Source: Candidatus Latescibacterota bacterium
GTDB taxonomy: Bacteria > Latescibacterota > UBA2968
Direction: 5' to 3'
Assembly: GCA_965207885.1 (NCBI GenBank)
Contig: OZ242311.1
Coordinates: 3,136,001 to 3,200,000 of the forward strand
Length of the DNA: 64,000 bases
The notes below the pieces were generated by a model. It did not search any database, had not been told where the DNA came from, and saw nothing but the letters and a program-made list of their open reading frames with translations. Positions within the stretch are counted from its first letter, which is position 1; each line of letters starts with the position of its first letter. Positions 1 to 64,000 of the stretch are shown here, one piece after another. A program made the position numbers and the translations under genes.

Positions 1-942
1 CAAAGAATGTGTAAAGACATGGCCGCCTTCGCCGGTAGCGACAAAATACAAATAATCGACATCAGCGGGAAAAAGTGCAGCCACAATAGACGCCCGTCCA
101 GGACTGTTAATCGGCCCGGGTGGCAATCCCGAATGGCGGTAAGTATTATAGGGCGAATCGTAGTCATAATCCTTATAAAATAGTCGTCGAGGTTCACCGG
201 GAAGAGCATATTGCACCGTGGGGTCGGCTTGCAGACGCATGCCTTTTTTAAGGCGATTGTGATAGACCGCCGCAATCGTATCTCGCTCGGAATCCCAACT
301 GGTTTCCCCTTCGATAATAGATGCGAAGGCAATCACTTCGTGAATACTCATTCCGAGTTCATGTGCGCGTCTTTGAAGCCGTTCATCAAAAACAGCCTGA
401 CAATGCTCAACCATCCTGCGCAGTACCTGTTGTTCTGATACTGTTGTCGGAAAATTATAGGTTTCGGGGAATAAATAGCCTTCCAGGTCTTTGGCCTGCA
501 CAGAAAGAGTTATACAAAAAGCAGCACTATTCATTAGCAACAGCAACTTTTTCTGGTCGAGATTCAATTTCTCAGATAGGATCGTCGCAATTTGTTTTTT
601 TTCTAAACCCTCGGGAACCGTGACATTTTGCGTGACATCGCGTGAACGCTCCAACTCGAGCAAAATCTCCCAGGTCGTCATCTGACCGTCGAGGGGATGA
701 ATGCCAGCCTTCAGGCGGCGGCTGCTTCCATTGAGCTGTGCGAGATACTGTAGTAGGCGCGGGCTGTGGATCAGGCGTTTCTGATAGAGTTGCTGGCTGA
801 TTTGTTTAACGGTTGCTCCATGTCGAATCTCGACCTCTTTCTTCCCCACTCCCGTTGGCCGATTAAAAATAAAAATCCCCGTGCAAGCACCCAAAAAGCA
901 CACAATTGGCACAATACTCAAAATAAAGAGAAACCGTTTCAT
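1..942 (-). CDS. mltG: Endolytic transglycosylase MltG (YceG family), 3' end runs off the window
   Basis: Not in the ORF track because there is no stop in the window. Manual translation from ATG at 942: MKRFLFILSIVPIVCFLG...VTVPEG...LEGYLFPETY...ASIIEGE...AVYHNRLKKGMRLQADPTVQY...SPYNTYRHSGLPPGPINSPG...YLYFVA. These are hallmark MltG motifs; the gene directly follows ruvX. Confidence 0.95.
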   Translation of the reverse strand, partial: MKRFLFILSIVPIVCFLGACTGIFIFNRPTGVGKKEVEIRHGATVKQISQQLYQKRLIHSPRLLQYLAQLNGSSRRLKAGIHPLDGQMTTWEILLELERSRDVTQNVTVPEGLEKKQIATILSEKLNLDQKKLLLLMNSAAFCITLSVQAKDLEGYLFPETYNFPTTVSEQQVLRRMVEHCQAVFDERLQRRAHELGMSIHEVIAFASIIEGETSWDSERDTIAAVYHNRLKKGMRLQADPTVQYALPGEPRRLFYKDYDYDSPYNTYRHSGLPPGPINSPGRASIVAALFPADVDYLYFVATGEGGHVFTHSL

Positions 943-948
943 GAGGGG

Positions 949-1359
949 CTATCTCCCTTTGTGCTGCAAATAGGTTTCGAGGATTAATACAGCAGCCATG
1001 CGATCTATTTCTCCTTTGCGTTTCTTTGCCTGCATGGCATCCAATTCGCGTTTTGCACCCACCGATGAAAGCCGTTCATCAAACGTGCGAACTGGCTTGT
1101 TGCTCAAAACTGCCAGTTGGGAAGCGAAATTTTCTACAGCACTCGCCATTTCCCCACGACTGCCATCCATGTTTAAGGGCAAGCCAACCACCACTTCCCC
1201 TGCTGCCTGATCCCCTGCGATCTGTGCAACCTGCGCCACACTATCATTGAAATTGCGGACTTTGAGCGTGGGCAATCCACGAACGGAAATTTGCAATTCG
1301 TCGCATACCGCAAGTCCAATTCGTCGCCTCCCAAAGTCAACGGATAGAATCCGCGCCAT
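949..1359 (-). CDS. ruvX: Holliday junction resolvase-like protein RuvX/YqgF
   Basis: ILSVDFGRRRIGLAVCD, VVGLPLNMDGS, FDERLSS and IDRMAAVLILETYL motifs; conserved ruvX-mltG adjacency. Confidence 0.95.
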   Translation of the reverse strand: MARILSVDFGRRRIGLAVCDELQISVRGLPTLKVRNFNDSVAQVAQIAGDQAAGEVVVGLPLNMDGSRGEMASAVENFASQLAVLSNKPVRTFDERLSSVGAKRELDAMQAKKRKGEIDRMAAVLILETYLQHKGR

Positions 1360-1361
1360 AA

Positions 1362-1538
1362 TCAGGGTTGTCCGTCAGTATGGCCTCGCAAACGATCGCG
1401 TTTTTCCATTGCAACTTTGTGTAGGGCAACCGCGAGTTCGCGTGCATCGACCTGTCCGCGTTTTGCAGAGGGCAGCAAATCGTCTCTGAGAGCTTCTATT
1501 TCGTCAATATGCGCCCGAAGGATCAGTGGATTATTCAC
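1362..1538 (-). CDS. Small hypothetical protein (58 aa, predicted helical)
   Basis: GTG at 1538 lies 5 nt before the TAA of the upstream ORF (GTGAATAA overlap), and the stop is 2 nt before the ruvX ATG, so it fills the operon exactly. Confidence 0.55.
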   Translation of the reverse strand: MNNPLILRAHIDEIEALRDDLLPSAKRGQVDARELAVALHKVAMEKRDRLRGHTDGQP

Positions 1539-1878
1539 CCTTATTCCTTTTGTTGGTATGACCATTGCGGTGGGGTTTGCCAAATTGAGGAGGCATCCCA
1601 TACAGGGATTCAACAGCTGATGTGTCAGTAACAGGGCGATCCCACAGCGATTTTATAATGGATTGGAACATCACCTGCAGGGATCGCTTGCGATTTTTTA
1701 GGCAGAGCTTGCGAATGCGTTTTCGAGAGGTGCGTCTGGGTTCTTCGCGTATAAAATCAGCCGCACTGACCCCCTGCTCATGTGCGTGTTCCATCAGATT
1801 GTTAAACGCTTCAATATCGGTATTGTCCGTCAAAACGGCCAATATGCGCTCATCTTCACTAAAATCTGGCTTTTCCAT
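1531..1878 (-). CDS. Hypothetical protein (115 aa)
   Basis: ATG at 1878 preceded by an AGGAGAGG RBS and a good sigma70-like promoter; first gene of the ruvX-mltG run. Confidence 0.65.
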   Translation of the reverse strand: MEKPDFSEDERILAVLTDNTDIEAFNNLMEHAHEQGVSAADFIREEPRRTSRKRIRKLCLKNRKRSLQVMFQSIIKSLWDRPVTDTSAVESLYGMPPQFGKPHRNGHTNKRNKGE

Positions 1879-1896
1879 TTTCCTCTCCTTCAAGCA

Positions 1897-1925
1897 AACT
1901 TAAGCAATGCACGCATTTCTGTCAA
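1897..1925 (-). promoter_or_regulatory. Sigma70-type promoter for the hypothetical-ruvX-mltG operon
   Basis: TTGACA (1925-1920), 17-nt spacer, TAAGTT (1902-1897) on the minus strand. Confidence 0.55.
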
Positions 1926-1947
1926 TCAATCGGCTTAAGAAACCGGG

Positions 1948-2040
1948 CGAATAGACGAATAGACGAATAGACGAATGGCAGTATATACTGATTTTGAGAG
2001 GGTGGGTGGGGTTCGTAGATTCGCTGATTCGTAGATTCGC
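1948..2040. repeat. Two oppositely oriented arrays of 8-bp tandem repeats
   Basis: (CGAATAGA)x3 plus CGAAT at 1948-1976; TTCGTAGA-TTCGCTGA-TTCGTAGA-TTCGC at 2012-2040; palindrome CAGTATATACTG at 1979-1990 between them. Confidence 0.85.
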
Positions 2041-2052
2041 GTTTTTTTATCT

Positions 2053-5000
2053 TCATCGAATATACTGAAAAAAAGTATCCTTTGCCACCTGTGTTCCCGC
2101 AACGAGATCCTCAATAATCACAAAGAGACGATTTTGTCCTACCTGTGCGTGTTCGAGATGGACTTCAAGGGGCAACCGTTCCCAATCGCTATTGCCCACC
2201 TGTGTATAGGACAGCGCGATCTCGGGTTGGTCAACAGTACCCGGCGTACGCCTCTGCTCTGTTTCCGCTGCCTTGACTGCGGTTGTCACGCGATAGCGGG
2301 TCTGCCCAAAGTCGTCTTTCGCCAAATTGTACACTTCGCAATAAAACGCGAGTGGATTGGGCGCACGAACAGTCCTCCGAGGATTGGGAACAACCTGCCA
2401 ATTTCCCCGTCGAAATCGCGCAGCGCGCAGCGTATCCGATAGACTCTTAACAAGCATGAGATCGCTGATATGAAGCTGTTCTTTACCGTAGTCATCAATC
2501 GCTACATCAATCGCGAGTACTCCTTGCCGCGCGGTCATAACATCGGTAACGGTCAGTGCAAGATGATACATCCCTGCGGGTACGTCCTGGCGCGTGATAT
2601 CCACGACTTCCTGAGTAACGACATTTGAAGTATCTACAAAATGTTGCACTTTTTGCGTGTTTCGATACACCACGCGATATGCTGAATCGGCCAGCGCAAC
2701 CGCGTGTTCGAGCACCACCTGGGGCTGTTGCCCATCTGTAACGACGAGCAAATTTTCAAGCGGTATGCCATACATAACATCCACGCGGGTTTTGCCTGCA
2801 TTGCCTCGAAAGTCCGCCAGATCAAAGTAAAAAGTGCCCAGCGACAAACGAGGTGCTCTGCGAAATTCGTCGGGCTGGTTCACGGTAGCATTTTTGTAGC
2901 GCATTGCCGGAGCGTGTTCGGCAATGCGAATATTGTCTCTGAGCATAGTGGGAGGAATGGGCGGAATAGGGGCGAAATCAAACCCGGAGACACCACCCAA
3001 TTCGCGTGTAAAATCGATGACTATACCGCCATCTACCTCGGTATAGACCCACGACTCCCAGGGCACGATACTGCGGTCGTGTTGCATGGTAACAGGCGCA
3101 TAAGCTTCCTGAGAAGGGTCGCTACGAGTGGTTTCTTCGCGGCGTCCTCCAACCGGGCCAAAGGTACTCTGATCGGGAATATCGATTACCTGCCTTTCGC
3201 GTTCAGCAGCAAACCCGCGATCGCTCCGAATGGGAAAAACCGGACCAATCAATTCACTGTCATTGGGATCCCGATACAATTCTCGGTACACCTTTTCCTT
3301 CACTTCCTGCACGCGCGTTGAAGGCAGCGAGGAAACCCATCCCGATCGGGCGCGGTAATCGGGTTCACCGTAGCGGATATAGACTTCACCACGCCGATCC
3401 CAGGGATAATTTTCCCGCCCAAATGCCCAGCGCGCTGTCCAGACCCGTTCGTAGTGCGCCAGTTGGCGCTCGTTGTACGCGCTGGACAAATTCGGATTTT
3501 TTGCACGCCAAAACCGCGCCACATACTTTTTCTTTTCTACATCGTCAAGCGCGTGGTAAATCTCTATTTCCTCCCCTGACAATAGTACCCGAATATCATC
3601 GTAAAGCTGGCGTTCACGCGCGTCAATTTGCGCGAGGAATCGCTCGAATAATTGGGTCGATTCCCCGTAGCGCTTCACCCGTAGTGCTTTGATTGCCATA
3701 ATGGGCAACAAATGCGAGGCTTCGGGTTTTTCGCGTGCGATGGGTGCGACAAAACGGTCGATATCCCGATAATTTTTTACTTGCAACAGACTTCTACCCA
3801 TCCGCTCAGCGACTTCGTCGTCGGGGTCGTGCGCCAAATAAACCTGGTAAAACGCCCGTGCCCTTTGATGGTCTTCGCTGTCGGCATACCAATCGCCCAG
3901 CACGCGGTATGGCGGGAGATATGTCGAATCGCGCCGAATGGCGTTTTCGGCAATTTTAACCCCATCGACCATCCCCTGGTCGAGAAGAGCCTGTGCTAAA
4001 AAGCTGTACGCATCCAGATAATCTGGATCGGATCGAATTGCAGATCTGAGTGCTTGCACCCCGTCATCGAAATACCCGCCCCGCCTCAGCAGTACCAGCC
4101 CTTTTCCCGCGCGCGCCTGTGCTGGCGCATCGGGAAAAATCATAGCTTTTTCAAATGCTTCTTCAGCCTGCTTGAGCAATCCCCGCTCGAGATAGGCATG
4201 ACCGAGCACACTCCACGATTTCCCATCTTTTGCCAGGTCGCGCAACGCTGCAATCTGCGTTTCTGCTGCCCCTGCCCCATACTGCGAAAGGTCTTCACCG
4301 AGCCGCCCCATGGTCGCAGATACAATATCCGCCATTTTGTCCCATCGCCAGACCCTTCGCCCGGTTGAAGACCCCATCCAGAGAATTTGCCCGGTCTCTA
4401 CTTCAATCAAACGCAACACCAGACCGATATTGTCTGTTGCGCCATCTTTGCCCAGCACGAGCAAGCTACCCGTCAGGATGGCCTCCGCAAGCGTTGTTTC
4501 TGATGCTTCCCGGCGCAAATCGGGACTGATGCGAGAAAACCGCCCGTGCTCCTGTCTTCCTTTTAATGCTCCTGGTACGAGAGAAAACAGGCCATCGCGC
4601 TGAATCGCATTTTTGAGGTGCATTTCACAATCGGCAGCAAGAGGTAAATAATCCGTGGTATGAAGCGGTTGCAGGAGGATATGATGTGGCAAATGCTCAG
4701 CCTCTGGCGCTGGTACAGGTGTTTCCACTGCGCCAAATCCAAGCGAAGACCGCACTTCGGCAGCGGGAATCTCTCCCACAGATCGATGCGCTCGCGTCCA
4801 AACCCAGGCCGGATTGTCCCGCACATCGCCAGTCCAGACAATCATACCCGTCCGAAGATCAATGAGTTTGAGTTTGATCAAATAAATCCCTGTAAACGCT
4901 ACAGAACCCGTCAAGAGATAAGAGGCGGGAACCTTTTTGCTAAGGAACTCGCGTAGATCGGGAGAAAGCTGTCTATCTGTCTGATCTATTTCCCCCATCG

Positions 5001-5250
5001 GCACATCGGTTTCTATTAAAACAAACCGCGCCCTTCCCAGAGCTGGCACATAAGCACGGCGATGGAGTTCATAGGCGATGCGATCGGCCATATAGACGCC
5101 ATAATCGCCATTGTAAGGAGAATAAAAGGGCGCGATTGCCAATCGGAAGGTGGCGGCAGGCGGCTGAGAAAAAGCACTGACAGGCAACAGAAACGCGGTC
5201 AGTACATAAAGACATGCCAGATAGAATATTTGTCGCCTCAGCAATAGCAT
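2053..5250 (-). CDS. Secreted GWxTD-domain protein with tandem N-terminal CsgG/TolB_N-like domains and TPR repeats
   Basis: Signal peptide (…LLPVSAFS); TPR-like helices; YVARFWRAKNP..NERQLAHYERVWTA..PWDRRGEVYIRYGEPD matches the GWxTD-family core (variant motif); beta-rich C-terminal domains. Confidence 0.8.
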   Translation of the reverse strand: MLLLRRQIFYLACLYVLTAFLLPVSAFSQPPAATFRLAIAPFYSPYNGDYGVYMADRIAYELHRRAYVPALGRARFVLIETDVPMGEIDQTDRQLSPDLREFLSKKVPASYLLTGSVAFTGIYLIKLKLIDLRTGMIVWTGDVRDNPAWVWTRAHRSVGEIPAAEVRSSLGFGAVETPVPAPEAEHLPHHILLQPLHTTDYLPLAADCEMHLKNAIQRDGLFSLVPGALKGRQEHGRFSRISPDLRREASETTLAEAILTGSLLVLGKDGATDNIGLVLRLIEVETGQILWMGSSTGRRVWRWDKMADIVSATMGRLGEDLSQYGAGAAETQIAALRDLAKDGKSWSVLGHAYLERGLLKQAEEAFEKAMIFPDAPAQARAGKGLVLLRRGGYFDDGVQALRSAIRSDPDYLDAYSFLAQALLDQGMVDGVKIAENAIRRDSTYLPPYRVLGDWYADSEDHQRARAFYQVYLAHDPDDEVAERMGRSLLQVKNYRDIDRFVAPIAREKPEASHLLPIMAIKALRVKRYGESTQLFERFLAQIDARERQLYDDIRVLLSGEEIEIYHALDDVEKKKYVARFWRAKNPNLSSAYNERQLAHYERVWTARWAFGRENYPWDRRGEVYIRYGEPDYRARSGWVSSLPSTRVQEVKEKVYRELYRDPNDSELIGPVFPIRSDRGFAAERERQVIDIPDQSTFGPVGGRREETTRSDPSQEAYAPVTMQHDRSIVPWESWVYTEVDGGIVIDFTRELGGVSGFDFAPIPPIPPTMLRDNIRIAEHAPAMRYKNATVNQPDEFRRAPRLSLGTFYFDLADFRGNAGKTRVDVMYGIPLENLLVVTDGQQPQVVLEHAVALADSAYRVVYRNTQKVQHFVDTSNVVTQEVVDITRQDVPAGMYHLALTVTDVMTARQGVLAIDVAIDDYGKEQLHISDLMLVKSLSDTLRAARFRRGNWQVVPNPRRTVRAPNPLAFYCEVYNLAKDDFGQTRYRVTTAVKAAETEQRRTPGTVDQPEIALSYTQVGNSDWERLPLEVHLEHAQVGQNRLFVIIEDLVAGTQVAKDTFFQYIR

Positions 5251-5265
5251 CAAACTCGGCTTTCC

Positions 5266-6042
5266 TCAATTTATGGGCACTGACAGAGAAACTTGAGCTG
5301 GCCCAATCACCAGATGATCCAATACACTGGATAACCAGACCGCCGCGAGCAAGCCCAGGAAGAGATTGGCCCGTCCCGCGCGAGATTCCACGCGTTCAAA
5401 ATTGCGCGTAAACGCATCGGAATCCGTACCTGCTATGGGTTGACCCAGTTGCAAATCATTCAAACGCGTACCGCGATAGGTATTATATGCACTGCGATAG
5501 GATATATCGGTCACAAGCCAGGCCGCAGCGAGCACCGCTGAAGCCCCCATAAAGCCATATCCTCGTTTTTTGTGTCCGCGGTACAATTGTCCCCACCCAG
5601 GCAAGAGAAGCGAACGACCGGCAGCTCCCCAAAATGTAGTTCCCTTAAGGGTTTGTCGCACTGTTTTACGGCGCATGTCCAAAAACAATGCTCGCGTATC
5701 TACAAGTACTTGATCGGGGGGGATGTCCATAATCCCCTTGTTGGTCTCTGGATCCAGGTGAAGTACTTCAACAAGTGCCAGACGCGCACGAGCCGTATCG
5801 CCAGAAGCCATGTGAATGCGCCCCAGATCAAAAAAGATCTCGGCTCTCCGACTCTGCTGAGGTCTATCTAACAAAGGCACCACGCCCAACAAGCTCGGAA
5901 GATGAGCGAGCGTCTCAAATGCGGTAGCATAATCCCCTGCGCGATAGGCGGCCTGTGCTCTTTCAATAATTCCCCGATCATCCGCCCAAGCCGAACCCAT
6001 CGCCAGACAGAACAACACCCAGACGAATAGACTACGGTACAT
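5266..6042 (-). CDS. Exported/membrane protein with TPR and DUF5683-like membrane region
   Basis: Signal peptide (…GSAWA), TPR-like repeat, AAGRSLLLPGWGQLYRG motif followed by hydrophobic helices. Confidence 0.7.
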   Translation of the reverse strand: MYRSLFVWVLFCLAMGSAWADDRGIIERAQAAYRAGDYATAFETLAHLPSLLGVVPLLDRPQQSRRAEIFFDLGRIHMASGDTARARLALVEVLHLDPETNKGIMDIPPDQVLVDTRALFLDMRRKTVRQTLKGTTFWGAAGRSLLLPGWGQLYRGHKKRGYGFMGASAVLAAAWLVTDISYRSAYNTYRGTRLNDLQLGQPIAGTDSDAFTRNFERVESRAGRANLFLGLLAAVWLSSVLDHLVIGPAQVSLSVPIN

Positions 6043-7573
6043 ACGTTATGACTCCCCCACTTTCATCTGAAAGATGGACAAAATTTCTGGCTGATCCACC
6101 GATAGTTAGATCACCTGCTGAGAATGCGCTCGAAGGCAGTGCCCATAAGAGAAGTGGTGTCCCATCTGTCTGAAACACGCGCACCTGCCTGCGATCCAAT
6201 ACAAAAATTTGCCCTGCGGCATTGAGCGTTAAAGCGCGCGGTTCGATCTGAGTATGCAGCACAACCTCCCACGCAATATTGTTGAGCACTTCTCCAGAAA
6301 AGCGCAAAACCCCTCGTTGAACTCGATTTGCCCAGGCGGCCCAGATAACACCATTGTGAACTGCGATATCCACGGGATCCTCTTCGAGATCGAAAGTGCC
6401 CACAGGAGAACCCGCGGCAGAATAGACGCGTAATTGCCCGCCTGTCACAATATAAATCCGCTGTTGATCGTCCTGGGCCAATCGCACATGCGAAGACGCG
6501 CTTACCCAATTGTCGGGAATACGCCACACCGTGTTATTATTTATCAGTTCGATACCCACTACTACAACGCGCCCTGACCGATCCAGACCCCCGATATAAG
6601 CGCGTTGAAAAGCCTCCTGCCCAGCAAGCGAAGGTCCAGCCAGATCCACCGATTGCGACACGAGGTCGTTCAATCGCGGAAAAGAAGTCCCGACCAGGTG
6701 GCGTGATAGCGCGTTGGGAATATCGACACTCAGGGTATGTCGCAGGCGAGAAAGCGAAATCTGATTGGGGCGAACAATCAGGGCGAGCATGTCGGCTTCG
6801 CCATCGGAATCTGCTGCTGCAAGCCTCATCCGCTCATTCGTTCCGCTTAGAGCCTCTACGATGTGTCGCCCCACTTCGCGGTAAAATTGCACACTCACAC
6901 TGCGACTTGTGAGCCGCACATCCGTCGAAAGGGGAGACCTTGAGACACGCATAGACCTTATGGCATAAGCATAAGAGCGGGTGTCGGAAATCGACCGATC
7001 CCAAAAGGAGGTCTGTGCACGGCTTTGTATGACGGCAAGAATTTTTTTATCACCACCTTCTGGTGTCCTCAGAATTTCATAACTTCTCGCCGTGTTTCCC
7101 TCATCATGCCAGACGAGCTGCACAGCAAGAGCAACGGGGTCGCGCCGAATTTCGCGTAAACCAGCACCGGGGATAGGGACTTCAACAGCAGAAGTACTCA
7201 CCAGGCCACCCTCACTGTGTTCGGCAACCACGCGGTATTGCAGGCGCTCGCCAGCAATCAGTTTTTCGTCTCGAAACGCACCCACAGTCGCGTATTTACC
7301 ATTGGCATCGGCACCGGAAGAAAGCTCAATATTTCTAAAACCGGAAATATCTCGACGCTGGAGGACAAAGTTCTCAACGCGCTTCTGCCCGAGATACTCC
7401 CACTGCACAGTGACCACTCCCCAGGTGTTCTCCTCAACATTATAGGAGGCATCGAGAATGTGGATAAGCGGTGTATTGTATGGGTCTATGCTCAGATCTC
7501 TTTGGGGGTTATAACATCCAATCAGAAGGCCCATAGCACACATAAATAGCAAATGAGAGAAGCGGTTTCCCAT
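6032..7573 (-). CDS. Lipoprotein with FnIII-like repeats and a C-terminal beta-propeller (NHL-like)
   Basis: Lipobox LLIG-C; FnIII-like segments (VQWE..FRDEKL..LQYRVVA; LVWH..FWDRSI..YAYAIRS); propeller-like blades (PVDIAV, PRALTLNAAGQIFVLD). Confidence 0.7.
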   Translation of the reverse strand: MGNRFSHLLFMCAMGLLIGCYNPQRDLSIDPYNTPLIHILDASYNVEENTWGVVTVQWEYLGQKRVENFVLQRRDISGFRNIELSSGADANGKYATVGAFRDEKLIAGERLQYRVVAEHSEGGLVSTSAVEVPIPGAGLREIRRDPVALAVQLVWHDEGNTARSYEILRTPEGGDKKILAVIQSRAQTSFWDRSISDTRSYAYAIRSMRVSRSPLSTDVRLTSRSVSVQFYREVGRHIVEALSGTNERMRLAAADSDGEADMLALIVRPNQISLSRLRHTLSVDIPNALSRHLVGTSFPRLNDLVSQSVDLAGPSLAGQEAFQRAYIGGLDRSGRVVVVGIELINNNTVWRIPDNWVSASSHVRLAQDDQQRIYIVTGGQLRVYSAAGSPVGTFDLEEDPVDIAVHNGVIWAAWANRVQRGVLRFSGEVLNNIAWEVVLHTQIEPRALTLNAAGQIFVLDRRQVRVFQTDGTPLLLWALPSSAFSAGDLTIGGSARNFVHLSDESGGVITYVP

Positions 7574-7727
7574 TTTTGTACCACGAGAAAGGTGATAATT
7601 GATTAACAGGCTTCAATATATTGATATGAACCATGGATAAACAAGTAGTTTTGTCGAACAAGGGCTTGCAAAAATACCTTGCCTTTCTATTACAGCGGTG
7701 TTAAAATTTATAAAGCAGGTAAGTAAA

Positions 7728-7761
7728 AGCCGTCAGCCGTCAGCAAAACAAGCCGAAAGCT
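7728..7761. repeat. Short heptamer tandem repeat (AGCCGTC)n
   Basis: AGCCGTC-AGCCGTC-AGC followed by AGCCGAAAGCT in the 5' region of tonB. Confidence 0.5.
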
Positions 7762-7801
7762 CAATCACATAAGCCCGCAATTCTTTCTGCCGAGATGAAC
7801 C

Positions 7802-8488
7802 ATGAATAAAAAATCAGATCCGTGGATTACGCCTGAAATCCCGCGTATTAAAAATCCAGCCTGTGATCTTAAACGCACGTACAAGCACGTATTTCGCATC
7901 AGCATGGTGATTGCATTTATCTTGCATGTGGGCATAGGGCTTATGTTTCCCACATTCACATCTGGCACGCGCAAAATAGAGCGACGCACCATCATCATCG
8001 AGACCGTCGATATACCGGAAACCCGTCAAATTCACCGCGCGCCGCCACCGCCACGGCCGTCTATTCCCATTGCAACCGAAAGCGAGGATGTGCCCGACGA
8101 CGTCACGATTGAAACTACCGACCTCGATTTCGATAAGGTCGATCTCCATGTGCCCCCACCCCCTAGTGAGACTACTGTAATAGAAGAACCAGAAGAAGAG
8201 ATACTCGAATATTTTATGGTCGAAGAAAAACCCGTGCTCATCCATCGCGTAGCACCAGTATATCCCCCGGTCGCTCTCAAGGCGGGTATTGAAGGCACCG
8301 TTCACTTGAAAATACTGGTTGACAAAGCCGGAGTAGTCGAACAGGCCCTTGCTGTCAAAGGCAAAGAAATTTTTTACAAAGCGGCCCTTCAGTCCGTTAA
8401 TCAATACCGTTTTAAGCCAGCCCGTCAAAATGATAGACCTGTTAAAGTCTATCTCGTCATACCCATACGTTTCCGAATTACTCGATAA
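7802..8488 (+). CDS. tonB: Energy transducer TonB family protein
   Basis: N-terminal TM with His (ILHVG), Pro-rich linker, and TonB_C domain (PVYPPVALKAGIEGTV...FKPARQNDRPVKV..IPIRF). Confidence 0.9.
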   Translation: MNKKSDPWITPEIPRIKNPACDLKRTYKHVFRISMVIAFILHVGIGLMFPTFTSGTRKIERRTIIIETVDIPETRQIHRAPPPPRPSIPIATESEDVPDDVTIETTDLDFDKVDLHVPPPPSETTVIEEPEEEILEYFMVEEKPVLIHRVAPVYPPVALKAGIEGTVHLKILVDKAGVVEQALAVKGKEIFYKAALQSVNQYRFKPARQNDRPVKVYLVIPIRFRITR

Positions 8489-8503
8489 TTTACGAACGCA
8501 AAC

Positions 8504-8544
8504 ACCAACCCCCCGACAAGTTTATCGGGGGGTTGGTTATTTTT
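8504..8544. terminator. Intrinsic terminator between convergent tonB and parA-like genes
   Basis: 13-bp stem ACCAACCCCCCGA / TCGGGGGGTTGGT followed by TATTTTT. Confidence 0.8.
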
Positions 8545-8566
8545 AGACATTGCTGTTGCACACCAC

Positions 8567-9307
8567 TCATCTAAGCATTTGCAATTCTGCCCACAGTTCT
8601 CGATACGCCTGAGTTGCCTTTGAATGCGGCTTGAAGCATGCCACGGGTTGTCTCGCCCATCCCATCTGTTCTACATCTGTCGTGTAAGGAATTTGCGCGT
8701 TCAAAAATTTTCCCTCGCGCTCGCCCACCTGTGCGATCATTTCCCTGTGCATTGTCTTGCGCTGTTCAACCATTGAAAAAAACGACACCATTTTTTTGCG
8801 CTTTAATTTATTTTTTTTAAAGAACTCTACCAGTTTTTGATGCGTCAACATCGACAGAGTTGTCGGAATACACGGAACAACCACATAATCGGCTGCCCTG
8901 AAAACATGCTCGGCAAGGAGCGTCAGATTGGGCGGGCAATCGAAAAAAATATAATCGTAATCTTTCCGCATCGGCGTCAACAGACGCTTCAAATAGCTTT
9001 TGTTTTTTGCCCGCTCGTCCAACCCCAAATCCATATTGCGAAAAGACATGGCCGAAGGCAATAAGTCCAGACCTTCAAAGTCCGTCCCTCGAATATTATT
9101 GTCTAAGTGCTTACCGCCCTTCAAGAAACGCTTGCGCCCAAACTTTTTTTTGGCTCGAATGCGAAAATTAAAAGCCGCAGCCCCTTGAGGGTCTAAATCG
9201 CACAGCAACGCAGTCGCACCAGAACGGACCGCTTCATAAGCCAGATTCACAGCGGCGGCGGTCTTCCCTACGCCACCTTTCATGCTGTATAACGCAAAGA
9301 TACTCAC
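8567..9307 (-). CDS. ParA/MinD-family ATPase
   Basis: Deviant Walker A KGGVGKT, DLDPQG, FFDCPP; GTG start with GAGG RBS; directly downstream of the CHAD gene. Confidence 0.92.
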   Translation of the reverse strand: MSIFALYSMKGGVGKTAAAVNLAYEAVRSGATALLCDLDPQGAAAFNFRIRAKKKFGRKRFLKGGKHLDNNIRGTDFEGLDLLPSAMSFRNMDLGLDERAKNKSYLKRLLTPMRKDYDYIFFDCPPNLTLLAEHVFRAADYVVVPCIPTTLSMLTHQKLVEFFKKNKLKRKKMVSFFSMVEQRKTMHREMIAQVGEREGKFLNAQIPYTTDVEQMGWARQPVACFKPHSKATQAYRELWAELQMLR

Positions 9308-9329
9308 ACCCGCTCCTCAATGAGATTCA

Positions 9330-10859
9330 CTATCCAAATAAATCGCGGTACAAACGAACATTTTTCTTTTTTGCATAAACGGCAAACGCACTGGCAAATT
9401 CGCGCCGAACAGCTTGCTGCTGGTCGTGCAAACGCGCAATAAGCCCGCCAATAGCCGCGGCACAAAGCAGGCGGTCCGCACGCCGGCTGCGGGGCAATAC
9501 TTCGTTTAAATAGGTCGTCAATTCCCACTGTTGTACCGATAAATCGTTAAAATCTCCCAGATTATCCTGCAATTTCTTCATAGACCCGATGAGTTTATCC
9601 ATCTTATCTTTAGGAAAAAAAGAGGCAAAAAATTCTAACAAATATCGCAATTTCTTGCAGTCGATTCGCAAATCGTGCAATGCCTCGTCGGGCGTATGGT
9701 CTCCTATCGCCTTGCCCCTTTTTAGCACCAGCTTAAAACGCTTAAAAATAAATTTTCGCGCAAGGGCTATAGCCAGCACAGCGGAATCCCTCCCCCTCTG
9801 AGACTGTGCCCCCTGCAAAAAAGCCGCCCATGAATCCATCAGGTCCAGATATTCAGGTGCATCGAGAACCTGTACCATATCGTTAAGGGCGCGCCGTCGC
9901 TCACTTTTTAAGCGCGAAAACACGGCATCCAGCCCGGGTTGTAGTGACCGGGGCAACATCGCGCGATAAGTCTCTTCATCGAGCAAATACACATCCAGAT
10001 CGCGCAACCGATTGGTCGATCTGCCCAATTGCCGAAACTCATCCTTAAAATGTGCTACAGCACCTTCGGGCAAAACGCCTTTGATTTGACTCAGCGCCGA
10101 CCGCGTGCGCCGAATCGCAACCCGAAAATCGTGCAGAAATTCCGTATCCCAATCCGCGCGAATGCCCGTTTCATTTTGGCGCATCACATCGTTCAGACAT
10201 CTCAAAATCTCACATGTTGCTTCACGCCCACTCGCCTCGTGATTCAGGTCGAGATTCAGCTTTGAAGAATAATCGCCCGGCACGCATCCAGCGAGATCCA
10301 TCACGCGTTCAAATACATCTTCTGCCACATGTGCAACATCCAATTTCATAAAACGGCGGCGCAAATTCTCAAAATCGCGCTCATATCCCCGCACGCTTCG
10401 GCAAGTTAAAGTCGCAACGTGTCCATTTTCTGTGCTGGTATGTGTGAGGAACAACCGAACAACTGTCTTTTCATCTGTATTCAAAACGCCAAATCCGCAA
10501 ACCTTCTGCCTCACCTGTGCTTGAAGTAACAGCGCTCGAACTGAGAGCGCGCCCCGTAGTGTGTCGCGTAACTCGCCCTCTGGAAACATCCACCAGAAGC
10601 GGCCTTCCAGATGTTGTTTCATCTCAATCTGATCGCGCACCAAAGGATATTCACCACCTGAAATACGCTGTAAATACACCGCATTTCCCGCTTGTATCAG
10701 CGCGAGCCCCTTTTGATACAAGCGCCAGTCAAACGTGTCGAAATACCGCACCGTCTTCTCAACCTCAGATACAGATACCAGACGCTCGGGCACGAGTTGT
10801 TCGACCACATTCCATCCATGTGGTTCACGCAAAACATAAGTTTCACTGCGGGTGATCAT
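9330..10859 (-). CDS. CHAD domain protein with degenerate N-terminal CYTH-like domain (polyphosphate-binding)
   Basis: YFDTFDWRLY (CYTH-like); EFLHDFRVAIRRTRS, RDLDV, LHDLRIDCKKLRYLLEF and LQDNLGDFNDLSVQ are CHAD motifs. Start chosen at ATG 10859 with a GAGG RBS (track gives 10907). Confidence 0.9.
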   Translation of the reverse strand: MITRSETYVLREPHGWNVVEQLVPERLVSVSEVEKTVRYFDTFDWRLYQKGLALIQAGNAVYLQRISGGEYPLVRDQIEMKQHLEGRFWWMFPEGELRDTLRGALSVRALLLQAQVRQKVCGFGVLNTDEKTVVRLFLTHTSTENGHVATLTCRSVRGYERDFENLRRRFMKLDVAHVAEDVFERVMDLAGCVPGDYSSKLNLDLNHEASGREATCEILRCLNDVMRQNETGIRADWDTEFLHDFRVAIRRTRSALSQIKGVLPEGAVAHFKDEFRQLGRSTNRLRDLDVYLLDEETYRAMLPRSLQPGLDAVFSRLKSERRRALNDMVQVLDAPEYLDLMDSWAAFLQGAQSQRGRDSAVLAIALARKFIFKRFKLVLKRGKAIGDHTPDEALHDLRIDCKKLRYLLEFFASFFPKDKMDKLIGSMKKLQDNLGDFNDLSVQQWELTTYLNEVLPRSRRADRLLCAAAIGGLIARLHDQQQAVRREFASAFAVYAKKKNVRLYRDLFG

Positions 10860-11319
10860 CGGGCGTACCCTCATGTGCGAGGATTGCATTTTTGTAACGG
10901 TCATCATCGGTCACCTCTCGCCCAAACCAGAACGGCGGGACAAAGCGCGAACTATCATCTACGGTCTCAAACTCGACTTCGGCCACTACCAGGCCCTCCA
11001 GGCGACCGCGGTACACATCCAGTTCTATTGTCCACGTCCCTTCGACTATCTCATAACGCACTTTTTCGACTCGCCTGTCCGCAGTTAAAGGCCAGAGGCT
11101 ATCAAATTGCGCTCGGGTCAATTCCACCTCGACTTCCGTCCGTTGCACACCCTTGCCCTGTTTCACGGTCTGATAAAAATGCTCGCCTTTGCGACGCAGA
11201 CGAATCTCCACGCCATTCTCGCTTACCGAGAGATAGCCCTGTGAGATTTCTACTCCTGTACAAGCCGTTAGATCCGGCATTTTTCGCACACAAAACTTCC
11301 GCTCAATTTCTATGGCCAT
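10843..11319 (-). CDS. CYTH domain protein (inorganic triphosphatase/adenylate cyclase-like)
   Basis: EIERKF, ISQGYL, IRLR, RTEVE, VEKVRY, AEVEF and FGREVTDDDRYKN; start at MAIEIERKF. Confidence 0.92.
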   Translation of the reverse strand: MAIEIERKFCVRKMPDLTACTGVEISQGYLSVSENGVEIRLRRKGEHFYQTVKQGKGVQRTEVEVELTRAQFDSLWPLTADRRVEKVRYEIVEGTWTIELDVYRGRLEGLVVAEVEFETVDDSSRFVPPFWFGREVTDDDRYKNAILAHEGTPDDHPQ

Positions 11320-11502
11320 AACAAAACGCGAGTTCCCAGATGTGAAAAGCAGGAGGGGATGCTTTATACCCGGTAATTGGCGAATAGTAATGATAACACA
11401 CCTCATCGCCGAAAGCAATTTTTAAGATGATGCATCGCACCGTTTTTGGTGTATATTGAAATATAACAATCTTGTACTACGACACCAAAAGGGGATCGCA
11501 CT

Positions 11503-12270
11503 ATGTCACTCGATGGAAAAAAGGCTCTCGTCACTGGTGGACGCCGCAATATCGGTCGCGGAATTGCCCTTGCTCTGGCTCAGGCGGGCTGTGATGTGGG
11601 CATCAACGACCTGGAACGAGATGCCGATGCCGACAGGACCCTGGAACTGATCCGGGATCAGGGGCGAGAAGCCGACTTCTTTCAGGCTGATATATCCGAC
11701 CGGGCACAGGTAGAAGCAATGTTCACCGCCTTCATCGCCCGTTTTAATCGCCTCGATATCCTGGTTAACAACCCCTATGCCGGAAACGGGGCTACCTTCC
11801 TCGAAATCACCGAAGAAAACTGGGATCTGACCCTGGACGTGTGTCTCAAAGGCTTTTTTCTTTGCAGTCAACAGGCCGCCCGCATCATGGTAAAACAGGG
11901 CGAGGGAGGCTGCATTGTCAGTACTTCTTCGGTCCATGCCTACCGTGCCTGGCCCGAAGATACGGCCTACGGAGTGGCCAAAGCGGGTGTGCTACGTCTC
12001 ACCGAGAGCATGGCTGTGGACTTAGGTCCCCACAATATCCGCTGCAACGCCGTAATGCCGGGATATATGGACCTGACCCATGTTTTTGGCACTCAGGCTC
12101 CGTCTGTAGGTAGCGCGTCCGACAACCTCAAAGCCAATATACCCTTGCAGCGCCGCGGCACCCCCGAAGACATCGGACGAGCCGTTGCCTTTCTCTGCTC
12201 GCCAGCAGCCGGTAATATTACCGGTGCCTCCCTACCAGTGGATGGCGGTCTCTTGACCACGGGCGTCTAA
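11503..12270 (+). CDS. SDR family NAD(P)-dependent oxidoreductase
   Basis: VTGGRRNIGRG, LDILVNN, YGVAK catalytic YxxxK, IRCNAVMPG, ITGASLPVDGG. Confidence 0.93.
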   Translation: MSLDGKKALVTGGRRNIGRGIALALAQAGCDVGINDLERDADADRTLELIRDQGREADFFQADISDRAQVEAMFTAFIARFNRLDILVNNPYAGNGATFLEITEENWDLTLDVCLKGFFLCSQQAARIMVKQGEGGCIVSTSSVHAYRAWPEDTAYGVAKAGVLRLTESMAVDLGPHNIRCNAVMPGYMDLTHVFGTQAPSVGSASDNLKANIPLQRRGTPEDIGRAVAFLCSPAAGNITGASLPVDGGLLTTGV

Positions 12271-12297
12271 AGGGCTCTTTAAAACGGAGGTAGTCCT

Positions 12298-12696
12298 GTG
12301 AATAGACGGTGTTTCTATTTTTTGCTGTTGGGGGGATCGATCAGTGTGACAGATGCTAATTTTTCGCTTATTGAAGACAACGTCTTTTTCAGCACAAGCT
12401 ATTATACCGACATTGGTTTTTCACCGACAGAGCAGTGGCGTTTTGAGGTGGAGGCCAATGTGGCGAATTTTAATTCTAAAAGTTTTGATGAAGCCGTGAG
12501 TATTCCCTTGATTCATGCAGGCATAAGTTATTACCTGGATGGGGGCAGAGCTTCGTTTCGTTTGCAAGGTTTTGATTTGTTGAACAGGAACACGAGCTTT
12601 CAACGGATCAGCGAAACGAACTATTTGCTACAACGCGAGAGAAACACGATTGGCCGGTACGTAATGTTTACGTTTAATCGCTATTTGAGAAGGTAG
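12298..12696 (+). pseudogene. Remnant of a large outer-membrane beta-barrel/TonB-dependent receptor gene (C-terminal strands only)
   Basis: GGAGG RBS plus a signal-peptide-like start MNRRCFYFLLL joined to amphipathic beta-strands ending FDLLNRNTSFQRISETNY...IGRYVMFTFNRYL. This resembles the C-terminus of Bacteroidota-type barrel receptors; 132 aa is far too short for a full barrel. Confidence 0.6.
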
Positions 12697-12730
12697 GGAA
12701 AGAAAACGCAAGCATCTATTGCGTTCTCTC

Positions 12731-13390
12731 TTAACCGTTTTTGCCGTATTGGTTTTCCACGCCTCTGTTGTGAAACGCGTACCAATCGTCATCGGTCAGA
12801 TATTTTGGTTCGCCAAGCTGACGGGAAAGCACGTATTGTCGGCACATGATTTCCAGACGATGGGCCTGGTTGACAGCGCGTTTTAAGGTTGGTCCGTGGC
12901 AGACCATGCCGTGGTTTCCGAGGAGACACGCGGTGCGGTCATAGAGCGCTTCGGATGCGTCTTCGGCAAGCGATTGGCTGCCAAATGTGGAATAAGGGAC
13001 ACAGGGCACATCGTTACCGCCAAACACACCCATAAGGTAGTGAAAGCCCGGTAGGGTCATCACATGGCACGATACCGCAACGCAGTAATCGGAGTGGGTG
13101 TGAACCACTGCTCCGGCTTCGGGGTGCTTTTTATAGATGGCACCATGCATGGGCGATTCCGAAGAGGGTTTGCGGTCGCCTTCATACTCACCGTTAAAGG
13201 TGGCTTTGACAATCGTTTCTGTGGTAATATTGTCTGCGGTTGCATGGTTGGGAGAAATGAGCATTTTGTCGCCAAATCGGACGCTCAGATTGCCAGAGGA
13301 CATTTCGTTTAAGCCAAGCTCTCCAACTTTTTTATAATAAAAAACCAATTGCTCGCGTAAGGCCATTTCATAAACGGGATCATCTTCCAT
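12731..13390 (-). CDS. Class II aldolase/adducin family protein (FucA/OtnC-like; probable 3-oxo-tetronate 4-phosphate decarboxylase-type)
   Basis: SSGNLSVR, KPSSESPMHGAIY, VVHTHS, LLGNHG; overlaps the end of the OtnK-like gene; start at MEDDPV. Confidence 0.85.
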   Translation of the reverse strand: MEDDPVYEMALREQLVFYYKKVGELGLNEMSSGNLSVRFGDKMLISPNHATADNITTETIVKATFNGEYEGDRKPSSESPMHGAIYKKHPEAGAVVHTHSDYCVAVSCHVMTLPGFHYLMGVFGGNDVPCVPYSTFGSQSLAEDASEALYDRTACLLGNHGMVCHGPTLKRAVNQAHRLEIMCRQYVLSRQLGEPKYLTDDDWYAFHNRGVENQYGKNG

Positions 13391-14669
13391 ATGTATTCCT
13401 TGATTGGTTTTTGTCTGCTTCACGCATCTGCTCCAGGGCGGTATGAATAAAGTTGTCTTCACCAACACCGCCCGCTTTCAGTACCAACGACAATGGATCG
13501 CTCCCTGCACTATGACAATAACCACCGTTGAGAACGTCGAATGTCGCCACCGAAACTTGCTCTATACCTAAAGATGCCATGACGGCCCCTGATGTTTCTC
13601 CCCCCATCACAACAAATTTACGTACACCGTGCTGATAGAAATGCTGGGCAACACTGGACAGAAGCTTATCGGCAAGTGTTGCAGCGCCTTCGCGGCCGAG
13701 CTCCGCCTGGGCTCTTTTTACGCCTTCAGGATCCGTTGAGGTACCCACACCTACAGGCCCTTTTTCTAATCGGTCTTTTGCCCATTCGACAATGTGGTCA
13801 ACCATGTTGGCGTCTTGAGCTGCTTCTAAAAGGTCAATGCGAAACACCGGATGCATTTGCTCGAAATGCGCAAGTTGCCGGACTGATTTTCCCGTGCAAC
13901 TCCCAGAAATAACGGCTTCATAACCAGGTGCAGGCGGCAGTAATGTTTTCGGTTGGCTCTTTTTGTCCCTCTGCCAGTTGCGCGCAAGCATCACAGGGAG
14001 TAGATCTGCGCCAGTGCTCAATGGCAAATCCTTGGACAGTGTTGCCAATTGCTCAAGATTCGACTCGTCAATCATGTCGACAATAAAAAACTTTACGCCC
14101 AGGGCCTTCTTCTCTGAAATGTAGTTCTCGCAAGCGTCTGTTCCTGACGCCACAATTTGATATGGCAAAAGACCTACCTTGACCTGACTTTGTTTCTGTA
14201 GTACTTCAACAAGATTGGAATTGGTCATCGGTGTTACAGGATCATTGCGTCTCGGTGATTCGTGTAGCATGATCGACCCGAGAAACAACCGCCCTTGATA
14301 GATTGTTGTATTTTTCCAGATGGGACAAAAAAATACGTGGTCGGCCTGGGTCAAGTCCATCAACGTTTCTGCCACAGGCCCGATATTGCCACGTGCTGTA
14401 GATGAAAAGAGCGCACTGTATTTGTAGTATATCTGTTTCGTACCTTTGGCGAGCAGAGCTTCAGCCGTGCGTTTTGCATCGGCACGGGCATCGTCAGGGG
14501 GTTGGATCAGGAGTTTTCGTCCAACGACCACAGCTTGTGCATCGTCGTCGAGTGTATTGAGTGCATCACCAGATGTTACCAGTGGACAACGCACGCCTTC
14601 TCTTTCGAGCAAACTCGCGACCATCATCCCACCTGTGAGATCATCTGCGATCACACCAAGTTCAAGCAT
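13380..14669 (-). CDS. otnK: Four-carbon acid-sugar kinase (DUF1537/OtnK, 3-oxo-tetronate kinase-like)
   Basis: LGVIADDLTG, YYKYSALFSSTARGNIGPV, SGSC, GGETSGAV, LVLKAGGVG. Confidence 0.85.
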   Translation of the reverse strand: MLELGVIADDLTGGMMVASLLEREGVRCPLVTSGDALNTLDDDAQAVVVGRKLLIQPPDDARADAKRTAEALLAKGTKQIYYKYSALFSSTARGNIGPVAETLMDLTQADHVFFCPIWKNTTIYQGRLFLGSIMLHESPRRNDPVTPMTNSNLVEVLQKQSQVKVGLLPYQIVASGTDACENYISEKKALGVKFFIVDMIDESNLEQLATLSKDLPLSTGADLLPVMLARNWQRDKKSQPKTLLPPAPGYEAVISGSCTGKSVRQLAHFEQMHPVFRIDLLEAAQDANMVDHIVEWAKDRLEKGPVGVGTSTDPEGVKRAQAELGREGAATLADKLLSSVAQHFYQHGVRKFVVMGGETSGAVMASLGIEQVSVATFDVLNGGYCHSAGSDPLSLVLKAGGVGEDNFIHTALEQMREADKNQSRNTYGR

Positions 14670-14725
14670 CGCTTTGATCTCCCGAATTTGTGCTTCAGCG
14701 TGGTTTTTTGCGATCTTATATCCTG

Positions 14726-16399
14726 TTAGGCTGGCATCCAGGCTTTTGCAGCAATGCCTTCGAGATGGGTTTTGACATCGACGACGGCGGGTTTATCTGC
14801 GTTGAGGGCCTGCTCAAGAGCACTTTGCAGCTCGCTGATTTTGTTGACGGTGATGCCAAAGCATCCCATGGCTTCGGCCATTTTGGCAAAGTCTGCGTCT
14901 GGGAAGAGCCAGAGTTCGTCAGAGCCTTTGGTACGACCGCCATAGGTGTGTTCTACACCACCTTGTTCCTGGTTCAGCGAATGGTTGTTGTTAATGACGG
15001 TGACGGTGTTGATTTCGGATTTCATGGCGGTGTCGAGTTCGGTCATGTGATACCAGATGCCCCCATCGCCAGTGAAGCAAATGACGGGACGGTCTGGTGC
15101 GGCGCATTTGGCACCGAGGGCTGCAGGGAAACCCCAACCGAGTGAACCAGAACAGCGGATATAAGATTGTGTGGGATATTTGAAGTCGAGCATGGTGCCG
15201 GTCCAGATGCCGGAGTGTCCTGTGTCGGAGACGAGTATGGCATCGGAAGGAAGAAAGTCAGACAGTTCTTTGCAGAGGCGTTCGGGACGCATGGGTTCGG
15301 TGTCGGAGTTGACATGTTTGGCCATGTCTTCTTTCCATGCGTTGACGAGTTCGTGGATGCGGGCGGTCCATTGGGTGCGAGGCTCTGCTTTGCTGGCCTG
15401 ATCAATCATGAGGCGCAATGTGTTTCGCACGTCGCCTTGAAGGCCGAGGGTGAGGGGATAGTTGCGACCCAATTCTTCGGCATTGATGTCGAGTTGAATG
15501 ATGGGCGTGCCTTGTGGCGGCACTTTATACCCATTGGTAACCTGCCCGCCCGTATGACTGCCGATGAAGAAAACCAGATCGGTTTCAAACATGGCCTGAT
15601 TGGCACAGGCGCGTGAGTATGAACCGGGTGTGCCGATAGCGAGTTCGTGATCGGCGGGAAACATGGCTTTGGCATTGAGGGATGTGGCAACAGGGATAGA
15701 AAGCTTCTCGGCAAGGGCGATGAGTTCGGTGCTGGCATCGGATGTGGTCACACCGCCACCGGCCATGATGATCGGCTTTTTGGCTTGAGAAAGAAGGCTG
15801 AGGGCTTCGGTGATCAATTCGGGTTCGGCAGTCGGGCGAAAAGGTGGAATCTGGGAAAAGGCAGATTCGATGACGACTTCAAAATCGGCTTCGGCTTCAA
15901 CGACGACTTGACCGGCAAGACCTTGTAGATCGAGATGTACGGGACCGGGTGTGCCTGTGGTGGCTGATCGAAAAGCCTGCCGCAAATACACGGGCAACAG
16001 ATCGACGGCGTGGACATCAGCGGTGTATTTTGTAACTGCACCAAACGGGTTTCGGTGATCGACTTCCTGATAGGCATGGCGGAGCTGATTGACATGGCTT
16101 TCTTTGCCTGTGATTGCGATAACAGGCGAGCAGGCAAGATAGGCGTCTTGAAGACCGGCAGCGAGGTTAACGGCACCAACGGATTGGGCCATACAAAGAC
16201 CTGGGCCGCGTCTGACGCGCGCATACGCATCGGCCATGTATGCGGCGGCTTTTTCTCCGTGGGTTTGCACGCGTTTCATGCCGAGATTTTCCATTTCCAT
16301 CAATGCTCGGGGCGCGATGTAGGGCATAAAAAAGACGGTGTCTATTCCGTGGCCATGCACGGTTTCTGCGAGAAATCGTGCACCTGTCATTTGGGGCAT
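14726..16399 (-). CDS. Thiamine pyrophosphate-dependent enzyme (acetolactate synthase-like superfamily)
   Basis: HGEKAAAYMADAYAR, PGPVHLD, GSLGWGFPAALGAK, and the TPP-binding GDGG...NN motif. Confidence 0.9.
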   Translation of the reverse strand: MPQMTGARFLAETVHGHGIDTVFFMPYIAPRALMEMENLGMKRVQTHGEKAAAYMADAYARVRRGPGLCMAQSVGAVNLAAGLQDAYLACSPVIAITGKESHVNQLRHAYQEVDHRNPFGAVTKYTADVHAVDLLPVYLRQAFRSATTGTPGPVHLDLQGLAGQVVVEAEADFEVVIESAFSQIPPFRPTAEPELITEALSLLSQAKKPIIMAGGGVTTSDASTELIALAEKLSIPVATSLNAKAMFPADHELAIGTPGSYSRACANQAMFETDLVFFIGSHTGGQVTNGYKVPPQGTPIIQLDINAEELGRNYPLTLGLQGDVRNTLRLMIDQASKAEPRTQWTARIHELVNAWKEDMAKHVNSDTEPMRPERLCKELSDFLPSDAILVSDTGHSGIWTGTMLDFKYPTQSYIRCSGSLGWGFPAALGAKCAAPDRPVICFTGDGGIWYHMTELDTAMKSEINTVTVINNNHSLNQEQGGVEHTYGGRTKGSDELWLFPDADFAKMAEAMGCFGITVNKISELQSALEQALNADKPAVVDVKTHLEGIAAKAWMPA

Positions 16400-16411
16400 T
16401 GGGATCTCCTG

Positions 16412-17086
16412 TTATGGTCTTCTGCTAGTGATGGGACGCAGAACTTTGACGTTGGTATCGATGGTGATTTTTTTGCGCTCTTGAATGGCTTTTTGGCCGA
16501 TTTCCCAGACTTTGCCCATTTCGGGATCATCGGGTTGTGCGATGGTGCCGACATTGCTGTGATGGCCTTCCCAATGATACAGGCTGTCGTATCGCGTCAT
16601 CATGTAGATGCGGTCTTCGGGTGCTGATTTGGTTATCCATTGGCCAATGGGGCGCACACCTTCGCCTCGGGTGACCCAGGGCCACCACTGATTTTCTGAT
16701 AAGTCGACAAAACGCGAAACGTCGGTGGGCGCGACTTTGAATGAGCGCAGAGTATAAATGCCAGGCTCTTTTTCGGGGGCGTCGCTATCAGGCTGTCTTT
16801 GCGTGAGGGGCAAGAGGGAAATACATTCGGTTTCGTGTACGAGTGCGGCACGTCCACTGCCTTCATTGGCGAGATTATCCCAGTTTCGGGTTTCTTCCCA
16901 ATGACCATGGCTGTCGTATCGCGTCATGAGAAAGATGCGTTCGGGGCCACCTATGGCAACGACCCAGAGGCCGAGTGCACGCGCTCCTTTTTTTTCGATG
17001 GCTGGCCAGATCTGTTCTTCGCTAAAGCGAACAAATTCGGCGTAGTCTTTGCGGTGAACGTGAAATGTGCGGATGGTATAGATCAT
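16412..17086 (-). CDS. Tandem NIPSNAP-domain protein
   Basis: Two internal repeats (IYTIRTF...GLW...MTRYDSHGHWE; IYTLRSF...GQW...MTRYDSLYHWE) ending VLRP. Confidence 0.8.
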   Translation of the reverse strand: MIYTIRTFHVHRKDYAEFVRFSEEQIWPAIEKKGARALGLWVVAIGGPERIFLMTRYDSHGHWEETRNWDNLANEGSGRAALVHETECISLLPLTQRQPDSDAPEKEPGIYTLRSFKVAPTDVSRFVDLSENQWWPWVTRGEGVRPIGQWITKSAPEDRIYMMTRYDSLYHWEGHHSNVGTIAQPDDPEMGKVWEIGQKAIQERKKITIDTNVKVLRPITSRRP

Positions 17087-17120
17087 TCAATCCTCCATAT
17101 ATCATTCCCTGATTAGTTCC

Positions 17121-19352
17121 TCACCTGAGTTCTACGCATATATCTACAAAATGGATAACGCCAGTGAATTCAAAAGGTGAAACGCCCGCAATGGGTGAAT
17201 GTCGGTTGCGACCGACTTCTACACCGCGCATCTTTGACCTGCGTGTGGCGTCTGGAATTTGGATCGAACCGATTGTCTCGCCATCTCCCGTGAGCGTGAT
17301 GGTTCCTGTGCCATCGTCGGCTGGTTCGAACGCAGCACCCACGGTAATACGACCATTGGGAAGCGTCGTTGTGGAACGACCTGAGATTGTTTGACCCAGC
17401 GCGTTATACACAAAGCACAGTGTGCCATTCTGTATGAATAAAGAAAATCCATCGAGGGATTTTCCCTGGGCATAGATGACGCCTTCGGTTTCTGGCAGGA
17501 TCTCAACTTCGGCAGTTAATGACCAATTTCCCTGTTCCAGTGCGGGCGATTGTTTTGATGCAATGCGAGCCATTGGCGGAACAAAATGATACGTCAGCGA
17601 ATCGGGTTCCGCAGTGGTGGGGCGCGGTGGCAGCCCAGAGCGCAGAGGCAAGACGCCATAGCGTCCGGCTTCTACCCACCATCTTTCAATCAGCTTTTTC
17701 AATTGATCTAGCTCAGCCTTTGCGAGGTTATTGGATTGCGAGAAATCTTCATCGAGATAATACAATTCCCATTCGTCATCATCGTAATCGTCGTCTGGGT
17801 CGTGCCTGGTAACTGCCATCCAGCCGTCGAGCCATAGCGCACGGTTGCCCATCATTTCAAAATACTGAACAGGTTTTTGCGTAGGGCAATCTCTGTCGTC
17901 AAAAGTGTAGGCCAGGCTTGTTCCCGTAATAGGCATCTGATCGTATCCACGATAGCACGACTGAGGCTGTAAATTGAGTACTTCAAGTATTGTTGGTGTG
18001 AGATCTGAAACGAAGTGGAACTGTCCCCTTACACCGCCAGCATCTTTTATAGCTGGGGGATAGTGAATGATCATCGGCACGCGTACACCGCCCGCATGTG
18101 TATCCTGCTTGTACCATGGCAAGGGTGTATTGCCCACCTGAGCCCAACCCCAGGGGATATCAGTGTAGCTGTGCGGGCTCCCGATATCATCCAGTTTTTC
18201 TTGTATGGCATCGAAATCTTCTTCTGGTAAAGCGCGACCAGTTTTCCCGCCTACGGTCTGCCCATTGTTTGCGGCATTGCGCAGGGGACTTGGACCAACG
18301 TTCATAACACCGTAAGGACCACCGTTTTGGCTGGTGCCGTTGTCGGCGGTGAGTATCAGGAGTGTATTATCCAGTTGATCAATAGCGCGCAGATGTTCGA
18401 TCAGTCGTCCGATTTGTGCATCCGTATGCTCAAGGAAACCTGCCCATGTTTCCTGCAGCCGGCACACGAAATTCTTTTCATTCTGGCTCAGTGTTTCCCA
18501 GGGCTGTACACCGGGATTCCTGGGTGGCAGGCGAGTGCCGTCAGGGATAATCCCAAGTTCGGTTTGCTTTTGAAAATAGCGCGCACGGATAACGTCCCAC
18601 CCTTCGTCAAAATGTCCTTTGTATTTATCGATGTATTCTTTTGGCGCTTGATGTGGGTTATGCATAGCACCGGGCGCGAAGTACATGAAGAACGGTGTTT
18701 CGGGACGCATGGCCTTGAGGTCATTGACAAACTCGATGGCGTGATCTACCAGATCCTCTGTGAGGTGATAACCTTCTTCAGGCGTTTTTGGGGGCGATAC
18801 AGGGTGGTTGTCATAGGTCAGTTCTGGATAAAACTGATCGGTTGCACCGGGTAAGAATCCGTAGAAGCGATCGAACCCGCGCTGTAATGGCCATTCTTCA
18901 CGAGATCCACCAGCCGAGTTCTGTGTGCTGGGGTTGAGATGCCATTTGCCGAGAGCAAAGGTGGCGAAGCCTTCTTCGCTCAGCATTTCTGCCAGGGTAG
19001 CTGCGTGCCGACTAACGCGACTCCGTCGGTTGGGAAATCCAGCATCACCACCATCGACAATGGTCGACATACCAACGGCATGATGGTTACGACCTGTCAA
19101 CAGCGACGCTCGGGTCGGAGAACACAGGGGCGTAACATGGAAGTTATTGTACCGCAGCCCATTTTCTGAGAGCGCGTCCATGTTTGGTGTTTCGATTGTC
19201 GAACCATAACAACCCAGATTGCCGAATCCGGTATCATCCAGAAGAATTACAAGGACGTTTGGGGCACCGTCTGACGATGGGGGGGAAAGCCAATCTGGTT
19301 CCGAATCCTTGTAGGAGATGCCTATCTTGCCACGAAAATTTGATTCCATCAT
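17121..19352 (-). CDS. Arylsulfatase (Cys-type, formylglycine-dependent) with C-terminal LamG-like domain
   Basis: PNVLVILLDDTG, CSPTRASLLTGR, GKWHL, ADNG, GGVRVPMII; no signal peptide. Confidence 0.93.
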   Translation of the reverse strand: MMESNFRGKIGISYKDSEPDWLSPPSSDGAPNVLVILLDDTGFGNLGCYGSTIETPNMDALSENGLRYNNFHVTPLCSPTRASLLTGRNHHAVGMSTIVDGGDAGFPNRRSRVSRHAATLAEMLSEEGFATFALGKWHLNPSTQNSAGGSREEWPLQRGFDRFYGFLPGATDQFYPELTYDNHPVSPPKTPEEGYHLTEDLVDHAIEFVNDLKAMRPETPFFMYFAPGAMHNPHQAPKEYIDKYKGHFDEGWDVIRARYFQKQTELGIIPDGTRLPPRNPGVQPWETLSQNEKNFVCRLQETWAGFLEHTDAQIGRLIEHLRAIDQLDNTLLILTADNGTSQNGGPYGVMNVGPSPLRNAANNGQTVGGKTGRALPEEDFDAIQEKLDDIGSPHSYTDIPWGWAQVGNTPLPWYKQDTHAGGVRVPMIIHYPPAIKDAGGVRGQFHFVSDLTPTILEVLNLQPQSCYRGYDQMPITGTSLAYTFDDRDCPTQKPVQYFEMMGNRALWLDGWMAVTRHDPDDDYDDDEWELYYLDEDFSQSNNLAKAELDQLKKLIERWWVEAGRYGVLPLRSGLPPRPTTAEPDSLTYHFVPPMARIASKQSPALEQGNWSLTAEVEILPETEGVIYAQGKSLDGFSLFIQNGTLCFVYNALGQTISGRSTTTLPNGRITVGAAFEPADDGTGTITLTGDGETIGSIQIPDATRRSKMRGVEVGRNRHSPIAGVSPFEFTGVIHFVDICVELR

Positions 19353-19450
19353 TCTACCACATCCATTTCTTCTGCCCACGATTGAAGGTCAGCCATCAGT
19401 TGATCTCTGAGTTCAGGATTCTGAATTGTTTGTCCTGAAGTATAATAACC
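19349..19450 (-). pseudogene. Possible C-terminal remnant of a deleted (sulfatase-like) gene
   Basis: Stop-free frame reading ...QNPELRDQLMADLQSWAEEMDVVE*, whose TGA overlaps the sulfatase ATG (ATGA), as for a formerly coupled upstream gene. Confidence 0.4.
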
Positions 19451-20575
19451 TCAGGCGATTATTGGCTTGTTGGTCAGCAGTGCCGTTATATCCTTCTGTT
19501 CTCTATCATTTAGTTCATTGAAAAAGGGACTCTCCACGAGGCGTTCATACGTGGCTGTGGTGTCGTTTTTGGGCAGAACATCTGGTGCTTGGAACGATTG
19601 TAGCATTGCAGCTCTTTTCTGCTGGCTGCGGTTGATGCCTGCTCGATGCCACATCCTGGCATCGTAGAGGATGACGCTACCACCGGGCGCTTCTATCACA
19701 TCGGCTTCAGGGCCGTGATAGGGAAAGCGACTCGCTTGTGTGTCGTTCCACTCTGGTGGTGGGGGTGTGTCTGATAGATGTGAGCCCAGTTTAAATGCTG
19801 TTGCACCGCGAATCTTGGTAAAGTCAGACACACAGACATTGCGTTGCATGGCCTTAATGGGTCCCTTTCTATCGGGAGGCTCATTGCCACCGGTTGACGC
19901 CGAATAGGGAAAATCAGAGTGCCAACCGCCCAGTTTTCTTTTGCCATCATCCGGGTACTCGATTCTAAAACCGGGTGGATGCGAGAGGTGTAAATCGGGG
20001 GATCCCATATACTGCCTGGCCAACCAAATGGAGATGGGCTCAATGGTTGCTCTGGCAACAGATACACTCTGACAGATCCTGGGTATGTCGGTGTTCATTT
20101 CCAAGTGTTCGTAACGATCTGTACCGGCGACGCGTTCCATATCTTCTAAAATGTCTGGCGGCAGAATACAGGTCAGACAGACCCACCCTTCGCGCTTTAA
20201 GTGTTCGAGATATTCAGACGGCAATTTTTCAGGGCCGTGATAGGTGGTGAAGGTCATCTCGTCTGAACCGACAGACAATGTGCAGACATCCTCATCGATA
20301 TCTGTGGATACATCTTTACCGGTTGCCACGTGCTTTATGCCTTCTGGTGTGCGATCCCAGATCACACGATCGTCGGCTTCGTCGTGCAAGGCGAGTTCGC
20401 TACTTTCATCAAGGCCGAGCATAGAACCGTCAGGTGCAATCAGAAATACGAAGTGACGTTTTGGAGGCTCTATCTTTACGACACGCTCCTGAAATTCCTG
20501 TTCCATTTGATGTCGCGCATGATCGCACGTTTTCTCGTTTGGATCAAATTTGGAGATGGTCAGAACGCGTTTCAT
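19451..20575 (-). CDS. Phytanoyl-CoA dioxygenase (PhyH) family Fe(II)/2-oxoglutarate oxygenase with N-terminal extension
   Basis: WHSD (HxD), DFTKIRGAT, APGGSVILYDARMWHRAGINRS..R motifs. Confidence 0.85.
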   Translation of the reverse strand: MKRVLTISKFDPNEKTCDHARHQMEQEFQERVVKIEPPKRHFVFLIAPDGSMLGLDESSELALHDEADDRVIWDRTPEGIKHVATGKDVSTDIDEDVCTLSVGSDEMTFTTYHGPEKLPSEYLEHLKREGWVCLTCILPPDILEDMERVAGTDRYEHLEMNTDIPRICQSVSVARATIEPISIWLARQYMGSPDLHLSHPPGFRIEYPDDGKRKLGGWHSDFPYSASTGGNEPPDRKGPIKAMQRNVCVSDFTKIRGATAFKLGSHLSDTPPPPEWNDTQASRFPYHGPEADVIEAPGGSVILYDARMWHRAGINRSQQKRAAMLQSFQAPDVLPKNDTTATYERLVESPFFNELNDREQKDITALLTNKPIIA

Positions 20576-20614
20576 CTGTCAATCCTTAGCTGTGTGGACA
20601 TGTATTTTTTTAAG

Positions 20615-20687
20615 TGCCCCTGGCAGGACTCGAACCTGCGGCCAACGGATTAGGAATCCGCTACTCTATCCTCTGAGCTACAGGGGC
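20615..20687 (-). tRNA. tRNA-Arg (anticodon CCT)
   Basis: GCCCCTG TAGCTCAGAGGATAGAG TA GCGGA TTCCTAA TCCGT TGGCC GCAGG TTCGAGT CCTGC CAGGGGC A forms a full cloverleaf; CCA not encoded. Confidence 0.97.
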
Positions 20688-20695
20688 ACACAATA

Positions 20696-21208
20696 TCAAT
20701 AATGAATCAGCGTGTGAATAGGCCAATCTCCAAGTTTTTCGCGCCCGTTTAAATAGTCCAATTCAATAACAAAAGAGATACCGACGATTTTCCCTTTGAG
20801 TTCAGATACGAGCTGACACGCAGCAGCCATTGTGCCACCGGTTGCCAGCAGATCATCCACGAGCGCGATCTTCTGTCCTTTGGCGATTGCGTCTGTGTGA
20901 ATTTCAATCCTGTCTGTTCCGTATTCCAATTCGTATTCCGCAGAGATCGCGTCTGCCGGTAGCTTGCCGGGTTTGCGGATCGGCACAAAGCCCACACCGA
21001 GTTCTCGCGCGAGTGCGGTACCAAAAATAAAACCACGCGACTCAATTCCCACAACGAGATCGACAGCCCCGTTGCGATAGGGTTGTGCGAGTTGTTCTAT
21101 CGATGCGCGAAGCGCGTCCGCATCGGCAATCAGAGTCGTAATATCTTTGAACAAGATACCCGCTTTGGGAAAGTCCGGCACCTCGCGAATAAATTCTTTT
21201 AAGTCCAC
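20696..21208 (-). CDS. apt: Adenine phosphoribosyltransferase
   Basis: VPDFPKAGILFKDIT, GIESRGF, RKPGKLP, LEYG, VDDLLATGGT. Confidence 0.97.
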   Translation of the reverse strand: MDLKEFIREVPDFPKAGILFKDITTLIADADALRASIEQLAQPYRNGAVDLVVGIESRGFIFGTALARELGVGFVPIRKPGKLPADAISAEYELEYGTDRIEIHTDAIAKGQKIALVDDLLATGGTMAAACQLVSELKGKIVGISFVIELDYLNGREKLGDWPIHTLIHY

Positions 21209-21240
21209 TATTTTCTCCCCTAAAATTTACTAAAAAAACG

Positions 21241-22437
21241 CATAGTACACGACAAAACCTAAATCGGGTTAAAATCTGGCGGATTAATCAGTAAACGAAT
21301 GCATTTGAGGAACTGCTGGGCTTGTTGGTGTATATTGAGCAGGACATACTGCAAATAGTCCAACCCATATCGGAAGAGACTTTTTTCCATCCGTCCGTGG
21401 TTTTTGACCTTCAAAGGTTTTGTAAGGGCGATCCATTCGCCGATGATATGGGCCCAGGTGCAGGCAATAGCCAAAAGCGCGATGAGTTTTTCAATGCGAT
21501 CTTGATGTATAAGGTGGGTCTCTTCCAGATTAAATCCTCGACTTTTCAAATTTGCAAAAAGGACTTCAATGCCCCAACGTTTTTTATACACCTCCAATGC
21601 GACTTGACGTTGTTGGTTGCTTGCAAGAATGAGGTATTGATCCTTCAATCTTAGCGCAGACACATACACAGGTAGGTCATAAACGCGGCGAGGTCTTTGT
21701 AGGCTGACCTGCTGATGGATGTGCAAATTTTCAAAGAGTTTTTTTATGGGTATCTCTCTATCTGCCCTTGAGACAAGGGCATTTTCCTTGATGCGGATGA
21801 CAAAAGGGATGTTTTGTGTGTCTAACCACGCAAACCATTCTCTTCCAATGAATTCTCTATCTGCCAATACAACGCGGATATGAGACTTGGGAATGCGCGT
21901 AAGCACCTGTTTCATCAAATTGATACGCTCATCACTATTGGAATTGCCTCGTTTTTTTAACAAGTGCCAACACATAGGAAAGGCGACCCCTTCATAGATA
22001 ATGCCTGCGGTTAGGATGTTGATATTGAATTTGCCTAACTTCCAATTAGTGCGATCTATTGAGACTGCAAAATCGGTCTTTATAGGTAATAAGTGCAAGA
22101 TCAGTCGCGTCACGGCTTCATAAGGAATGTCAAACTCAGCGAAAAAACGCTGTATCCTGCGGTAATTTGATTGCGGTTTGACCTGTCCATTTAGCGCATT
22201 AGCCAATTTGGCGAAGTTGACCCTGCTCAGCTTGACCAAAGACAAGATGAAGGCCGCTGTGAAAGTGATGCGTGCTTTATGCCACCCAAAATGGCCTTGC
22301 AATACATGGTGAAGTTGTATAACTTGACGAGACATAGACCTGTGCCTTGTTGAGATGAGAAGGTTCGTTTTCACACATTCAAACCTAACTCTTTTTCACG
22401 TTTTGCACAGGTCTTTTATTTTTTGTCGTGTACTTTA
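21241..22437 (-). mobile_element. Complete IS4-family insertion sequence (1197 bp)
   Basis: Terminal inverted repeats CATAGTACACGACAAAA (21241-21257) and TTTTGTCGTGTACTTTA (22421-22437), 14-bp perfect core. Flanked by the 9-bp direct repeat AAAAAAACG (21232-21240 and 22438-22446). Confidence 0.93.
21259..22374 (-). CDS. IS4-family DDE transposase
   Basis: IDRTNWKLG (D), LADREFIG (D), YKKRWGIEVLFANLKSRGFNLE (Y-R-E-K signature); uninterrupted ORF. Confidence 0.95.
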   Translation of the reverse strand: MKTNLLISTRHRSMSRQVIQLHHVLQGHFGWHKARITFTAAFILSLVKLSRVNFAKLANALNGQVKPQSNYRRIQRFFAEFDIPYEAVTRLILHLLPIKTDFAVSIDRTNWKLGKFNINILTAGIIYEGVAFPMCWHLLKKRGNSNSDERINLMKQVLTRIPKSHIRVVLADREFIGREWFAWLDTQNIPFVIRIKENALVSRADREIPIKKLFENLHIHQQVSLQRPRRVYDLPVYVSALRLKDQYLILASNQQRQVALEVYKKRWGIEVLFANLKSRGFNLEETHLIHQDRIEKLIALLAIACTWAHIIGEWIALTKPLKVKNHGRMEKSLFRYGLDYLQYVLLNIHQQAQQFLKCIRLLINPPDFNPI

Positions 22438-22720
22438 AAAAAAACGTTATATCAAACGCAGCATCCCTGTGGTTCGCAGGTATCTCGGCGATCTTAAAAT
22501 CCAGGACGCGAGACGCAGGAGGTCCTCGTCTTATCACTTCTACAAATGCATCAACGTGAGCTTCATCCCCCTCTGCTTCAGCCTCAACATCGCCATTGGA
22601 TAAATTTTTTACCCATCCGACCAGCCCGTGGCGCTCGCCTTCTCGCTGTGTGAAATAGCGGAATCCAACGCCCTGAACCCGTCCGCTGATTATCATGCGA
22701 ACGCGCTTGATATTACCCAT
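22385..22720 (-). CDS. acyP: Acylphosphatase, C-terminally extended by IS sequence
   Basis: ISGRVQGVGFR, GWVKN, GPPASRV; the last 17 residues are read from the IS end. Confidence 0.93.
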   Translation of the reverse strand: MGNIKRVRMIISGRVQGVGFRYFTQREGERHGLVGWVKNLSNGDVEAEAEGDEAHVDAFVEVIRRGPPASRVLDFKIAEIPANHRDAAFDITFFLKYTTKNKRPVQNVKKS

Positions 22721-25574
22721 CGCCCTTATCCAGGGCGTCTGCTAATACCTCAGCGGGATGACGGGCAGTGCGACCTGTAGCGTGTGCAATCTGCTGCCTG
22801 CACGACAACCCTGCTGCGGCAATTTCAGTTGTGTTATCTGCGTCGCGAACCACCTGAAGCAGCCGCGACTCGCCCACTTTGAGCGACACGTCGTAGTGCT
22901 CGGCTTCATAGCCAAAAGAACCCGCCATGCCGCAACAACCCGACTGAATGGGCGTCACGGAAAAGCCCTCGGGCATTCCCAACGCAACCTCAGACGGCCC
23001 TATTCCCCACAGAGCCTTCTGGTGGCAGTGGCCGTGGAGCAAGATGTCTTTTTTCAGATCGGTAAATGGCACGGAAAATTCGCCCCGTTCGGAAAACGTC
23101 TGCACAAATGCTTCGAAAGTATAAATATTGTCGGCTACGGCACGCACGCGCGGATCGTCAATTAAATCGCCGTATTCATCCGTGAACATCGAAACACACG
23201 ACGGTTCAAATCCCACAATGGGATACCCCTGCTCGGTATATTGATAGAGATTTTCAATATTAAACAGGGCGTTTTCTTTTACGCGGTCGATATAGCCGCT
23301 CGAAAGCATCGGCCGGCCACAACATCGCTTTACAGCCAAAATCACCTCATAACCCGCTGCTTCAAACAAGGCCGTGGCTGCCTTGCCAATTTCGGGATAG
23401 TTGTAGATCATATACGTATCGGCAAAAAACACAACGCGTTTATTTTTTGAAGGCGCATTGCGACTGGCGAACCAGTGTGTAAATGTCTGACGAGCAAATG
23501 GCGGCAGTGACCGCGCAGGCGCGATCCCGAGGCGTTTCATCATCCACTTTGAAATACCCGTCCTGGACAGACGATTGGCAAGGGGTGCGACGAGACATCC
23601 GAGTTTGCCCATCAATTCCACATTGCCAAATAAAAGAGACCGCAATGGTCGCCCGTGTTTGGCGTAATAATGCGCCTTAAATTCATACTTAATTTTTGCC
23701 ATATCCACATTGGATGGGCACTCGGCTTTGCATGCCTTACATTCCAGACAAAGCGCGAGCACATCGTTGATGCGATGATCCGTAAGCCCGCCTTCCCACC
23801 GTCCCGAAATCGCCGCTCGAAGCGCGTTTGCCCGCCCTCGCGTCGAATGTTCTTCTTCCAGCGTTGCCATATAAGACGGACACATCGTGCCCACCAGCTT
23901 TTTGCGACACTCGCCCACCCCATTGCACATTTCAATGGCGCGGTGAAATCCCCCATCGGCAGAAAAATCGAAGTGGGTATTTATCTCGTGCGTGCGATAA
24001 TCTGCTCCATAACGCAAATTTTCGGTCATCATCGGCGCATCGACAATTTTGCCGGGATTCATCAGCCCTTTGGGATCAAAAGCGCGTTTGACCTCCCGAA
24101 AAGCCTCGTAAAGTGTTGTGCCAAAGAACGTTTCGTTCCAACAACTCCGAACCAGGCCATCGCCGTGTTCTCCGCTTACGGCACCGCCGTATTTCATCAC
24201 CAGATCGCGTACAGATTCAGCGATAAATCGCATTTTGGCGATCTCGTCGGCCTCTTTGAGATTGACCATTGGCCGGACGTGCAGCAAGCCCACGCTGGCG
24301 TGTGCATAATAACCCGCACGCGTGTTGAGAGATTTCACCAGCGCTCCAAACTCGGAAATATAATCGGGTAGCCTTTCCGGTGGAACCGCGGCGTCTTCGA
24401 CAAAAGCAATGGGTTTGGAATCGCCTTTTACGCCCATGAGCAGACCCAGCCCTGCCTTGCGCACATTCCAAACATTGGCCTGTTCGGCATCGGAAACAGC
24501 ACGAGAAAAAGTACATTCAAGATTCTGATTGCCCAACAGCGCTTCGAGTTCGTCCAGCTTAGGAACCAACTCACCTTCTGAATCACCGTAGTATTCAACA
24601 GCCAGAACAGCCTCTGGGTCCCCCTGCACCCAGGAACGCATCCTGGACAATTCCATAGACCCTCTGGTCTGATCGAGAATCATCTTATCGATCAACTCTA
24701 CTGCGGCAGGAGCCGTTTCTAAGATCGGCGCAACAGCCTTCATAGACGCAATCAGGTCGTTAAATTGGACAATGCCCAGCACCTTTGCCTGTGGCAGTGG
24801 AATTACCTTGAGCTTTGCCCCGACAACGGTCGCCAGAGTCCCCTCAGACCCAATGACCATGCGCGCGAGATTAAACGGTTGTTTTTTGATAAATTCATCG
24901 AGATTATATCCGCCGACCCGCCGCAAAATTTTGGGATATCGCCGCTCAATTTCTTCCGCATTCTCCCGAGCTATGCGGATTACCTCCCTATACGCCTGGC
25001 CTTCGAGGTCTTGTCGCTCGCATTTTTGTTGCACAGCAGACTCGTCTAACTCCCCCACCGTTATTTCTGTACCATCGGACAAGATTAAATCGAGTTCTAA
25101 TACGTGATCTATAGTCTTGCCGTAAATAACCGAATGCGCGCCCGCAGAATTATTGGCCACCATGCCCCCGATTGTCGCGCGGCTGCTGGTCGCCACATCG
25201 GGCGCAAATTGCAATCCGTGTGGTTTGAGAAAGGCATTGAGTTCATCGAGTATCACGCCAGGCTCAACCCTGATCCAACCTTCTTCGGCATTGAAGTCGA
25301 GAATGCGATTCATGTATTTCGACATATCCATCACAATACCGCTACCCACCACGCCGCCGGCAAGCCCGGTGCCACCGCCTCTGGGGATGAGCGGCGCATC
25401 GTGTTCATTGGCGAGGTTGATGACATGCAAAACATCCTGTTTGTGTTTGGGCAAAACAACGCCAAAGGGTTCAATTTGATACATGCTTGCATCAGTGCTG
25501 TAAAGAATGCGCGACATCTTATCAAAACGGACTTCGCCCTCAATTTTTTGCATCAACATTCCCGCGAGGTTCAT
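22713..25574 (-). CDS. FAD-binding and 4Fe-4S oxidoreductase (GlcD/GlcF-GlpC fusion, YdiJ-like 2-hydroxyacid dehydrogenase)
   Basis: RGGGTGLAG, GSEGTL, HASVGLLHVRP, SGEHGDG, CNGVGEC, CLECKACKAECP, CCG domains, HGHCHQ. Confidence 0.92.
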   Translation of the reverse strand: MNLAGMLMQKIEGEVRFDKMSRILYSTDASMYQIEPFGVVLPKHKQDVLHVINLANEHDAPLIPRGGGTGLAGGVVGSGIVMDMSKYMNRILDFNAEEGWIRVEPGVILDELNAFLKPHGLQFAPDVATSSRATIGGMVANNSAGAHSVIYGKTIDHVLELDLILSDGTEITVGELDESAVQQKCERQDLEGQAYREVIRIARENAEEIERRYPKILRRVGGYNLDEFIKKQPFNLARMVIGSEGTLATVVGAKLKVIPLPQAKVLGIVQFNDLIASMKAVAPILETAPAAVELIDKMILDQTRGSMELSRMRSWVQGDPEAVLAVEYYGDSEGELVPKLDELEALLGNQNLECTFSRAVSDAEQANVWNVRKAGLGLLMGVKGDSKPIAFVEDAAVPPERLPDYISEFGALVKSLNTRAGYYAHASVGLLHVRPMVNLKEADEIAKMRFIAESVRDLVMKYGGAVSGEHGDGLVRSCWNETFFGTTLYEAFREVKRAFDPKGLMNPGKIVDAPMMTENLRYGADYRTHEINTHFDFSADGGFHRAIEMCNGVGECRKKLVGTMCPSYMATLEEEHSTRGRANALRAAISGRWEGGLTDHRINDVLALCLECKACKAECPSNVDMAKIKYEFKAHYYAKHGRPLRSLLFGNVELMGKLGCLVAPLANRLSRTGISKWMMKRLGIAPARSLPPFARQTFTHWFASRNAPSKNKRVVFFADTYMIYNYPEIGKAATALFEAAGYEVILAVKRCCGRPMLSSGYIDRVKENALFNIENLYQYTEQGYPIVGFEPSCVSMFTDEYGDLIDDPRVRAVADNIYTFEAFVQTFSERGEFSVPFTDLKKDILLHGHCHQKALWGIGPSEVALGMPEGFSVTPIQSGCCGMAGSFGYEAEHYDVSLKVGESRLLQVVRDADNTTEIAAAGLSCRQQIAHATGRTARHPAEVLADALDKGDG

Positions 25575-25598
25575 CGTCAATAATCCTCTCTTGATAAC

Positions 25599-25626
25599 TT
25601 GACAATCAATCTATAAATCGTACCTT
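25599..25626 (+). promoter_or_regulatory. Candidate sigma70 promoter for the aminotransferase gene
   Basis: TTGACA, 16-nt spacer, TACCTT in the divergent intergenic region; AAGGAG RBS downstream. Confidence 0.35.
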
Positions 25627-25710
25627 GAATTGGATTGCAAATTAAATATACATCCCGCCTGACTACGGGTCAAGGCGCGTTGTCTCCACTGTCCAACTAA
25701 GGAGCTTTAC

Positions 25711-26943
25711 ATGTCAGAAACACTCGCAATAGATGGTGGTGTTCCCGTGCGCGATACCGAAGCGTCGCAGTGGCCGACATGGCCGGATAACACAGAACGA
25801 GAATGGGAAGAAGAAATCGTTCCCATCCTCAAAGAAGTCTATCTCGATCAAACCGAAGGTCTTCCCGCACCTGTGGGACACCGCTTTGGTCAGGCATTTG
25901 CCGCCTATTGCGATGCGGCTTATGGCGTGATGATGCCCAGCGGAACCACATCTATTGCGGCTGGATTATCCGCCGCACTCGACCTCGATGGCCTCGTCGA
26001 TGGCGGCGAAGTCATCATTCCCAATTACACTTTTATTGCGACTGCAAGTGCGCCCCTCTCTGTGCGGTGCTCTCTGGCTCTGGTCGATATTGATCCGGTG
26101 AGTTTTACCATGTCGCCAGAAGCTGTCGAAGCTGCCATCACAGATCAGACCGTTGCGCTCCTTCCCGTTCACCTGGGGGGACACCCGGCCGATATGGATG
26201 CACTCAATGATATTGCGGATAAGTACAACCTCAAAGTCATCGAAGACTGCGCTCAAGCGCACGGCGCCGAGCACAAAGGCCGCAAAGTGGGATCTCTGGG
26301 CCATGTGGGCGCATTCAGCTTTCAGTCGAGCAAAAACTTGACCTCGGGCGAAGGTGGGTGTCTTCTGACCAATGATCGAGACCTCAGAGATCGGGCATGG
26401 GCATTCCGAGATGTAGGGCGGCGACCTGGAGGTGAGCGATGGGAATATCCCCGCCTGGGCTGGAATTATCGCACCTCTGAGTATCTGGCAGGTATCCTGT
26501 TAAAGCGACTGTCCAAACTCGAACCTCAAATCGATTTGCGCAATAAAAATGCAGCTTATCTCAGCAAGGGCCTGGACGAAATTGGCGGACTGGAACCACC
26601 TCGATGGCATCCCTGGGTCACGCAGCACGGCTATCACCTGTATATGATGCGCTACAACAGCGAGGCATTTGGAGGGAAATCACGCGATGAATTTATCGCG
26701 GCCTTACAGGCCGAAGGTATTCCCTGCACACCTGGCTATCAGCGGCCCTTAACCGATGAAGGCGGTCTCAAAACCGTGATGGATCGACATCCACACCTGA
26801 TTCGCCGTTTGCCGTGTCCTCATGTGGAAGCAATATGCGCCTCCAGTGTCTGGTTCTTGCAAAACATGCTGCTGGGCGAACGGGAAGACATGGACGATAT
26901 TTTAATAGCTGTCGCCAAAATCAAACGCGCGTTTGCTGCTTGA
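25711..26943 (+). CDS. DegT/DnrJ/EryC1/StrS family PLP-dependent aminotransferase
   Basis: TFIATA, PVHLGG, IEDCAQAHG, FSFQSSKNLTSGEGG (PLP lysine), GWNYR. Confidence 0.93.
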   Translation: MSETLAIDGGVPVRDTEASQWPTWPDNTEREWEEEIVPILKEVYLDQTEGLPAPVGHRFGQAFAAYCDAAYGVMMPSGTTSIAAGLSAALDLDGLVDGGEVIIPNYTFIATASAPLSVRCSLALVDIDPVSFTMSPEAVEAAITDQTVALLPVHLGGHPADMDALNDIADKYNLKVIEDCAQAHGAEHKGRKVGSLGHVGAFSFQSSKNLTSGEGGCLLTNDRDLRDRAWAFRDVGRRPGGERWEYPRLGWNYRTSEYLAGILLKRLSKLEPQIDLRNKNAAYLSKGLDEIGGLEPPRWHPWVTQHGYHLYMMRYNSEAFGGKSRDEFIAALQAEGIPCTPGYQRPLTDEGGLKTVMDRHPHLIRRLPCPHVEAICASSVWFLQNMLLGEREDMDDILIAVAKIKRAFAA

Positions 26944-26955
26944 GAGGCTTATGAC

Positions 26956-29241
26956 ATGGCAATCGCCAAACGCCTCCTATTCATCCCCATCATTCTTCTC
27001 GCCATTGCTGCGGGTTATTGGTGGGGTGTTTATTCTTCAAAAAATCCCTCCGCCCCCACCCCCACGCAAAATCGCCTCAGCCGAGAACTCAGTCCCTATT
27101 TGCGCCTTCACGCCCACAATCCCGTTGACTGGTATCCCTGGGGTGAAGAAGCGCTCGCAAAAGCGCGCCAGGAGGACAAACCGATCTTTCTATCCGTGGG
27201 ATATTCGAGTTGCTATTGGTGCCATGTGATGGAACGGCTGGTCTTTTCTGATCCGGATATTGCCCACTTGATGAATCAGTTTTTTGTCAACATCAAGGTT
27301 GACCGCGAAGAACGTCCCGACATCGACGACATTTACATGACGGCTACCCAGCTCATGACCGGGCACGGCGGATGGCCCAACTCTGTTTTTCTCACGCCAG
27401 ACCTCAAACCCTTTTTTGCCGGTACGTACTTTCCCCCCGAAGATTCACATGGACGACCCGGCTTTCCGCGCGTGATTCAAGCACTGCATGTTGCCTGGCA
27501 GGAAAAGAGAGAGGAACTCGAAAAGCAGGCCGATCAGATATCGCAATCCATCGCGCGCATTCACGCAACACGCGCCGTTTCAGAGAAAGTGGAAGGAGAC
27601 CTGATTGGCAAGGCAATTGACCATATAGAAAATCGCTTTGATCCCGTCAACGGCGGTTTGGGCACAGCCCCAAAATTTCCACCCGATCACGCGCTCAACC
27701 TGTTGTTGACGGCCTATCGACAAGATTCCCAGGCAAAATATCTCGCTATGGTCGAGCAAACACTGCATCACATGGCCTTGGGCGGCATCCGCGATCACCT
27801 CGGAGGTGGTTTTCATCGCTATGCGACAGATGCACAATGGCGCGTGCCGCACTTTGAAAAAATGCTCTACAACCAGACCCTCCTTACCCACAACTTTCTC
27901 CGTGCTTACCAGATTACCAATAAAACGGCATATCGCATTTCGGCAGAGGAAATTCTGGACTTTGTCTCACGCGAAATGACAGACTCTAAAGGTGGATTTT
28001 ACTCCGCTATTGACGCAGAAACCGAAGCAGAAGAAGGCGCGTATTATACCTGGACAGAGCAAGAGATTCGTCAAACTCTCAAGAAAGATGCCGACTTCTT
28101 TCTCTCGTGTTATGCGCTTGCGCCCATGCCCGAAGGATCGGCTGGCGTCATCTATAAAACCGATACAGACAGTGCGCTATCAATCCGCCATCAAATTGAT
28201 GTCACAACCCTGCACGCCCGCCTATCTCCACTAAAAGAAAAGCTCCTGAATGCTCGCAGCCAACGCACCCGCCCACTCCTCGACGACAAAATTATCACAG
28301 CGTGGAATGGCCTCATGATCGGCGCATATGCCCGCGCCTATGAAATCCTCGGTCATCCCGAATACTTGAAGGTCGCACAAAAAGCCGCCGATTTTATCCA
28401 CAACAATCTCCGCAATGCAAACGGCGACCTGTATCGCATCTATCGCGAAGGACAGCACAAAGGCGATGCCTATCAGGAAGATTACGCCTTTTTAATCGAC
28501 GGCCTCCTTCACCTCTATCGCGCAACGCATTCTGCCGGCTACCTCCAGGACGCTCTATCGCTTTCAGAACGAATGCACACCGCATTTTGGGATACCCTTA
28601 GTGGCGGCTTTTTTTTTACGCAGAGTCAAAATGAGATGATTGTGCGTACCAAGAGCTTTTACGACAGTGCCCTGCCTTCTGGTAATGCCGTTGCCCTGCA
28701 CGTTTTGTGGGAACTTCGGACATTGACACAGAACCCCTTGTATGCCCAACGCGCGCTCGCACTCACCAACAGCTTTGCTCCCCTCGCAGAGAATACGCCG
28801 GGCGCGCTCCTGCACTTTATTCACGGCACAATGATGGCATCCCCTCCCATCCTTGCCCCCGATAGTCTCGTCACTGCGTCCGCGACAGCCTTGCCCCCTG
28901 ATAGCGCGAATACCCTCAAAGTGAGCGTGCGCCTGAATATCGCTTCGGGCTGGCATATTCAAGCATCCAACCCCACCGACGATTATTTGATTCCCACGCG
29001 CCTCTCACTGGATACGGATATTGCCGAAATCACCCAAATCGACTATCCACAAGCCGAGGATTTACAATTCCCCTTTGCCGAGCGCGCCATTGCCGTTTAT
29101 ACAGACAGCGTCAATGTGCCCCTCACCCTATCATTCAAAACTCGACCGCAAAACCTCTCGCTATTACTCACCTATCAAGCATGCGACAGCACGCGATGCC
29201 TGTCACCACAAACACAGCGTATAGCACTAAATATAAAATAA
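26956..29241 (+). CDS. YyaL/SSP411-like thioredoxin-domain protein (DUF255) with N-terminal TM and C-terminal DsbD-N-like domain
   Basis: [65 protein letters not shown]; C-terminal GWHI...[10 protein letters not shown]. Confidence 0.9.
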
Positions 29242-29262
29242 AAAGGCACCTATCTCGGTGCC
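29241..29262 (-). terminator. Intrinsic terminator downstream of the arsS operon
   Basis: GGCACC-6 nt-GGTGCC stem followed by a T tract on the minus strand. Confidence 0.55.
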
Positions 29263-29341
29263 ATCTTGCAGCGATTGAGTTTTAGTGGTCCTTCACACTT
29301 CATCGTGAACTGGTCTGAATTGCGACCAGTTGTACACCTTC

Positions 29342-30346
29342 CTAAACAAGCTCTCCCCCACAACTGCTTCCCGCACCCGCAGTGCATCCAAAGCAGTGGT
29401 CTCGCACCCGCACATTGCATCCGATCAGATCTTCAACGGTTAGTTCCCAGAGTTTAACTTCGCGCCCAAAAGAATGCATATTGAGCATTTGATTAAAATC
29501 ACAATCGTAAACCTCGCCCTGCCATCCAATGCTAATTAGAGAGCGGCACATCAAATTATCGATCGTATGCGGATTAAAATTATCCTGTAAAGTCTGCATA
29601 TAGCTGCTGTAAATGCCCCGGCGTTTGAGAAATTCTTCAAACCGGCTAATGGGCATATTGGTAATGGTGTAAAGCTTATTAAAATCAATGTTGTAGCGGG
29701 CTTTTAGCTCTTCTTTGTAATCGGCTTCGAGTTCGACTTGCGGAGGGGGTAAAGACGCGCCGACAGGATTATAGACCAGATCGAGTTCCAAGCCCGTGCC
29801 AGGACGCCCATATCCAATTTTGTTGAGAATCTGCAATGCCCGTATGCTTTTGGTAAAAACACCGCGCCCGCGTTGTTCATCCACATTTTCTTCGAGATAA
29901 CACGGCAGCGAACACACCAATGCAACTTCGTGCTCGCGATAAAATTCAGGTAAGTCTTCTTGTCCGGGTTCAAAAATCACGGTTAAATTGCAGCGCACCA
30001 TCACGCGACGACCTTGCTCGCGTATTTGTTCGACAAAATAGCGAAAATCTGGAATCAATTCAGGTGCGCCACCCGTTATGTCAACCGTCTGAATATCGGA
30101 TGTATCGAGAAATGACAAGATGCGGTTAATGGTCTCTCGGGTCATGATCTCTGTGCGGATCGGGCTGGCATCCACATGACAGTGATGACACGCTTGATTG
30201 CACAATTTGCCGACATTGACCTGCAAAATATCCAATCGATTGCGCGTGAGTTCCAATTGTTCATCGCGAAGCTTGCTCGCAAAATCAGACTTGTAATCGT
30301 CGCCCACAATTTGCATCAAATCCATTGCTGCCAGTGCCATATTCAA
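29342..30346 (-). CDS. arsS: Radical SAM protein of the ArsS (arsenosugar biosynthesis)/DUF3641 family
   Basis: LQVNVGKLCNQACHHCHVDA (CxxxCxxC), DITGGAPE, SLPCY, LMCRSLIS, YDCDFNQML, HCFGCTAGAGSSCGG. Confidence 0.9.
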   Translation of the reverse strand: MNMALAAMDLMQIVGDDYKSDFASKLRDEQLELTRNRLDILQVNVGKLCNQACHHCHVDASPIRTEIMTRETINRILSFLDTSDIQTVDITGGAPELIPDFRYFVEQIREQGRRVMVRCNLTVIFEPGQEDLPEFYREHEVALVCSLPCYLEENVDEQRGRGVFTKSIRALQILNKIGYGRPGTGLELDLVYNPVGASLPPPQVELEADYKEELKARYNIDFNKLYTITNMPISRFEEFLKRRGIYSSYMQTLQDNFNPHTIDNLMCRSLISIGWQGEVYDCDFNQMLNMHSFGREVKLWELTVEDLIGCNVRVRDHCFGCTAGAGSSCGGELV

Positions 30347-32031
30347 TCCTCTCTAACCGCTTGCTTCACCCGATGTATGCCAGCAATTATATCTTTTTTA
30401 AAATGAATGCGAATCGCCCGTCTTTTTCGACTCGAAAGCGCACGGGCATCGCCGAGAGCCTGTGCTTGTTTGAGTACGCCAAAAGAGAACGTTCGTCCTG
30501 GAATATCCACATCTGCCGCATCATCGCTTGTCAGTTGCACAACCACCACCTGGTTCGGTCCGCCCTTGTGCAATTGCCCTGTAGAATGCAAGAACCGCGG
30601 ACCAAATCCCAATGTGGTAGCTACTCGATATACATTGCGTATCCGATGCCTCAGAGCCTGTAAAGCGGTGATATTATCTTCATTCATGTCGAGATAAGCG
30701 CACAAAACGACATAATCACTCGCCCGAATCTGATTGAGCAGTCCAGCAATACAACTATTGAGTGTTCCCAACGCCTGTGTATTGGCTTCATCGGCGTAAA
30801 CCAGGACATCCTCATCAATAAAAAACGGCGTTTGAACCGGTAATGTTCCCTCTTTTTCATAAGCCTGCGTCAATTCCGCCGTAAAATCTTTGCTTTCCTG
30901 CACATTGGGTTGGTCAAAGGGATTGATATTCAAAACCGCGCCAGCGACCGCAGTTGCGTATTCCCACTTGAAAAACTCTGCCCCCAGGTCTAACAGTTCT
31001 GCCACATCGATCTGAATAACTGGAAAATGAGCCTCTCGCAGATTTACTATATCCACATCCTGTCCAGCGTCCGTATCGTCCTTCAGTCGGATATAGACGA
31101 ACACCCGATCCTCACCGTACATATCGGGCGTAGCAACCGCCTCTAAATCAACAGGTATGAGACCCCGACCATTTTTCCCCGTGCTTTCGGCTAAAAGTTG
31201 CTCCAACCACGCCCCCAAATCCCACAATTTGGGAGAAGTTACAAGCGTCACTTTATCTCGCCCGGCTTTTGCCAACTCACCCAGCACAAGGCCCAACAAA
31301 AGACCGGGATTCTGCTCATCTGATATTTTGCACCGCTTCCCCATCGCCACTGCGCGTTCTAAAAATTCTCGCACATCAATGCCAATCAATGCTGCGGGCA
31401 CCATCCCAAAATTTGAAAGCGCTGAAAACCTGCCGCCAATCTCTGGCAAACCATAAAAAATAGATAGAAAGCCCCGTTCTCTGGCAAGCGTTTCCAGGTC
31501 AGAGCCAGGATCTGTAATGGCAATAAAGTGCTGCCCCGCCGCATCGCCAACCGTTTCCTGCATTTTTGCCCAGAAGAACTCGCAAAATACGTGGGGTTCG
31601 GTTGTCGTTCCAGATTTGCTGGCGACAACGCAAAGAGTCGTCTCTAAATTTACGGCATTGGCAAACCGCTGCACCTGCGCGGGAACTGTAGAGTCCAGTA
31701 CATGCAACCTGGGCCAACCCTCCGGGCGGCCAAAAGTCATCGCCAGCACTTCGGGGCACAGGCTGCTACCGCCCATTCCCAAAAGCAGAATATCCGTTGT
31801 CCCCCTATCGCGCACCTGCTGTGCAAAAACGCATAGGGCATCTACCTGATCGCGTATTTGAGGCGCAATATTGAGCCATCCCAGCCAGTTGGCCTCATCT
31901 GCCCCCGACCAGAGTGTGGCATCGCCGTGCCACAGCCGTGCTGTATTGCCATTTTCCGACCATGTTTTCAAAGCGCGATCAACTGCGGACTGGAACTCGC
32001 CCAAAGACACTTGCATATCTGAGATACTCAT
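30343..32031 (-). CDS. pgi: Glucose-6-phosphate isomerase (type found as the PGI half of Tal/Pgi fusions)
   Basis: WLGWL, LLGMGGSSL, SKSGTTTE, ITDPGS, IGGRFSALS, EQLLAESTGK, NPFDQPNVQESK, GPRFLHSTGQLHKGG. Confidence 0.88.
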   Translation of the reverse strand: MSISDMQVSLGEFQSAVDRALKTWSENGNTARLWHGDATLWSGADEANWLGWLNIAPQIRDQVDALCVFAQQVRDRGTTDILLLGMGGSSLCPEVLAMTFGRPEGWPRLHVLDSTVPAQVQRFANAVNLETTLCVVASKSGTTTEPHVFCEFFWAKMQETVGDAAGQHFIAITDPGSDLETLARERGFLSIFYGLPEIGGRFSALSNFGMVPAALIGIDVREFLERAVAMGKRCKISDEQNPGLLLGLVLGELAKAGRDKVTLVTSPKLWDLGAWLEQLLAESTGKNGRGLIPVDLEAVATPDMYGEDRVFVYIRLKDDTDAGQDVDIVNLREAHFPVIQIDVAELLDLGAEFFKWEYATAVAGAVLNINPFDQPNVQESKDFTAELTQAYEKEGTLPVQTPFFIDEDVLVYADEANTQALGTLNSCIAGLLNQIRASDYVVLCAYLDMNEDNITALQALRHRIRNVYRVATTLGFGPRFLHSTGQLHKGGPNQVVVVQLTSDDAADVDIPGRTFSFGVLKQAQALGDARALSSRKRRAIRIHFKKDIIAGIHRVKQAVRED

Positions 32032-32813
32032 TTTTCCTGGCTATTCAAAGACCAATCGTAATCTAAAAACACAATTTGAAGATCGGGGTGATTTTGTAAA
32101 TACAGGGTATCGTCTTTCGATAAAAACAAAGAGATATAATCCAACACAGTCTCACCTGCCTCACGCGCTTGCACATAGGACGTAAAATCAGAGGAAAACC
32201 AATCAAAAATCGCAGATAGACTCACAACCCGCGTCTCTCGATTGATCTGAACGTGCATTGGGCTGCGAATCATATCTCGCATAACCGAATTGAGCTGATC
32301 ATCCAATTTATCGGGTATAAATGCTTCGTTTAGCAAACGCGGGCAACCCAATGCCGCACAATTGATTGCTGCGTGAATGCGCGGATCGGCAAACTGCGGG
32401 CGAATAATCTCGTGCTCGATTTGGTCCAATGTGAACCGACGCCCGCCAACGACAAATTGATATTTCTTAAAAAAGCCAAAAGCAGGCGCGATTTCTGTGA
32501 CAGAAGAAATGGGATAGGCTTTTGCGACTCCCGCAAGTACACAGGCGTTGTACGCATTGATCCAAAAAGCAAGACTGTCTGCGCGGCTGGGAAAAAGCGC
32601 GGGATGCTTATTCGGACTAATCTGCGCGATTTGATCCACAAAAGCCTGCAAGTCCGCGTCTGTTTTTACAGCCTCGTAATCCACGCGCCCCTGTGCATTT
32701 ACAACGCGACCGAGCGTGCGGTTGAGCGGCGCATAATTAAATGTCTCGGATCCACTTTGAGACGCGAATCCAGCGAACAGGAGGCCGATTATCCAGGCAA
32801 TGACTTTATTCAT
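32028..32813 (-). CDS. Exported DUF547 domain protein
   Basis: Signal peptide; LAFWINAYNA, LDQIEH, DPRIHAAINCAALGCP, IFDWFSSDF, YDWSLN. Confidence 0.9.
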   Translation of the reverse strand: MNKVIAWIIGLLFAGFASQSGSETFNYAPLNRTLGRVVNAQGRVDYEAVKTDADLQAFVDQIAQISPNKHPALFPSRADSLAFWINAYNACVLAGVAKAYPISSVTEIAPAFGFFKKYQFVVGGRRFTLDQIEHEIIRPQFADPRIHAAINCAALGCPRLLNEAFIPDKLDDQLNSVMRDMIRSPMHVQINRETRVVSLSAIFDWFSSDFTSYVQAREAGETVLDYISLFLSKDDTLYLQNHPDLQIVFLDYDWSLNSQEK

Positions 32814-34162
32814 TGATCAAAAAACGTCAGATACGGCGCGTTATCCATCTCCCGCTGGAGCAAAACCGCCAATTCCATCGCGTGATAATCTCCCCACATC
32901 GAAGACTCTCCGCATGCGACTTTTTGCCCACCGGGCACATAGTCCCACCCATTGGGATTGTGATAAATAGAATGGAGAATAAGACCCTGGTGTTCTTCGT
33001 CTTCGGACAAATAGGGTGCATCAAATAGCGTATGGGCCACGGTTAGTGCCGCCTGCCGATAACGCGCATCGTCCATATATTTGCCCAAACGGTAAAGCCC
33101 CTGCGCTGCAATGGCAGCAGCAGAACTATCCACAGGTTCGCTTGTATTGTAGGGATCCGATATTTTATCGCCATAACCCTCAATCAAGTCCGGCGCGCCC
33201 GCATCCCATAACGGAATACCATCGGTAGATGTGATACTGTCGATATAATAATCTGCTGTTGCACAGGCGGCTTTGAGCATCCAGCCATTGACCGCATCCC
33301 TACCACCATAAAGATCGAGCGCGTCATCTGACAGGTGCTCCACATATTCAAGCAATTCGGCATAGCCAGTCACAATCCAGGCCAATCCCCGGGTCCACGT
33401 CGAAAACGGTGAATAACCCTGCTGTGTACTCGGGCAGCGGTAATTGCCGTCGTTGACATTAAAAATGGACTCGTGTACAACCCGTCCCCGCACATCGTAT
33501 CGATCGCGCCCTTCGCCGTAATACACATTGAACTGCGCGGTCGTCTCGGCGTGGTGGATCAAGCGCTCGAGCAGCGAAATTGCGAGGTCATTCTCCCCCA
33601 TCAAAACGTGATCGAGATCGTGTGCCACAGCCAATGCGCGACACGACCTGATCGTGTCTGAAAACAGGGAGTGTGGTCCATTAAATGAATGAATATACCC
33701 TTTCCCATCGCCAATGGTCGTCCAGCGAGCAGCCTGAACAGCGCCAGATGCTTTGAGCGCGAGTTCATAAAAGTGCTGCTCCCATTCATTTTTCGGAATT
33801 ATACCTTCTCGCATTAATCGCCGCAAATTGCCATAGGTCGATACATTGTTAAAACCGTGATCGTGTACTCCTATATGCGTCACATGAGACGCCATGCGAT
33901 CGAGCGTGCCCTTGCGCCCAATCTGTAGCAGGTCTTTCTCCCCCGTAATTTCATATCCCAGAATGGCGCATCCAAATTGAAATCCCTGCGTCCATTCGGT
34001 CCATCCGCGCGTGGTGTATTTCCCACCTGCTGTAAATACCGGCGTCCCCTGGCCTGGATCCCACGTCGAATCGATACTGCGAATTTTCTGTGCAGCCAGT
34101 TCAAAAAAACGATTCAGCCTGACTTTTAGATCGCCAGGCTGAATATTGACATTCACCTTCAT
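32810..34162 (-). CDS. Glycoside hydrolase family 88-like (unsaturated glucuronyl hydrolase-type) protein
   Basis: WTQGF, HDHGF, QQGYSPFSTWTRGLAW, DSSAAAIAA, WGDY. Confidence 0.85.
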   Translation of the reverse strand: MKVNVNIQPGDLKVRLNRFFELAAQKIRSIDSTWDPGQGTPVFTAGGKYTTRGWTEWTQGFQFGCAILGYEITGEKDLLQIGRKGTLDRMASHVTHIGVHDHGFNNVSTYGNLRRLMREGIIPKNEWEQHFYELALKASGAVQAARWTTIGDGKGYIHSFNGPHSLFSDTIRSCRALAVAHDLDHVLMGENDLAISLLERLIHHAETTAQFNVYYGEGRDRYDVRGRVVHESIFNVNDGNYRCPSTQQGYSPFSTWTRGLAWIVTGYAELLEYVEHLSDDALDLYGGRDAVNGWMLKAACATADYYIDSITSTDGIPLWDAGAPDLIEGYGDKISDPYNTSEPVDSSAAAIAAQGLYRLGKYMDDARYRQAALTVAHTLFDAPYLSEDEEHQGLILHSIYHNPNGWDYVPGGQKVACGESSMWGDYHAMELAVLLQREMDNAPYLTFFDQ

Positions 34163-34193
34163 CCCACCTCCAAATTGCTTGTTTTGCTGAACT

Positions 34194-34496
34194 TTACCCT
34201 CTATTTACCGCTCCGGCAAAGTCGAGATCTGCGCGGGTAACAGCATTTTCGCTGTGGGTCGTCACCGTCACTGTGAGGGTTTTTGTTCGGCTGTTGAGGC
34301 CGATATCCGAATGGTGATTATTTTCATCCATAATCTCTGTCAGCCTGCGTACAAAAGCCATAGTCGGCACAAATTTCTCAAAATGCCAAACGCGTTGCAA
34401 TTCTTTTGTGTCTTCCAAATATTCCCACCCTTCGAGATCTGCAACCTCTGCGCGAATCTCATCTTCGGTCAGTAGGGTTTTGTCTTCAATAGCCAT
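34194..34496 (-). CDS. Pterin-4-alpha-carbinolamine dehydratase family protein
   Basis: LEGWE..LQRVWHF..F, NHHSDI, TTHSENAVTRADLDFA. Confidence 0.85.
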   Translation of the reverse strand: MAIEDKTLLTEDEIRAEVADLEGWEYLEDTKELQRVWHFEKFVPTMAFVRRLTEIMDENNHHSDIGLNSRTKTLTVTVTTHSENAVTRADLDFAGAVNRG

Positions 34497-34587
34497 TGTG
34501 ATAACTCCTTGGTGATGAGTAAATGGATACGCGGCAATATAAGCGAAAAAAGAATGTCGTCAACAGCGGTCAGATATCCGCCTAACC

Positions 34588-35193
34588 TCACTGCCGCAAA
34601 CCAGCCAATTCAAGAGCACTTTGATAACATTGAGGCGTATTGATATTCATCAGAAATCGAAGATCGGGATCAATCCGTGCGAGTGCGTCTTGTTCAACGG
34701 TCTGAACGCGGCATACATCGACCAATGTCAAAAGCCGTCGTTCCCCTTTTTCGAGTAGCAATTCGGCCTTTCGCCAGAGAGCAGTTCGATAAAGCGCGCA
34801 CAAAGGATAAAACTGCCCATTTATACAGGGAATGACGATCTCTGAATCTGTTGTCCTGTGCGATTTGAGGCATTGGATCAATTCATTACTGATAAATGGC
34901 ATGTCGCAACCTGTTCCCAATGCCCATTCAGAGACGCCTTCAACATGTTTTAATCCTGTCATGAGTCCCATTAATGGACCTTGATTGGCAACGGGATCAC
35001 ATATAGATAAAACATCGGGTATGTCTGGCAAGTTTTGTCCGGGCGCACCCACGACCGCAATTGGATAAACAGATCCTCTCAGATTTCTTACACTTCGCTG
35101 AAGCAGAGTTTCATCGCCAAAAGACAAGCTATACTTGGGGGTGCCCATTCGCCTGCTTTCACCGCCTGTAAGGATGATTCCAGAGTCATTCAT
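34588..35193 (-). CDS. mobA: Molybdenum cofactor guanylyltransferase
   Basis: IILTGGESRRMGTPK, QGPLMGL, CDMPF, PLCALY, NINTP; true start taken as ATG 35193. Confidence 0.9.
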   Translation of the reverse strand: MNDSGIILTGGESRRMGTPKYSLSFGDETLLQRSVRNLRGSVYPIAVVGAPGQNLPDIPDVLSICDPVANQGPLMGLMTGLKHVEGVSEWALGTGCDMPFISNELIQCLKSHRTTDSEIVIPCINGQFYPLCALYRTALWRKAELLLEKGERRLLTLVDVCRVQTVEQDALARIDPDLRFLMNINTPQCYQSALELAGLRQ

Positions 35194-35227
35194 AGCAAAA
35201 AAGGCCGCTTTCACACGCCTTTCTTTT

Positions 35228-35389
35228 TTACTCAATACCGAGACTTTCGGCTTCTTCAGATGTGTAATATCTGATGCCTTTGGCTTCCAATTTCTTACGC
35301 GCCTTTTTGCCCCGCTTGCCACCCTGCCTCACCCGCGTAAGTAGGCGTCTGGTTTCCTCAAGGTCTTTATTTACATAACTGGACTTCAA
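35228..35389 (-). CDS. Small basic hypothetical protein (53 aa)
   Basis: GGAGG RBS 7 nt upstream of TTG at 35389; MKSSYVNKDLEETRRLLTRVRQGGKRGKKARKKLEAKGIRYYTSEEAESLGIE; hairpin plus T tract after the stop. Confidence 0.65.
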   Translation of the reverse strand: MKSSYVNKDLEETRRLLTRVRQGGKRGKKARKKLEAKGIRYYTSEEAESLGIE

Positions 35390-35518
35390 AACGCAACCTC
35401 CTTCAATTAAATCTGGCGGGTCTTTCATCTCACACATGAAAGGGAAAAATATATATAAATAAGCCCTTAATTGCAAATTGACATATGCACACATTTACAT
35501 CTGCCGTTAAAATATGTG

Positions 35519-35552
35519 TTGACGCATGATATATATCAAGTTATTTTATACT
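35519..35552 (+). promoter_or_regulatory. Candidate promoter with palindromic operator upstream of the TonB-dependent receptor
   Basis: TTGACG at 35519, perfect palindrome TGATATATATCA at 35527-35538, then TATTTT/TATACT. Confidence 0.4.
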
Positions 35553-35640
35553 CGGACCGCCTTGAAATGTAAAACCTCGTTTCTCCCTCATGTTCCCGCA
35601 CACCACACTTCTCCTCCATTTTCTCAAAGGAGTTTTTTTT

Positions 35641-38370
35641 ATGAAATCTAAGACTCATTTTAAGGGTCTCGCCCTTGGCATTGCTGCCCTGCTTGCAATG
35701 AGTGGCACTGCCATATCACAGGAAGAGGAAAAGCCGCGTACCGAAAGCGCGGACACAACAGCTACCTTACCCCCACTCACTGACATACTCGAAGAAGTGG
35801 TGATCCTCGAAGAATTGGTGGTTATCGGTTCACGCGCACAACCGCGTTCTGTAGCGGAATCCGCAGTGCCCATCGATGTTGTTACCGGTGAAGATTTCGT
35901 CAAGCAAGGCGATACGGATGTACAAAATCTCCTGAGAGATATGGTGCCATCCTACAACGTGAATACAAACCCGATTAGCGATGCCTCCACCGTCGTGCGG
36001 CCGCCCAGCATGCGAGGCCTGGCTCCCGACCACACGCTGGTCCTCATCAATGGCAAACGCCGCCATCGCGCCGCTGTCATTCACTGGATAACCAATGGTG
36101 TTGCCGACGGCGCCCAGGGGCCAGACATAGCCCCCATCCCCTCTATTGCCATCAAGCGCGTGGAAGTCCTGCGCGATGGCGCGTCTGCGCAGTACGGCTC
36201 TGACGCCATTGCCGGCGTGTTGAATTTTGAGCTTAAAGACAATTACAAAGGCGGTTCTTTTGAGGTCAAGCCAGGTATTTTTCAGCAAGGCGATGGTTTC
36301 GCCTATGCTTTTGCCGGCAATATCGGTCTGGGTACCCCAGATGCCTGGGTCAACTTCAGCGCGGAATATGGCAACGAGGATGAAACCGACCGTTCCGTAC
36401 AACGCGACGATGCCGCGCGTTTGATACGCGTGGGCAATAACCGTGTGGAAAATCCCGCACAAATTTGGGGACAACCCTACATCAGAGACGACCTGAAATT
36501 CTTTGTCAACTACGGCATAAACATCAACGACAATGTCAAATTATACGGCCATGGGAATTACGCCAGCAAAGAAGTCGAAGGCGGCTTCTACTTCCGAAAT
36601 CCCAATACGCGAGGTGGCGTATTCAGGGGGCCTGTAGTGATGTCCGACGGCACCACTTATTATGATCCGGGCAAAGCTGCTGAACTCGGTATTGTCGATG
36701 GCGTAAACGGGCATCTGGTAGCAACATTGCTCACCGGCAATCTGAGACAGGTTCTCGAACCGTCCGAAGATACTGGTCTTAGAATTCCCCAGGAGTTCAT
36801 CGTGGCCATTAGCTGCAGTGAGCCGGATGCCGCAGCCTTACAACGCGTTTTTGACGACCCCGATTGGTTCACCTTCCAGGAATTTTTCCCCGGTGGCTTC
36901 ACACCCCGATTTGGCGCGTTTATGGACGACCGCGCCTTTCTGGCGGGTATTAGGGGATCGCAAGGGCTGATGACATGGGATCTCAGCGCGTCTTATGGGC
37001 GCAACGAAGCCGATTACTTCATCTTCAACACCGTGAATTCCTCCTTGGGTCCCAACCAACCCTGGCCCAATGGACCACAAGTTGATCCAAGTCACGAAGA
37101 TGCACCGTACTTTGATCCGGGAACCTATATCCAGACCGATACCAACTTCAACTTCGATATCACCTATCCGTTTAGCGAGCAATTTTTCTTTGCCGCCGGT
37201 CTTGAATACCGCACGGAAAATTTTGAAATCGTACAGGGGCAACGAGAATCCTGGGTTAAAGGTCCGCTGGCAGAATACGGATTTACGGTTGCGTCCAACG
37301 GGTTCTCGGGCTTTGGCGAAATTGCCGCAGGCACCTGGAGCCGCTCCAACTGGGCGGTTTATGGTGACGCCGAATTTACCCCGCAGGAAGACTGGTTGCT
37401 CGGCGCGGCATTGCGCTTTGAAAATTTTGATGATTTTGGATCCACGACCAACTTCAAGCTGGCGACCAATTACGGGCTTAACGAGAATACAAAAGTGCGC
37501 GGCAGTTTTAGCACGGGCTTTAGAGCACCCACGCCGGGGCAACAAAATGCCTTTAACGTATCCACGATCTTCGATCCCACAATCGGTGATTTGACAAATG
37601 ACGGCACAATTCCGTCAAACAATCCCGTTGCAGAATCCAAGGGTGGTGGACCGCTCGATTCCGAAAAATCGACCAATATCTCGGCTGGTATTGTTTTTGA
37701 AATTCCCGTTTTTCCCGTGGATACCGGTATTCCCCCTGTCAATATTACGGTGGACTATTTCCACATTTTGGTGAAGGGACGCTTGACGCTCTCACAAAAT
37801 TTCTCCCTGACCCCAGCAGAAGTCGATGAACTGCTCAAGGCGGGTATCACGGCTGCGAATTTTATTACAAATTTCAAATTTTTCGTCAATGACTTTGACA
37901 CCAAAACCCAGGGTATTGACGTCGTGCTCACGGCTCCGGTGTGGTGTGATGGCCTGCTGAGTCTGGCGTATAACTTGACGAATACCGAAGTGACCAAACA
38001 CAATCTGGAGACCCTCGGCGCTCAAAGGATTCGAGAATTGCAAGAGGGTCTTCCCAAACACCGCGGGAATCTGACGGTAGTCAAACCGTTGAACGATATG
38101 CTTGAGGTACTGGGACGCCTCCGGTATTACAGTTCGTGGTACGATCAAGAAGATGACTTCGTTTATGGTGACGAATGGGTACTGGACGCCGAAGTTAGTT
38201 ATACCATTGCTGACCACTCAACAGTAACCGTTGGCGGTCAGAACATTCTCGATATCTATCCCGATATCAATCCCAGTGCAACGAGCGGTTCGGGGCATTT
38301 ATACAGCCAGTACAGCCCATTTGGTTTTAGCGGCGCATTCTGGTACGCCAAATACCACTTCGGCTTTTAG
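35641..38370 (+). CDS. TonB-dependent receptor
   Basis: AAAGGAG RBS; signal peptide; TonB box EELVVIG; plug (PIDVVTG, LVLINGKRRH, IKRVEVLRDGASAQYGSDAIAGVLN); barrel with RFE, STGFRAPT; terminal aromatic F. Confidence 0.95.
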   Translation: MKSKTHFKGLALGIAALLAMSGTAISQEEEKPRTESADTTATLPPLTDILEEVVILEELVVIGSRAQPRSVAESAVPIDVVTGEDFVKQGDTDVQNLLRDMVPSYNVNTNPISDASTVVRPPSMRGLAPDHTLVLINGKRRHRAAVIHWITNGVADGAQGPDIAPIPSIAIKRVEVLRDGASAQYGSDAIAGVLNFELKDNYKGGSFEVKPGIFQQGDGFAYAFAGNIGLGTPDAWVNFSAEYGNEDETDRSVQRDDAARLIRVGNNRVENPAQIWGQPYIRDDLKFFVNYGININDNVKLYGHGNYASKEVEGGFYFRNPNTRGGVFRGPVVMSDGTTYYDPGKAAELGIVDGVNGHLVATLLTGNLRQVLEPSEDTGLRIPQEFIVAISCSEPDAAALQRVFDDPDWFTFQEFFPGGFTPRFGAFMDDRAFLAGIRGSQGLMTWDLSASYGRNEADYFIFNTVNSSLGPNQPWPNGPQVDPSHEDAPYFDPGTYIQTDTNFNFDITYPFSEQFFFAAGLEYRTENFEIVQGQRESWVKGPLAEYGFTVASNGFSGFGEIAAGTWSRSNWAVYGDAEFTPQEDWLLGAALRFENFDDFGSTTNFKLATNYGLNENTKVRGSFSTGFRAPTPGQQNAFNVSTIFDPTIGDLTNDGTIPSNNPVAESKGGGPLDSEKSTNISAGIVFEIPVFPVDTGIPPVNITVDYFHILVKGRLTLSQNFSLTPAEVDELLKAGITAANFITNFKFFVNDFDTKTQGIDVVLTAPVWCDGLLSLAYNLTNTEVTKHNLETLGAQRIRELQEGLPKHRGNLTVVKPLNDMLEVLGRLRYYSSWYDQEDDFVYGDEWVLDAEVSYTIADHSTVTVGGQNILDIYPDINPSATSGSGHLYSQYSPFGFSGAFWYAKYHFGF

Positions 38371-38402
38371 GTCGTAGTTCAAAGGATTGTTCATCCAATA
38401 GC

Positions 38403-38436
38403 AAAGAAGCCGCGTTTTTTTCGCGGCTTCTTTTTT
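38403..38436 (+). terminator. Intrinsic terminator
   Basis: AAAGAAGCCGCG-loop-CGCGGCTTCTTT followed by a T tract. Confidence 0.85.
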
Positions 38437-38731
38437 GTAATAATTATCAATGCGAATAATATTTAACGAGGTGTATATATCGTCTCAATATTATCTTTGA
38501 AGGCGATATATAGCCTAAAAATCTGTAAATTAAATAAAATATAGACGGCATGTCGGCCGAAAATTATCCCATATACTATTGATAAATGAGATATGAATCA
38601 GGTTAAATTTAGTTTGGCTTTTTTTTTGTGTTTTATATTTTCAATTAAACAAGAATTCGATTGGCTGCCACACGCGTCTTTCAACAACCGCATCTCTCCC
38701 CCGTGTTCTCATAACACAAAGGAGTTTTTTT

Positions 38732-39315
38732 ATGCAATATAAATTCCATTTCAAGTCTCTCGCCCTTGGCCTCGTTGCCCTGCTTGTGATGAGTGGTGCT
38801 GTCGTATCACAAGAAACACCGCGTACCGAAAGCGCGGATACAACTGCCTTACCCCCACTCACAGACATACTCGAAGAAGTGGTCGTGCTCGAAGAATTAG
38901 TGGTCATAGGCACCCGCGCACAACCGCGTTCTGTCACCGAATCCGCCGTGCCCATCGATGTGGTTACCGGCGAAGATTTCGTCAAGCAAGGCGGTAGCGA
39001 TGTACAGGACCTTCTGAGAAATGTCGTACCCTCTTATAACGTCAATCTCCAGCCGATCAGCGATGCGGCAACCGTCGTGCGACCGCCCAATCTGCGAGGG
39101 CTGGCACCCGACCACGCGCTGGTACTCGTCAACGGCAAGCGACGCCACCGCGCATCTGTAATTTACTGGCTGGGCAATGGTCTCTCCAATGCCGCACAGG
39201 GGCCAGACATATCCGCCATACCGAGTATTGCCCTCAAGCGCTCGGCGAGTACAGCCCTTACGGCTTTGGCGGCACATTCCTGTACGCAAAAGCCAGTTAC
39301 AATTTCAACTTTTAA
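38732..39315 (+). pseudogene. TonB-dependent receptor paralog with a large internal deletion
   Basis: The N-terminal ~170 codons closely match the upstream receptor up to IPSIALKR. From 39241, another frame reads LGEYSPYGFGGTFLYAKASYNFNF*, matching the paralog's final YSQYSPFGFSGAFWYAKYHFGF*. Confidence 0.88.
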
Positions 39316-39335
39316 GTGTTGTGAGCCGTTAGATA

Positions 39336-39372
39336 GAAGCCGAGTTTTTTGAAAAACTCGGCTTCTTTTTTT
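39336..39372. terminator. Intrinsic terminator after the receptor remnant
   Basis: GAAGCCGAGTTTTT-TG-AAAAACTCGGCTTC followed by a T tract. Confidence 0.85.
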
Positions 39373-40330
39373 AAAACAAAGAACTTTGAAGATCAGCAGT
39401 CTGCCTTTCGCGACAGAGCTGGGCGATCTGAGCGCCTATAATAAAAATAATTGCCGAGAAGTATATCCACAAGGCCACGACCACCAGCAGAACATAAGCC
39501 CCGTACAGATACGATATAGAACCGAAGTGACTCAGGTAATAGCCAAAGCCCCATTCGGTGAATTTCCACAACAGAGCAGCCCAAAAAGCACCTGTAGCCA
39601 GCATCTTTATCTGGATCTTTTGGTATGGAAGCAGCCAGTATAACCCCAGAAAGACGGCAAAAATCAGGGCGAGGGAGGTAAGACCGTAGAAGTAGGTGAT
39701 ATATGTGTGCAGCAGAGATGGGGCAGTGTCGATGACGGTAGATAGGATGGGCAAAGCGAGGACTAATAGAAGAAAAATATATATTACCAGAAGTACCATA
39801 GTGAGATCTTTCAATTTGCCCACTGCTATTGGCAAAATCCCTTGCAAGAATTTTATCCAGCGTCCTGGGGTATTTATATTTTTTATCCGGTCCATCGCGA
39901 CCAACTCTGTCTCATCCCCATTCGGTCCTAAATTGTGTTCGATCTTGAAGACCGCATTGAGCAGGGTTCGCATGCTGCTGAACAGACTACTGGCACTCAC
40001 TATCAAAATCAGCAAACCCGAAATCCCATAAGCCTGTTTGAAGGTCATGACACCTGAGACGCGCAAGGATAAAACCTCCTTCAGATACTCGGCCTCTTCT
40101 GGATATGGAATGAGCACATCCACCGTTTGATTGACCAGGTGAGCTATCGCCCTCACGTCCAGAATGGCCTCAAGTGCGAAGAAGATCAGAAAGACCAGAG
40201 GTACAAGGCACAAAAGAGTGGCAAAAGCCAGGCCGCCACAGAGCAGAAAGAGATTGTTATCGCTCATCCTGACAAACAGACCGCCCAGATAGTAGGCACA
40301 AAAGCCTTTTTTTGTTATTTGTTTGCCCAT
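39371..40330 (-). CDS. YihY/virulence factor BrkB family membrane protein
   Basis: GLAFATLLCLVP, LYWLLP, GAFWAALLW, FGYYL, YLYGAY...LWIYFSAIIFIIGAQ. Confidence 0.88.
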   Translation of the reverse strand: MGKQITKKGFCAYYLGGLFVRMSDNNLFLLCGGLAFATLLCLVPLVFLIFFALEAILDVRAIAHLVNQTVDVLIPYPEEAEYLKEVLSLRVSGVMTFKQAYGISGLLILIVSASSLFSSMRTLLNAVFKIEHNLGPNGDETELVAMDRIKNINTPGRWIKFLQGILPIAVGKLKDLTMVLLVIYIFLLLVLALPILSTVIDTAPSLLHTYITYFYGLTSLALIFAVFLGLYWLLPYQKIQIKMLATGAFWAALLWKFTEWGFGYYLSHFGSISYLYGAYVLLVVVALWIYFSAIIFIIGAQIAQLCRERQTADLQSSLF

Positions 40331-40493
40331 AGATATCAGTGGTTAATGATATAGATGAACGTCTGCATTATATGATAAAGTTGTGCAAAATATATACCCT
40401 GTATTGCCCCTCTCCAACCCCAAACTCAGATATTGCGCTTGCTATTGCGCGTTAAGATATGAATATTGAAGAAATCAGAGTTGGGGTTCTACC

Positions 40494-41216
40494 ATGATCC
40501 AAGTCACAGACGTCACAAAATGGTACGGTTCAATCAGAGCCGTTGAAAACATCAGCTTTTCGCTCGCGCCTGGCGAAATTGTTGGGTTTGTCGGTCCCAA
40601 TGGTGCGGGCAAAAGCACGGTGCTAAAAATGCTGGCGACCTATATTTTGCCTTCCTCGGGACAAATCACAATTGATGGCCTCGACGTGGTTTCACATTCC
40701 TTGTCCATACGCCGCAAAATCGGCTATCTCTCTGGCGACACACCGCTCTATCAGGCAATGCGCATGGATAAATTTTTGAGATTTTGCGGCAAAGCGCGCG
40801 GCCTCTCAGGCGATGTTCTCGAAAAAAACTTCGCCTGGATTGTCGATATATGCGGTCTCTCTCCTCATCTATACAAACGCATCGACCAGTGTTCCACGGG
40901 ATTTCGCCAGCGCATCGGTGTAGGGGCTGCTCTCATCCATGATCCGCCTATTCTCCTGCTCGATGAGCCTACGCACGGTTTTGATCCTCTGCAAGTTCTG
41001 GCATTCCGGGACTTGATCCAATCCCTCAGCAAAAATCGGATTATCTTATTCAGCAGCCATATTATACATGAAGTCTCTATCCTATCTGATCGCGTGCTAA
41101 TAATACATCAGGGCAATTTGTTGGCTGATGGCCGCATAGATGATCTGGCGCAACAAACGGCGCAGCCCAGGGATCTTGAAGCCATTTTTACCCATCTTAT
41201 ACATCAGCAAAATTAA
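40494..41216 (+). CDS. ABC transporter ATP-binding protein (GldA-like)
   Basis: GPNGAGKST, CSTGFRQRIG, LIHDPPILLLDEPTHGFDP, SSHI. Confidence 0.9.
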   Translation: MIQVTDVTKWYGSIRAVENISFSLAPGEIVGFVGPNGAGKSTVLKMLATYILPSSGQITIDGLDVVSHSLSIRRKIGYLSGDTPLYQAMRMDKFLRFCGKARGLSGDVLEKNFAWIVDICGLSPHLYKRIDQCSTGFRQRIGVGAALIHDPPILLLDEPTHGFDPLQVLAFRDLIQSLSKNRIILFSSHIIHEVSILSDRVLIIHQGNLLADGRIDDLAQQTAQPRDLEAIFTHLIHQQN

Positions 41217-41229
41217 GGAGAAATCGCGC

Positions 41230-41991
41230 ATGCCCGATCGCTTGCGCTCAAAGGCCTTTGCACGGGGTATTGGCGTGATCTTTACCCGCGAAATTAATGC
41301 CTATTTTGACACGCCAATCGCCTATATCTATGCCTCGGTTTTCCTCATTCTGTCCTGCTCGACATTTATGAACGCCTTTTTTCTCAATGGCGTACTCGAA
41401 ATGGCACCTTATTTTGACCTGCTTCCCTTTTTTCTCATACCATTTATCCCTGCCATAACCATGCGTTCATGGGCTGAAGAACGCGCGCAACACACCATTG
41501 AATTGTTGATGACCATGCCCCTGCAATCTCTCCAGATTGTACTTGGCAAATATTTATCCGCCCTTGTTTTTTACATGATCGTCCTCTCGGGTACCTTGCC
41601 TATCGTTTTTATGCTGATCGTCCTGGGGACTCCAGACCTCGGTCTGATTTTTTCATCCTATTTAGGCGCGCTCTGCCTGGGTGCATTTTTTCTATCATTT
41701 GGTCTGTTTGCATCGGGGCTTACGCGCGATCAAATTGTCGCTTATGTTGTCGCAGTGCTATTGGGTTTTGTATTTGTATTGAGCGGACACGAAAAAGTGG
41801 TTGAAATCCTCGACGGATTGGTCCCCGCATATCACATCGGCAGCCTGCTCTATGAATCGCTCTCCATTGCCCCGCACTACAGTGCCTTTACCCGCGGCAT
41901 CATTGCCCTGCCGGCAGTACTCTATTTCTCCTTGCTTAGTGTCTTTTTTTTATGGATGAACGATCTGTCTCTCAAACGAGACCGCGGATGA
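41230..41991 (+). CDS. ABC-2 permease (GldF-like)
   Basis: REINAYFDTPIAYI, PAITMRSWAEER..TIELLMTMP, VLGKYL, LTRDQIVA; AAGGAG RBS before ATG 41230. Confidence 0.9.
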   Translation: MPDRLRSKAFARGIGVIFTREINAYFDTPIAYIYASVFLILSCSTFMNAFFLNGVLEMAPYFDLLPFFLIPFIPAITMRSWAEERAQHTIELLMTMPLQSLQIVLGKYLSALVFYMIVLSGTLPIVFMLIVLGTPDLGLIFSSYLGALCLGAFFLSFGLFASGLTRDQIVAYVVAVLLGFVFVLSGHEKVVEILDGLVPAYHIGSLLYESLSIAPHYSAFTRGIIALPAVLYFSLLSVFFLWMNDLSLKRDRG

Positions 41992-41992
41992 T

Positions 41993-44900
41993 ATGGATAA
42001 TTGGATAAAAATTTCTCTGGTCTTTCTTTTTCTTATCGCCCTGGTATTTTACACAGGTCGTCTTTTGGAAAATCAGGTCACAGGACACCTGTATCTGACG
42101 GCAACGCTTTCGCCCGATTCACAAACCATTTATACCAAACTCGAAGCACCCCTTTCTCTGACGTATATCGCAAAGCATCTGAAGGGCGTAAAAACACCCG
42201 TACAAAACTTTCTCGCGCGCCTCAAGGCACTGGCTCCCGACCGCATAGATTACCGGATTGTGGATCCAGACTCTGAACCTGGACGCGCTTACGCCATTGA
42301 AAAAAAAGCCGCCCCCTTTCACCTGCGCGATATTCAACGCGACGAACACGGTGAACAAACGGTCTGGTCTTCGCTCGTCATCGCTTATGGCGATCACCCC
42401 GAAATTTTGATCCCCAGGATCACATCCTCAGACTTACCTTACCTGGAGCACCTGCTGCTCGCTCATCTCAAAGCACTCACACATCTCCCACGTCCCGTCA
42501 TCGCGATTTCTGCGCCACAACAATTTGGTCTCTTCACAAAATTTCTCGGCCAATGGGGTGATATTGCCCTCGCCGATTCCAATGCAATTCCACCGGATGC
42601 CGATATCATCTTTTGGATCGCCCCCGCAACCGCCAACTCTCGCGTCCTTCAAAATGCGATTGACAAAGGCCGCACGGTCGTACTCGCCGGTAGCCCATAT
42701 TTCATCGACTACTCGGTCAATGATACTGGAGAAGTAACATACCGCGCATATTTCAACGCGACCTGGGAAAAAATTCTGGCACCTCTGGGAATACGCCCAC
42801 AATCCGACCTTTTGATGGATCAAAGCCAGGGGCCGATCTTGTTCCGCGATAAAAAAGACGAAATTCACCAGATCAACGCACCCTTTCACCTGCGCGTTAT
42901 GCCGGGTTTTTACGACCTCAAAGGCTTTTTATCACCAGCCAGAGGCGCGCTGAATTTTGTATCGGCAGGTGCGCTGACAGTCGATTCGCGTGCGGTATCC
43001 GACTATCACCCCGATATTCTGGGCACAACCACGGATAATGCGTATATACAACCCCCTCCAACAGAGCCATTTACAAACAGCCACCTGAAGGAAGCACCCA
43101 CAATAGGCAAACAAAATGTGATGCTGCGGCTCAGACACAAGGATCCGTGGAAAGGAGAAATTCTGGTGCTCGCGACGTCCAGTCCGTTCCGCGATGGCAT
43201 ATTTAATCAACCCAACTACGCACATCGTGTCTTTCTTCAGACAATCATGCGCACATTCACCGACCACGACCGCATTGTGCGCGGTCGCGTTAAAAGACCA
43301 TCATCGCCGCCAATACCACAACTGAGCGCGACTTCGCGTGTGATCTGGCGGGTCTGTGTCGTATTCGTTGTCCCCTTGATCCTTCTAATCCTGGGCGTGT
43401 GCTTGTACTATAGCCATATGCGCGTATCTTTTGGACATCTCTCCTTACGTACATGTATTGCGATAGTGGTGCTGATTATTGCCTCCCCCCTCTGGTCCTA
43501 CCAGTGGGGCCAATTACTTGACCTCACAGCCGAAAAAATACATACCCCTTTGTCATTTTCTCGGGAGCAAATTCAAAATCAAATCCCAAAAGCCGACTTG
43601 ATCATCCCCACTCGCGCGCATCTTCCACCCGCACTAAAAAAAGTAGAAATGGAGACCGTTGCGCGACTCAACAGCCTCGGCATAAACTACACGCTTCGAC
43701 GACCAAAAGATCTGTCAACAGCTTATCTCAACCGCATTGGCCTGCGCCCATATCAGGTGAAAACCGTGCGGGATGACGTAGAAATTTCTCAATCCGTTAT
43801 CAGCGGTCTCTTGCTACACTATCCCGGCAGCGCGACAATCATCCCGCGTTTAGATGACCGAACAACAGATCACTTCGAATTTTTGCTCACAACGGCTACT
43901 CTTCGTCTATCCACGGGAAAAACGCCCCATATTGCCCTTATCTCAGAATCCCCGCGCCTCTCCCCCGCCGAGGCACATGAGTATCGCCAGAAACACCTGT
44001 CTCCCCCCAGAGGTGCCGATGTATTCAGTGAACTAAAAACGCTTTTGCGTACTTATGGATACCGCGTAAGCTATGTCAATCCGCGCACCCCCCATCTCCC
44101 GCCGCAAACCGACCTCGTAATCTGGATGCAACCGCGCCGAGATGCCAGCCCCATGATCGCCCTCTTGAGCCAGCACCTCGCTCGGGGTGGTCGCGCCATT
44201 GTCGCACTACAACACTACAATATCCAACAGCGCCAGTACTCAGGTGGAAATTTTGAAACCGTGTACTGGCCTCAGCCCCAATACCAGGACCTCAACCGCT
44301 ATCTGGAACCTCTGGGCATTCCACAGGCGCGCGAAGTGCTCATGGACCAAACCCGCTCGCGCCTCGCCCTTGAAACCCAGATTTATCGACGCGCAGTCCG
44401 CGAATACGACCCCCAGGAAGTGGCTCTACCCTTTCTCATCCGGGCTGTTCCGCCACATTTTGATACCACATTGCCCATTACACGACAACTTGGCGATCAG
44501 CTCTTTATCTGGGGCAATCGCTTTGTGCCAGACCCGCATCGGCTACAGATGTACAATCTGACGGTAACCCCTCTGATCAGCACGTCAAACCGCACCTGGG
44601 CATACCACTGGTCGGGCGGATGGTTGCCTAAAACTGCATTTTCCCCAGACTCACTTCTTTTGAGCCACCAATCTCTCGCACTACTCGTGACGGGCACATT
44701 TCCCCTGGCCGAGTTCAATGCATCATCCCCCACCCTCACGCACCCACTGCCCAATCCCAAAGGCCATCTGCTGCTAATCGGCAGTTCTGAAATGTTCAAA
44801 AATGAGTATCTCTATACGCCGGGTTTTCAACACGAACAATTCCTGCTCAACGCCGTTGCCTATCTCACACATGGCCCACAATTTGCCGATCTTCAAGCCC

Positions 44901-45037
44901 GCCGAAAAATCGCGCCGGGCTTTCCATATTTATCCCCCGACCAAAAAATCCTCTGGCGCGTTCTGGTCGTTGGCCTTGGTCCACTCTCCTTTGGTCTTTA
45001 CGTTTTTTTTCGATACATTAAAAAAAGGCCATGGTGA
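41993..45037 (+). CDS. GldG-family ABC auxiliary protein with two tandem GldG-like modules
   Basis: Two TM-bounded periplasmic modules, each with SSLVIAYGD/SGLLLHYPG, LEHLL/FEFLL, LAPLGI..DLLMD/LEPLGI..EVLMD and PFHLRV/PFLIRA, as in the single-module GldG at 45675-47183. Confidence 0.8.
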   Translation: MDNWIKISLVFLFLIALVFYTGRLLENQVTGHLYLTATLSPDSQTIYTKLEAPLSLTYIAKHLKGVKTPVQNFLARLKALAPDRIDYRIVDPDSEPGRAYAIEKKAAPFHLRDIQRDEHGEQTVWSSLVIAYGDHPEILIPRITSSDLPYLEHLLLAHLKALTHLPRPVIAISAPQQFGLFTKFLGQWGDIALADSNAIPPDADIIFWIAPATANSRVLQNAIDKGRTVVLAGSPYFIDYSVNDTGEVTYRAYFNATWEKILAPLGIRPQSDLLMDQSQGPILFRDKKDEIHQINAPFHLRVMPGFYDLKGFLSPARGALNFVSAGALTVDSRAVSDYHPDILGTTTDNAYIQPPPTEPFTNSHLKEAPTIGKQNVMLRLRHKDPWKGEILVLATSSPFRDGIFNQPNYAHRVFLQTIMRTFTDHDRIVRGRVKRPSSPPIPQLSATSRVIWRVCVVFVVPLILLILGVCLYYSHMRVSFGHLSLRTCIAIVVLIIASPLWSYQWGQLLDLTAEKIHTPLSFSREQIQNQIPKADLIIPTRAHLPPALKKVEMETVARLNSLGINYTLRRPKDLSTAYLNRIGLRPYQVKTVRDDVEISQSVISGLLLHYPGSATIIPRLDDRTTDHFEFLLTTATLRLSTGKTPHIALISESPRLSPAEAHEYRQKHLSPPRGADVFSELKTLLRTYGYRVSYVNPRTPHLPPQTDLVIWMQPRRDASPMIALLSQHLARGGRAIVALQHYNIQQRQYSGGNFETVYWPQPQYQDLNRYLEPLGIPQAREVLMDQTRSRLALETQIYRRAVREYDPQEVALPFLIRAVPPHFDTTLPITRQLGDQLFIWGNRFVPDPHRLQMYNLTVTPLISTSNRTWAYHWSGGWLPKTAFSPDSLLLSHQSLALLVTGTFPLAEFNASSPTLTHPLPNPKGHLLLIGSSEMFKNEYLYTPGFQHEQFLLNAVAYLTHGPQFADLQARRKIAPGFPYLSPDQKILWRVLVVGLGPLSFGLYVFFRYIKKRPW

Positions 45038-45057
45038 TTTAAACCATGGCCTTTTTT
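45020..45057. terminator. Bidirectional intrinsic terminator between the two convergent ABC operons
   Basis: AAAAAAGGCCATGGT-GATTTAA-ACCATGGCCTTTTTT. Confidence 0.88.
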
Positions 45058-45076
45058 ATTCTTCCACCTACCTGAT

Positions 45077-45682
45077 CTATCCTTCGTCTCCTGCTTTAGC
45101 TGAATCCACTACTGTGGGTGCGGGAGCTACATCTGAGGAATCCACCGCTGCTGGTGCAGGCTCAGGCAGTTTCTCTCCCCAGAATGTTGCATCGGTGCTG
45201 ACCTGATAGACGATGCTTCGATCCGTCAAGTACACTTCTGGACCATCTCCAATCCGCACATAATTGCGCGCCCAATCGGTACTCGACCTACCAAATACCG
45301 CGTGCGCGAGTAACTCATCTTTCGCATTATAGATCACGACATGCGTTCCCATCGCGTCATCTACGGCATACTTAGACCAGTTGTCGGACTTGTCTGTCAT
45401 TGTGGTCTCGCGACTTACCTTTAACACCTGCTCAAACAATGCCGTGATTCGCAGATCCCGAATTTTCAGAGTATCGTGTCCCACAATCGTCCACTCAAGA
45501 TCCTTCTTGTGCAGCGTCAGACTATCGCCCTTTGCCATCATTTCAATCCTGTAAATATCATCAGTATTTTCGGGAAAGACCTGGCCTGTAGGGGTCGTAT
45601 ATCCACTTTCTCGCACCTGCAAAAGCGCGTAAAGACCCAGCAGTACTGCAATCCCGATGAGAAGCCATTTTAAATTATTCAT
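45077..45682 (-). CDS. DUF4340 domain protein
   Basis: N-terminal TM; KYAVD...VFGRSS..RNYVRIGDGPEVY; typical position after GldG; low-complexity tail. Confidence 0.8.
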   Translation of the reverse strand: MNNLKWLLIGIAVLLGLYALLQVRESGYTTPTGQVFPENTDDIYRIEMMAKGDSLTLHKKDLEWTIVGHDTLKIRDLRITALFEQVLKVSRETTMTDKSDNWSKYAVDDAMGTHVVIYNAKDELLAHAVFGRSSTDWARNYVRIGDGPEVYLTDRSIVYQVSTDATFWGEKLPEPAPAAVDSSDVAPAPTVVDSAKAGDEG

Positions 45683-47183
45683 AGAGTGCCTCCAATCGCT
45701 TTGCACGTGCCACCACAAGCCGCCACTGTACCAGACCTAAGACAATGACCAGCAGCACGGGTAGCGCAATATTGAGGGTTTTTGCCGTGGTTCGAGTCGT
45801 ATCCTCCACAGTTTGCAACGGTCGCGTCGTAATCTCGCGCGATCTCAAAGCCACGAGGTCGCGGTCACCAATGAGCACATCTACCGCATTCATCACAAAA
45901 ATCCCATTGGATGGCACCTGTCCTCCTCCTCCGTCGAGTAGAAAATCGGTCGTAGAAACCAGCACCAATTGGCTCATCACATTTTCCAAACTATCTGAGG
46001 TAGCCGTCGCATAAACTCCCACTACCTTGCCCGGTTCGTTGAGCGATTGGAATGCCTGATTTTGAATGGGATTGAGATTGATAAACCCGGCCGCTGCACC
46101 CGAATGGTCCGATGTGACCAGCAAAGGCTTCACAAGGCGCGTTGAATCAGCAGTATCGTAAACAATCTCACTGGAAAACAGCATCTGAACTTGTTCCAGG
46201 CCACTGACTATTTCGTGATCGGGAAAAGATTGCAACACGGGAAAGAAAGGATACTCCACAGCCGAATTAAAGCGCAAAAACCCGCGCTGCTGAGATACTG
46301 TAACCGTGCCACAAATCCGGTCCATCACCAGGTTGTCAGCCAGGCTCACGCCAAATGGTTCGAGCACCTCGAAGATATTGGACTGAATGGGCGTCCCGCG
46401 CTGCGCCTGAAGGTCGCCATTGATCTTGCTTTGCGCCAAAAACAGATTGCCTCCCGAGTTGATATAGTTCCTCAGCGCACCGAGTGCATCTTCAGACAGA
46501 GAATCGACAACCCCATTGACGAGCAACATTTCAATATCGTCGGGCACGCCGGCACTCAAAAAGACCGAGCGCACGTCGTAGGCTTCCCGAAGTCGCGCAC
46601 TCACCCGCTCCATTGCCGGTGCCGAAGCCCCGGTATTCGCCACCCCAACTACAGAGCGGTTATCGTCAACCAGTTTTTTAATTCGCGTTGTAATCTCGTA
46701 TTCCAGTCCCGTGGTCGTTTGAATAACCGGCAACACCTCTCGTTTATCGCCGTAGAGCAGCACCATTCCCATATAAATGCGCTTTACCTCAAATTTGTCG
46801 TTTTCGAGTACCTGCAATTGCACGGGCTGAATACCGGATTTTTGCGCGTCAAGCGCTAATTTTTCATCGTCATCGGGTCTGTAAAACTCAAACCGAAAAT
46901 TGCCATCAGAATACGCGGCATATTCTTCCAGAATATCCTGCAAATACCGCCGCGTATTGCCGTATTGCCCGGGCAAATTTTCGGAAAAATAGACTTTAGC
47001 AGTCAAAAAATCGTCGATCTTCTCGAGTATCACCTTGCTCGATGGCGACAGCGAATAAATCTGATTCTCCGTCAGGTCCAGCCGAAAGAAAAAGTTACGA
47101 GAAACCAGATTGCCGAGTGCCACAAGCGCGATAGCAACGACAATAAAAATTACAAAGCTCTTTTTGGAATCAATCGCAGGCAT
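45675..47183 (-). CDS. GldG-family ABC auxiliary protein
   Basis: FFRLDLTENQIYSLS, VYFSENLP, LEEY, GIQPVQ, YMGMV, LEYEIT, FVMNAVDVL..LVALRSR. Confidence 0.9.
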   Translation of the reverse strand: MPAIDSKKSFVIFIVVAIALVALGNLVSRNFFFRLDLTENQIYSLSPSSKVILEKIDDFLTAKVYFSENLPGQYGNTRRYLQDILEEYAAYSDGNFRFEFYRPDDDEKLALDAQKSGIQPVQLQVLENDKFEVKRIYMGMVLLYGDKREVLPVIQTTTGLEYEITTRIKKLVDDNRSVVGVANTGASAPAMERVSARLREAYDVRSVFLSAGVPDDIEMLLVNGVVDSLSEDALGALRNYINSGGNLFLAQSKINGDLQAQRGTPIQSNIFEVLEPFGVSLADNLVMDRICGTVTVSQQRGFLRFNSAVEYPFFPVLQSFPDHEIVSGLEQVQMLFSSEIVYDTADSTRLVKPLLVTSDHSGAAAGFINLNPIQNQAFQSLNEPGKVVGVYATATSDSLENVMSQLVLVSTTDFLLDGGGGQVPSNGIFVMNAVDVLIGDRDLVALRSREITTRPLQTVEDTTRTTAKTLNIALPVLLVIVLGLVQWRLVVARAKRLEALYE

Positions 47184-47185
47184 GA

Positions 47186-47899
47186 CTACCTCCACTTCCG
47201 CATGTCAATAACGCGCACTGTAAGCGCCAAAAACAACCAGATCAGCGAGCCGAAATACACCAGATTGCGCGAATCTACAACCCCGCGCGACATATTGGAC
47301 AAATGGTAATCGACCGCCATAAACTGAAGGGGGCCAGCGAGGGCTGCAGGCACAAAAATCAGCAATTTGTCGAGCAGATAAAATCCCAACACGAATACCG
47401 CCGCGAGAATAAAGGCAACCACCTGATTATCCGTCAAACTGCTCGTGAATGTGCCAATAGCTGCGTAAAATGCACCCACCAGAGCCAGTCCCAAATACCC
47501 ACAGATTACGCCGCCGTAGTCGATATTTGTACCAACGGTCAAAAGCGTCAAGAAATGTATCAGCGTAAAACCCAACCCGGCCAACACCAGGGTAAAGGCC
47601 GACAAATATTTCCCAATCACAAGTTCAAAATTTTTAATCGGGAGTGTCGCCATCAACTCGTGTGTGCCCGCACTTTTCTCGCGTGCAAGTACTCCCATTG
47701 TGACCGCGGGTACGAAAATCAGATAAATCATCGGCGTAATATTAAATAGTGCCCGCATATCGGACTGACTGAACAAGAAGAACGTGTTGCTAAAGAAATA
47801 GCCGTTAAATAGGGCGAAAAATACCAGAAAAATATACGCCATGGGACTTTTGAAATACGCGCCGACTTCTTTGCGATAAATCGCTATCACATTATTCAT
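47186..47899 (-). CDS. ABC-2 permease (GldF-like)
   Basis: KEVGAYFKSPMAYI, PAVTMGVLAREKSAGTHELMATLP, GKYL, SSLTDNQVVAF, RGVVDSR. Confidence 0.92.
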   Translation of the reverse strand: MNNVIAIYRKEVGAYFKSPMAYIFLVFFALFNGYFFSNTFFLFSQSDMRALFNITPMIYLIFVPAVTMGVLAREKSAGTHELMATLPIKNFELVIGKYLSAFTLVLAGLGFTLIHFLTLLTVGTNIDYGGVICGYLGLALVGAFYAAIGTFTSSLTDNQVVAFILAAVFVLGFYLLDKLLIFVPAALAGPLQFMAVDYHLSNMSRGVVDSRNLVYFGSLIWLFLALTVRVIDMRKWR

Positions 47900-48836
47900 C
47901 GCCCCCTCCTTCCCCAGTCAATCCGCGGAACACATCTTCGAGGTGAACTTGTTTTTGTGTCATCTCCAAAATAGCCCAGCCACTGTTTTTGGCATAATCA
48001 AAAATCGCCTCGCGGGGATCCATCTCACGGGCGTATTCTATCGACAGAACACTGTGACCATCGACCACCTCTATATTTGCAACTTCGATCTCATCAACGC
48101 TGTTGGTCAGTTCGGCGAGGCTCTCTTCATTGGCGTATTTTACATCGAGCGTCAGTTGCGTGCGCCCCATAAATCCCGCCATCAACTCTTGACTCGTCCC
48201 ATTGGCCACAATTTCGCCGTGATCAATAATCACAATGCGATCCACAGTGGCTTCAATCTCTTGCAAAATATGGCTGGATATAATCACCATCTTCTGCTGA
48301 CCCAATTCTCTAATCAGGTTCCGAATCTCCACAATCTGGTTGGGATCCAGCCCGGAGACCGGCTCATCGAAAATCAACACCTTGGGATCGTGCAAAATCG
48401 CGGCAGACAGCCCGACGCGCTGTTTATAACCCTTTGAACACGCAGAAATGGGCAAATGAATCACATCGCGCAAACCACATTGATCAACCACGCGGTCCAA
48501 AGCCGTTTTGAACTCTCCGGCGTCTATACCGCGAACTTGAGATATAAACTCGAGATAGTCATACACTCTCATTTCCCCATACAGAGGATTCATTTCGGGC
48601 AAATAGCCGATTTGCTCGCGAATATCCAGCGAATGGTCCTGAATATTCAGGTCGTCTATAAAGACATTCCCGGCACTTGGTGCTAAAAAGCCCGTCATAA
48701 TTTTCAATGTTGTGGATTTACCCGCGCCATTTGCACCCAGGAACCCGACGATTTCCCCGTCGTCAATCTCAAAATCAATGCCCTTGAGTGCATGAATGTC
48801 GCCGTAGTACTTCTCCAAATTCTCAACTCGAATCAT
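47892..48836 (-). CDS. ABC transporter ATP-binding protein (GldA-like)
   Basis: GANGAGKST, CSKGYKQRVGL, DEPVSGLDPNQI, SSHIL, C-terminal LEDVF. Confidence 0.93.
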   Translation of the reverse strand: MIRVENLEKYYGDIHALKGIDFEIDDGEIVGFLGANGAGKSTTLKIMTGFLAPSAGNVFIDDLNIQDHSLDIREQIGYLPEMNPLYGEMRVYDYLEFISQVRGIDAGEFKTALDRVVDQCGLRDVIHLPISACSKGYKQRVGLSAAILHDPKVLIFDEPVSGLDPNQIVEIRNLIRELGQQKMVIISSHILQEIEATVDRIVIIDHGEIVANGTSQELMAGFMGRTQLTLDVKYANEESLAELTNSVDEIEVANIEVVDGHSVLSIEYAREMDPREAIFDYAKNSGWAILEMTQKQVHLEDVFRGLTGEGGGDE

Positions 48837-48972
48837 TCTGGAACTAACCTCCTGAAAAATGGGGAAGGACGACTAATTTTTCAAAACCAAAGATTTAAAC
48901 AAGTTTATGAAAAAAAATCAAGGAAAATTATAAAAAGAAGACAGCGATAAACACAGATAAAGATAAAAAGTA

Positions 48973-49007
48973 AAAAAAGGGCGTGCCCACAGGCCGCCCA
49001 TTTTTTT
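48973..49007 (-). terminator. Probable intrinsic terminator after the amidohydrolase gene
   Basis: GGGCG..GCC/GGC.CGCCC imperfect stem flanked by A and T tracts. Confidence 0.55.
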
Positions 49008-49009
49008 AT

Positions 49010-49034
49010 TTTACACTTTACACTTCACACTTCA
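49010..49034. repeat. Heptamer tandem repeat
   Basis: TTTACAC-TTTACAC-TTCACAC-TTCA adjoining the amidohydrolase stop codon. Confidence 0.6.
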
Positions 49035-49787
49035 TTCAATCCCATAAATCCGTCCCAAATTACCTCCGAAGATCAGTGCTTCCGCCTCGTCCCCCAATTC
49101 CAACCGCTGAATTGCCCGCTTGACCTGAATCGGGCGATATTCCGGCAAATTGGACCCAAAAACAATCCGTTCGGGTCCCAATTCTTCAACAGCCTGTTTG
49201 ACCTCATTCGGCACGGTTTCTTCGGGGTTAATAGCCCACAACTTGTGAAATCGCAGAATCGTTGTACCCAGATAAACATCGGGGCATTCACGACATACTT
49301 CAAGCGCTGTGTCAAACCCATCGGGAAAGCCCATGTGATCCATAATAATCGGCACACCAGGCACTTGTCGCGCCACATTGCCAATACGCTCGGCACTGCA
49401 GTTGTCGCGCCCAGAATGAATCGATACCACAATCCTCAGATCGCGCGCCGTCTCAACAAAAGGAATGACCATGGGATCATCCACATTGTATTTGTGAATA
49501 GCACCCATCAGCTTCACGCCCTGAGCACCGCGATCAACATACGTCTTCAATGCAGAAATTCCTTCTTCGCCCCAATGCGGATCCACGAGCGGACAGGGCA
49601 AAAGCTGGGGATGTCCCGCTGTCTTGTCGAGCAACCCATCATTATCTGGAAGGGGCCTGGTCTGCGGCATCACCACCGCCATCTCAAATCCCGCTTCGGC
49701 TTCGCATTCCAACAAAGCGTCAACCGTTATCTGCTGCCCATACCAATCATCTGTCAAATACGCTTCAAAATCTGCGGTAATCATCAT
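49032..49787 (-). CDS. Amidohydrolase family protein (TIM barrel)
   Basis: GAQGVKL, VSIHSG, IIMDHMG, VYLGT, LGPERIVFGSNLP, IFGGNLGRIY. Confidence 0.85.
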   Translation of the reverse strand: MMITADFEAYLTDDWYGQQITVDALLECEAEAGFEMAVVMPQTRPLPDNDGLLDKTAGHPQLLPCPLVDPHWGEEGISALKTYVDRGAQGVKLMGAIHKYNVDDPMVIPFVETARDLRIVVSIHSGRDNCSAERIGNVARQVPGVPIIMDHMGFPDGFDTALEVCRECPDVYLGTTILRFHKLWAINPEETVPNEVKQAVEELGPERIVFGSNLPEYRPIQVKRAIQRLELGDEAEALIFGGNLGRIYGIE

Positions 49788-49798
49788 GCCCTCCTTTA

Positions 49799-51553
49799 TT
49801 ACCGAATATCCATGGGTGTCATCTCCAAAACCTGTCGCGGCTGCCTCACTGTGCGCGCAAAGTGAAAAACGGGTTGCAACTCTGTAGTGAGTCTCTCCAA
49901 CGCATCGTCCCTGCTCAGCGTGCGGATCAACCCTTTTTCCATCACCTGTTCTATTAGCGTCTTTTCTTTGGGAAATACCACGAGATTGAGAGATGCATCA
50001 GCTTCCAATTCCAATGCCTCCCGAATTAGACGCATCGCAGTCTTCATGCCGCCCAATTCATCGACCAGGCCATGCGCTTTGGCATCCTCCCCAGTCCAGA
50101 TTCGTCCCTTTGCCACGGCGTGAACATCGGTCTGTGACATGTCGCGCCCCTCTGCTACCTTCGCCGTAAAATCTTCATAAATGCGGTCCAACCACGTCTG
50201 AAATTTCGCCCATTGCTCGGGCGTAAATTCTGCACCCGTGCCCCATATCAGCGCGTTTTCGCCTACCTGCGCCGTATCCCAGGTAATGCCCAGCCGTTCC
50301 CAAAATTCAGTTGTCACAAACTTTCCCGCTAATACCCCAATGGATCCCGTGACACTACCGGGTTGCGCCACAATTTTATCGGCATTCATCGCCACAAAAT
50401 ATCCCCCGGATCCGGCTACATTACCCATTGATACAACTACTGGTTTGTCGGCCTTCTTAGCTTTGGCAACCTCGCGCCAGATCGCATCTGAGGCAACGTA
50501 AGACCCACCGGGAGAGTCTATTCGAAACAAAATTGCATGTACATCCTTATCCTTCACAGCATCGCGAAAAGCTTTGGTCAACGTAGTTGCGCCCATTGTA
50601 GCAGACCCATATAAGGGATCGTAGGCACTCTTCCCGCGAAGCACAGGTCCCACGCCGTAGATCAACGCCACCTTTGTCCCTTCACCATAAGGTTTTTCAT
50701 CAATGCGCTTGAGATAATTTTTTATATCCAACCATTTGGTATCTTCGCCATGCTCGCGCTTCACCAGACCGTGCACCTCATCCCAATACGCCAGACTATC
50801 TACCAGGCCTTCGGCATGGGCAGATAAGGCCAAAAAAGGTCCGCGGTTAATGAGATCACGCACGGCTTCGGGCGTTGTACCCCGCGCCTGTGAAATACCC
50901 AGGACCATCTGATCGACCATCGACTTTAAAAGCGCTTCACTCGCCTCGCGGTGTGCGTCTGTAAATTTGGTTTCGGTATATAGGTTCATCGCATTTTTAT
51001 ACTCATACCGGTGATCCATCTGCACACCAATCCCAAGCGAATCCAATGTTCCCTTGACAAAAGGATGCTCCATCGCCAGTCCCATCAAGCCCACATCGCC
51101 CGAGGGTTGGAGATAGATGCGCTCAAATGCCGTCGCCAGATAATATCCGACATTACCCGCCCCGAATTCGCCAAATGTCTCGGCAAAAATCGCGGTGGGT
51201 TTTCCGCTTTTTCCAAAATCCAGAACCGCGTCTCTTATTTCCTGTGCCTGTGCAAATCCCATCGGCGCGCCGCCCCCACGAGCCAGCAATCCCACAACGC
51301 GATCATCAGTAGCCGCCGCGTCTAAAGCACCGACCACATCGCGCAGAGAGCGCACCTCATCGGCAAACAATTTTGCAAACGGATCTTCTGGCACATACTC
51401 CGCAACCCCCTGCTCCAGGTTGATCTCCAAAATTACCTGATCGGGTACGGGATCTTCGCCAGATAACAATACAACCAACGAGATGGTCAGGACGACCAGC
51501 CCCACTGTAATCCCGCCAATCCACGCCAAAATCCGACCTATTTTCTTCCGCAT
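49799..51553 (-). CDS. sppA: Signal peptide peptidase SppA (long form, peptidase S49)
   Basis: YYLATA, YEYKNA, RIDSPGGS, VSMGNVAGSGGY, TGSIGV, AKGRIWTG..A...GLVDELGG. Confidence 0.95.
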   Translation of the reverse strand: MRKKIGRILAWIGGITVGLVVLTISLVVLLSGEDPVPDQVILEINLEQGVAEYVPEDPFAKLFADEVRSLRDVVGALDAAATDDRVVGLLARGGGAPMGFAQAQEIRDAVLDFGKSGKPTAIFAETFGEFGAGNVGYYLATAFERIYLQPSGDVGLMGLAMEHPFVKGTLDSLGIGVQMDHRYEYKNAMNLYTETKFTDAHREASEALLKSMVDQMVLGISQARGTTPEAVRDLINRGPFLALSAHAEGLVDSLAYWDEVHGLVKREHGEDTKWLDIKNYLKRIDEKPYGEGTKVALIYGVGPVLRGKSAYDPLYGSATMGATTLTKAFRDAVKDKDVHAILFRIDSPGGSYVASDAIWREVAKAKKADKPVVVSMGNVAGSGGYFVAMNADKIVAQPGSVTGSIGVLAGKFVTTEFWERLGITWDTAQVGENALIWGTGAEFTPEQWAKFQTWLDRIYEDFTAKVAEGRDMSQTDVHAVAKGRIWTGEDAKAHGLVDELGGMKTAMRLIREALELEADASLNLVVFPKEKTLIEQVMEKGLIRTLSRDDALERLTTELQPVFHFARTVRQPRQVLEMTPMDIR

Positions 51554-51670
51554 AAAACCCTCCTGATAACCGGATTAAAATGACTTGTTGATATTGTTTG
51601 GACTGCAGTGAGACGCGCAAATATCTCACTGAGTTTCGACAAGTTAGTAATTCAAGACTGACCATACAAG

Positions 51671-51702
51671 AAAAAAAAGGGCATTTGAGAAAATGCCCTT
51701 TT
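51671..51702 (-). terminator. Intrinsic terminator after the DUF1854 gene
   Basis: AAAAGGGCATTT-GAGA-AAATGCCCTTTT with an 8-T tract on the minus strand. Confidence 0.8.
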
Positions 51703-51731
51703 GGGTAATGACGCAGATAGATGCCCTCACA

Positions 51732-52301
51732 TCACACAACCGATTCCAACAGCCCCTGGCTGCGGCGGTCCAGTGCCAGTATATCGGGCACCTCAAAGCG
51801 ATTGTTATCCACATCAAAAATCATCAATCGCGTTTCTCCCAGCCACTGCGCGTTTTCGGCGACGGACTTGGCTACAAAATCGCGCCTGCCCCGGTCTGTA
51901 TCGACGGTCCAGTACGTTACCCCGTATTCATTTTGCAACGCCACGATCTTCTGTATCTCCGCTGTCAAATACCGATTGTCCAGTTCTTCATAAACCAGAG
52001 CCTGGCTCTCTTCAGGCAAATCAGACAGGTCTTTGATCATGCAGATCGCTTCATCCTTGATATCCAGAATGCAAAAATAGCGATCTGGTTCTGTCAAAGG
52101 CGCGGCTCGCACCACTTTCACGCGGGTATAGGACCGATCTCCTTCAATCGTCATCCGCAAAACCCACTGTGGCTCCTTAAACAAGCGGATCTTACCCGGG
52201 TCAACCGATTCGGGATGCACCATCTCAATTGGTATTGGCTTCCATTCCTCTGTTTTTTCTTCAATCTCTTCCACTTCCATCTCCAGCATATCCGTAGCCA
52301 T
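51732..52301 (-). CDS. DUF1854 domain protein
   Basis: VKVVRAAPLTEPDRY, EELDNRYL, YWTVDTDRGRRDF, IFDVDNNRFEVPD...LDRRSQ; follows ABC exporters as is typical for this family. Confidence 0.85.
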   Translation of the reverse strand: MATDMLEMEVEEIEEKTEEWKPIPIEMVHPESVDPGKIRLFKEPQWVLRMTIEGDRSYTRVKVVRAAPLTEPDRYFCILDIKDEAICMIKDLSDLPEESQALVYEELDNRYLTAEIQKIVALQNEYGVTYWTVDTDRGRRDFVAKSVAENAQWLGETRLMIFDVDNNRFEVPDILALDRRSQGLLESVV

Positions 52302-52324
52302 CAAAATCTCCAATCAAAATTACC

Positions 52325-54604
52325 CTACTCCAACTCTATCCCCACCGCAGTCATAAACATATCCAGCGTCGTCTCTTGCTGTGTCTTGACCAGGCGATAA
52401 AAAATGCCCTCCCGGTCCATCAACTCACGATGCGTTCCGACTTCGGCGATATTGCCTTCATCCATCACCACAAGCCGATCCGCGCTACGAAGAGTTGATA
52501 AACGGTGTGCAATGGCGAATGTCGTGCGCCCCTCAATCAAACGCGCAATCGCCATTTGGATCTTCTTCTCGGTCGGTGTATCCAGCGAAGACGTGGCTTC
52601 ATCGAGAATGAGAATCCGCGGATTGTGCAAAATTGCCCGCGCGATAGACACCCGCTGTTTCTCGCCGCCCGACAGACGCCCACCGCTTTCCCCTACCCGC
52701 ATGTCATAACCATCGGGTTTTTTGACAATGAACTCGTGTGCTTCGGCTGCGATTGCTGCGCGCATCACCTCGTCAAAGGTCGCGTCTGGTTTGCCATAGG
52801 CAATATTTTCGGCTATCGTGCCGTCAAACAAAAAGGGCTGTTGATGTACCATCCCAATTTGCGATCGCAAATCGCGTAAATTCACATCGGTCATCGGCAC
52901 ACCATCCACCAGCAACCGCCCGCGGTCGGGATCGTAGAACCGACACACCAGATTGATCAGCGTTGACTTGCCAGCTCCCGATTTGCCCACAAGCCCAATC
53001 ATCTCGCCTGCTTTCACCTTCAGGTCAACCTCCTTGAGCACGGGCTTGCCGGGATCATAACCAAAAAACACGGACTCGAACTCCAGATGGCCCTCAATTT
53101 TGGGCAAGCGCACGGCATCGGGTTTTTGGTATGGCTCGGGTTCGGAATCAATCACTTCGAACACGCGCTGCGCACCGGCAAATGCCCGCAAAATATAACT
53201 GTAAAAATCGCCAAACCATCGCAGCGGTTGGTACAACATCCAGAGATAACTCATAAATGCGATTAACGCACCCAGCGTCAATTCACCGCCCAGAATCTGC
53301 CGCCCGCCAAAATACCACACAAAAAACACCCCCACGTTCATAAACAGGTTTGTCACGGTCCAAAAAACAAACCAGGCACGTTCCCCCCGGGTATCCACAT
53401 CGCGCAGATCCTCGTTGTATTGGTCAAAACGCTCGCTCTCCTTTGCTTCCTGTGCAAATGCTTTTACAACGCGAATACCGTGAATCGACTCATTCAACTG
53501 CGCCGATAGCCTGCCCCACTTTCCCGACCACTGCGTCCAGAAGGTCATAATGCGGTACCATATCCGTGTGCCAGCGAGCACAATTAGCGGAATAGGTGCC
53601 ACGACAAACAGCGTGAGTTGCCAGTTCATCCACGCCAGAAATCCCAGAATACCGACAAATAACAAACTGTTTGAAAACACAAAATAAAAATCATACGTCA
53701 TGATCACTTCCATGCGGTCCGTATCATTATTCATGCGAGACGTCAACGCACCCACTTTTCGCCGATCGTAAAAGCGAACGGGTACCATCTGAAACGCGCG
53801 GTAGAGATCTTCCCGCAAATCGCCAATAGCGCGCAACCCCAACGATCGACTCAGCGCAGCCATCACCACATCGACCCCCCAGATTAACAGCCGTATAATA
53901 ACAAGCCCTAAGATCAACAGTCCCAATCGATCATGGCGATCTGTTGACTCAATGAATGGAATTGCAACCGCGTCCCAGCCCGTTGTCAAAACACCGTCGA
54001 TCACATACTCCGTAATTTTGGGTGGCAACAGCGTAAATAAAGCGCTGATAAATGTCAGGGCTATGGTGGTGACCAGTCGCACGGGATAAGCGGCCATATA
54101 ACCCACAATGCGCCGAAACGTCTGCCACTTTTTTAAACACGCAGCACATACCCCATTTTTTTCGGGCAATCTCTTGCCACAATGCTCGCATTGCGTCTGC
54201 TCCAATTCTGTGGGCAATGTTAGCGGCTCATTGTCCTTCAACTGCCGAATTCCATCGGCCACTTCGGCAAACACAGCGGTAAGAGATGGCGAATAGGGGA
54301 CATGCATTTCAGGTCCTGCTTTGTGCGTCAACGCCAGGGCGCCCAACCCCACGCGCTCCTCCACTTTCACGTCTTCCACATCGCCAATCGCCATCGACTG
54401 CGTACCATCCACACCCGATTCGGGAATCACCAGTACCTGTTGATCGGTCACCACTACCCACTGTGGGTTGTAATTCAGGGACTCGTCCAGATCCGTTCCC
54501 ACCTGTATCAGCACAGTCTCGCCATTGGACTTTGCTGCACCCAGCTTCCTCGCCACGGATGGCGGGAGTTTTTCAATCAATGGCTTTCCTGGTACGTAAT
54601 TCAT
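52325..54604 (-). CDS. ABC exporter (TMD+NBD) with N-terminal soluble domain and CxxC..CxxC Zn ribbon
   Basis: CEHCGKRLPEKNGVCAAC; GIRVVKAFAQE; GKSGAGKST, LSGGEKQR, LDEATSSLD, IAHRLST. Confidence 0.92.
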   Translation of the reverse strand: MNYVPGKPLIEKLPPSVARKLGAAKSNGETVLIQVGTDLDESLNYNPQWVVVTDQQVLVIPESGVDGTQSMAIGDVEDVKVEERVGLGALALTHKAGPEMHVPYSPSLTAVFAEVADGIRQLKDNEPLTLPTELEQTQCEHCGKRLPEKNGVCAACLKKWQTFRRIVGYMAAYPVRLVTTIALTFISALFTLLPPKITEYVIDGVLTTGWDAVAIPFIESTDRHDRLGLLILGLVIIRLLIWGVDVVMAALSRSLGLRAIGDLREDLYRAFQMVPVRFYDRRKVGALTSRMNNDTDRMEVIMTYDFYFVFSNSLLFVGILGFLAWMNWQLTLFVVAPIPLIVLAGTRIWYRIMTFWTQWSGKWGRLSAQLNESIHGIRVVKAFAQEAKESERFDQYNEDLRDVDTRGERAWFVFWTVTNLFMNVGVFFVWYFGGRQILGGELTLGALIAFMSYLWMLYQPLRWFGDFYSYILRAFAGAQRVFEVIDSEPEPYQKPDAVRLPKIEGHLEFESVFFGYDPGKPVLKEVDLKVKAGEMIGLVGKSGAGKSTLINLVCRFYDPDRGRLLVDGVPMTDVNLRDLRSQIGMVHQQPFLFDGTIAENIAYGKPDATFDEVMRAAIAAEAHEFIVKKPDGYDMRVGESGGRLSGGEKQRVSIARAILHNPRILILDEATSSLDTPTEKKIQMAIARLIEGRTTFAIAHRLSTLRSADRLVVMDEGNIAEVGTHRELMDREGIFYRLVKTQQETTLDMFMTAVGIELE

Positions 54605-54610
54605 GTGAGC

Positions 54611-56836
54611 CTATTCCTTAATCGCAATAATCTGTGAAATCTCTTCTTGCATCTGTACCAATTTGTAAAACATACCCCGCTGTTCCAGCAATTCGCGGTG
54701 CGTTCCCATTTCCACAATGCGTCCGGCGTCCATCACCACCAGCCGGTCGGCATTGCGAAGGGTGGATAAACGATGGGCTATTGCAAAAGTCGTTCGTCCT
54801 TTGACCAATCGCACCACCGCATCTTGAATGCGTTTTTCCGTTTGCACATCAACAGACGATGTGGCCTCGTCTAAGATCAAAATCCTGGGATCGTGTAAAA
54901 TGGCCCGTGCAATAGACACGCGCTGCCGTTCACCGCCCGAAAGCGATTCTCCGCGCTCGCCGATGAGCGTATCGTAGCCATCGGGTTTTGTCACGATAAA
55001 GTCGTGTGCATGGGCAGCCCTGGCCGCTTCCACAATCTCATCGAATGTTGCGCCCGGCTTGCCATAGCCGATATTTTCCGCAATACTGCCCGAAAATAGA
55101 AACGGCTCTTGCAACACAATGCCAATTTGAGACCGCAAATCCTCCAGCCGAATATCGCGTAAATCCACCCCATCTACCTCAATGCTTCCGCGGTCAACAT
55201 CGTAGAACCGACAAATCAGATTTACCGTTGTCGTCTTGCCCACACCGGATTTTCCCACCAGTCCGATCATCTCCCCCGGTTTGACATCGAGGTTGATTTC
55301 GTGAAGCACGGGCTTGCTCTTGTCGTATCCAAACGTGACGTCATTAAACTTCACGCGACCCCCAATATGCGGCATAGGCACGGCATTGGGGTCTTGGTAC
55401 GCCTCGGAGGGCGTGTCGATAATCTCAAAAATGCGCTCTGCACCGGCCATTGCGCGCGTCATCCAGGAATTGACCATCCCAAACCATTCCAGAGGACCGT
55501 AGAGCAACATCATATAGCTGTAAAAAGCCATCAAAGTGCCGAGCGTCAACTCCCCATCGATCACCTCCAGCCCCCCGTAATACCACACAATAATCACGCC
55601 AGCCGCGGTCAATAGGGTCATCGTTTTATAAAAAATGCCCCGGTTGACCTCTGTAGTAATACCGATGCGCGTCAATTTATCATTGCGCCTTTTGAACACC
55701 CTAATTTCCTGCTTTTCCTGTGCAAATGCCTTCACCACGCGAATGCCCGTGAGCGCTTCATTGACCCGCGCCATAGTGTCAGACCAGGACTGCATCCAAC
55801 TGGTAAAATATTTCCGCATCCGCCGATAAAACGCATATCCCCAGATCATGATTAACGGAACGGGAATCAGCACCAGAATAGCCAGTGACCAACTCATCAT
55901 AAACAGCGCGGCGAGAATCCCCAGCAACATCATCGCTTCGATCACCAGATAGGGCAATCCATCGACCAAAAACATCTGTAAACGACTGCTATCGGTCGTC
56001 ACGCGGGACATCACTGCGCCAACTTGCCGCTTGTCGTAAAATTGCAGGGATAGCAACTCTAAACGCCTGTAAAGCTGGCTGCGGATATCCGCCGTCACCC
56101 GTGCGGAAAGCCACGTAACTGTCCAACCGTGCGCCCATTCTGCCCCCCAGGTTAGCAGCCGGATACCCACCAGAATCAGCACGAGCCAGCCGAGCAAGCT
56201 GAGCCGTTCGTCGTACAGCGCCTCTACGCCCTCGGGCAGCACCAATACATCATCGACAATGAGCTTAGTCACGTAAGGCGGAATCAACTCGGCAACTGTC
56301 GTCACAATAGACGCCAGAGCCAGCACAATCGCGCGTGTTTTGTAGGGCTTCAAATACGATGCAATGCGTCCCAACGTTGCAAATTTGTTTAAACAGGCCG
56401 GACATATCCCATTTTTTTCGGGCAATAGCCTGCCACACGATTCGCAGATTGTGCGATCCAGATGCGCATTGATAAAAAATTCTTGCCCCTTGCGCAGTTG
56501 CTCGATCCCTCGCGTGGTCTCCGAAAATTTTTGTGCCTGCGTCAGGGAATACGGAACGTGAATGGTCGGCTTATTTTTTCGATGAATTTCCAGACGCGCA
56601 CCGCCCACCAGAGCCTCTGTTCGCGCCAGTTCTATTTCTGAAATAGGAATATCTGCAATCGAGCCATTTTGCCGCACCAGTACGCGATTGCGCGTCACCA
56701 CTACCCACTGGTTTCCGAAGTCGCCTTTTTCATCCAGATCGGTCTCCACCCGGATAAGTTCATCTTCCCCTTCGGGCAAAGCGTGTTTCAACCAATCCAA
56801 ACTACCGTTTTGTTCATTATCCAGTAAACGATCCAT
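54611..56836 (-). CDS. ABC exporter (TMD+NBD) with N-terminal soluble domain and Zn ribbon; paralog of the downstream gene
   Basis: CESCGRLLPEKNGICPAC; GKSGVGKTT, LSGGERQR, LDEATSSVD, IAHRLST. Confidence 0.92.
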   Translation of the reverse strand: MDRLLDNEQNGSLDWLKHALPEGEDELIRVETDLDEKGDFGNQWVVVTRNRVLVRQNGSIADIPISEIELARTEALVGGARLEIHRKNKPTIHVPYSLTQAQKFSETTRGIEQLRKGQEFFINAHLDRTICESCGRLLPEKNGICPACLNKFATLGRIASYLKPYKTRAIVLALASIVTTVAELIPPYVTKLIVDDVLVLPEGVEALYDERLSLLGWLVLILVGIRLLTWGAEWAHGWTVTWLSARVTADIRSQLYRRLELLSLQFYDKRQVGAVMSRVTTDSSRLQMFLVDGLPYLVIEAMMLLGILAALFMMSWSLAILVLIPVPLIMIWGYAFYRRMRKYFTSWMQSWSDTMARVNEALTGIRVVKAFAQEKQEIRVFKRRNDKLTRIGITTEVNRGIFYKTMTLLTAAGVIIVWYYGGLEVIDGELTLGTLMAFYSYMMLLYGPLEWFGMVNSWMTRAMAGAERIFEIIDTPSEAYQDPNAVPMPHIGGRVKFNDVTFGYDKSKPVLHEINLDVKPGEMIGLVGKSGVGKTTTVNLICRFYDVDRGSIEVDGVDLRDIRLEDLRSQIGIVLQEPFLFSGSIAENIGYGKPGATFDEIVEAARAAHAHDFIVTKPDGYDTLIGERGESLSGGERQRVSIARAILHDPRILILDEATSSVDVQTEKRIQDAVVRLVKGRTTFAIAHRLSTLRNADRLVVMDAGRIVEMGTHRELLEQRGMFYKLVQMQEEISQIIAIKE

Positions 56837-56869
56837 CTCTACTCCTGAATCGGACGGTCACCTTGCGTT

Positions 56870-57601
56870 TTAATTCACACCCTTATTCAGACAAAGATCG
56901 CGCAACAAGTGTTTCAAGACCTTCACTTCAACATCTTTTTTTGCAATCGCTACCGACCCGACATAACCCTCTGCAGGGTCGAGGTGTAGCAGCGTCCAAT
57001 CTTTTATATTCCCTTCTTTTATCCACAACAATTTTGCTTTGCATCCCAAACTGACTTCAAAATTTTTTAATGACTGGACAAGACCCGTGCCCACAGCTTT
57101 CAGATATGCCTCTTTGCGCGTCCAGCAACAAAAAAAAGCCCGACGCCGTTCTTCTCGCGGCAACGCACACAACTGCTTGTATTCACCAGGTGCAAAAAAA
57201 CGTTTCGCAAGGTCCTGCATATGGCCGACCTTGCGACTGAGATGCTCAATATCAACTCCAATTTCACAGCGCAGAGAAACCGCAATAAGGGCCAGTCCTG
57301 CCGAATGGCTCAAATTGAATCGCAATTGAGATTTATCCCACGGAGATGCCAGAGCGGGTTTGCCGTGTTCTCCATAAAAAAAAGCCAGTTCACCTGGCTT
57401 GCACTCCATGTATTTGGCGAGAATCGCGCGCAGACATCCGCGTGCGGCAACAAAATGCGCCCGGTGCTTTTCAAAGAGAAATCTGTCGGCACGCACCCAC
57501 TCATCTGCCGATAGCGTTTCGGCCAACATGTGACCATCAAATGTCTCGCGCTCTAAATCCACCGCCCAGACATGGGCCGTATCAGTTTGCAAAATATCCA
57601 T
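56870..57601 (-). CDS. Sfp-type 4'-phosphopantetheinyl transferase
   Basis: LSADEWVRADRF, HGKP, FNLSHS, IGVDIE, WTRKEAYLKAVGTGL. Confidence 0.93.
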   Translation of the reverse strand: MDILQTDTAHVWAVDLERETFDGHMLAETLSADEWVRADRFLFEKHRAHFVAARGCLRAILAKYMECKPGELAFFYGEHGKPALASPWDKSQLRFNLSHSAGLALIAVSLRCEIGVDIEHLSRKVGHMQDLAKRFFAPGEYKQLCALPREERRRAFFCCWTRKEAYLKAVGTGLVQSLKNFEVSLGCKAKLLWIKEGNIKDWTLLHLDPAEGYVGSVAIAKKDVEVKVLKHLLRDLCLNKGVN

Positions 57602-57625
57602 ATCCCTTGCACTGTCTCAGCAGAT

Positions 57626-58837
57626 TTACCCCGTCATTCTCAAACTCGCCTCATAAGTCTCAAAGCGTTCGCCCTCGATCTCTTCGGGATCGACCAGCTT
57701 GAGCCACATTCCCTGATCTTTTTTGTTTCCGCTCAACTGCCTGCGGCTGCCCAAATTGGCGGGATCTGCACCGTGCCAGACCACATCGCCATCTTGTAAA
57801 AAGATAAATTCATTCCGATACCGGTCAACGATATCCCGCCGACGGTCCTGGTAAAACAGAGCCTGCTCACAGGTGGTACGACGCCAGCTTTCTACAATTT
57901 CCTCGCTATCTGTGCGCTCTGAATCAAACTCGGCCAGGGGGGCAGATACCTCGCTATGAAAATCAATCTCGCGCAGATCAACCGTACCAAAACCGCGCCT
58001 GTCTGCGATCAACAAATGGTTGCGGTCGCGTCGAAACGGCGGATTGGGCCAATCAGACGCGGGGTCGTGACCCATCAAATGGGCACCACATGCATCGGTC
58101 GCGGTTACATGGTCACCGGCTAATAACGCATTGCAAATACGCCCCTGTCCGCCCCATTCTCTACCCCATTGTCCGGTTAGTGCATCCACAATATTCAGAC
58201 AAGGTTGGGTGATCAATCCCAAATCGGGCAACACATAAGACAGGCGGATAAAGTGGTGATAATAGGATCTCACGCGGCCGTGTGGCAGCGTGATTGGGGG
58301 CAGGCCAAAGAGGTTTTTCATGCAAAGCGTAACCCCCATAAACAGATGATTTTTCATCTTGGCCACAGAAACCACCTCAGATCCTTCAAAACACGCGCTG
58401 AGCGTATAGCGATCAAACATACATCCGCCACCCGGCACGTCATACTGTTTGAACGGCGGTGCATTTGAATCGACAAATCCCACATCGTATTCTTTCAAAA
58501 TATGCGCGTAATTAAAATCCTCACCCATCAAATGTTCGCGCGTATAGGGATTGGTATCCGTTGCAATAATTTCCGCACGGGTTCGTTCTCGCAACAAACG
58601 CAAAACAGCGCGTGCAACCATATTATCGACCAACTCGCGCCGCCGTCCCATGTAGTAAATAATGCGATTGTGTAGCTTCATCATATTGAACTTGATCACA
58701 ATCCGGTTGGCTTTTTCCAGCCTTTCCCATGACCGATGCAATGGATCTGTAATGCGGCGCAACGTCCGGTATATTTCTTCCTCCGATGCCCGCCAATTGC
58801 AATGCGCTGCGCGAACCTTGTAATTCTTCTCTGCCAT
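57626..58837 (-). CDS. DUF362 domain protein with a short DUF5678-like C-terminal extension
   Basis: IVIKFN, VSVAKMKNHLFMGVTLCMKNLFG, LNIVDAL, GDHVTATDA; start at MAEKNY with a GAGG RBS. Confidence 0.82.
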   Translation of the reverse strand: MAEKNYKVRAAHCNWRASEEEIYRTLRRITDPLHRSWERLEKANRIVIKFNMMKLHNRIIYYMGRRRELVDNMVARAVLRLLRERTRAEIIATDTNPYTREHLMGEDFNYAHILKEYDVGFVDSNAPPFKQYDVPGGGCMFDRYTLSACFEGSEVVSVAKMKNHLFMGVTLCMKNLFGLPPITLPHGRVRSYYHHFIRLSYVLPDLGLITQPCLNIVDALTGQWGREWGGQGRICNALLAGDHVTATDACGAHLMGHDPASDWPNPPFRRDRNHLLIADRRGFGTVDLREIDFHSEVSAPLAEFDSERTDSEEIVESWRRTTCEQALFYQDRRRDIVDRYRNEFIFLQDGDVVWHGADPANLGSRRQLSGNKKDQGMWLKLVDPEEIEGERFETYEASLRMTG

Positions 58838-58989
58838 TCCGACCTCTGTGGTTAAATGCGATGATATTAGGACTGTCTTATTGTACCTATAAAAGCGAAA
58901 AATGAAAAGTGAAATTATAAAGATTTCCTTATATTGACTACATCTAATCCCGAACAAACTTCAATTGGCATTCAGACAGGTATTTTTTT

Positions 58990-60690
58990 ATGCTCGCCGG
59001 ATTCATCTCTCAATCGCCTCTTACCCCTCGCGAACTCACCCGCACGCTCACACGCATGGCAGATAGCCTTGTCGTACACCCAAAAGCGCACCGTATCACT
59101 TTTGCCCCGCATATTGCGGGCGTTGCATTCGCGCCAGATTGGCGTACGACACCCCCAGTTTGCCAGACACAAATGGGACATATTGCCTATCTCGATGGCG
59201 AATTTTTTAACCGCGCCGCGCTGACTCGCTCTGCTACTTCTGACCCAGAATTTTTGGTTCAGACTATCACAGGCAAGCGCGAACAATTGAACCGCATTGA
59301 TGGCATTTTTTCTGGCGTGGTTTTTGATACACACAAAAATGAACTGCACATTATCACCGACCGCTATGGCTTGCGTCCACTCTACTGGACGCGCCTGGGC
59401 AATCGAATTGCCTGGGCGTCTCAGACCAAAGCCTTCCTCGCGCTTCCCGAATTTTCGCCTGTGATTGACCCCATTTCCCGCGACATGTTTTTCTCTACCG
59501 GACAATTGCCTTCTGATCGCACCTGGCTCAAAGACGTCGCGCCCGTGCCTCCTGCAACGCAAATGACATTTCGCATTTCCGACGGTAGTCTTACACAGCA
59601 GCGCTACTGGTCCTGGGATGAAATTGCCCCTCTCACTGGGCATCACAGCCAACGCGAATTGGCACAGGAATTGGGCACGCGTTTTCGCACTGCGGTAGAA
59701 CAGAGAACCACAGGACGAACTGGTCTCGCTCTCAGCGGAGGTCTCGATTCGCGTGCGATCCTCGCCGCCATGCCCAGCACGCCCCAAATCTTCACATTTG
59801 GTCACCCCGACAGCGCAGATGTTCGCATTGCAGCTCAGGCCGCATCCGTAAAAAACGCGCCACACACTGTTCTCCCCATCCACAGTCAAAATTGGCTCTT
59901 GCCGAGAATTTCCGGCGTGTGGTATGCCGATGGCGCGCTTGACCTGCTCCATATGCACGGGATTGAACATCTCAAACAACAGAAAGAGGCCAGTGATATC
60001 TGTCTCAATGGCGCAGGTGGCGATGGATTAGCAGGTGCGGGCCATCTATTTCATCCAAAAGGACTCTCTGCTTACCTGAAAAATAAGCTACATATCCAGG
60101 CAGATCGCAACACAGCCCAACACCTCGAAACCGCATTTAACAAGGCGGGATCGGCACACGCTTTTTACATAGACTGGCGCATGCGCGGATTCACCATTCA
60201 CGGTCCCCGTCTGGGACTTTTGCATGGCTTCGAATACCGCTTTCCATTCCTCGACAATCAAGTGCAGGAATTTCTCTATTCTATTCCCCTGCAACAAAAA
60301 GCCAACAATCGGCTCTACCGACAAATGCTTCTCCATACCTTTCCCGAATATTTCAAGGATATACCCTATCAGGCCACGGGATTTCCCATATCCCATTCTT
60401 CCTGGACCGTCAAAATTCTGCGGAGACTCACAGGATTGCGCAACCGTCCCTCCCATACCTTTGCCGATTACGCGAATTGGTTGCGCCAATCGCCGGGTAA
60501 AAATTTGTGCGACTATCTTCTCTACAACACATCTGAAACCTCCAAGCTCTGGCAACGCCACCTCTCAGGTGAAGATCACACTATTATTTTAGGGCGCTAC
60601 CTGACCTATCAACTCTATCTTATCCAACTCTTTGACGGCAAATACCGCACATCAGAAGAAGTGGCTGAACTATTGAAAATTACCTCATAA
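58990..60690 (+). CDS. Asparagine synthase-related ATP-dependent amide ligase (glutaminase Cys absent)
   Basis: TDRYGLRPLY, LSGGLDSR (PP-loop), NGAGGD, RFPFLD; the N-terminus is MLAGF instead of MCGI. Confidence 0.85.
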   Translation: MLAGFISQSPLTPRELTRTLTRMADSLVVHPKAHRITFAPHIAGVAFAPDWRTTPPVCQTQMGHIAYLDGEFFNRAALTRSATSDPEFLVQTITGKREQLNRIDGIFSGVVFDTHKNELHIITDRYGLRPLYWTRLGNRIAWASQTKAFLALPEFSPVIDPISRDMFFSTGQLPSDRTWLKDVAPVPPATQMTFRISDGSLTQQRYWSWDEIAPLTGHHSQRELAQELGTRFRTAVEQRTTGRTGLALSGGLDSRAILAAMPSTPQIFTFGHPDSADVRIAAQAASVKNAPHTVLPIHSQNWLLPRISGVWYADGALDLLHMHGIEHLKQQKEASDICLNGAGGDGLAGAGHLFHPKGLSAYLKNKLHIQADRNTAQHLETAFNKAGSAHAFYIDWRMRGFTIHGPRLGLLHGFEYRFPFLDNQVQEFLYSIPLQQKANNRLYRQMLLHTFPEYFKDIPYQATGFPISHSSWTVKILRRLTGLRNRPSHTFADYANWLRQSPGKNLCDYLLYNTSETSKLWQRHLSGEDHTIILGRYLTYQLYLIQLFDGKYRTSEEVAELLKITS

Positions 60691-60692
60691 TA

Positions 60693-60734
60693 AAAAACTG
60701 CCGTCCGAAGTTTTTCGGACGGCAGTTTCTTTTT
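60693..60734. terminator. Bidirectional intrinsic terminator
   Basis: AAACTGCCGTCCGAA-loop-TTCGGACGGCAGTTT with A and T tracts, between convergent genes. Confidence 0.85.
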
Positions 60735-60758
60735 ACCACTCATATTTTCACTTCCCTC

Positions 60759-63700
60759 TCACCACTCCTTCCTCCAGAACAACCCTACCGATCCTCGCCT
60801 GCGTCGATTCACCTCTTCTATCTGACTCGCTTCCAATATCACTTCTGGGAAGATCTCAAACTCCATCGCCGCTTCATAAGCCGTGCTCGAAAAATCCTGT
60901 GCATAACTTATAAACAACCTGTCCCCAATATACTTGCCCAATCTAATCCTGGGGAGAAGGCGGCCCTCGCCACTATCGATCTCCACCAGATCCAGACGCA
61001 ATTTTTGCCCAATGTGCCGCCCCAGGCGATTTGCAACAACCCCCGCAACCAGATCCAGCGTATGATCGCGGGAAAACGGAAAATGACCAGCCGGTCTCCC
61101 CGTCAACAGTAGAGATGCAATATTCCCCACATCCTCTCCAAGTGGCTGATCGCTGTCAATGTCAAACGAAATCTGCGGATACGTCAATGTTCCCGCCACT
61201 GTGACAATAATATCGACAGGTCCTGGCTTCTCGCCTACTGCAGTCACAGCGCGCACGCGCGTCTCGGCGCGAATATCCAGATCGGGATTCCAGTCAGGTC
61301 TGCCCTGAAATTGAATTTCACCTCGTGTAATACGCAAGCGGCGGTTTTGCCAGATGTAATTGCCCTGGCGGCTTAACATCGTGCCATAAATACGCGAATC
61401 TTCGCGATTTTTTATCACATCCAGATCGCCCCCAATTTCCACCTCAAAGGCCGGGTCGCGCAACCACACCTGTCTGTCGGCAGACACTTGCAGGTGTATT
61501 TCCGGATCCCTCAGAAATGTCGGCATTTCCGGGCTCGGTTCTTCAAACAATTCCGTCAAGCGAATCTCCGCCTGTTTCGTCGCCAGGCTCGGTACTCCGA
61601 GCAATTCCGCCAGGCGAATCTCTGCCTGTTTCATCGCCAATTTGCCCACAACTTTGATGCCCTGCAGCGTTCCCGTGATCTGCAATTGACCATCCGTCAC
61701 AAGTTGTAGTTCGGGCAGGGCAACTGGTTCAAAATCGCGGAATTGCGCAGATAAATTCCATTTGCTCGGCAAAAAACCCTCAAGCATTATGTCACCTGAA
61801 AGATTCGCCGAAGTCCCAATCGCAAGACTGTCAATCTGAATTTTTCCGTCGCCAATCACAGCACGTCCCGAAACAGGCGTGTAAGACCGATGCAGATCGG
61901 GCAGGTGGAATACCCCATTTCGAATTTCGATCTCTCCCCGAATGTCCGGTTGCTCAAAACGACCGCGCGCCTCCAGATCGAACGATAACATCCCTGAAAT
62001 CCCCTCATCGACACCAAAAAACGCGTTTGAGATTGTGCCAAATGTCAATCTATCGGATCGTTTTATTCCGACCAATTCTGTTTTTTCATCCGATAGGTTC
62101 GGGCGCGTCCTCAGCGCGATCCCCTCAGATCGAGCGCGCAGGTGCATATCACCTGTACCTGCAATGGGAAAACTGCCAAACAGAGCCAGCACCTCATTTC
62201 CATCGGGTACGACTTTCACCTCAAAGTGTATCCTGTCATTGCCCAGGGACATCTCTCCTGCGGCACTATCAAATCCCACACCCGATATTTTGCCCTTTGC
62301 AAGAGCGAAATGAATAAAAATAAGAGGATCGGTCAATGTGCCAGCAAAAAGCACTTCACCATTGAGAATACCCTCCATACCTGAAGCACCCGCCAGAAAT
62401 GCCCAGGGGCGCAAATCCAAATCTTTTAACAATACCTCTACAGTCGCCTGAAAACCCTGTTGATCCCGCGCAATCAGACGCCCCGCTGGGCCAGAAAGCA
62501 CCAGATGCCCGATGTGAACGCCCCGAGATGGCGAATACGCAAATCGAACAGGCCCTTCGTTGTGCAGCACGACCTGATCGACCTTAACGTACAGCGAATC
62601 CATTGCCACCTGGAAATGATCTTCTTTTTGCCCTGCGCGCCCCTGAAAAAGGACCCGGTCATCTACTTGCGCGCCGTTACCCAACAAAAATGATGTTTCG
62701 CCATGTGCGTACACCGCCTCGAAAAACACCTCTTGCAATGAACGTTCACCCCAGGTCAAGCGATCCACTTGCAGGTTAACAGCACCCGAATCAGGCCGCG
62801 CCCACTGCGTCTCTATCGTAAGATTTTGTATTGGAATGTCCGCTACGACGAGGCTATCTGCGCCACCTTGTGCAGAAAAACCGGGCGTATCCAACGTTCC
62901 CGACCATGTGCCCGATAGGGCCAACGTCCCCGATAAATCCACACCCACCACCTCACCTATCGCCTCTAAATCCCGTACATTCATCAGCCATTGGCCCTCG
63001 GAATGCCGATCAATATGCCCCTGAGTGGAAAACACCCCACCCGTCCCCGACAGATTCGCGCGAATATCAGATCGTCCCTCAGAATTGACCAATGCAGAAA
63101 TGTGCAAACTATCAGCCGCGGCATTGCCCGTGATATTTCCCCTCAATTCAACGGTCAAATCGTCACCTGTGATGCCATCCACATTTCCAGCAAGCGCCAG
63201 CGATGTACCCCATCTGTTTGTACCCGTTAAATGTGGCAACGCCACCTCCGCCTGAACATTCCCCGCAATAGCTGGCTTTTCTCCTTCAAAATGCAACTGC
63301 CCATTTCCATTGACGCGCGTTCCCCAATTCTGCAATTGTGTCTCAAAATGATCGATAAAAAGCTGTTGATCTACATATCTCGCACCATCAATACGCCCCG
63401 TCACGCGCCCGACTTTTTTGGGCACACCGGGTAAATGTTCAGCATATAGATCGCGGAATCGCATTTCCCATTTCCCATCCCAGGTGGTCAACCGCGCATC
63501 CCCATTGCCCACTATATTGCCACTTGGCCCATTAGCAGTGACCTGCGTTCGCACCAGATCATTTGCCAAATTGACAGCAAAACGCACGGAATCGAATCGC
63601 GCATCCCCAAACTGCACGCGTCGAAAAACACCCCCAGCAACGGCATTTTCTACGCCAGAGGAATCCACCGCGAAAGTGATCATCCCATCCAGACTTGTAC

Positions 63701-64000
63701 TGATACGGGGTAAATCAGTATCAAATTCTGTATATCCCAACGAAATGAGGTCATTGGTCTCGATCTTAAAAATAGCGTCTCCGCGCACTTCAAACGGCGC
63801 AATCCCCATGACGCCATTAAACGCAATTGAAATTTCTTCATCTTTCACAACCAATTCTGTAACAAGGGATTGCAAGTTGCCCTTCACGTTTCCACGCATC
63901 TGCATAGCGCGTGTGGGTAGATCGACCAGATTTCTGAGATCTGCCAGCCATAGAGAATCGGCTTCCACAACGAGATCTACCTCGGGGTTATCCAGTTGCC
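60759..64000 (-). CDS. tamB: Translocation and assembly module TamB/AsmA-like protein, 5' end outside the window
   Basis: Long beta-taco-like repeats; C-terminal DUF490-type motifs (NPDLDIRA, VAGTLTYPQI, LLLTGR, LGKYIGDRLFISY, WRKEW); the frame stays open to the window edge. Confidence 0.88.
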   Translation of the reverse strand, partial: QLDNPEVDLVVEADSLWLADLRNLVDLPTRAMQMRGNVKGNLQSLVTELVVKDEEISIAFNGVMGIAPFEVRGDAIFKIETNDLISLGYTEFDTDLPRISTSLDGMITFAVDSSGVENAVAGGVFRRVQFGDARFDSVRFAVNLANDLVRTQVTANGPSGNIVGNGDARLTTWDGKWEMRFRDLYAEHLPGVPKKVGRVTGRIDGARYVDQQLFIDHFETQLQNWGTRVNGNGQLHFEGEKPAIAGNVQAEVALPHLTGTNRWGTSLALAGNVDGITGDDLTVELRGNITGNAAADSLHISALVNSEGRSDIRANLSGTGGVFSTQGHIDRHSEGQWLMNVRDLEAIGEVVGVDLSGTLALSGTWSGTLDTPGFSAQGGADSLVVADIPIQNLTIETQWARPDSGAVNLQVDRLTWGERSLQEVFFEAVYAHGETSFLLGNGAQVDDRVLFQGRAGQKEDHFQVAMDSLYVKVDQVVLHNEGPVRFAYSPSRGVHIGHLVLSGPAGRLIARDQQGFQATVEVLLKDLDLRPWAFLAGASGMEGILNGEVLFAGTLTDPLIFIHFALAKGKISGVGFDSAAGEMSLGNDRIHFEVKVVPDGNEVLALFGSFPIAGTGDMHLRARSEGIALRTRPNLSDEKTELVGIKRSDRLTFGTISNAFFGVDEGISGMLSFDLEARGRFEQPDIRGEIEIRNGVFHLPDLHRSYTPVSGRAVIGDGKIQIDSLAIGTSANLSGDIMLEGFLPSKWNLSAQFRDFEPVALPELQLVTDGQLQITGTLQGIKVVGKLAMKQAEIRLAELLGVPSLATKQAEIRLTELFEEPSPEMPTFLRDPEIHLQVSADRQVWLRDPAFEVEIGGDLDVIKNREDSRIYGTMLSRQGNYIWQNRRLRITRGEIQFQGRPDWNPDLDIRAETRVRAVTAVGEKPGPVDIIVTVAGTLTYPQISFDIDSDQPLGEDVGNIASLLLTGRPAGHFPFSRDHTLDLVAGVVANRLGRHIGQKLRLDLVEIDSGEGRLLPRIRLGKYIGDRLFISYAQDFSSTAYEAAMEFEIFPEVILEASQIEEVNRRRRGSVGLFWRKEW
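61532..61639. repeat. 54-bp imperfect in-frame tandem duplication inside tamB
   Basis: Units 61532-61585 and 61586-61639 encode AMKQAEIRLAELLGVPSL / ATKQAEIRLTELFEEPSP. Confidence 0.85.

Follow-up and report, generated by a model that had tools for sequence, protein, structure and literature searches.

A ParA-type ATPase and its CHAD-domain partner as a strong candidate for machinery organizing polyphosphate storage granules

The placement and inheritance of polyphosphate (polyP) granules in bacteria is a recognized problem. One review, from 2025, describes both the mechanism of granule placement and its use of energy as unknown, and a 2026 paper reports regular polyP spacing in a cyanobacterium, likewise with an unknown mechanism. 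A three-gene locus in a 64,000-nucleotide stretch of a Candidatus Latescibacterota genome (the window) raises the question whether a ParA-type ATPase encoded beside a CHAD protein could provide such a mechanism. We find that the ParA-CHAD pair is a strong candidate for the machinery organizing polyP storage granules in many bacterial phyla and some archaea. The conserved ATPase and its putatively polyP-binding adaptor form a concrete candidate gene pair with specific interface residues.

The locus comprises genes for a small CYTH protein, for a protein with a TTM-like and a CHAD domain (here called the adaptor) and for the ATPase, all running in the same direction on the minus strand toward a hairpin terminator. 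The CYTH stop and the ATG of the CHAD protein overlap by 17 nt, out of frame (65 nt with the start at 10907), and a 22-nt intergenic gap (9308..9329, minus strand), in which a GAGGAG ribosome-binding-like stretch can be read from the sequence ahead of the ParA GTG, follows the adaptor gene. The bidirectional terminator (8504..8537) has 15 pairs in 16-nt arms of 94% complementarity, followed by a T-rich tail. Its hairpin (8537..8504) lies 30 nt past the ParA stop and separates the ParA gene from a convergent TonB_C gene (7802-8488, plus strand; Pfam match). The tight co-oriented arrangement described in the sequence-only reading, with its CYTH/CHAD overlap, short gap and terminator, is present at these coordinates. 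A scan of minus-strand positions 11320 to 11502 found no sigma-70-like promoter, and a repeat search found no array in the locus.

RNA contigs from four libraries of one study cover parts of the locus, in places without any difference (e.g. 9490-9705, 9796-10015 and 8970-9143). Within these four libraries, no contig spans a gene junction and several parts of the locus are without cover. Because the junctions are unbridged, the cover is patchy and such libraries may contain DNA, we rejected the contigs as evidence of transcription or co-transcription.

The ATPase gene (8567..9307, minus strand; GTG at 9307, stop at 8567) encodes a ParA/MinD-type protein of 246 aa that matches the Pfam families AAA_31 (E 1.3e-34; 120 bits, cut-off 27) and CbiA (49 bits, cut-off 25.4). 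Its deviant Walker A motif KGGVGKT (aa 10-16; 9260..9280, minus strand), with the signature lysine K10, is invariant in alignments of 23 and 56 sequences. D37, D39 and D123 are also invariant (alignments A1 and A5); the former two are assigned as the switch I / Walker A' aspartates and the last as that of Walker B. With its deviant Walker A, switch and Walker B motifs all in place, the ATPase should form ATP-sandwich dimers as other ParA/MinD proteins do. The nearest folds found by Foldseek for its AF2 model (pLDDT 86.2) are Soj/ParA structures (TM 0.76-0.84, E about 1e-17, 24-27% identity), with BcsQ and FlhG/FleN also among the matches, and the best sequence matches in the PDB are 8RAY ParA, HpSoj and TtSoj.

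Two regions of the protein bear on what the ATPase might bind. The Soj/ParA stretch PRNVRL / PKSVKL aligns with IPY..D in the subfamily, placing Y208 and an Asp opposite the two basic residues with which chromosomal Soj/ParA binds DNA non-specifically. Since the Soj DNA-contact positions are occupied by Y208 and Asp, binding of the CHAD-linked ATPase to the nucleoid or to DNA appears doubtful; other basic surfaces are present. The second region is a subfamily-specific segment (aa 48-76; 9080..9166, minus strand), in which conserved, predicted contact stretches at aa 48-51 and 72-76 flank a flexible and strongly basic loop. Residues 46-77 include 11 K/R and 2 D/E at a local pLDDT of 57-63, and a similar basic excess (8-12 K/R vs 2-3 D/E) is found in 10 of 11 other sampled sequences.

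The sequence-only reading would have lost its footing if the ATPase clustered with chromosomal Soj or chemotaxis ParC without a consistent link to CHAD. The host Soj gene stands elsewhere in the genome, beside its only parB and 0.7 Mb from the locus, and the two proteins share 32% identity only over the N-terminal 144 aa, with a score gap of at least 160 bits. Across 151 Latescibacterota genomes, scores obtained with the ATPase fall into two groups, 248 bits or more (36 genomes) and 85 bits or less, separated by an empty range. The ATPase is a member of a sharply bounded CHAD-linked subfamily that is distinct from Soj, comprises 333 representative clusters at E<=1e-30 and retains 47-59% identity across phyla.

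We counted linkage in the best 80 of 592 confirmed ParA matches. A CHAD ORF adjoins the ParA gene in 79 of these 80 loci, whose phylum labels number at least 13; in the remaining locus the sequence stops 702 nt upstream of ParA because the contig ends there. In all 37 ParA carriers within the Latescibacterota, CHAD immediately precedes ParA in the same orientation, with 195-412 nt between the matches. Such an arrangement is far from chance, and with the clean score gap to other ParAs it bears out both the CHAD-linked subfamily and the consistent linkage that had been proposed. Named carriers of the pair include green sulfur bacteria, a cable bacterium (Electrothrix), Desulfurivibrio, Roseivivax and archaea of the ANME-1/Methanophagales, and all 12 Chlorobiota CHAD genes of the tree set adjoin a ParA of the subfamily. 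Three related genomes encode CHAD proteins of other lengths without a CHAD-linked ParA. One sequence of 710 aa (P0206) was considered as a CHAD-ParA fusion and rejected as a probable frameshift artefact; its CHAD match covers the profile only up to position 132 of 228, and a stretch of ~85 residues rich in Cys, Arg and Gly separates it from ParA.

The module is patchy in its distribution and horizontally transferred. The ParA and CHAD trees have 16 of 53 splits in common, several of them across phyla, and the ParA and CHAD distances correlate with r=0.62, a value reached by none of 2000 permutations. Because the two trees share cross-phylum groupings, the pair moves as a unit, and its genes have been transferred together.

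The constant partner of the ATPase is the 509-aa adaptor (9330..10859, minus strand; Pfam CHAD E 1.7e-59, 202 bits, cut-off 25.6). The longest ORF begins at an upstream ATG at 10907; we took the ATG at 10859 as the start because relative L035 has the same one. The AF2 model of the adaptor (pLDDT 91.7, pTM 0.90) aligns across both domains, from residue 6 to 509, with E. coli ygiF (5A60, Z 18.9). The N-terminal domain (aa 1-198; 10266..10859, minus strand), the predicted ParA-binding module, is an eight-stranded TTM/CYTH-like tunnel fold (VIA Z 10-13.8, rmsd 3.4-4 Å over 145-178 residues), with AtTTM3, ThTPase, SaTTM, CyaB-type cyclases and Vtc4 among its matches. This relationship was revealed by structure comparison alone; the attempt to place the domain among CYTH proteins by sequence profile failed, with no Pfam CYTH match and an hhalign probability of 0.7% against the small CYTH family. 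The ExExK motif is absent, strand 1 reading SETYVL with the columns unconserved in 56 homologues. To judge from these columns, the domain is catalytically degenerate.

The second part of the adaptor (aa 199-509; 9333..10265, minus strand) is a CHAD domain of the long pore-forming type, with two four-helix bundles and a conserved His/Arg polyP-binding surface (PF05235). It matches the CtCHAD structures 3E0S (E 2e-62) and 6QV7/6QVA (polyP complex) with Z 35-37, rmsd 1.3-1.7 Å and 41-43% identity (6QV7: Z 37.2, rmsd 1.7 Å). A ParA-linked CHAD protein of Chlorobium matches 3E0S with E 1.6e-101. Among 56 ParA-linked sequences, H243, R246, R250, R286, H395, R398, K402 and R405 are invariant. The first four correspond to H253, R256, R260 and R296 of CtCHAD, which are required for polyP binding according to PMC6537752. 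By homology only, although to a close relative and with the contact residues invariant, the adaptor is predicted to bind polyP.

The small stand-alone CYTH gene (10843..11319, minus strand; ATG at 11319, stop at 10843) encodes an NE1496-like CYTH/TTM protein of 158 aa (Pfam CYTH E 3.2e-7), with PDB matches to 3TYP (E 4.6e-36) and to NE1496 itself (2FBL, E 1e-35). Its ExExK motif is intact, with E4, E6 and K8 invariant in 17 homologues, as are the further tunnel-type residues R40, R42, K53, R60, E62, E64, E114 and E116. NE1496 has tripolyphosphatase activity. The most likely task of the small enzyme is the removal of short polyP or triphosphate, on the metabolic side of the module. In 17 of the 80 best loci out of 592, a homologue is encoded no more than 6 kb from the pair, on either side, and the gene is an accessory member of the module. 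The earlier proposal of a CYTH-CHAD protein as the adaptor is upheld with one refinement: the 509-aa TTM-like/CHAD protein fits that role, while the separate small CYTH is accessory.

Does the ATPase recognize the adaptor? The multimer prediction suggested in the sequence-only reading, with one nucleotide-free ParA monomer and the 509-aa adaptor, gave ipSAE values of 0.71, 0.70 and 0.71, against 0.00 for the best of three controls. In the calibration of ipSAE, 58 of 80 solved complexes and 2 of 110 mismatched pairs came up to this mark; since our own alignments were used, these counts hold only roughly here. At least 84% of contacts are common to the runs, and the partner pLDDT is at least 84. 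On the adaptor, the predicted contact residues (aa 124, 129-132, 135 and 156-159; segment 10383..10490, minus strand) include K131 and G158, both invariant, and Y159, present in 53 of 56 sequences. Conservation of this interface is 0.71, compared with 0.33 for the rest of the TTM-like domain, and none of 20000 random draws reaches it. The ParA side lies on aa 48-76, with R49 and I72 each conserved in 55 of 56 sequences and D76 in all 56. Both faces of the predicted interface are built from the most conserved subfamily-specific residues, and the model supports a contact of ParA with the TTM-like domain at its best-conserved patch.

The surroundings of the pair point to polyP metabolism. Within 6 kb in the best 80 of 592 loci, we found genes for PPK1 (22 loci), PPK2 (17), Ppx (9), NUDIX proteins (10) and metallophosphoesterases (10), in addition to the 17 small CYTH genes. 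At least one of PPK1, PPK2 and Ppx is encoded in 34 of the 80 and any of the six enzyme types in 51, leaving 29 of these best 80 without a polyP enzyme inside 6 kb. A SixA-type His_Phos_1 domain also recurs near the pair, so that the association with ppk, ppx and sixA which the neighbourhood had been expected to reveal is indeed seen. The host genome (completeness 97%) has ppk1 and ppk2, and a search with PF02541 found no Ppx-GppA in it.

Taken together, we lean toward an ATP-driven system that places or partitions polyP granules, with the CHAD protein as its adaptor, and consider this reading somewhat probable. We infer the positioning function by analogy with other ParA/MinD proteins that have an adjacent partner, and likewise the ATPase activity, the matrix and the effect on granule position. 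The system would consist of two proteins, handle polyP granules as ParA-type cargo and have a triphosphatase as an accessory. The long CHAD domain of the adaptor would hold polyP at the granule surface, and its TTM-like domain, having lost ExExK, would offer the ATPase a conserved patch of acidic and basic character (D129-E130-K131-T132 and R157-G158-Y159). The matrix bound by the ATPase dimer might be the nucleoid or some other polyanion. An encounter with the granule-bound adaptor beside switch I (aa 48-51 and 72-76) may then trigger ATP hydrolysis and release, and local depletion of the ATPase could space the granules, place them and share them between daughters, in the way that McdAB handles carboxysomes. 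The ParA activators described so far are short N-terminal peptides; we know of no precedent for a folded-domain activator such as the one predicted here. If this is true, an inorganic storage polymer would join the list of ParA/MinD cargos, and a catalytically dead triphosphate-tunnel domain would be a new type of ParA partner.

A different reading, which we hold to be possible with a clearly smaller chance, sees the ATPase as a nucleotide-dependent switch or scaffold of polyP metabolism on the granule instead of a positioning motor. It would recruit or gate PPK, PPX, TTM or phosphatase, or control granule nucleation or size, while moving nothing. The neighbours of the pair are mostly enzymes, and the ATPase itself is fused to hydrolases in some relatives: ParA-CYTH fusions with intact ExExK account for seven of the 22 long relatives tested, representatives of a sister branch, and ParA-S6PP/HAD phosphatase fusions occur in P0121 and L065. 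Such fusions agree with enzyme recruitment or regulation no less well than with transport. The non-basic residues at the Soj DNA-contact positions and the presence of the assembly regulators BcsQ and FlhG/FleN of the wider family among the fold matches point the same way. However, the constant partner (79 of the best 80 of 592 loci) is a non-catalytic CHAD adaptor whose TTM domain is without the catalytic motif, whereas every enzyme neighbour is optional, and the nearest relatives by both sequence and fold are partition ATPases. The matrix itself could also be polyP, with ATP-dimers coating or bridging the polymer through the basic loop, the CHAD adaptor regulating turnover and an ATP-controlled shell setting granule size and preventing fusion. 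PolyP shares its polyanionic nature with the DNA backbone, and the charge excess of aa 46-77, shared by nearly all sampled sequences, the predicted flexibility of the loop and the Tyr and Asp at the canonical DNA-contact positions agree with this idea. Yet the loop could equally bind DNA, its flanks are already occupied by the predicted adaptor contact, and we know of no ParA/MinD member with an inorganic matrix; we regard this reading as distinctly unlikely. The positioning system might be extended in a similar direction, with the ATPase off the nucleoid, the flexible basic loop binding polyP so that an inorganic polymer carries the ATP-driven ParA cycle, the TTM domain, degenerate as an enzyme, representing a new class of folded ParA activators, and a self-organizing shell setting granule number, size and inheritance in many phyla, ANME-1 archaea, cable bacteria and green sulfur bacteria among them. 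This bolder version is speculative and, in our estimate, unlikely.

A further reading is an ordinary DNA-partition ParA of a chromosome, plasmid or mobile element that stands beside polyP genes by accident. The fold and the closest solved relatives are indeed Soj/ParA, and a patchy, horizontally transferred module would suit such an origin. Against it, as the sequence-only reading had stated, parB and an obvious parS are missing from the window: ParB was not found at the locus, the sole ParB_N match of the genome lies at C1:2,421,481, outside the window and with the real Soj 0.7 Mb away, and a search of the 64 kb with the canonical parS consensus gave one match with three mismatches, at chance level (0.34 expected; 28 of 100 shuffles equal). 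The locus sits on a single 6.2-Mb contig, none of 11 window ORFs scanned has a mobile-element Pfam match, and adjacency to CHAD (79 of the best 80 of 592; 37 of 37) is hard to reconcile with accident, making this reading highly improbable. We give equally little credence to a role in defence or stress, where the ParA-like NTPase would sense invading elements or act on them and CYTH/CHAD would supply an effector or signal part. According to a 2026 preprint, ParA-like NTPases have been widely recruited into immunity with variable effectors, but CHAD and CYTH each have 0 occurrences in its main text. The neighbours here are housekeeping polyP enzymes rather than variable effectors, and the 47-59% identity across phyla is high compared with fast-evolving defence genes.

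The proposed positioning system can be set against several known ones. The sequence-only reading knew of no characterized example, and in the literature searched we found neither an experiment on any member of the subfamily nor a description of a ParA-polyP system beyond a synteny remark: a ppk-parA-CHAD cluster was noted in one genus, Acidithiobacillus, with ParA called a plasmid partition protein and given no further functional reading (PMC10892726, Microorganisms 2024). CtCHAD of Chlorobium tepidum (3E0S, 6QV7, 6QVA), crystallized with polyP, is a close relative of the CHAD domain of the adaptor. Its structure covers only residues from 207 on (207-522 per PMC6537752), and that paper has 0 whole-word occurrences of ParA. 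E. coli YgiF (5A60), a TTM-CHAD tripolyphosphatase, resembles the adaptor in having a TTM tunnel followed by CHAD. According to PMC6537752, the TTM of YgiF is active and its CHAD is short and lacks a pore, whereas the adaptor lacks ExExK, has a long pore-forming CHAD and comes with a dedicated ATPase.

AlgP, a histone H1-like protein of Pseudomonas aeruginosa, is the only polyP granule spacing factor in the table of the 2025 review. Like the role proposed here, it spaces polyP granules, and it links them to the nucleoid. It acts as a passive tether by binding DNA, and that review gives its ATP dependence as unknown; it has no homology with the present proteins, and its paper does not mention ParA. 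The Soj/Spo0J type of ParABS shares with our locus the ATPase fold, KGGVGKT, the switch I Asp residues and Walker B; in contrast, the neighbour here is a CHAD protein, and ParB and parS were not found at the locus. McdA-McdB likewise places a small ParA-type ATPase beside the gene of a cargo-specific adaptor, without ParB or a centromere, and serves a non-DNA cytoplasmic body as we propose here. The McdA structures match the ATPase by sequence (6NON/6NOO, E about 7e-12) and by fold (6NOP/6NON). The cargo here would be polyP granules, and DNA binding by the ATPase is doubtful. McdB is disordered or coiled-coil, whereas the adaptor is a folded TTM-like and CHAD protein that, according to the predicted complex, would contact its ATPase through a folded domain instead of an N-terminal peptide.

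The three genes of the module lie on the minus strand of a host genome that consists of one 6.2-Mb contig (window, G000:C1:3,136,001-3,200,000), in the order CYTH gene (11319..10843, 158 aa), CHAD gene (10859..9330, 509 aa) and ParA-like gene (GTG 9307..8567, 246 aa). The nearest public relatives bear the label Candidatus Latescibacterota. The longest open reading frame of the CHAD gene starts at 10907. In L035, one of the relative loci, the open frame begins just four codons ahead of the position equivalent to ATG 10859, and this ATG was therefore chosen as the start of the 509-aa protein. With this start, the last 17 nt of the CYTH gene are shared with the CHAD gene in a different frame. The 22 nt between the CHAD stop and the ParA start contain a GAGGAG stretch, and a hairpin of 15 pairs with a T-rich tail follows 30 nt past the ParA stop, shared with a convergent TonB_C gene. 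The layout described in the sequence-only reading, with three linked co-oriented genes, an overlap of CYTH and CHAD, a 22-nt gap to ParA and a terminator, can all be read directly in the sequence. Beyond the TonB_C gene, three successive minus-strand genes (2053-7573) encode a 513-aa protein without a Pfam match, a 258-aa TPR/DUF5683-like protein and a 1066-aa TPR protein with a weak N-terminal LpoB-like match.

Stretches of the CHAD and ParA genes are covered by RNA contigs from four libraries of one study, at 0-3 differences; DNA carry-over is possible, and none of the contigs spans a gene junction. The libraries are metatranscriptomes labelled sponge metagenome, and their contigs match parts of window positions 8400-11500. 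The window's organism or a very close relative therefore occurs there.

The ATPase subfamily is sharply bounded and linked to CHAD. Across 151 evenly sampled genomes of the phylum the scores fall into two sets: 36 genomes have matches of 248 bits or more (identity 50% or higher), all further matches stay at or below 85 bits (31% identity or less over the full length), and the range between is empty. Among 1.84 billion representatives, clusters matching the ATPase number 333 at E <= 1e-30, 5767 at 1e-10 and 23964 at 1e-3. Carriers comprise 34 of 41 close relatives and three further genomes; in all 37 a CHAD domain is encoded immediately upstream in the same orientation, 195-412 nt from the ParA match. 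Both genes are missing from four genomes of the window's own family. CHAD proteins also occur without the ATPase: three sister-family genomes (G026, G029 and G036) carry them, with open frames of 359, 617 and 315 aa, and lack ParA proteins of this subfamily. What the ATPase is tied to is thus the form of about 510-530 aa, in which a TTM-like domain is joined to a long CHAD, rather than CHAD generally.

Beyond the phylum, scanning one genome per species yielded 592 confirmed relatives, and iterated HMM searches for CHAD were run over all ORFs of the best 80 of these loci. A CHAD-homologous ORF adjoins ParA in 79 of the best 80 of 592; in 69 of these loci it forms one ORF of 480 aa or more, and in the other ten it is divided, runs into a contig end or is a fragment. 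At the sole miss, L044, the upstream stretch extends for just 702 nt before the contig ends. By label, the carriers among the best 80 of 592 belong to Chlorobiota, Thermodesulfobacteriota (including a cable bacterium), Calditrichota, KSB1, Verrucomicrobiota, Lentisphaerota, Spirochaetota, Deferribacterota, Chloroflexota, Pseudomonadota, Tectimicrobiota, Gemmatimonadetes and ANME-1/Methanophagales archaea. Named carriers include Chlorobium limicola, Roseivivax isoporae LMG 25204 and Desulfurivibrio sp. D14AmB. CHAD precedes ParA in 77 loci, and the order is inverted in two Entotheonella loci (L081:5920-9064 and L103:5977-8898). The CHAD open frame of L081 measures 739 aa and, in a Pfam search of this locus only, begins with a His_Phos_1 (SixA/PGAM-type) match; that of L103 is comparable at 704 aa, and PPK2 and Ppx clusters lie nearby.

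Trees of ParA and CHAD were built with FastTree from the same 56 loci. The ParA tree places the three Latescibacterota lineages in three positions and contains several well-supported groups that span phyla. Of 53 splits, 16 are common to both trees, among them cross-phylum groups that unite Thermodesulfobacteriota with Spirochaetota, Chloroflexota with Desulfobacteraceae and Entotheonella, and an alpha- with a gammaproteobacterium. Pairwise distances of the two proteins correlate (r = 0.62, with 0 of 2000 permutations as high), and since shared ancestry inflates such values, our conclusion from these trees goes no further than joint inheritance and transfer of the two genes. The CHAD-linked ParA clade, for which a phylogenetic test was suggested earlier, takes the form of a bounded subfamily, adjoined by CHAD in 79 of the best 80 of 592 loci and in 37/37 carriers.

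The model of the 509-aa adaptor (pLDDT 91.7, pTM 0.90) comprises two domains. The second, residues 199-509, matches the structure of Chlorobium tepidum CHAD (CtCHAD), its polyphosphate (polyP) complex 6QVA included, with Z 35-37, an rmsd of 1.3-1.7 A and 41-43% identity. According to the CHAD structural paper (PMC6537752), CtCHAD is a long, pore-forming, polyP-binding CHAD, and Ala substitutions in SsCHAD at the equivalents of CtCHAD H253, R256, R260 and R296 weaken or abolish polyP binding. The corresponding adaptor residues H243, R246, R250 and R286 are invariant in 56/56 aligned ParA-linked homologues. By structure comparison of the model, residues 1-198 adopt a triphosphate-tunnel (TTM/CYTH) fold, matching AtTTM3, thiamine triphosphatase, SaTTM, class IV cyclases and the Vtc4 polymerase domain over 145-178 residues (Z 10-13.8, rmsd 3.4-4 A), and the alignment with full-length E. 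coli YgiF spans both domains (Z 18.9). On strand 1 of this domain the ExExK motif is absent and the corresponding columns are unconserved in the homologue alignment; the domain gave no Pfam CYTH match, and its profile comparison with the small CYTH family was null. The adaptor is therefore a YgiF-like TTM-CHAD protein whose TTM domain is most likely no longer catalytic.

The ATPase and the full adaptor were submitted to complex prediction with alignments of the same 56 loci in identical order. The runs gave ipSAE values of 0.71, 0.70 and 0.71, the best of three controls reaching 0.00, with at least 84% of contacts common to the runs and partner pLDDT of at least 84. In the calibration, 58 of 80 solved complexes but only 2 of 110 mismatched pairs scored as high; these counts are rough here, as our own alignments were used. 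To our knowledge no ParA-TTM complex has been solved, which makes it unlikely that the model was recalling a known structure. The predicted interface joins adaptor residues 124, 129-132, 135 and 156-159 to ParA residues 48-51, 72-76, 78, 81 and 219, directly after switch I of the ATPase. These adaptor positions are the most conserved of an otherwise variable N-domain (mean conservation 0.71 vs 0.33 for the rest of the domain, with 0 of 20000 random draws as high): K131 and G158 are kept in 56/56 sequences, R/K157 in 55/56 and Y159 in 53/56. On the ParA side, D76 and R219 (56/56), R49 and I72 (55/56) and D81 (54/56) are retained, and listed close contacts pair opposite charges, namely ParA R49 with adaptor D129/E130, ParA D76 with K131 and ParA D81 with R157. 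The prediction, which the sequence-only reading had proposed to run for ParA and the CHAD protein, supports binding of ParA to the TTM-like domain of the adaptor.

The small CYTH protein matches PDB 3TYP (E 4.6e-36) and 2FBL (E 1e-35), the latter being NE1496, a specific tripolyphosphatase. Its ExExK motif is intact and, like the Arg/Glu residues of the tunnel, which are also present, invariant in 17 aligned homologues. Flanking ORFs of the 80 loci were grouped into BLAST clusters, one representative of each being run against Pfam. PPK1 is present in 22/80 loci (in most of these immediately 5' of CHAD), PPK2 in 17/80, Ppx/GppA in 9/80, NE1496-like CYTH in 17/80, and NUDIX and metallophosphoesterase proteins in 10/80 each. 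Altogether 34/80 loci have PPK1, PPK2 or Ppx and 51/80 any of the six families; 29/80 have none of the six within 6 kb. The neighbourhood envisaged earlier, with ppk, ppx and sixA, is recovered in the recurrence of ppk1, ppk2 and ppx and in the SixA-type His_Phos_1 domain of the Entotheonella CHAD protein. The fullest version of the module among the loci seen is L054:1365-8388 (Candidatus Latescibacterota, CP070631), where CYTH, NUDIX, PPK1, TTM-like/CHAD, ParA and Ppx/GppA follow one another on one strand. In the window, the CYTH gene is the only companion of the pair; ppk1 and a two-domain ppk2 are located elsewhere in the host genome, in which no Ppx-GppA match was found.

The archaeal copies (ANME-1/Methanophagales) show ParA identities of 57% in L036 and L037 and 56% in L045. 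In L036, the locus run through Pfam, PPK1 lies directly upstream of the pair, and a metallophosphoesterase fused to a Ppx-GppA_III/HD domain, then Ppx, lie downstream; by cluster membership, L037 and L045 hold parts of this set. L036 joins the window's lineage weakly in the ParA tree.

It is highly probable that the ATPase works physically with the CHAD adaptor on polyP. As to what it does there, we lean towards placement: driven by ATP, the ATPase would position and partition polyP granules in the manner of the carboxysome-positioning McdAB system, and the dead TTM domain of the adaptor would serve as its activator. The precedent of the ParA/MinD family favors this reading, which also accounts for a cargo binder without catalytic activity being the only invariant partner. 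The strongest rival, to which we assign a distinctly smaller though appreciable chance, is that the ATPase acts as a nucleotide switch, organising polyP enzymes or the growth of granules with no transport involved. It is favored by fusions of ParA to hydrolases. Seven of 22 unusually long relatives (P0138, P0144, P0156, P0180, P0181, P0187 and P0258) combine ParA with a YjbK-like CYTH domain with intact ExExK, a single open frame in L055:5989-7242 spans ParA and the small CYTH, and P0121, another of the 22, and L065:5974-7674 join ParA to a sucrose-6-phosphate-phosphatase-type HAD hydrolase (S6PP E about 1e-65). The ParA-CYTH branch is sister to the module subfamily, at about 44% identity, and has a low-complexity linker; upstream of the L065 fusion, CHAD is present as an 89-aa fragment only. 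P0206, considered as a CHAD-ParA fusion, looks like a frameshift artefact. A polyP-matrix variant is the boldest reading that the data allow, and we regard it as improbable.

Ordinary DNA partition is very improbable. The ATPase holds the full ParA/MinD motif set, with KGGVGKT and its signature lysine, D37/D39 and D123 all invariant, and its fold resembles Soj/ParA (TM about 0.8, 24-27% identity). It is not the chromosomal ParA: a canonical parA-parB pair is found elsewhere in the host genome, at about 2.42 Mb, and the module ATPase aligns to this Soj over the first 144 residues only (32% identity). The absence of parB and of an obvious parS in the window, pointed out before, is borne out: the sole ParB_N match of the host genome is the one in that pair, parS-like sites are no more frequent than chance would give, and the locus shows no array of repeats. 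A role in defence has a similarly slight probability, and neither CHAD nor CYTH occurs in the main text of a 2026 survey of ParA-like NTPases in immunity.

In the profile alignment, the conserved IPY..D of the subfamily falls opposite PRNVRL/PKSVKL of a chromosomal ParA and H. pylori Soj. Two basic residues of this stretch are DNA contacts in Soj, and the corresponding positions in the subfamily are Tyr and Asp. In compensation, the segment between the two ParA contact stretches is a flexible Lys/Arg-rich loop (pLDDT 57-63), which may bind DNA, polyP or neither; ParA residues 46-77 of the window count 11 K/R vs 2 D/E, and most sampled homologues are alike.

Literature searches, supplements aside, returned no published description of a ParA-polyP system, and ParA is mentioned neither in the AlgP paper nor in PMC6537752. 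A 2024 Acidithiobacillus paper (PMC10892726) describes folD, ppk, parA and CHAD as conserved together, without a functional reading. For polyP granules, a 2025 review lists AlgP alone, marking its ATP dependence as unknown and energy use as yet to be seen. In S. elongatus, according to a 2026 study, polyP is nucleoid-associated and evenly spaced independently of McdAB; the study describes the basis as unclear and puts forward CHAD proteins, whose function it gives as unknown, as candidates. Granule placement by the ATPase would liken the module to McdAB in its mode of action, and in build its adaptor resembles YgiF, with the same combination of TTM and CHAD and both domains aligning.
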